Below are positions 1 through 28,150 of a stretch of DNA of 28,150 bases, in pieces. Source of the DNA: Octopus sinensis (taxonomy: Eukaryota); assembly GCF_006345805.1 (NCBI RefSeq), contig NW_021827590.1, positions 1 through 28,150 on the forward strand, read 5' to 3'. Numbering within the stretch: the stretch's first letter is position 1; every line of letters starts with the position of its first letter. Under the pieces are notes generated by a model that saw only the letters and a program-made list of their open reading frames with translations, searched no databases and had not been told where the DNA came from. Made by a program: the position numbers and the translations under genes.

Positions 1-375
1 TTGCTTTAGAATTATAATAGTTTGTAGTTGATGTTGATAGTTGATAATAGTTGATGTTAGCCCTTATCAACCAGACCTATGTCGAAAATATTCCAACTGT
101 GACCATCTTGCCTTTTACCTCTGCGGAGAGAATACGGGACCGCATTATCCAATGTGTCCTCAGATGATGGTTGTGTAATTTGGACGAGATTTGGCTGTCA
201 TTTCTAGTTGTTTCGGCGACCACCACGTACAGAATCCACCGTCCGTTCGATAGTGGAGTATTCTGTCGGTTTAGTAAATGGCAAATAGAAAAATAAACAT
301 CTTACAGGTGTAACTGTTGATATTGTCGGGTGTATAGGAAAAGACGGATATAGAGGAGGATTTATTTTATTTACG

Positions 376-386
376 GAGTGGTGTGT

Positions 387-431
<45 letters not shown>

Positions 432-516
432 CGTGTGAAAAGTGGAGGAGGTCATTCGTCTTTGCATTTCAAATGAAAATACCAATCAATCAATCATTTA
501 ATCAATATATATATAA

Positions 517-592
<76 letters not shown>

Positions 593-617
593 TACATATA
601 TATATATATATAAACAC

Positions 618-664
<47 letters not shown>

Positions 665-687
665 TACATATATATATATATAAACAC

Positions 688-752
<65 letters not shown>

Positions 753-780
753 AAACATATATATATATATAATTATATAT
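376..780. repeat. Compound (GT)n/(CA)n/(TA)n microsatellite cluster, including a ~70-bp unit duplicated in tandem
   Basis: Seen directly. The unit AATATATACACATACATATATATATATATATAAACACATATTTTATATAT... occurs at ~581 and again at ~653. Confidence 0.95.
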
Positions 781-1451
781 TTACACTGAACGGTTGATTT
801 ATTATATTTATTGAATGTATGTATAAATGTCTGTATGTATGTATGTATGTATGTATCTATGTATGTATGCGTGTGTGTGTGTGTTTATGTATGAATCCAA
901 GTATGTATATATGTATAATGTATAAATGTATGTATATATATATATGCACACACACACATAAATGTTAATATATGTGTATTTGTGTATGTATACGTGTGTC
1001 TATGTAGGTATACACACCCACCCACACATGTATGTACGTATATATGAATGTATATATATGAATGTATATATATATACATGAGTGTATGTATGTTTGCGTG
1101 TAATCTCTGTGTGTGTATGTATGTGTGTGTCTGTTTGTGTGTGTGTGTCTGGATATATACGTAAACAATCGTAAGTAGAAAAGTATATGCCGTACGCTAG
1201 ATGCAGGCAGTTCTGTGACACGCCCATTGAATTAAGTAAGTCACATGGTTTCTGAAGAAAAGTTTAGCGAATTCTGGCGCAAAGGCAGAATTCTAATGTC
1301 GACACTATTCTCACGCCAACACACTTCCTTGAGTATTTATTCAAGCGCTTCAACGGCATCTAGTCAGATTTTCTGAAAACGTTCGCCATCTGCTGGTGAA
1401 TGGGTGAAGGAAAAAAACAATTAAAAACGGCATCATCAGTGTCGTTAACCT

Positions 1452-1697
1452 AAAGAAGAAAGAAAAAGAAGAAGAAGAAGAAGAAGGGGCAGAAAGAAGA
1501 AGAAGAAAGAAGAAAGAAGAAGAAGAAGAAAAGAAGAAGAAGAAGAGAAGCGAAGAAGAAAAGAAGAAGAAGACGAAAAGAAGAAGAAAAGAAGAGAGAA
1601 AAGAAGAAGAACGAAGAAGGAAGAAGAAGAAAAGACAGAAGAAGAGAAAAAGAAAAAAAAAAAGAAGAGAAGAAGAAGAAGAAGAAGAAGAACGAAG
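1452..1697 (+). repeat. ~245-bp degenerate (GAA)n polypurine tract
   Basis: The + strand is almost only A/G, with a handful of C and no T. Confidence 0.95.
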
Positions 1698-2774
1698 CAA
1701 TAAACCAAACTATTCTAGAAAACACAGTTGTATTACATAGTATAACAGATATACATGCAATAAGTATTTTAAAATAATTATAATACTACTTTACAAGAAA
1801 AGCGACAAAGTGTTACGATATAAAAAAACAAAAACAAAAAAACAATCTACTGGAAACGACAATTTTGCAAAGAGTGAGAGGACATCATTTTGAGGGTGTA
1901 GAGAACATCAAAATATCTTTGGAACGGTGTTAAAAATTGAATTTGAAGCCGCACGCTAACGACGATATTTAATTGCAAAATAATAGCAAGAAGAAGAAGA
2001 AGAAGAAGACAATTAGCAACAACAGTCTTCAACAAAAACAGTAGCAGCAACAACAGCACCAACAAAAGTAAACAGAAAAATTAAGTATTTATTTTATATT
2101 GAAATTAGGGACTTCAACTATTCAGACTGAGAGAGGTGACTAGTTTTGTAAAAACAAAAAATCATGCAAGATAGAATAGAGTTGGAAAAAAAAGAGGAAG
2201 AGAGAGAGAGAGAGAGAGAATGGGAAAGACAGACAGACAGGCAGACAGGCAGACAGGCAGACAGACAGACAGGCAGACAGAAACAGACAGAAAAACTGGT
2301 TAGAAGAGAAGCAGGAAATGTAGTCAGTTGTGACTTCATTTATATTCATGTTCATTTACTTTATACATACATATAATAACTACATTCACATACGTGCATA
2401 CACACATGCATACACACATAGACTAAATACGTGCATACACACATACATATACACATACATACATACACGCACATATACATACATACATACATAAGTATAT
2501 AAAAATATATAAATATACATTACTTGTGCGTGCAAGCATACATATACTCACACATGTGTATGAATGTACCTGTGTCTGTCAACGCTTGTGTATGTGTGCA
2601 TTTGTCGGGGTGTACATGTATATATTTGAAATTGTATTTCAGTTGCCTAAGTAGGACAGACAGAAATATATTAGAAAATAGTATAAACGATAATGAAAAC
2701 AAGAACAGTAAAGTATTAGAAAAGTTCAGTCATTACATTTGATCTCAATGAACATAGAAAGTAAGAGAGAAAGA

Positions 2775-2810
<36 letters not shown>

Positions 2811-2919
2811 AGCGGGTGGGAGGAGAAACATAGAAAGAGTGCAAGGAAAGTGAAATTGAAAGAGAACAATATTTTCTTTTGTAATGCATTGATGTGTATA
2901 TTAATTTTATTTTAAATTT

Positions 2920-2949
2920 ATATTATTTCATCAAATTGTCTTTCTACAG
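2920..2949 (+). promoter_or_regulatory. 3' splice acceptor upstream of the neuropeptide coding exon
   Basis: T-rich tract ending TTGTCTTTCTACAG|G, with AG at 2948-2949. No ATG lies between 2950 and the start codon at 3209. Confidence 0.6.
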
Positions 2950-3208
2950 GATATAAAAAGAAGAAAAACACAGAAAGCGGACGCAACCTTACTTCCCAAG
3001 AAAAGAGAGAGAGAGAGAGAGAGAGAGAGAACCGCAAGTGACAGACGGGCTACAAGGGAAGCAACAACAACAACAACAATAACAGCAACAACTGCAATTG
3101 AAAATACTCCAGAAGCAGCTGTAGCCGCAACAACAGCAACAGCAGTAGAAGCAACAGGAACAATAGTTAAAGGGATTTTTCAAATAATAAAGTGTTGAAA
3201 AATCAAAA
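2950..3208 (+). other. Probable 5' UTR part of the neuropeptide exon, containing (GA)n and (CAA/CAG)n runs
   Basis: Lies between the acceptor and the ATG. In-frame TAA TAA at 3185-3190 shows the ORF cannot extend upstream. Confidence 0.55.
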
Positions 3209-3814
3209 ATGTGTCGACAAGGAGTATTCTTCATTGTAGCCATGTGTTTTGTGGTATTTGTACAGTCTTTTGACGTGAAGACATTCTGTAAGACTCGTTG
3301 TGCCGTTGGTAGAGGGGGCAATTTATGTCGTTGCAATGCATTCCACTTCGCTGGCAAAAGATCGGACGGGCAATACAAGCGACAAGAATTCGGCACCATT
3401 AACACAGACGATAATTACAATCCGTTTCAAAGTTATTTTGAAAACCTATCCGGGTCTTTGCCTATACAAAGACAGAGTGCACAGCAAAACGATTACGATG
3501 ACAACGACGCGACTACAGGAAACCAGATGTTATATCCAGTGAGGGATGAGGCCCTCTTCAGAAGGGCCATCTCAGAACAGATGAACTCCAATGATCAACT
3601 TCTACCAGGTGATATCCGCATCCCCAACAGCAACACAAGAAGTCAGAAGGAAGGCAGCCGTCTTCAGAACTTATTGCAGAAACAGTATAAAAGATATAAG
3701 AACGACAGCAACAACAACAACAACAACCTATCTGGAGTACTGCCGATCGACGTCAATGACTTCAATGATAGATCAGCTCGTTTAAGAAACACTTTACATC
3801 ACACTGACAAGTAA
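3209..3814 (+). CDS. Secreted neuropeptide precursor, HFAamide-like (Cys-rich amidated peptide prohormone)
   Basis: AAAA-ATG start context. Hydrophobic signal peptide MCRQGVFFIVAMCFVVFVQS, then FDVKTFCKTRCAVGRGGNLCRCNAFHFA followed by G-KR (amide donor plus dibasic cleavage site). A second KR follows SDGQY, with more RR/KR sites later and an Asn/Gln/Asp-rich spacer typical of prohormones. This is the only long non-repeat, non-TE ORF in the window. The family name rests on the C-terminal HFA-amide and my recall of lophotrochozoan proneuropeptides. Confidence 0.85.
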   Translation: MCRQGVFFIVAMCFVVFVQSFDVKTFCKTRCAVGRGGNLCRCNAFHFAGKRSDGQYKRQEFGTINTDDNYNPFQSYFENLSGSLPIQRQSAQQNDYDDNDATTGNQMLYPVRDEALFRRAISEQMNSNDQLLPGDIRIPNSNTRSQKEGSRLQNLLQKQYKRYKNDSNNNNNNLSGVLPIDVNDFNDRSARLRNTLHHTDK

Positions 3815-3816
3815 GT
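3808..3816 (+). promoter_or_regulatory. Strong 5' splice donor overlapping the last codon and the stop codon
   Basis: CAA|GTAAGT with GT at 3811-3812. The TAA stop (3812-3814) lies within the donor hexamer. Confidence 0.5.
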
Positions 3817-4273
3817 TGGATTCTCCAATTTTCATACATACATTCATACAAACATACATACGCACGCTCACACACACACATATACATACATCTATATTAA
3901 AATCTGTCTATTATTACAACTGTTCTGATAAACGGTTTGATTTTCCATTTTCCATACATACTTTGGAAGTAAACTTTAGCCACCACGAATAATACCAGGA
4001 AAATGACATACATACAATAATTATAAATTAACTCTTATCAAATTTCTTGGTGCTTATACAAAATGATGAAATAAATACTAATATATTGAGAAAAATATGT
4101 ATTATTCTGTCATTTACTTCTTCTCTTCCTCTCCATTTATTCTCTCTCCGTTTCATTATACCATATTTTGCGTGACTGAAGGAATAAACCAACCAACCAA
4201 CCAACATTTATAAATATATGCTGTTATTAAACGCACACATACACACAGGCACACACATGTAATATACTATACA

Positions 4274-5063
4274 CAGAGGTGGACAAAAGTAGGTATACAG
4301 TTCCTTAATATGAGAGAGATGTTCATAACATTTATTTCTTTTTTTAAAACTTGAGTTATTCATAAGTCGACAAAGGGATCTGCAGAAGATACCCAGTTCA
4401 TTTGGAAGCCCCACCTTTTTTTTCTGGGGACATTGACTGAATGCTTGACTAAAAGCATTTCATTTTTTTCAGTGGTAATACCGAACGGTCGACCACTTTT
4501 CTGTTCATCGCAAATGGACCCAGTCTGCTCAAATTTGTCAAGTATTCTGTAAACTATTAATCTTGTCAGAGATTGTCTTTGAAATTCTTCAGTCCATTTA
4601 TATCTAATCATTTCTGCATTCCTTGTTTTCCAGTACTGCTTGATGATCTGTTTTCGTTCATCGTTGATCAAATTCCCAGCCCTGTAATGAATATATGAAA
4701 TTAGGAATAAATATTTTATTAGAGAAAGAATTTGTAACAAAAAAAAAACAACATAGAATCATAGAATTCTTATCCTAAAAAACAGAAATAAAGAACATCC
4801 CTCTCATATTATTTTCAAATTCTGGCACAAGGCCAGTAATTTCGGCTGAGGTTACATCGACCCCGATATTCAACTGGTACTTATTTCATCGACTCCGAAA
4901 CGATGAATGGCTAAGTCGACCTCGGTGGAATTTTGAACTCAGAACGTAAAGACGGACGGAATTCCGCGAAGTATTTTGCCCGGCGTTCTAACGATTCTAC
5001 TAGCTTGCTACCCTGCATTCCAGTCATATTAAGTAACTGTATACCTACTTTTGCCCACCCTTA
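4274..5063 (-). mobile_element. Internally deleted Tc1/mariner-superfamily transposon with both TIRs
   Basis: ~29-bp TIRs: CAGAGGTGGACAAAAGTAGGTATACAGTT at 4274-4302 and AACTGTATACCTACTTTTGCCCACCC at 5035-5060. The minus-strand remnant ERKQIIKQYWKT...RILDKFEQTGSICDEQKSGRP resembles a transposase N-terminal HTH region. Confidence 0.8.
4808..5014 (-). mobile_element. tRNA-derived SINE (family B), nested inside the mariner element
   Basis: Homologous to 5521-5737 and 26421-26641. B-box-like GAGTTCAAA and a tRNA-like head at the right end. Confidence 0.8.
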
Positions 5064-5520
5064 TATTATTTATATAATATATATTATATTATATTACATT
5101 AAATTGCATTATATTATTACTATATAATGTTATATATTCTCCAACAGAAATACAAATATCACTATAGCATCTAATACTTGGCGTAGCTAAACGCATGCAT
5201 ATTCACATTGACGTGTATATGCATTTATATGTCTATGTGTGTAAATGTAAACACATAAATGTATGTGTATTTGCTTGACTGTCTGAATGGATATTTTTTT
5301 GTTATCTAAATGTGAAACGATCATATGGGTGAAAAGTCGATAAATAGAGAAGATAAACCCTTGAAGGTAATCTTGTCAAGTTTGACTTTGTCTTTCGCTA
5401 ATACGGAATTAATAAAACAAATACTAGCTAGGTACTGGTTCATTATTATCGAGTGTTCCTGTTCCCATTAACATCCCCACGATGTATCTGAGGAATCATT
5501 AGAAAACATGACAGCAGACT

Positions 5521-5737
5521 ATTCTTATCTACTATAGGTACAAGGCCCGAAATTTTTAGGGAGGGAACCTGTCGAGTAGATCGACCCCAGGACGCAACTG
5601 GTACTTAATTTATCGATTCCGAAAGGATGAAAGGCAAAGTCGACCTCGGCGGAATTTGAGCTCAGAACGTAACGACAGACGAAATACTGCTAAGCATTTC
5701 GCCCGGCGTGCAAACATTTCTGTCAGCTCGCCGCCTT
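5521..5737 (-). mobile_element. tRNA-derived SINE (family B)
   Basis: Minus strand reads AAGGCGGCGAGCTGACAGAAATG... (A-box-like), then GAGCTCAAATTCC (B-box-like), then CTGGGGTCGATCTACTCGAC. Three homologous copies occur in the window. Confidence 0.85.
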
Positions 5738-5764
5738 ATGACATCAGATTATTCTATCTATTAA

Positions 5765-6115
5765 GTTATTGAACTGTGGCCAGGCTAGGGCACTGCATTG
5801 AGGATTTTTTAGTCGAACGAGTCGACCCCAGTACTTATTATCTTTTAAAGTTGGTGCTTACTCTAAGGATCCCTTTTGATGAACTGCTGGTTTACGGGGG
5901 ACGTAAACACAGCGACCATACTAACATCGGTTGTCAAGCGGTAGTGAAGAATAAATACAAACTCAGACACATACACATATAGATATATACAGGAACATAC
6001 ATACATACACTCATACATCCATGTACACATACATACATACATGCATACATACATGCATACATACACACACAGATATATATGTATATATGTGTGTATATAT
6101 ATATAGATATAAGTG

Positions 6116-6160
<45 letters not shown>

Positions 6161-6509
6161 GATCGATCGATAGATAGATAGTTATATTACCCAGAGAGTA
6201 ATATCGGCCATATCTTTATCTATTTATCTATTTATCTATTGACATACATACATGCATGCTTGCATCCATCCATCCATCCATCCATGCATACATACATCCA
6301 TCCATCCATCCATCCATCCATACATACATACATATATACATACATACATACATACATACATATACACGACAGACTTCTTTCAATTTCCATCCACCAAATC
6401 CACTCGCAAAAGAGTATAATAAAAAAAACTTGCTCAAGATAACACGATGTGGGCCTGAACCCAGAACCGTGTGGTTGGGAAACACACTTCTTGTCACACC
6501 AATCATGCC
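5765..6509 (-). mobile_element. tRNA-derived SINE (family A) with an expanded central microsatellite
   Basis: Head at ~6370-6509 (GGGTTCAGGCCC B-box-like) and tail at ~5765-5985 both align with the compact copy at 13581-13976. They are separated by ~380 bp of CATA/TA/TCCA repeats. Confidence 0.75.
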
Positions 6510-6810
6510 AGATGTTAAAAGACATTTAAAATATCGAATCTTTATGTTGATGTGATGACTAATACACCATTTCATGGCTCTGTAGTTCAAATCCCGCTTG
6601 ATTACAAATAGAGCATGTACTACCAAATTATTTCAGTTTTCCTGAGCAACTTCAACTGCATACACCCACGTACGTGCATACATGCATACATACATACATA
6701 CACACTAAACTTGTATGGTGTATATGAATTTGTAGGAAAAAAATTGACAGTGTCTTCGAAATTTTGATGCAGATAACTAAGCCGAAGTTTCGAAGTAACT
6801 ATCAAACTTC

Positions 6811-7121
6811 TATTCTTTCATTTCTTTTAATTGTTCTAGTCATTGGACTGCAGTTGTGCTGGTGCACCGCTTTGAAAGGTGTTTTATTAAACAAATCGAC
6901 GTCAGTATTTTGTTTTCAAATTTGGTACTTCTTATTAACTCTGGTCACTTATTTTATCGGTCACTTATGTCAAACCGCTAGCTTACGGTGACATAAATAA
7001 ATCAAGATCAGATATCTAGTGGCGAGGGATACAAATCCAAATACACACATACACACACACTGAGGTATACATATATACATCTGTACACACATGCACAGAC
7101 AGACAGACAGATCGATCGATC

Positions 7122-7198
<77 letters not shown>

Positions 7199-7332
7199 AC
7201 TTCCACAAATTCACTCACAAGGCATTGTCCAGTCCGGGATTGTACAAGAAGGTACTTTATCACGGTGTCACGAGTAGGACTGGATTCGAAACCACGTTGT
7301 TACAAAGCAAACTACCTCACCCAACTGCGCCT
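6811..7332 (-). mobile_element. Diverged tRNA-derived SINE (family A) with a central (GATA)n expansion
   Basis: Tail at ~6811-7040 and head at ~7195-7332 are homologous to 13581-13976. Confidence 0.7.
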
Positions 7333-7430
7333 TCCAAAGTTAAAATGTATACGTTACTCTATTGAAATGTATTGAGTGCTGCGTCTTTCAACATTTGATT
7401 TTGTCATACATACATACATACATACATACA

Positions 7431-7461
<31 letters not shown>

Positions 7462-7464
7462 GTA

Positions 7465-7614
7465 CAAGTGGATGCTGAAAAGTCCCTTGCTTTAAGGGTG
7501 TCATGAAAGGCCTGGTTATACGCCCAAACTTCAGAGTTCTTTTAGAGGGCTTAGAAAAACTGAAGGACCGCTGCAATAAGTGTGTAAGTCTGAGATGGGA
7601 ATATGTTGAATAAA
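7465..7614 (+). mobile_element. Mariner-derived non-autonomous element, truncated on the right
   Basis: Preceded by TA. Encodes GLEKLKDRCNKCVSLRWEYVE*, matching the mariner transposase C-terminal pattern (G..KL..RW.KCV...G.YVE). No right TIR is visible. Confidence 0.7.
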
Positions 7615-7615
7615 T

Positions 7616-7965
7616 GTGTGTTAATGTTTGTTTTCATGCACAATTCCCACTCCCTTTCTCTCCCCTGTCTTTATACATACATATGTACACACACATAAAA
7701 ACACACACACACGCACACACACACACAACACACACACACACAAACACACGCACACACATATATATATACATATATATACATATAAATATGTACAGATATG
7801 TACGTATATGTGTGTGCGTGCGTGTGTCTGTGCATATGTGTCTGTGTGTGCTCGCGTGTTTATGTGTGTGTACATATGTATGTATAAAGACAGGGGAGAG
7901 AGGGAGAGAGGGAGAGAGGGAGAGAGGGAGAGAGGGAATTGTGCATGAAAACAAACATTAACACA
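7616..7965. repeat. ~350-bp fold-back (long inverted repeat)
   Basis: Arms at 7616-7699 and 7859-7965 are reverse complements apart from a TCTCTCCC copy-number difference. The spacer is CA-rich then TG-rich. Confidence 0.9.
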
Positions 7966-8287
7966 CACGTATACACACACAAGCACAAACGCACTCACCT
8001 GCACATTTACATACACGTACACACCAAAGAATCAGAGTTGAATAAATGTAGCAGGATTTATTTATTAGTTCCTTGTATTTTGACTAGGTTTCCTGATTCA
8101 GAAAAATATTTTTTGTCTCATGCTATCTCCTTAAGTGATGCCGTCACTATTCTGCTTAAATTCTTAGGAGAGAGAACAAAACAAAAACAAAAAAAAATGC
8201 TGGCGGGTCGAGAGCCAGATGGTGCATCAGCAATCTGTTAGACGTGCTGGCTGAAACAAATAAATGGACCAAAGAAGCGTTGACAGA

Positions 8288-8411
8288 TCTATCTATCTAT
8301 CTATCTATCTATCTATATCTCTATCTATATCTATCTATCTATCTATATCTATCTGTCTATCTATCTATCTATCTATCTATCTGTCTATCTGTCTGTCTAT
8401 CTATATCTATC

Positions 8412-8450
<39 letters not shown>

Positions 8451-8505
8451 GTCTGTCTGTCTATCTGTCTGTCTATCTACTATCTATCTATCTACTATCT
8501 ATCTA

Positions 8506-8536
<31 letters not shown>

Positions 8537-8554
8537 CTATCTATCTATCTATCT

Positions 8555-8626
<72 letters not shown>

Positions 8627-8640
8627 CCTATCTATCCATC
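8288..8640. repeat. ~350-bp (TCTA)n microsatellite
   Basis: Seen directly. Confidence 0.95.
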
Positions 8641-8700
8641 TGAGTCTGTCAATCTCTCTCTCTTTCTCTCTCTCAGTGTCTCCGTCTAGCTGTCTGTCTG

Positions 8701-8766
<66 letters not shown>

Positions 8767-8805
8767 GATATATATGTATATATATATATATGGTATATAT
8801 ATAAC

Positions 8806-8869
<64 letters not shown>

Positions 8870-8874
<5 letters not shown>

Positions 8875-8964
8875 CAGCGGGCCGTTTAGCTTAATGGTAG
8901 AGTACTCACCCGGTAACTGAAGGGTGCGGGTTCAAGTCCCGTGGCTGTTTGCTGACAACTTTTT
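8870..8964 (+). ncRNA. Pol III-type tRNA-like unit (SINE head, tRNA pseudogene or vault-RNA-like)
   Basis: A box TAGCTTAATGG and B box GGTTCAAGTCC. Perfect 9-bp terminal stem GTTGTCAGC/GCTGACAAC, immediately followed by TTTTT. The acceptor and anticodon stems are too poor for a functional tRNA. Confidence 0.5.
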
Positions 8965-9745
8965 CTGTCTTATAAGGATAAAATATCCAATCTTTCTGCT
9001 GTTTTCATGGTTATACTGTACACACACACAGAGACACACTCACACGCGCACACACATACACATACATACATACATGCGCGCGCCCATGCATGTACGGGTG
9101 CCTCGCTGCACTCTCTGTGTTCTGAGTTTAGGTGCCTCATTGGTCAATATTTCTTTTCACCCTTTCGGGATCGCAAAAGAAAAAGAAAATTTAATAAAAA
9201 AAGAATGTCCTGATCGAGGGCAGTGGATTAGCGGATGTGTTTGAGGTTTGGTACCTGCTTGGTCTCTTTTCTTTCTGACTGCGTCGACAGGCAACGTTAT
9301 TAAAAGCTGTATGGGCCCAAGATGGTAGACTTTTCCCTGCAGAAACGTTGGTGGCGTTGAGAAAAGCTTGCCCAGGCCTGCAGATGCTTGGTCAACATCG
9401 AACAAGGGACGCCCTACACCACCACCACGCACGCATATGTGCGTATGTGCACATGTATATATATATATATATATGGGACCACAATGAAAAATACGCGAAC
9501 TGTGCAAGTCTAGAGCCTTGCCATCATTCCCAGCAGACCACCAGTGATCGAAACTTCCGAGCCCGCATCGGAATGACTAGTCAAAGCCGGATATACCATG
9601 TCCTGTTTTCTTCTCCCATGCGATATCCTTGGTCATCGTCGACAACGATGGACGAACCAATACTGTACACACACACCCAAGCACACACATATATACACAC
9701 GCATGTTATATACATACATACATACATACATACATACATACATAC

Positions 9746-9807
<62 letters not shown>

Positions 9808-9969
9808 AATAAATTAGAGAAAAAGCCACTATTATGCAGTTCAAGCAATGATAGACATAAACCAAATCATAAATAAAAAATAAAATATATTTTTATAAAA
9901 CATTTTACTAGATCACAAAAAGTATAAAAATGAATAATCAATATATAATAAGGAATAAGTATATAATAA

Positions 9970-10007
<38 letters not shown>

Positions 10008-10009
<2 letters not shown>

Positions 10010-10207
10010 CCGCGTGTGTATCGCTGGCGATTTCTTTCCTCCGTCTTCCCTTCTTTGATTGTTTCCTTTTTCTATGTTTCTGACGAAGAGCTCCACTCGA
10101 AACGTTTAATCCCCCTTCTTTCTTTCCTGAGCGTCCAGTAACACTACACTTGTTCCACGTCCTCGCGTTGTTGTGTTTTCTCCTTGTGTTTTCATGTTTG
10201 GATTAAC
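10008..10207 (+). mobile_element. Penelope-like terminal-repeat fragment carrying a hammerhead-like motif
   Basis: CTGACGA-A-GAG-CTCCA-CTC-GAA-ACGT-T at 10080-10106. Bounded by (TA)n on both sides. Confidence 0.6.
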
Positions 10208-10231
10208 TATATATATATATATATATATATA

Positions 10232-10280
<49 letters not shown>

Positions 10281-10424
10281 CGTGTTTGTGTGTACGTATG
10301 TATGTATGTATTTATGTATGTATGTATGTGTGTGTGTGTATACGGATCTGCTTTTCATTTTGGCCATGATCCTGCATGTTGTGCTAGTGCGGCGATAGCT
10401 AGGATTGTATTATCCCTCTATCTA

Positions 10425-10520
<96 letters not shown>

Positions 10521-10523
<3 letters not shown>

Positions 10524-11510
10524 CATTATTGGTGAATTGAAGAAATGGAGCTGAACGCAGATTGAACAGAAATCGTTTTATTTCATTCTACACGTGTTTC
10601 GAAAGGCACAAATTACCAAAATCGATTGAATAATGGGACCATATTGTGTCTTTCTCTTCAGAAGAAAATAGGAAATCCGTTGGAAAAACAAAAACAGAAC
10701 AGAGGCGGAGCAAAAACAAATCGAACTATGCTCCTAGAGCCCATGGCGAAAATGTTTATCAGTGATGTTGAGAACCGGTGGCTGAAGAATTTAACGGGTC
10801 AGGCATCGGTCAATCATGTGGGTGAGGGGGTGTGTGGGTGTTCTTTGTGACCGAGAATAAAGTTCTGACTATTTAAGGAATATTGGATGTTTTATAAGGG
10901 GCGAGAAAAAATCTACTTAGAGACGTGTGTGTGTGTATACTGTTCTATATATGTGGTGTTGGCGTAGGGGTAGAAAACATTTTTGTGTGTACGTGTGTGC
11001 GTTTGATCGTTCGGCTGTCAGTGGCTACTGCCGCGAGAACCGTTGGGTGGCAGAAAAAAAAAATAATATATTTGTTTATGTGTGTGTGTGTTCATCTAAG
11101 CCTGCCTTGTCAAGGAAACCCCCCGCTGTGAAAAAACCAAGCCCCCGTTTGTCTAACAGGAGTAATTCCCCTTGCAGTGGTTAATCGCAGATATCTTAAA
11201 GGCTATTTCAGAATTTTGTTTACCAAGGGATATGGGTGCCGGTATATATTTTATAAACGCTATTTAAAAGCAGATAAGTGTAACGCCGCCAATGGGGGCA
11301 TCGAAAAGCCGACTGTAAAAGCCCGTTTACCATCCGGCCTGGCGCAAACAAAATATGGAAGAGTTCGGAGACACAAAGGTTGCACTGCCTTCTGCCCCTA
11401 TCAAATGGGAGGGCCACCGACAAAATTGACCATTCCAGCCTGTAGCTTAAGTTCGTATCCTTCAGTCGCCATATTAGCTTACTGAGTCCCGTGGTCTGGC
11501 GCTTGTTCAT
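10521..11510 (-). mobile_element. 5'-truncated Penelope-like element: endonuclease C-terminus plus a 3' region with a hammerhead
   Basis: Minus-strand ORF 11220-11510 (TGLSKLIWRLKD...EWSIL...PFDRGRRQCNLCVSE...C.H) matches the PLE GIY-YIG C-terminal pattern. A hammerhead core lies downstream on the same strand, followed by AATAAA and (TA)n. Confidence 0.7.
10586..10664 (-). ncRNA. Type I minimal hammerhead ribozyme motif
   Basis: CUGAAGA core, helix II GAAAG.CACAA/UUGUG.CUUUC, GAA, palindromic helix III ACACGUGU and a GUA cleavage triplet. Helix I is weak. Confidence 0.65.
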
Positions 11511-11639
11511 GTCCCGAACAAATCACAGTTTACTGCTGTGATTTTTGCTACTAAGGTATCGGTTAAACTTTTGATTAATCTACTACAAGATTATTTATCT
11601 TTCTATTTCACATAATATATATATATATTATATATATAT

Positions 11640-11692
<53 letters not shown>

Positions 11693-11694
<2 letters not shown>

Positions 11695-11888
11695 TCTGTA
11701 ATTGTAATATGTGACAATTATTCGGTAGCCATGATAAAACTCCGAGTTTCGGATGTCTGGGTGGAAAACCACGCCCCCATCTCTTCAGTTATCCGGCCAA
11801 CGGAAAAAAATGATTTCCACCCCGACATCCAAAACTCGGAATTTTATCATGGTTACCGAATAATTGCCACATATTACAATTACAGATA
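11693..11888. mobile_element. 196-bp palindromic (MITE-like) element, probably PLE-derived
   Basis: 75-bp inverted arms at 11693-11767 and 11814-11888 with few mismatches, a 46-bp spacer and TA at both ends. Confidence 0.85.
11733..11793 (-). ncRNA. Type I hammerhead ribozyme motif inside the palindromic element
   Basis: GAUAA-CUGAAGA-GAUG...CAUC-C-GAA-ACUC-G-GAGU-U-UUAUC. Helix I is a perfect 5 bp, helix II is extended, and the cleavage triplet is GUU. Confidence 0.6.
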
Positions 11889-11950
11889 AATTCCTCTATT
11901 TACATAATATCGAGGTCTTTCCCATTCTTTTGTTGTCTTACCATTTCTAT

Positions 11951-11998
<48 letters not shown>

Positions 11999-13203
11999 AG
12001 GTGGGGACAGTATAAGCTTCATAGATGCAACAGGCCGCGTGAAGATTTGAGTATAAGACATTTGTTAATATTGATACATTTCAGCTAACCATAGACGCTG
12101 ACATATTCCAAAGTGCACATACATGCGTACACGAACGTACACCATACATATACACATACACGGACACGCATTGGGGCATGTATTTGACTGAGCTCTTTCT
12201 CTCCATCTTTCAGTAAACTTTGGTGTTCCCAGAGTCCAGTCCTGTTTCCCATTCTGTTCCTTCTATATATCACACTGATCTAGTTGAGCCATATCCAACA
12301 ATACTCTTTAATTCCTTCTTAACAATGTCTTTTCCCACATGCAACCGAGGCACAACACATCAAGCATGGATTGATTCTGTACACGTTTATTTTGAATGCG
12401 TCACCTAGTCGGGCTATTCCATTCTTGTCTTTTTTAACAACAGAAAAGAAAAGAAAGATAGAAAGAAAGAATATCTCAAGCACCCCTATTATTAAGAAAC
12501 CACCACTATCACTGTCCTACACTATCTCTAAACATGATGAGCATTCGCACAATCGATCCAAATTAATCACTGTCAAATGGCGAAAGTACATCCTTATTTT
12601 AAATTAAGGCCACAAATGGTGCTACTTAAGCGTGCAGTCTTCCTCAGTATCCGAAGTTTACACTGAAATGACGTGATCTCTCCACTGAGATCACAGCTGG
12701 TTTTGTGATCTTCCATGGTGTGAATTTATCACTTGTGCCTACCTTTTTTAAATATATTATTTAGCATTTTGAGGATTATGATTTGTATGATTAAGTTTAT
12801 GTCATTAATTATAAATCATTATTCAACATTATTCAACTATTTTTTGTCATCCTGCAGTATAAAGTTCTTGTAGCTGTGGTAGACTACACACTGTGCTGGT
12901 AGGTCGTACGCTGAGGTGTAAATGGCCGAGTAGACCGTACGCTAAAGTTGCACCGAATATTTCAGTCCCATCACCTGCCGATACTCTACAAGGCTTAACT
13001 GAAGTACTTTACCTGGCTGTGAGGTACGTTTAGCGGATTTCACTCTAATACCAACGTTTAGGATAGGTTTCTGGTCCGAAGATAACTTTCTAATTTCCAC
13101 CACTATCGCAAACACTGTAAACTGTGATGGATGGGTCCTGTCCTCCCTTGTCGCAGCCGATAAAAGCAAAAATATAAATGAATATAAACTATGGGGTGCT
13201 TCA

Positions 13204-13239
<36 letters not shown>

Positions 13240-13580
13240 ATACATAGGAGCAAACATGTGCGAAACAAGGAGAAGATTTTAGCCCTCGAATACCAAAGTA
13301 GAGTAAAACGTGGGGCCTTATTGAAGCTGCAAACATTTACAAACTGTTACTCAGATTTTCCGGTAACTGATGATGTGAAACTGAATAACTGTTTGTGAAA
13401 ATTTTCAGCTTCAACAAAATACTATGTCTATTTACACACACACGCACACATCCATCCATCCATCCATCCTTCCATCCATCCATCCATCCATCCATCCATA
13501 CATACATACATACATACATACATACATACATACATACATACATACATACATACATACATACATACATACATACATACATA

Positions 13581-13976
13581 ATCTTTTATATTTTACTTGT
13601 TTCTGTTATTAGACCGCAGCCATGCTGGAGTTCCACCTTGAAGGGTTTAGTCAAACAAATTTACTCCAGTACTTTTTTTCATAACCTCTGCTGCTTATTC
13701 TATCATACACATTTTACCGAACCGCTAAGTTACAGGGGGCGTAAACGAATCAAGACCGGTTGTCAAGCGCTGGTGGGTGTTCAAACACAAACACAGACAC
13801 ATGGATAACGCACACACACACATATGATGGGCTTATTTAAGTTTCCGTTCACCAAGTCTTCGGTCGGTCCAGGGCTATAGCAGAAGACACTTGGTCAAAG
13901 TGCCATGCTGTGGGACTGAACCCAAAACCATGTGGTTGAGAAGCAAACATCTTACCACACAGCCACGCCTGCGCCT
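13581..13976 (-). mobile_element. Full-length tRNA-derived SINE (family A, CORE-SINE-like)
   Basis: Minus strand: AGGCGCAGGCGTGGCTGTGTGG (A box), GGGTTCAGTCCC (B box), CORE-like GGCACTTTGACCAAGTGTCTTC, a central (TG)n and an A-rich 3' end. Confidence 0.9.
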
Positions 13977-14488
13977 AGAATGAATGTATGTGTATGTGTG
14001 TGTGTGTGTGTGTGGTGTATGCGTAGGAAACGCGCACCTGCAGCCTATATGTGTATATGCTTATAGACACGCATATACACGCATGTCAGTTTCTGCCCTT
14101 GCTTTGCTCGGGAGCAGATATTGTTGTAGGTGATAATGAATGATTAATCATGAAAAAATAAATAAATGAAGTAGGGTAACAAATGAATAAATATATAATA
14201 ATTGCTAAAACATATGTAAGCATCAAATGATATAAAAGAAGACAACTTCAACCAGAAATCTTCTGTGTATATAATTTTGGTAAACGTTTTCGGCAGTCAC
14301 TATACCTGCGCTGTTACCATATTTGTGAAGGTCTTGTCAGAGAAACGTTCAGTTTTCCATGTGTAAGGAGACAGATCAATTGGGCAACTAGTAAAAATAA
14401 GGCTGTTTGATTTAATAAGTAATGTTGTGATTTATTGGAAATCATTACGAAAGACTTTTGAACTGGAAGCTGCATTATTGTCAACAGC

Positions 14489-15208
14489 GATTTGCGTTGG
14501 ACAAAACACATTGCTAAAATTGCCAAGAAGATTGAGGGTGTCTTGGTATCACTCACCAAGTCCTTTGTGAGCTGCTCTCCGGCTATCTATCTGCGGCTTA
14601 ATATAGCTATGGTGCGACTTCACCGGGAATTTGCATCACCGGTCTGGAACCCCTATCTTGCTCATGATATTAATCGTCTGGAAGCCGTTCAGCGACGTGC
14701 AACCAAGAGAATACTATCCATCAGGCATTTGCCGTATTCTGAACGCCTTACTTCCCTGGGCATGGATACATTGAAACTCCGACGTCTGGCAGCTGACTTG
14801 GCAGACACCCATAAAATTGTTAACCATCTTACAAACAATAACTCTGTGCACCTTTTCAAACTCCATCTGTCCAACACCCGTGGACATGTTTACAAAGTCA
14901 GAAAACAGCACAGCTCCCATGACTTTCCGAAACATTTTTTCACGCTAAGATTTGCTGAAGCATGGAACAAACTGCCGGCATCAGCTGTTAGTTGTCGGAG
15001 CACTGCATCCTTCAAACTTCCATGCTTCCTGAGATTCGCCAACACTATACCTGATTTTCTCCCCTCCATAAACACGCAAACATGTATCTGACTCATACAC
15101 TGTTCCCTTTCTAGACATTTGTACATTACTGCATATGCTTTATACGCACTTTTGACAAGTTGTGGTGCACCTGAGCAATGTATACAATAATTTCATTATT
15201 ATTATTAT
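14489..15208 (+). mobile_element. 5'-truncated CR1-type LINE (ORF2 C-terminus, 3' UTR and (ATT)n tail)
   Basis: ORF 14492-15091 carries CR1-group motifs ASPVWNPY, LEAVQRRATK, YSERL..LG, NTRGH, FF..R..EAWNKLP. The tail CATTATTATTATTAT is at 15194-15208. Confidence 0.9.
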
Positions 15209-15746
15209 AACATAACGATGGATTCATGTTCATCCGTCGGAGCGATGACGACTACCCAGTCATGCTTTAAGATGACTGATAACTTGTGCAGTGGCTTTGT
15301 TCAAAGTGAAGAAGAGTTGCGCACCGACGTCATCACTCTCTCCTCCGTGGCCATCTTCGATCCAGTGGCAAGACTAGATCAAGGCGACAGGAGCTGGGGA
15401 CGGATGCAGTAGATGGCCAAGTTGTCTTATTTGCTTCATCTTGTTCTCTGCACGTCACAATGCGTTGCAGCAGCCGCCTTCCCTTCCGTTGAAACACGAA
15501 GGCTTCTCCTGCTAACCCCACCGGATCCAGCCTTCATATGTTGAGGTGTTTACCAGAGTGATGTCAGAAGATCTCAGTTTTAATTCTTTCCACAATGACA
15601 TATTTGCAATTCTGTAACGATGTGGATTTCAATTATGCGTTCACGTATATATGTCACTCGATTTTTCGAAGCATTACGAAATGTTTAAAGTATGTATGTA
15701 TGTATGTATGTATGTATGTATGTATGTATGTATGTATGTATGTATG

Positions 15747-15780
<34 letters not shown>

Positions 15781-15957
15781 TGTATGCATGCATGTATGTC
15801 TGCATGTATGTACTTATATCTCTCTTTCTCTCTGTATATGTGTGTCTGTGTGTGTGGAAAAATTATAAATGTTATTATAATACGGTAGCATTATTTTCAA
15901 TACAATAGTATTATTTTCCACTATTTCTTATTTATGTATGTTTGTATGTATGTATCT

Positions 15958-16155
<198 letters not shown>

Positions 16156-17544
16156 TAAACAGATATCATTAATGAAGCTGGCTACGAATACGAAAGAAAA
16201 TTTAACTATGAAAATTTAGATATCATTTGCTGAAATCGCATACGTATCATAAAAAATATATTATATCCTACACACTGACAGATTAACTTTCAAGATTATT
16301 GATTAAGTGTTTAAAATTTGTTTTTAGCTTCTCTAAACTTCCTTTCAGTAGTTATTGCTTAAACAATTCTTAATATGTTACAAATGTGTTGACAATACGT
16401 TAAGTGTTTTCGTAAATCTGTAACTAGAGCTCGAGAAGTAAGTTCTGAAGCAACTGAGAGCTTTGCGCTGAAACCCTACCCACTTCTAACAGTATTAATT
16501 CAATCGAAAGTTGATACATAAATGATACATAAATAAAAATAAAGTTTTGGGATAGTTGTTTTGTTTCAAAGAGATATTTTAACATAAACTATTACTATTA
16601 TGCAAAAGAGTTAGTAAATTGTGAGCTTACTAACATTATCTTCAACAGACGATAATCAAAATAGACTGGGTATGATCAATACATGGATACGTATATCTTA
16701 AATATTTGAACGCATTCGTTGAAAAACGTCAAAACAGGATATATCTTTCTTAATTGAATTTCAAACGTTGACTTAAAAGGTTAACACAAACACACAAATT
16801 TGTGGACAGTGACTATGTATAGTCCATTAATTCGACCTTACTTCTTGAACGGTAATACATCTTAGCGATCGCCATGTGTTCTTGTGTGGCTGAAATGGTT
16901 CTTCACGATTGGTTCAGTTTGAGAACGCAATTTTAGATCAGATCACTTGGTCACTTGTCAATTGAGTACACACACATACACACACATATATGGTGTTTAG
17001 TATACCCTTATTCATATTTGTTTTTCAAATTCATGCCAATGTCCAGTTTCTGTTATTTCTAGTAGCTCATTTTTGTTTCAATTATGTAAGTTACCCTAGG
17101 CCATAAAAATTTGTTATATGTCTAATCTGTATATATCTAAGACTTATGTCTAGTGGAAAACGAAGTAGAACAACTACTGTACTGATGACAGTACATGACA
17201 GTTCCTGAGTATCCTTTACACTTAAGATTATCACATCTTTTCATCTGGAATTGGTTGCAGTTGTCACAAAACCTATCTTCTCTGGAAGTGAAGATTATTT
17301 CAGTAAATCAGGAATTTACCTAGTATAGTACGTACTATAACTTACCTCTTTTGTTCAAATTCACGCTATATGGAAACTTTGAGTAACTTCTCTTAGCCTG
17401 AAAGATTGCCTGATAATACGCGGCACGCTATTCAAGCTCGCCAGGCTATTGTATCATCAGAAGTATAAAACTTATAGTAAACTGCATTTAAATTGTGTAT
17501 AGAGAATGTTTTTTGTTGATCCAACCAATAACGGAACCGAACAC

Positions 17545-17629
<85 letters not shown>

Positions 17630-18048
17630 ATGTATTTTCCGAGTTGTGAGCATATGAGAATATTAGTGTGTTTTACACGTCTGTGTTAAACGTTCGTTGC
17701 AGTGGCTTATCCGCTGGTGGCTAAAGAGCGATTAAATTTTCCGCCATCTTTCATGTTATATAAGAAACAGACACTAAATGTTTGAGGTTATGTATTAAAG
17801 AAAAATAGGAAGAAAAGGAACCATTTGCAGATTTTATCTTGATAGTTACTATTCTTCGGAGTCCATTTGGTGTCATCAGTAGTAAGAACGCCCGGAGAAA
17901 GACAAATTATTTGAATTCAGTGGCTTACCAACGATGGCTGATTTGTTTCTATCTTAGCGTACACTTGGAAATGTTTTTATAGATACTTGCACGCACAGAT
18001 GTGACACACATACATATTCATATACGTATACATACATACATACATACA

Positions 18049-18078
<30 letters not shown>

Positions 18079-18079
<1 letters not shown>

Positions 18080-19297
18080 CAAAACATGCAAAATCCTGAC
18101 AACAACTGGGAACTTCCACAGAAACAGTGATGTTGACAGGCTCTATCTAAGAAGAAATGTAGGCGGCAGAGGCCTGAGATCAGTGCAGACGGCCTTCGAA
18201 TGTCGTATGGTATTACTCAAGCAGCACCTGTTAAACAATGTATTAATGCTGTACTGAAAAGTGAAGTGAGCGACATTGTACGAGTTGTCAGTGAACTCTT
18301 TAAGAAACTCTCTCTTACTGATGATTTTCTATTGAGCCCCAAAACAGCTGGACTCTCTTACCCCAGAGAAGATCTGGATGGAAAGCACTCAGCATACAAA
18401 AAACAAAAAGACCTTCCATGGGTATGTGGACCGGCAACTTGAAGAAGACAGTAGGATTAACACGAATCACAGTCTCTCATGGACACAAAGCCACTACTTC
18501 ACATCACACTTTGAAAGCTATGCGACTGCAATCCAGGAACAGGAGATTGCCATAAAGTTCCTGGTGAACAAGAGAGACAGTGATGCTCTTGTAATCCCAA
18601 GGTGCAACCGCATGTGTAGGCTACATCATGTTTCCGTGGAAGACATTACGCATGTGATTACCAGCTGTCCTAAAGTGTCGTCACGGTATTACCTCCCTAT
18701 GCGGCACGATGTTGTTGCTAAAACAATTTACAATGCCATCTACAAAAAGGACTCCCCTGAAATAAATTTAGAAAATGGCTCTGTTATGGAATACATTCAC
18801 AAACACCAACTCAAAGAATACTGGCGGAATATTCCCATCAAAACTTCTGTCAAATATAAACATAACAGGCCGGATATTGTTGTTTGGGACAGAGGGGCAA
18901 ATGTATGTACCCTCATAGAGATCAGTTGCTCTGCAGATATAAATATCTCTTTGGAAATCAAAGAAAAAGAAGATACCTATGGGCAGCTGGTTCGAAACCT
19001 TCAGCTTCTATATCCAGACTATGAATTCATATTCATAACAATCATAATTGGAGCACAAGATTTTATTAGTAAATGCTTAAATGAGGATCTGGATAAACTG
19101 AGATTTTCAGAAAGAGAAATTGACTGGCTGATTCGTACATTATAAGTGCAATCTGTGAGTGGAACAGTAAAAATATGCAAGACTTTTCTCAAGTTCCAAA
19201 TGCGAATTTGTTTGTGTTAAGATGGAGCCTTGTATCTTTGTTGGAAACCGGTTCCCTCCTCAGACGAAATTTTATAATAATTAAAAAATAGAAGAGA
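18079..19297 (+). mobile_element. 5'-truncated R4/Dong-type non-LTR retrotransposon with a restriction-like endonuclease (frameshifted)
   Basis: Motifs FHRNSDVDRLY...GGRGL, a zinc-knuckle region (CRL...EDITHVITSCP...YY..RHD), HNRPDIVV and KEDTYGQL. Flanked on both sides by (CATA)n. Confidence 0.9.
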
Positions 19298-19390
19298 CAT
19301 ACATACATACATACATACATACATACATACATACATACATTCATACATACATACGTAAATACGTAAGTAATTAAACGTATGTACGTACGC

Positions 19391-19423
<33 letters not shown>

Positions 19424-19430
19424 TGTATAT

Positions 19431-19790
19431 TCTCTTCTATTTTAAATTATTTGAAGGAAGAAGCTGGTTTCTAACAAAGATACAAAGCTCCATCGCTGGA
19501 ATGTAGATAACAAAAACAAATTCACATTTTAAACTTGAGAAAAGCCTTGCATATTTTTACTTTCCGTTTATAGAATTTATTTGTAATGTGCGCTTTAGCT
19601 GACTGATTACTTCCTCTGAAAACTCAAGCTCATCAGGATTGTCACTTAGGCAAATACTCACAAAACCAAGTGCACCAATTATTATTGGTATAAATGTAAA
19701 TTAATAATCTGGATATAGAATCTGAAAGTTTCGGAGCACTTGTCCATACATATCCTCTATGTTTTCGAAGATATTCAAACCAATAGAACA
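19431..19790 (-). mobile_element. Second, shorter R4/Dong-type copy, tail-to-tail with the first
   Basis: Minus strand encodes EDMYGQVLRNFQILYPDY.FTFIPIIIGALGFVS, homologous to copy 1, and has the same 3' end (...AATAGAAGAGA). Confidence 0.85.
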
Positions 19791-20279
19791 CATGATCCCA
19801 TAACGGTTTGAGTACGTACATTTGTTTGTATGTATGTATGTATGTATGTATGTATGTATGTATGTATGTATGCATGCATACTTGTATGTATGTGTGTATG
19901 TATCTATGTATGTATGTACGCATATAGTTGTTTGTCTTTTTGACTAAAAAACTAAAAGTGCGCAAATTATTTGTATACTGGCAGTATGTCAAATATATTG
20001 TTTTCATAGTCAATGGATGTCACATATATTTGACTGGAGAGATTATTAGGCATCTGTGAAATTCTTAACGATGTTAGTGAAGTAGAAGACGTATACTTAT
20101 TTATATACATGAATATGTATATAAAGTATACATATATTGATATTCACAGAATAACTTGCACAGATAATGTTTATAGTGATAAAATGGTTGTGCTTCTTAC
20201 TAGCTCACTCCTTTCATCAAACCAACATTGCTTGAACAGGTGCACAGTGTGACGAAGTGATTTCAGAGGAAGGTGAGAT

Positions 20280-20378
20280 GAAGAGTTTTGCTCAAGAACA
20301 CAACACACCGCTCGATCTGGGAATCGAATCCTCGATCTCACGATCGTCAGTGCAACACCCTAACCACTTCGCCACGCA
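20280..20378 (-). mobile_element. tRNA-derived SINE head (third family, CORE-like)
   Basis: Minus strand: GCGTGGCGAAGTGGTTAGGGTG (A box), GGATTCGATTCC (B box), then GTGTTCTTGAGCAAAACTCTTC. Confidence 0.75.
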
Positions 20379-20470
20379 AATTGGGTGTATTCATGCATAT
20401 AATTATAGAAAGAGGGATGTTTGTATCTGTAACTGTCTGGCTGTAGAAATGTTTGTGTTTGAGTGTGTGC

Positions 20471-20504
<34 letters not shown>

Positions 20505-20514
20505 CTGTGCGTGC

Positions 20515-20545
<31 letters not shown>

Positions 20546-20779
20546 CGTCTGTGCGTGCGTGCGTGCGTGTGTGTGTGTGTGGTGGTGTGTGTGTGTGTGT
20601 GTGTATTAAATGTTAATAACTTCTATTAATTTACAGATAGTGAACCGATTTACTCAGAACAACACAATGTTATAACCCAATAAACTATAACAGCTGACAC
20701 AGATTAATGAAAAATTATTAAACTCAAATTTTAATGGTGCAGCTTCTACAGGAGTAGCTTATGCAGAATTTTCTAAACA

Positions 20780-21447
20780 GATCTTTTGGAAACTTGGTAT
20801 GTATAACAATGGGAACTTCTGTTGGGATGGTGCAGAGCCATCTGTCATTCTTTCTGTTCACTTTTCGCTCTTGGACCAAGTTTACCTCATCTGAGAAGAA
20901 CCAGCGCATGTCGGGTCCCAGGAATGCTTCAGTTTGTTCAGCAAGCGCTTCGGCCGGATCACAAGGTTCTCTAGGGTTTTATCTGACATGAACTATCCAT
21001 AACATAAGATTTGTATCTGATGTCTCCGTTCACCACACGTCTAATCATCGACTCAGACATAGAAAGATGATTGGTAATGACACTAGTTAATTTACCGGGA
21101 TTCTCACTGATGATGCCCTGGACTTGCTGGGCAACTTGCCTTTTCTGACAATGTCTCGCCGATGACAATGTTTTATTTTTCCTTTTGGTCACATTAGACA
21201 TATTCACGCCAGAGACAATGTGCTCTTTTTCGGTCCTTAAAATGCGAAGGACCTGGTGACATTCAAGAAGGTTGCAATCTCAAAATCACTGTACCTGGTG
21301 GCAAAGGCGACGTGAACGGCATGTCTTTTCCTCGCCTGCGTTAGATTCGAAGCTTCCATGATGGGATTAAAAAAAAAAGGTATTAAGTTAAAGTTTGGGT
21401 TACTTATGGCTCTTGAAATTTCGTTTTCGAGTAGCTGTCGCACCCTG
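20780..21447 (-). mobile_element. 5' half of a decayed mariner-like (DD37D/maT-like) transposon
   Basis: TIR-like start CAGGGTGCGAC at 21447 and an ATG at 21359. Frameshifted remnants read KRHAVHVAFA...EIATFLNV, IRRVVNGDIRYKSY and WFFSDE...KVNRKNDRWL...EVPIVIHTKFP. Confidence 0.8.
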
Positions 21448-21642
21448 AACCCACCTACGTACCTACGTACGAACGTACGTACCTACCTACGTACCTACGT
21501 ACCTACCTACCTACCTACCTACCTACCTACCTACCTACCTACCTACTTACCTACCTACCTACATACCTAACTAGCTACATACATATATACATACATGAAT
21601 ACAAACATGCATAAACACATGCATATATACGTAAACATATAT

Positions 21643-21673
<31 letters not shown>

Positions 21674-21719
21674 ATATATAATACATACATACATACAGAC
21701 ATACTACATACATCATACA

Positions 21720-21750
<31 letters not shown>

Positions 21751-21789
21751 TTTCATACATGCATCAATAAATACACACATGTATGTATA

Positions 21790-21917
<128 letters not shown>

Positions 21918-22069
21918 ATATATACTGAATGAATAAATATACGAAAATATTTATATAGATATTATTATTTATTTTATCATTAGTAAAATGAATAATGGCA
22001 ACAATAATATGTGGCTAGCAAGCAAAGAGTTGATAAATGGTAAACCTAAAACTTTACAAATTTATAATT

Positions 22070-22235
22070 ATAATAGGGCACACGAGGTGCCATCACTACT
22101 GTGAAAATCAGAGTTGAAAAATCCTCTAAAAACAATACCCTGGAAATATAACAAGCACAACCGACTGGTAGTTTTTTAAGAGAACTTTTCGACTCTGAAT
22201 TTCACAGCAATGCGGCACCTCATGTGTCCTATTAT
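22070..22235. mobile_element. MITE with ~50-bp TIRs (unclassified)
   Basis: ATAATAGGGCACACGAGGTGCC...GAGTTGAAAA (22070-22120) is the inverted match of TTTTCGACTC...GGCACCTCATGTGTCCTATTAT (22186-22235). Confidence 0.8.
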
Positions 22236-22287
22236 GATCCTAAATTAATTATGAAATTTCGGCTTTGCCACCTACACACACACACAC

Positions 22288-22359
<72 letters not shown>

Positions 22360-22699
22360 TATATATATGTATGTAATATATATATAAATATATTATTATA
22401 TGTATATATATCTAATTAATATATATATATATATTATATATATAATATATATATATACACATGTATGTATGTATGTATGTATGTATGTGTATATATATAT
22501 ATATATACACACACACACATACGCACATCTATTAACGGTTATTTTCAGTACTTTTCTCGCTGGATTACATGTTCGTTTCTCTTTTTTTCTTCTGCATTTT
22601 TATTTTTGATCTTCTATATATATGAAGATTTTTCCTCCGTCTGGCTGTTTTTCTCGACAAAACCGAAAGTTACATTGTGGAACAGTCATTTTAACGAAT

Positions 22700-22870
22700 T
22701 GTTTATATTTATTTACCACAAGACGAGATACATCTGCACCACAGGATACTCCTGAACTTGTTGTTGAGTGTCTCACAAGAGGAATCGATGCTTGATGTGT
22801 CGAAACAATTGTCGTGATTAATAATAAATTCTCGTATATTCCATCTTCTGTCTTTCATTTTGTTATATTT
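22700..22870 (+). mobile_element. Decayed Penelope-like terminal-repeat fragment
   Basis: TCAC-AAGAG...C-GAA-ACAATTGT-C-GTGA (hammerhead remnant), followed by AATAAA and TA-rich repeats. Confidence 0.45.
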
Positions 22871-22887
22871 ATATGGATATGTATATG

Positions 22888-22976
<89 letters not shown>

Positions 22977-23327
22977 GTAAATCTATATATATATGTATAT
23001 GTATATATGTATATATGTATATATGTATGTGTGTATGTATGTATATGTGTGTGTGTATGCATATATATATATGTATATATATATGTATATATATATATAT
23101 ATGTGTGTATACACATATAGTCAAACTTTTTATTTTCATATATAATATATAAAGAGTGCTTACCGTTTTACAAAATCAAACTAGAAAACTGGAAAAACAG
23201 AGAATACAAATGAGAAAATTAAAAAGAAAAAACCAAAAAGAAAAAAGAAAAAGAGAGAAAGAAGAAAAAAACCAAAAAAACAATTTCCCACTTTGGGTTG
23301 AAAAGTTGGGGGCGCTGGGAAACCTTT

Positions 23328-23915
23328 CTAATGTCTATTGAGACACACCAGCACGCTTGCAGCGATGCCGCGGGTGATGGTGAGGCTGATGCGCTGGAAC
23401 AGCCAAGCGCCCCCACGAGCCTCATCAGTTACCTCTGCAAGGCGAGTTGCCAGAGAAGACGGGAATCTCACAGTAAGTGGTCCGACCCCACCAAAGTCTC
23501 GAACGCCACATGATGGAAACCGTAGTTGACCGACAGATCGCAGTATTTCAGGACTTTGTTCTGCTCGGCCGCAGAAGCTGTAGACCTCGCCCTGGCCGCA
23601 GCATCCAGGATGTGAGAAGAAGCAAAGGAGTCACTAACTGTGACATCCCAGACAAAGCATCTGCCTTGGGACCAGGGGCACAGGGCGAGGTTTTCAGGTT
23701 TCTTCCCATCATATCATGGTTCCAAGAGGGAGGGGATGTTTGCTCGGGCCAAGCTCCTCTTGAGTATCAGGTTCAACTCCGTATGGCGCGCGAAGCGACC
23801 AGAATTCAGGCGGCAAGAAAGGTCATGGAGATCCGTGGAGTCGAGGATCCCACCAGAATGACAGATCAAACCCGCGCATACGGCAGCTCCTACTCTGGGG
23901 GCAAGGGAGACACGG
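23328..23915 (-). mobile_element. CRE-type non-LTR retrotransposon C-terminal fragment (zinc knuckle plus restriction-like endonuclease), pseudogenised
   Basis: My minus-strand translation: LHDLSCRLNSGRFARHTELNLILKRSLARANIPSLLEP*YDGKKPENLALCPWSQGRCFVWDVT...AAEQNKVLKY...AWLFQRISLTITRGIAASVL. It contains an internal stop and a frameshift. Confidence 0.8.
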
Positions 23916-24482
23916 TTGTCAGAATGTTGGATGATTTATATATATTTTTATTTACATTTTTAGCGCTTTCTTCCGTTCCCCATCCAAAAGATCACCAAAA
24001 AGGAAAAAATATTGAATCCTAATCAAACAAATTTGACCACACTGATACAAAACCACGCCTCCTACCTCCCTCTCCCCTTCAAACTTTTTTCTTCTTTCTT
24101 TTCCCTTCCTCCGCAAAGTCGCAAAAGATTCCTCCTTTCTTTTCTCTTCTCTATTTTCACCATCTCCCACTTTCTTCTCTCTCACCCCTGCACCTTCCTT
24201 TCTAATTTCCTCCTCCCTCTCTCTCCCCTCTCCCCTCTCCCCTCTCTCCCTCTTCCTAAAATATCACCAGCTTCAATTTTATATAAAAAGGCGAAGCAGA
24301 CTTATTATAAACCACTTTTTTGATAAATCCAATAACGGAAGAAAGGGCTAAAAGTGTAAATAAAATGCAAATAAAAAAATATATAATCATCTAACATTCT
24401 GACTACTTTATTATTTTCAATATACAATATCTGTACATCACTTCAAAAACTCTCTCACTGTCTCACACTATATATATATATA

Positions 24483-24720
24483 TCTATTATATATAATCCG
24501 TTCTGTCTATCTGTGTGTGTGTCTTCTAGGATCTCGGGCATCCTCCATCCTATTGCGCTCAAATCTGATATGTAGATACTGACGGTATCAGGGCGTGTAT
24601 AAGTCTTGAAAAAATTACAAAAATCGATTCCAGATGAGAATGCGATAGATAAAACCGTGGGAACGTGCATTTATACGCGCAAGTACATCTGCTGTTGCGA
24701 TCGATACTACGCGTACCAAT
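24483..24720 (+). mobile_element. Possible non-autonomous Helitron-like (DINE-1/HINE-like) element
   Basis: Starts TCTATTATATATAA, followed by a CTGT/GT microsatellite and a CAAATCTG motif. Resemblance is to the general architecture only. Confidence 0.35.
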
Positions 24721-24788
24721 AATTTCAAGATTGTCATTAGAGCTGATCTTTATTTCTTCTTTCGCTGGAGTCTCAATTTAGGTTAAAT

Positions 24789-24848
24789 CAGTGTTTCTCA
24801 AAGGTGAGGCCTATGGGACGGTCGGACAAGTTGCTTTGAGAAAATTTG
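24789..24848. mobile_element. 60-bp hAT-type mini element
   Basis: TIRs CAGTGTTTCTCAAAG / CTTTGAGAAAATTTG. The flanking 8-mers GGTTAAAT / GTTTAAAT match at 7 of 8 positions, consistent with an 8-bp TSD. Confidence 0.55.
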
Positions 24849-24907
24849 GTTTAAATGTTTGACAACTCAACACCGTCCATCGGAAGGGGGGGGGCGGCGT
24901 TTTGCTC

Positions 24908-24942
<35 letters not shown>

Positions 24943-24991
24943 CATATATAAGAAATGAAGATGAAAATGTAAAGAGAATATATTAAAATTG

Positions 24992-25507
24992 CCGTAAATC
25001 TTCGAGTATAGTCCGCCCTTAAGTATATACGCAGGGGATTTTTAGGAGGATGTACCTCTGAAAAACCTAAACCTTGTGTATAATACGCACCCCTTCTCTA
25101 ACTTGAGTCGAGGAGGTCTATATAACGTCTTTGGTTTATAAAAATGTATAAGGTAACGTCCTTATACATTGTACATATAACATAATGCAAACGTGTAGCT
25201 TTTTTGTGCATTTTGTTAGCAGAAAATAAAGAAATAACAGTAATAACAATAATAACGTTTAATAAATGTTGCTTATTGTAAGTTATGGATGATTCTTTTA
25301 TGACTTCATTGCTTTCAGGCTTAGCTTAAGGTATTTTCGCGCCCGACATCACAAAATGCGTCTGAATAAACATTGCCGGACAGCAAATAGAGACTCGGAC
25401 ATTGCTTAGAAAATAATTTTCATTTTTAACCTTGTATATAGTAGGCACTAGGGATTTTGACCTTTAAATTTTGGGGAAAAATGCGGATTATACTCGAGGA
25501 TTTACGG
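24992..25507. mobile_element. Tc1/mariner (pogo/Tigger-like) MITE, 516 bp
   Basis: 25-bp TIRs CCGTAAATCTTCGAGTATAGTCCGC / GCGGATTATACTCGAGGATTTACGG. TA on the right and TG (decayed TA) on the left. Confidence 0.85.
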
Positions 25508-25823
25508 TAATTAGAATTTATTTAGATTTTAAAATAGAAGTATGCAGTTCACCAGTCTTACATTAGATTTCCACAAATATATATGTGAAACTGGTCAAGT
25601 GCATACCTCTGTTTTACAATCTAAATAAATTATGATTAATTCTACTATATTCCCTTCGCATTTTTAACTCCATTTCTTCTATATTCCACTTCTTTGGATT
25701 TAGAATTTCTATCGCATTGTCTACATAGGCGTATTCATATTCGTCTACGAAACGTCGTAACTTGCAGTGCTGGCTTCCGAATTCCGAATATAGAAAATCT
25801 ATAGCGATAACCTTAAAACTGAG

Positions 25824-25869
<46 letters not shown>

Positions 25870-26281
25870 TATATATATATTATATATATATATAAAGCTC
25901 TGCCTATCTCGCTGAATTGTTTCACAATAACTTGACATATTCTGAGAAGTATTAATAAAATGATACGTCTATACTGCAAATGTCAATTTTATCAAATACG
26001 AACACCTTTCATTATACATTCGTCGTATATTGAGGAGTTTGTAAACAATAATGATTATTTGTGTTTCCGCTAACAAATGCTTAATATAATCTATACACAC
26101 ACATATGCATACATATATACGTACCCATACATATACATACATTAATATATATATATACACACATATATATTTACATATGCATATAGATAATACACATATA
26201 TACGTTTGTGTATATGTATATGTATGCATATATATATATGTGTGTGCGTGTTTGTGTGTATGTATATATAGGTATGTGGGC

Positions 26282-26317
<36 letters not shown>

Positions 26318-26420
26318 CATTTAAACTTAAACTTAAATATCTTAACAATTTCCTATATATATTCAGCTGTCAACTCCTTTTTTCCGTAAACTTTCTGACG
26401 AAACTGTTCGGACACTGAAA

Positions 26421-26641
26421 TATTGATTTCAAATTTTGGCACAAAGCCAGAAATTTAGAGGGAGGTCTACTCGATTGCATTAACCCAAGTATTCAACCGC
26501 TACTTATCTTATCGAAGTCGATAATATGGAAGGCTAAGTCGACATCTGCGTAATTTGAACTCATAACGTGAAGACGGACGAAATGCCGCCACCATTCTGC
26601 AGTTCTCATGTGTTCTAACGATTTAGCTATCTCACCACCTT
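26421..26641 (-). mobile_element. Diverged tRNA-derived SINE (family B)
   Basis: Homologous to 4808-5014 and 5521-5737. Confidence 0.75.
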
Positions 26642-26737
26642 CTAACGCTGAAATATTGAAATATAAACCATCGACCTGAATTATGAAATTTTTTTTTATA
26701 AATTGCAACTGTTTTGGCTTAAAAAATATTTAAAACA

Positions 26738-26812
<75 letters not shown>

Positions 26813-26991
26813 TGAAACTTTATTACTCTTTAAATATTTATATATATATTGGCTTGAAAAGTTTGTTAAGATATTAAGATATTTTCTTAACATGAAACCA
26901 AGGGTAACCTTAATACACAAGCAAAGAAATTTTATCCATCATCCATTAATACAGTGTTGGGTACTCATTCTCATTGTTCGACATTTACGTG

Positions 26992-27033
<42 letters not shown>

Positions 27034-27454
27034 TATAATATATACACATACGTACATACATACATACATACACACACACATGCATATAGACATACACACA
27101 TGCATATATCTATCTACCTATCAATTTGTTTGTCTGTCTATCTGTATGTATGTATTTATGTATGTATATATATATATATATATATAAGGTAGAAAATGCT
27201 AAAATAATTTTATCATGAAATACATTTTGTAATAGTTAGTACCGGTTTCGACTTTTCGACCTTTTCAACTAAGAGTAAATCAAAGGTGGATATTAATTAA
27301 GGAGAAGAACAATTAAATTCGAGAAAAAAAATTAAACGAAATGTTTTGTAAATATTTCCATAGTCTTCAAATGGGTGGGACATTTTCCTTTTTTGTGTGT
27401 GTCTCTCTGCTTTTCTTTTGTGAAGGTTCACAAGGTAGGCAGATAGTAGCAGAT

Positions 27455-27900
27455 CCGAAGCAGCCCAATTCAATGAAAAGTATTCTAACACAAGCCCAAG
27501 TACACTCATTAACAACATCGATACCGACAGTAAAAAATGCGGAAGACCTATGCGTCAACCTAATTCAGGGATCGGAGTTCTCCTTCAAACAGGGTCAACG
27601 TTTTACAGTGAAACACAACTTCACATGTGCTTCGGAAAACCTGATATACGTGTTATCTTGCTCAGGGTGTCGAGAGCAATACATTGGTCATACTAAAAAC
27701 AGTCTACGCCAGAGGATGACCACACATAGATCTCAGATTAAAATACAGGAATACAGTAAAATAGCATTAAGTGAACACATCAACATTTGCGTCACTTTTG
27801 AACAATCCAACTTTAGAATTTCCCCGCCCCTATAAATTTAGGGACAATGCAACCTATAATTAACACATTAGCAAAGAATTATAATTTTTTTTAATGCATC
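27455..27900 (+). pseudogene. Penelope-like GIY-YIG endonuclease fragment
   Basis: KQPNSMKSILT...NFTCASENLIYVLSCSGCREQYIGHTKNSLRQRMTTHRSQI shows the LIY/YIG motif with the PLE C-x2-C insert and a conserved Arg. Stops follow after 27835. Confidence 0.85.
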
Positions 27901-28150
27901 CACCACAGATAAACACTACTACAAGGATCTTGGAACAATGCCCATGGAAATATTAAAAACGGAAGATATTTTTAGAAGAGTCGCTACCCACGAGTTTATT
28001 TAGAATAGACCCAACTGCTACTGCTACTACAACCACAACAGGTCACCGTGAGGCCACTTGACCATTAAAGCAGATTACACGAACAGCCCTTACTACTGGG
28101 TAATACCACTCCCGTATTTTTCCTTTCTTCTTACTTTTCTTCTCCTTCTT

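Follow-up and report, generated by a model that had tools for sequence, protein, structure and literature searches.

The open reading frame at positions 3209–3814 on the forward strand of the Octopus sinensis window analyzed here (the whole 28,150-nucleotide stretch taken from contig NW_021827590.1) encodes a 201-residue protein, and our comparisons support its assignment to the HFAamide proneuropeptide family as a cephalopod member. The best explanation of this sequence, to which we attach a probability of roughly 0.85, is that it belongs to the O. sinensis orthologue of the lophotrochozoan HFAamide proneuropeptide gene and is processed as proposed below. The gene is listed in RefSeq as LOC118761014, an "uncharacterized protein". 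It is an ordinary, so far unannotated member of a known orphan family and does not change what is known about that family.

HFAamide family membership

The HFAamide family was defined in the annelid Platynereis and in molluscs (PMC3890597), and was later reported from nemerteans, brachiopods and phoronids (PMC8557429), from oyster (PMC8398477) and from Conus (PMC13542836). The preliminary description of this DNA, made from the sequence alone, had cited the family from Platynereis and molluscs and proposed the octopus precursor as its cephalopod representative; the first part is borne out by the founding study and the range has since grown to more phyla. We examined the second part with a profile hidden Markov model (HMM) built from 10 published, non-cephalopod HFAamide precursors of an annelid, nemerteans, a brachiopod and phoronids, taken from the supplements of Conzelmann et al (2013) and Thiel et al (2021). 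Among the 919 six-frame stop-to-stop segments of the window, the open reading frame at 3209–3814 matched this model with 51.3 bits and an E-value of 4.3e-15, whereas the next best segment reached only 0.11, which places the match far beyond chance. It is the sole match in the window, and no second HFAamide copy was found among these segments.

Alignment with the published members shows that Cys27, Cys31, Gly34, Cys40, Cys42, Phe47, Gly49, Lys50 and Arg51 are invariant, within a common pattern F/Y-C-x3-C-x2-G-x-GG-x2-C-x-C-N-A-x-H-F-A/T-G-K-R. The octopus ending, ...NAFHFA-G-KR, carries the H-F-A tripeptide followed by glycine and a dibasic site, the source of the amide after which the family is named, and the loop between the second and third cysteines (G34-R-G36-G37-N-L) corresponds to the G-x-G-G loop of the family. 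The HMM match, the invariant framework, this loop and the H-F-A-G-K-R ending all point to the relationship that the preliminary description had suggested.

A second profile, derived from sequences of octopods and metagenomes, served for an exhaustive search of 1.84 billion representative proteins that used no word index. This search retrieved 170 representatives at E ≤ 1e-3 (106 at ≤ 1e-10), including the Argonauta orthologue at E 3e-24. Its named members comprise proteins from the gastropods Babylonia, Patella, Aplysia, Bulinus and Candidula, all of them unannotated. Word-indexed protein searches were too insensitive for this purpose, recovering only octopods when queried with the whole precursor and 6 and 4 matches when queried with family alignments. 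The preliminary description had tied its identification to homologues that conserve the four cysteines and FHFAG-KR; of the 153 complete peptide copies from the scan, 152 keep the spacing C-x3-C-x8-C-x-C-x6-G-[KR][KR]. The tripeptide ahead of the glycine is HFA in 92 of these 153 copies and mostly HFV, KFA, YFA or HFT in the remainder. At the peptide end, glycine is present in 100% of 143 peptides, followed by K in 99% and R in 98%, and the three positions ahead of it are H in 81%, F in 98% and A in 73%; within the loop the family frequencies are 94% for G, 66% for R, 100% for each of the next two glycines and 78% each for N and L. The octopus peptide has the majority residue at nearly every conserved column. 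A few family precursors carry two or three copies of the peptide.

Precursor layout and predicted mature peptide boundaries

The predicted precursor can be divided into the following parts, with residues numbered from the initiator methionine:

3209–3268, forward strand: signal peptide, residues 1–20, MCRQGVFFIVAMCFVVFVQS, with predicted cleavage after Ser20
3269–3352, forward strand: predicted mature peptide, residues 21–48, FDVKTFCKTRCAVGRGGNLCRCNAFHFA, 28 residues with a predicted C-terminal amide
3353–3361, forward strand: Gly49-Lys50-Arg51, amidation donor and dibasic convertase site
3362–3382, forward strand: residues 52–58, SDGQY (3362–3376) and a second KR (3377–3382), probably a spacer
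3383–3810, forward strand: Cys-free C-terminal part, residues 59–200, with RR118-119, KR161-162 and a poly-Asn run

The leader contains one basic residue and a hydrophobic core of 14 residues that averages 3.0 on the Kyte-Doolittle scale, and its Val at −3 and Ser at −1 satisfy the −3/−1 rule, a prediction that is heuristic in nature. With this qualification, the preliminary placement of a signal peptide directly ahead of a 28-residue peptide at 3269–3352 holds in both its coordinates and its hydrophobic leader. The cysteine spacing described there is likewise present: Cys27, Cys31, Cys40 and Cys42 form the pattern C-x3-C-x8-C-x-C and are followed by Gly49-Lys50-Arg51. The predicted mature peptide has a net charge of +4, and the calculated monoisotopic mass of FDVKTFCKTRCAVGRGGNLCRCNAFHFA-NH2 is 3115.46 Da.

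The position of the mature N-terminus can be read from the family as a whole. A conserved Phe lies six residues ahead of the first cysteine in 96 of 141 family precursors, and it is preceded by S, A or G in 85 precursors and by R in 14. The hydrophobic leader ends at the peptide start in 92 of the 141, as it does in octopus, while 12 precursors have RR or KR directly upstream of this point. Since signal-peptidase-type and dibasic routes thus converge on one boundary, the comparison provides good evidence that the N-terminus is correctly placed and that the 28-residue form is the predicted product. A Pfam scan of the precursor found no family, and an exact-sequence look-up of the 201-residue product for transcripts had nothing on record.

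Relatives in molluscs and other phyla

The founding member, the Platynereis dumerilii HFAamide precursor (PMC3890597), consists of a leader, a single FEYNGYCQKMCRWGRGGNLCKCNAVHFA, GKR and an acidic Cys-free tail. Its peptide and that of octopus both span 28 residues from Phe to Ala with identical cysteine spacing, and the stretch G-R-G-G-N-L-C-x-C-N-A-x-H-F-A-G-K-R is almost the same in the two. They differ in the residues between the first and second cysteines, in the N-terminal hexapeptide (FDVKTF in octopus, FEYNGY in Platynereis) and at peptide position 25, which is Phe in octopus and Val in the annelid, and their tails are unalignable save for a short amphipathic motif.

Among molluscs, Cragi-HFAamide of Crassostrea gigas (PMC8398477), the endogenous HFAamide of Conus (PMC13542836) and the gastropod proteins share the octopus framework, and several representatives, such as Babylonia areolata XP_076437447, have the same N-A-F-H-F-A ending as octopus. 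Like the octopus gene, the gastropod database entries are all labeled "uncharacterized" or "hypothetical". The molluscan precursors range from 120 to 507 residues and lack conservation in their tails. Expression of the oyster gene is reported to be mainly larval (PMC8398477). The octopus gene is set apart by alternative short 3' exons.

The nemertean, brachiopod and phoronid precursors (PMC8557429) have the layout of leader, peptide and GKR as well as nine invariant positions in common with octopus. The peptide of the brachiopod Novocrania ends in CRCNAVHFTGKR, compared with CRCNAFHFAGKR in octopus, while the phoronid peptides, which end in HFT, are either without the GG pair or extended in the loop between the second and third cysteines.

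A cephalopod HFAamide would be expected by any specialist and is not surprising in itself. We found no papers in the literature search that name the octopus peptide string or its LOC or XP identifiers, and the cephalopod neuropeptide lists that the search brought up do not name HFAamide. These peptides are among the most sequence-conserved of lophotrochozoans, and the readable database entries are nevertheless all "uncharacterized" or "hypothetical". Naming the octopus gene supplies the annotation that O. sinensis, O. vulgaris, O. bimaculoides and Argonauta have lacked, sets the boundaries of the mature peptide by family-wide comparison, and offers a defined ligand for receptor deorphanization and for expression mapping in cephalopod brains.

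Predicted fold and disulfides

An AF2 model of the peptide, computed from an ungapped family alignment of 97 sequences, has a mean pLDDT of 79, with 87 for the first 20 residues. Peptide residues 3–12 are modeled as a helix that carries both cysteines of the C-x3-C, followed by a turn at G-R-G-G and an extended C-terminal part. Foldseek returned no matches for this model in the PDB, and the sequence profile produced one chance match among PDB sequences (E 0.19), with no solved relative.

The preliminary description had called the peptide "Cys-knotted", a term that has to be withdrawn. A cystine knot requires at least six cysteines in three disulfides, one of which threads the ring formed by the other two. 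The mature octopus peptide has four cysteines, with none elsewhere in the precursor, and can therefore form two disulfides at most, which rules out a knottin-type peptide. A two-disulfide motif that stabilizes the helix is more likely on the basis of the model. In the cystine-stabilised helix (CSH), a CxxxC on a helix is disulfide-paired with a CxC, in the order I–III and II–IV; the motif was reportedly described by Kobayashi and by Tamaoki and colleagues. The CxxxC/CxC arrangement, taken with the predicted helix, suggests the equivalent pairing Cys27–Cys40 and Cys31–Cys42 for the octopus peptide. The resemblance is at the level of the motif only: as in CSH peptides, a CxxxC lies on a predicted helix with a CxC downstream of it, but the order of the elements in the classic examples differs from that in the octopus peptide, as does its amidated tail.

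Conservation among octopods

The O. vulgaris protein is identical to the product of the O. sinensis open reading frame. Precursor identity to O. sinensis amounts to 97% in O. bimaculoides (LOC106873001), 95% in a fourth octopus recovered from the Logan assemblies and 66% in Argonauta hians, and the octopod proteins in the databases are all labeled "uncharacterized" or "hypothetical". The reading frame is intact in all five octopod species. The mature peptide is identical in the four Octopus species, and the Argonauta peptide matches it at 22 of 28 positions, with all six differences being conservative.

Nucleotide comparison with an octopus genomic contig (L001) further separates the peptide from its surroundings. 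Overall identity to the window is 91%, rising from 84% upstream of position 2950 to 89–97% inside the exon. Within the exon, the segment encoding the peptide and GKR shows 3 nucleotide differences, all synonymous; the leader also shows 3, of which 2 are non-synonymous, and the tail shows 20, with several replacements. This pattern indicates purifying selection on the peptide within the octopods, as judged from these sequence comparisons.

The closest relative outside the octopods is a precursor from Logan run SRR32601320 (P0044), which is identical to octopus at 25 of 31 residues in the peptide region. It shares with octopus the GKRSD junction, a poly-Asn run and a KRY-R-RYN motif, and for this reason it probably derives from another cephalopod.

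SDGQY and the Cys-free tail

The preliminary description had noted a pentapeptide, SDGQY, between two KR sites and proposed that it might be released as a further peptide. The pentapeptide is present at 3362–3376 and specific to octopods; its case as a product is weak. It has no amidation signal, its counterpart in Argonauta is SGDLY with the KR flanks kept, and it is absent from P0044 and from the other phyla compared. Kept only as SGDLY in Argonauta and absent beyond, SDGQY is probably a spacer.

The tail of the plain open reading frame (143 residues) contains no cysteine and is rich in Asn, Gln, Ser and acidic residues. It has two dibasic sites, RR118-119 (3560–3565) and KR161-162 (3689–3694), the latter preceded by the amphipathic motif SRLQNLLQKQY (3656–3688), and a coding (AAC)6 poly-Asn run (3710–3727) that varies between octopus species. 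Cleavage at RR118-119 and KR161-162 may yield further fragments, or the tail may be a mere spacer or sorting region.

That the tail supplies the main or an additional bioactive product, either the fragment ending in SRLQNLLQKQY or the C-terminal one after KR161-162, and thereby renders the precursor bifunctional, we judge to be very unlikely. Both RR118-119 and KR161-162 are kept in Argonauta, and a KRY-K/R-RYN motif recurs in P0044. In addition, stretches resembling R-L-x-x-L-L sit near the C-terminus in many family precursors, and in 48 of 144 of them, where about 7 are expected, an R-L-x-x-L-L-x-x-x-L-like element scores above the 95th percentile of shuffled controls, an excess that is overstated because the 10 seed motifs were drawn from the same precursors, including the two octopods. 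Yet the tail is only 66% identical between Octopus and Argonauta and, save for the short motif, unalignable beyond cephalopods; it lacks a Gly-dibasic amidation signal and accommodates a length-variable poly-Asn microsatellite. Amphipathic helices of prohormones are, moreover, frequently sorting or spacer elements. The SRLQNLLQKQY element may be either a sorting helix or a second product.

Proposed processing and action

The roles of convertase, carboxypeptidase and peptidylglycine alpha-amidating monooxygenase (PAM) at a Gly plus dibasic site are established. For the octopus precursor, established secretory-pathway biochemistry predicts that the leader would be removed after Ser20 in the ER and that two disulfides would form by oxidative folding. 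A prohormone convertase would then cut after Lys50-Arg51, a carboxypeptidase would trim Lys and Arg, and PAM would convert Gly49 into the amide of Ala48, giving the predicted 28-residue amide FDVKTFCKTRCAVGRGGNLCRCNAFHFA-NH2. By analogy with family members in other phyla, a few neurons or neurosecretory cells would store this peptide in dense-core vesicles, and it would act on a receptor, most probably a GPCR.

Platynereis HFAa was included in a larval proneuropeptide survey and gave an in situ hybridization signal only at the 3-day stage (PMC5747525), and for Conus the nerve ring is described as the site of expression of neuropeptide transcripts in general (PMC13542836). In oyster, expression of the orthologue peaks in larvae and mantle and is only weak in the visceral ganglia (PMC8398477), which means that the role need not be strictly neuronal. 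The Conus study gives both function and target of HFAamide as "Unknown" (PMC13542836), and we found no receptor or function for it in the literature searched, in line with the preliminary description of the peptide as an orphan ligand.

Rather than signaling through a GPCR, HFAamide peptides might act within the animal to modulate an ion channel or some other target that is not a GPCR, which we regard as improbable. The points behind this reading are the invariant scaffold, predicted to be a two-disulfide helix, the basic surface and the amidated aromatic tail, and the recruitment of the HFAamide scaffold into venom, which suggests a deeply conserved target. In a weaker variant, the conserved amphipathic element of the precursor tail may be a second signaling peptide. 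If the target were indeed not a GPCR, the octopus peptide would give access to it in a large, accessible nervous system.

Venom recruitment also bears on a further reading, in which the octopus peptide is a secreted non-neuronal effector, either a salivary or venom "doppelganger" of the HFAamide of its prey or a cationic antimicrobial or defense peptide. HFAamide has been recruited into Conus venom, with the peptide detected in C. textile venom (PMC13542836), which shows that the scaffold can have pharmacological effects in other animals. The octopus peptide is small, predicted to be disulfide-bonded and has a charge of +4, and the low ganglionic and higher larval and mantle expression in oyster (PMC8398477) would fit an effector. 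The Conus "doppelganger" venom peptides (PMC13542836), compared here by description, belong to the same neuropeptide family as the octopus peptide, but they are expressed in the venom gland, carry a conotoxin O2-superfamily 5' UTR and have a diverged toxin region, none of which is seen in the octopus sequence. Recruited toxins typically diverge in the toxin-encoding region (PMC13542836), whereas the octopus peptide lies near the family consensus, is identical across four Octopus species and is encoded by a single HFAamide copy in the window. Furthermore, a 2026 survey of cephalopod salivary-gland toxins that queried an HFAamide model reported no HFAamide mimic, the only mimics being those of stanniocalcin, luqin, myosuppressin, tachykinin and neurotensin (10.64898/2026.02.02.703354). 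On balance, we consider an effector role very unlikely and retain the endogenous, neuropeptide-like HFAamide as the preferred reading.

Gene structure of LOC118761014

The open reading frame begins with an ATG at 3209 that has A at −3, and ends with a TAA at 3812–3814. In-frame stops are present upstream of this ATG, and there is no other ATG in 2950–3208. The product is identical over 200–201 residues to isoforms X1–X3 of LOC118761014, the three spliced forms modeled by RefSeq. Comparison with these models yields the following features:

2950–3810, forward strand: main exon of LOC118761014, with 5' untranslated sequence at 2950–3208 and coding sequence from 3209 to the splice donor
3811–3816, forward strand: splice donor GTAAGT, which contains the TAA of the open reading frame (3812–3814), is used by the RefSeq isoforms and is kept in L001
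6840–6981, forward strand: alternative 3' exon of isoform X1, behind an AG acceptor, encoding N-HWTAVVLVHRF... (47 residues) and a stop
12858–12873, forward strand: alternative 3' exon of isoform X2, behind a ctgcag acceptor, encoding N-IKFL and a stop

The main exon starts after an AG (2948–2949) behind a pyrimidine-rich tract and ends at AA|GTAAGT (3810/3811). A TATAAAA lies at 2952–2958, directly 3' of the AG. Position 2950 may thus be the splice acceptor for a 5' exon outside the view, or it may instead adjoin a TATA-box promoter. The AG, the TATAAAA and the donor are all kept in L001, and this contig and a second one, L002, the only contigs recovered for a near-identical protein, are identified as genomic by their collinearity with the genome through both splice signals.

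That the frame arose by chance or is decaying in repeat-rich DNA, with no product at all, is effectively refuted by its conservation: microsatellites and transposon remnants do fill the scaffold, but the profile match has an E-value of 4.3e-15, five octopod species retain an intact frame in which the nucleotide changes in the peptide are all synonymous in the comparison with L001, and the splice signals are conserved around an exon that RefSeq places in three spliced isoforms.

Because the stop codon of the plain open reading frame lies inside a splice donor that the RefSeq models use, the C-terminus of the isoforms differs from that of the open reading frame by 1–46 residues; they run on as ...HHTD-N/K into the downstream exons. 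The sequence at 6840–6981 matches the tail of XP_036354545 exactly, and that at 12858–12873 matches the tail of XP_036354547. The X1 tail of O. bimaculoides, NHLTATMLEHRL, is related to that of O. sinensis but shorter. No exon for the K-AGRR tail known from O. vulgaris and O. bimaculoides turned up in the O. sinensis scaffold. None of the alternative tails touches the peptide region. On the opposite strand, the open reading frame at 2989–3405, antisense to the precursor, was rejected as a gene on account of its low complexity. The scaffold as a whole is rich in microsatellites and transposon remnants.

Conserved and variable elements of the precursor

Close to their C-terminus, HFAamide precursors share a second conserved element, an amphipathic stretch of the form R-L-x-x-L-L-x-x-x-L, which emerges among the family proteins recovered in our profile scan. 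With the seeds included, the element is enriched over shuffled tails, at 48 of 144 family precursors where about 7 would be expected. In the octopus precursor, this element is followed by a dibasic site, and a coding microsatellite that specifies a poly-Asn run lies downstream of it:

3656-3694, (+), amphipathic element SRLQNLLQKQY, then KR
3710-3727, (+), (AAC)6 microsatellite encoding the poly-Asn run

The poly-Asn run varies in both length and sequence among octopus species (NNNNNN, SSDSNNNNN, and SNDSSNNN). The closest non-octopod relative, P0044 (L003, a contig from Logan SRR32601320), carries the peptide FDLQKFCRKRCAIGQGGNLCRCTAHHFA. Its precursor has a poly-Asn run and a KRY-R-RYN motif in common with the octopus precursor, so P0044 probably comes from another cephalopod.

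The family also includes sub-groups of HFAamide type with KFA-GKR and YFA-GKR endings, as well as precursors with two or three peptide copies (P0016 and P0158, from metagenomic or Logan contigs); in P0158 the ending diverges and reads ...SLPGKR.

Exon structure

The RefSeq isoform X1 carries an alternative 3′ exon, and simple repeats lie within and shortly upstream of the main exon:

6840-6981, (+), alternative 3′ exon of isoform X1, appending NHWTAVVLVHRF...
3004-3030, (AG)13, within the 5′ untranslated part of the main exon
2227-2291 and 2363-2493, (AGAC)n and (ATAC)n arrays, shortly upstream of the main exon

The X1 tail of O. bimaculoides, NHLTATMLEHRL, is related to that of O. sinensis, with a stop that comes earlier; thus, the X1 3′ exon is common to both species, and the length of its reading frame is not conserved.

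At the 5′ end of the main exon, TATAAAA directly follows an AG resembling the exon's splice acceptor (2948-2958), and both are kept in L001, a genomic contig of another octopus. Either the TATAAAA is a TATA-box promoter that serves a single 5′ exon, or it lies beside a real acceptor by coincidence.

Probable mobile-element remnants

Further open reading frames in the window include:

4360-4740, (-), DUF4817 helix-turn-helix domain (E 8e-7)
14492-15091, (+), 199 aa
18378-19145, (+), 255 aa
23477-24022, (+), 181 aa
27341-27835, (+), GIY-YIG nuclease domain (E 9e-5)

The first falls within the intron that follows the main exon and is probably what is left of a DNA-transposon transposase. A Pfam scan of the three long ORFs (14492-15091, 18378-19145, and 23477-24022) returned no match, and these are probably degraded mobile-element genes. 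The GIY-YIG nuclease domain of the last is of the type present in Penelope-like retroelements.
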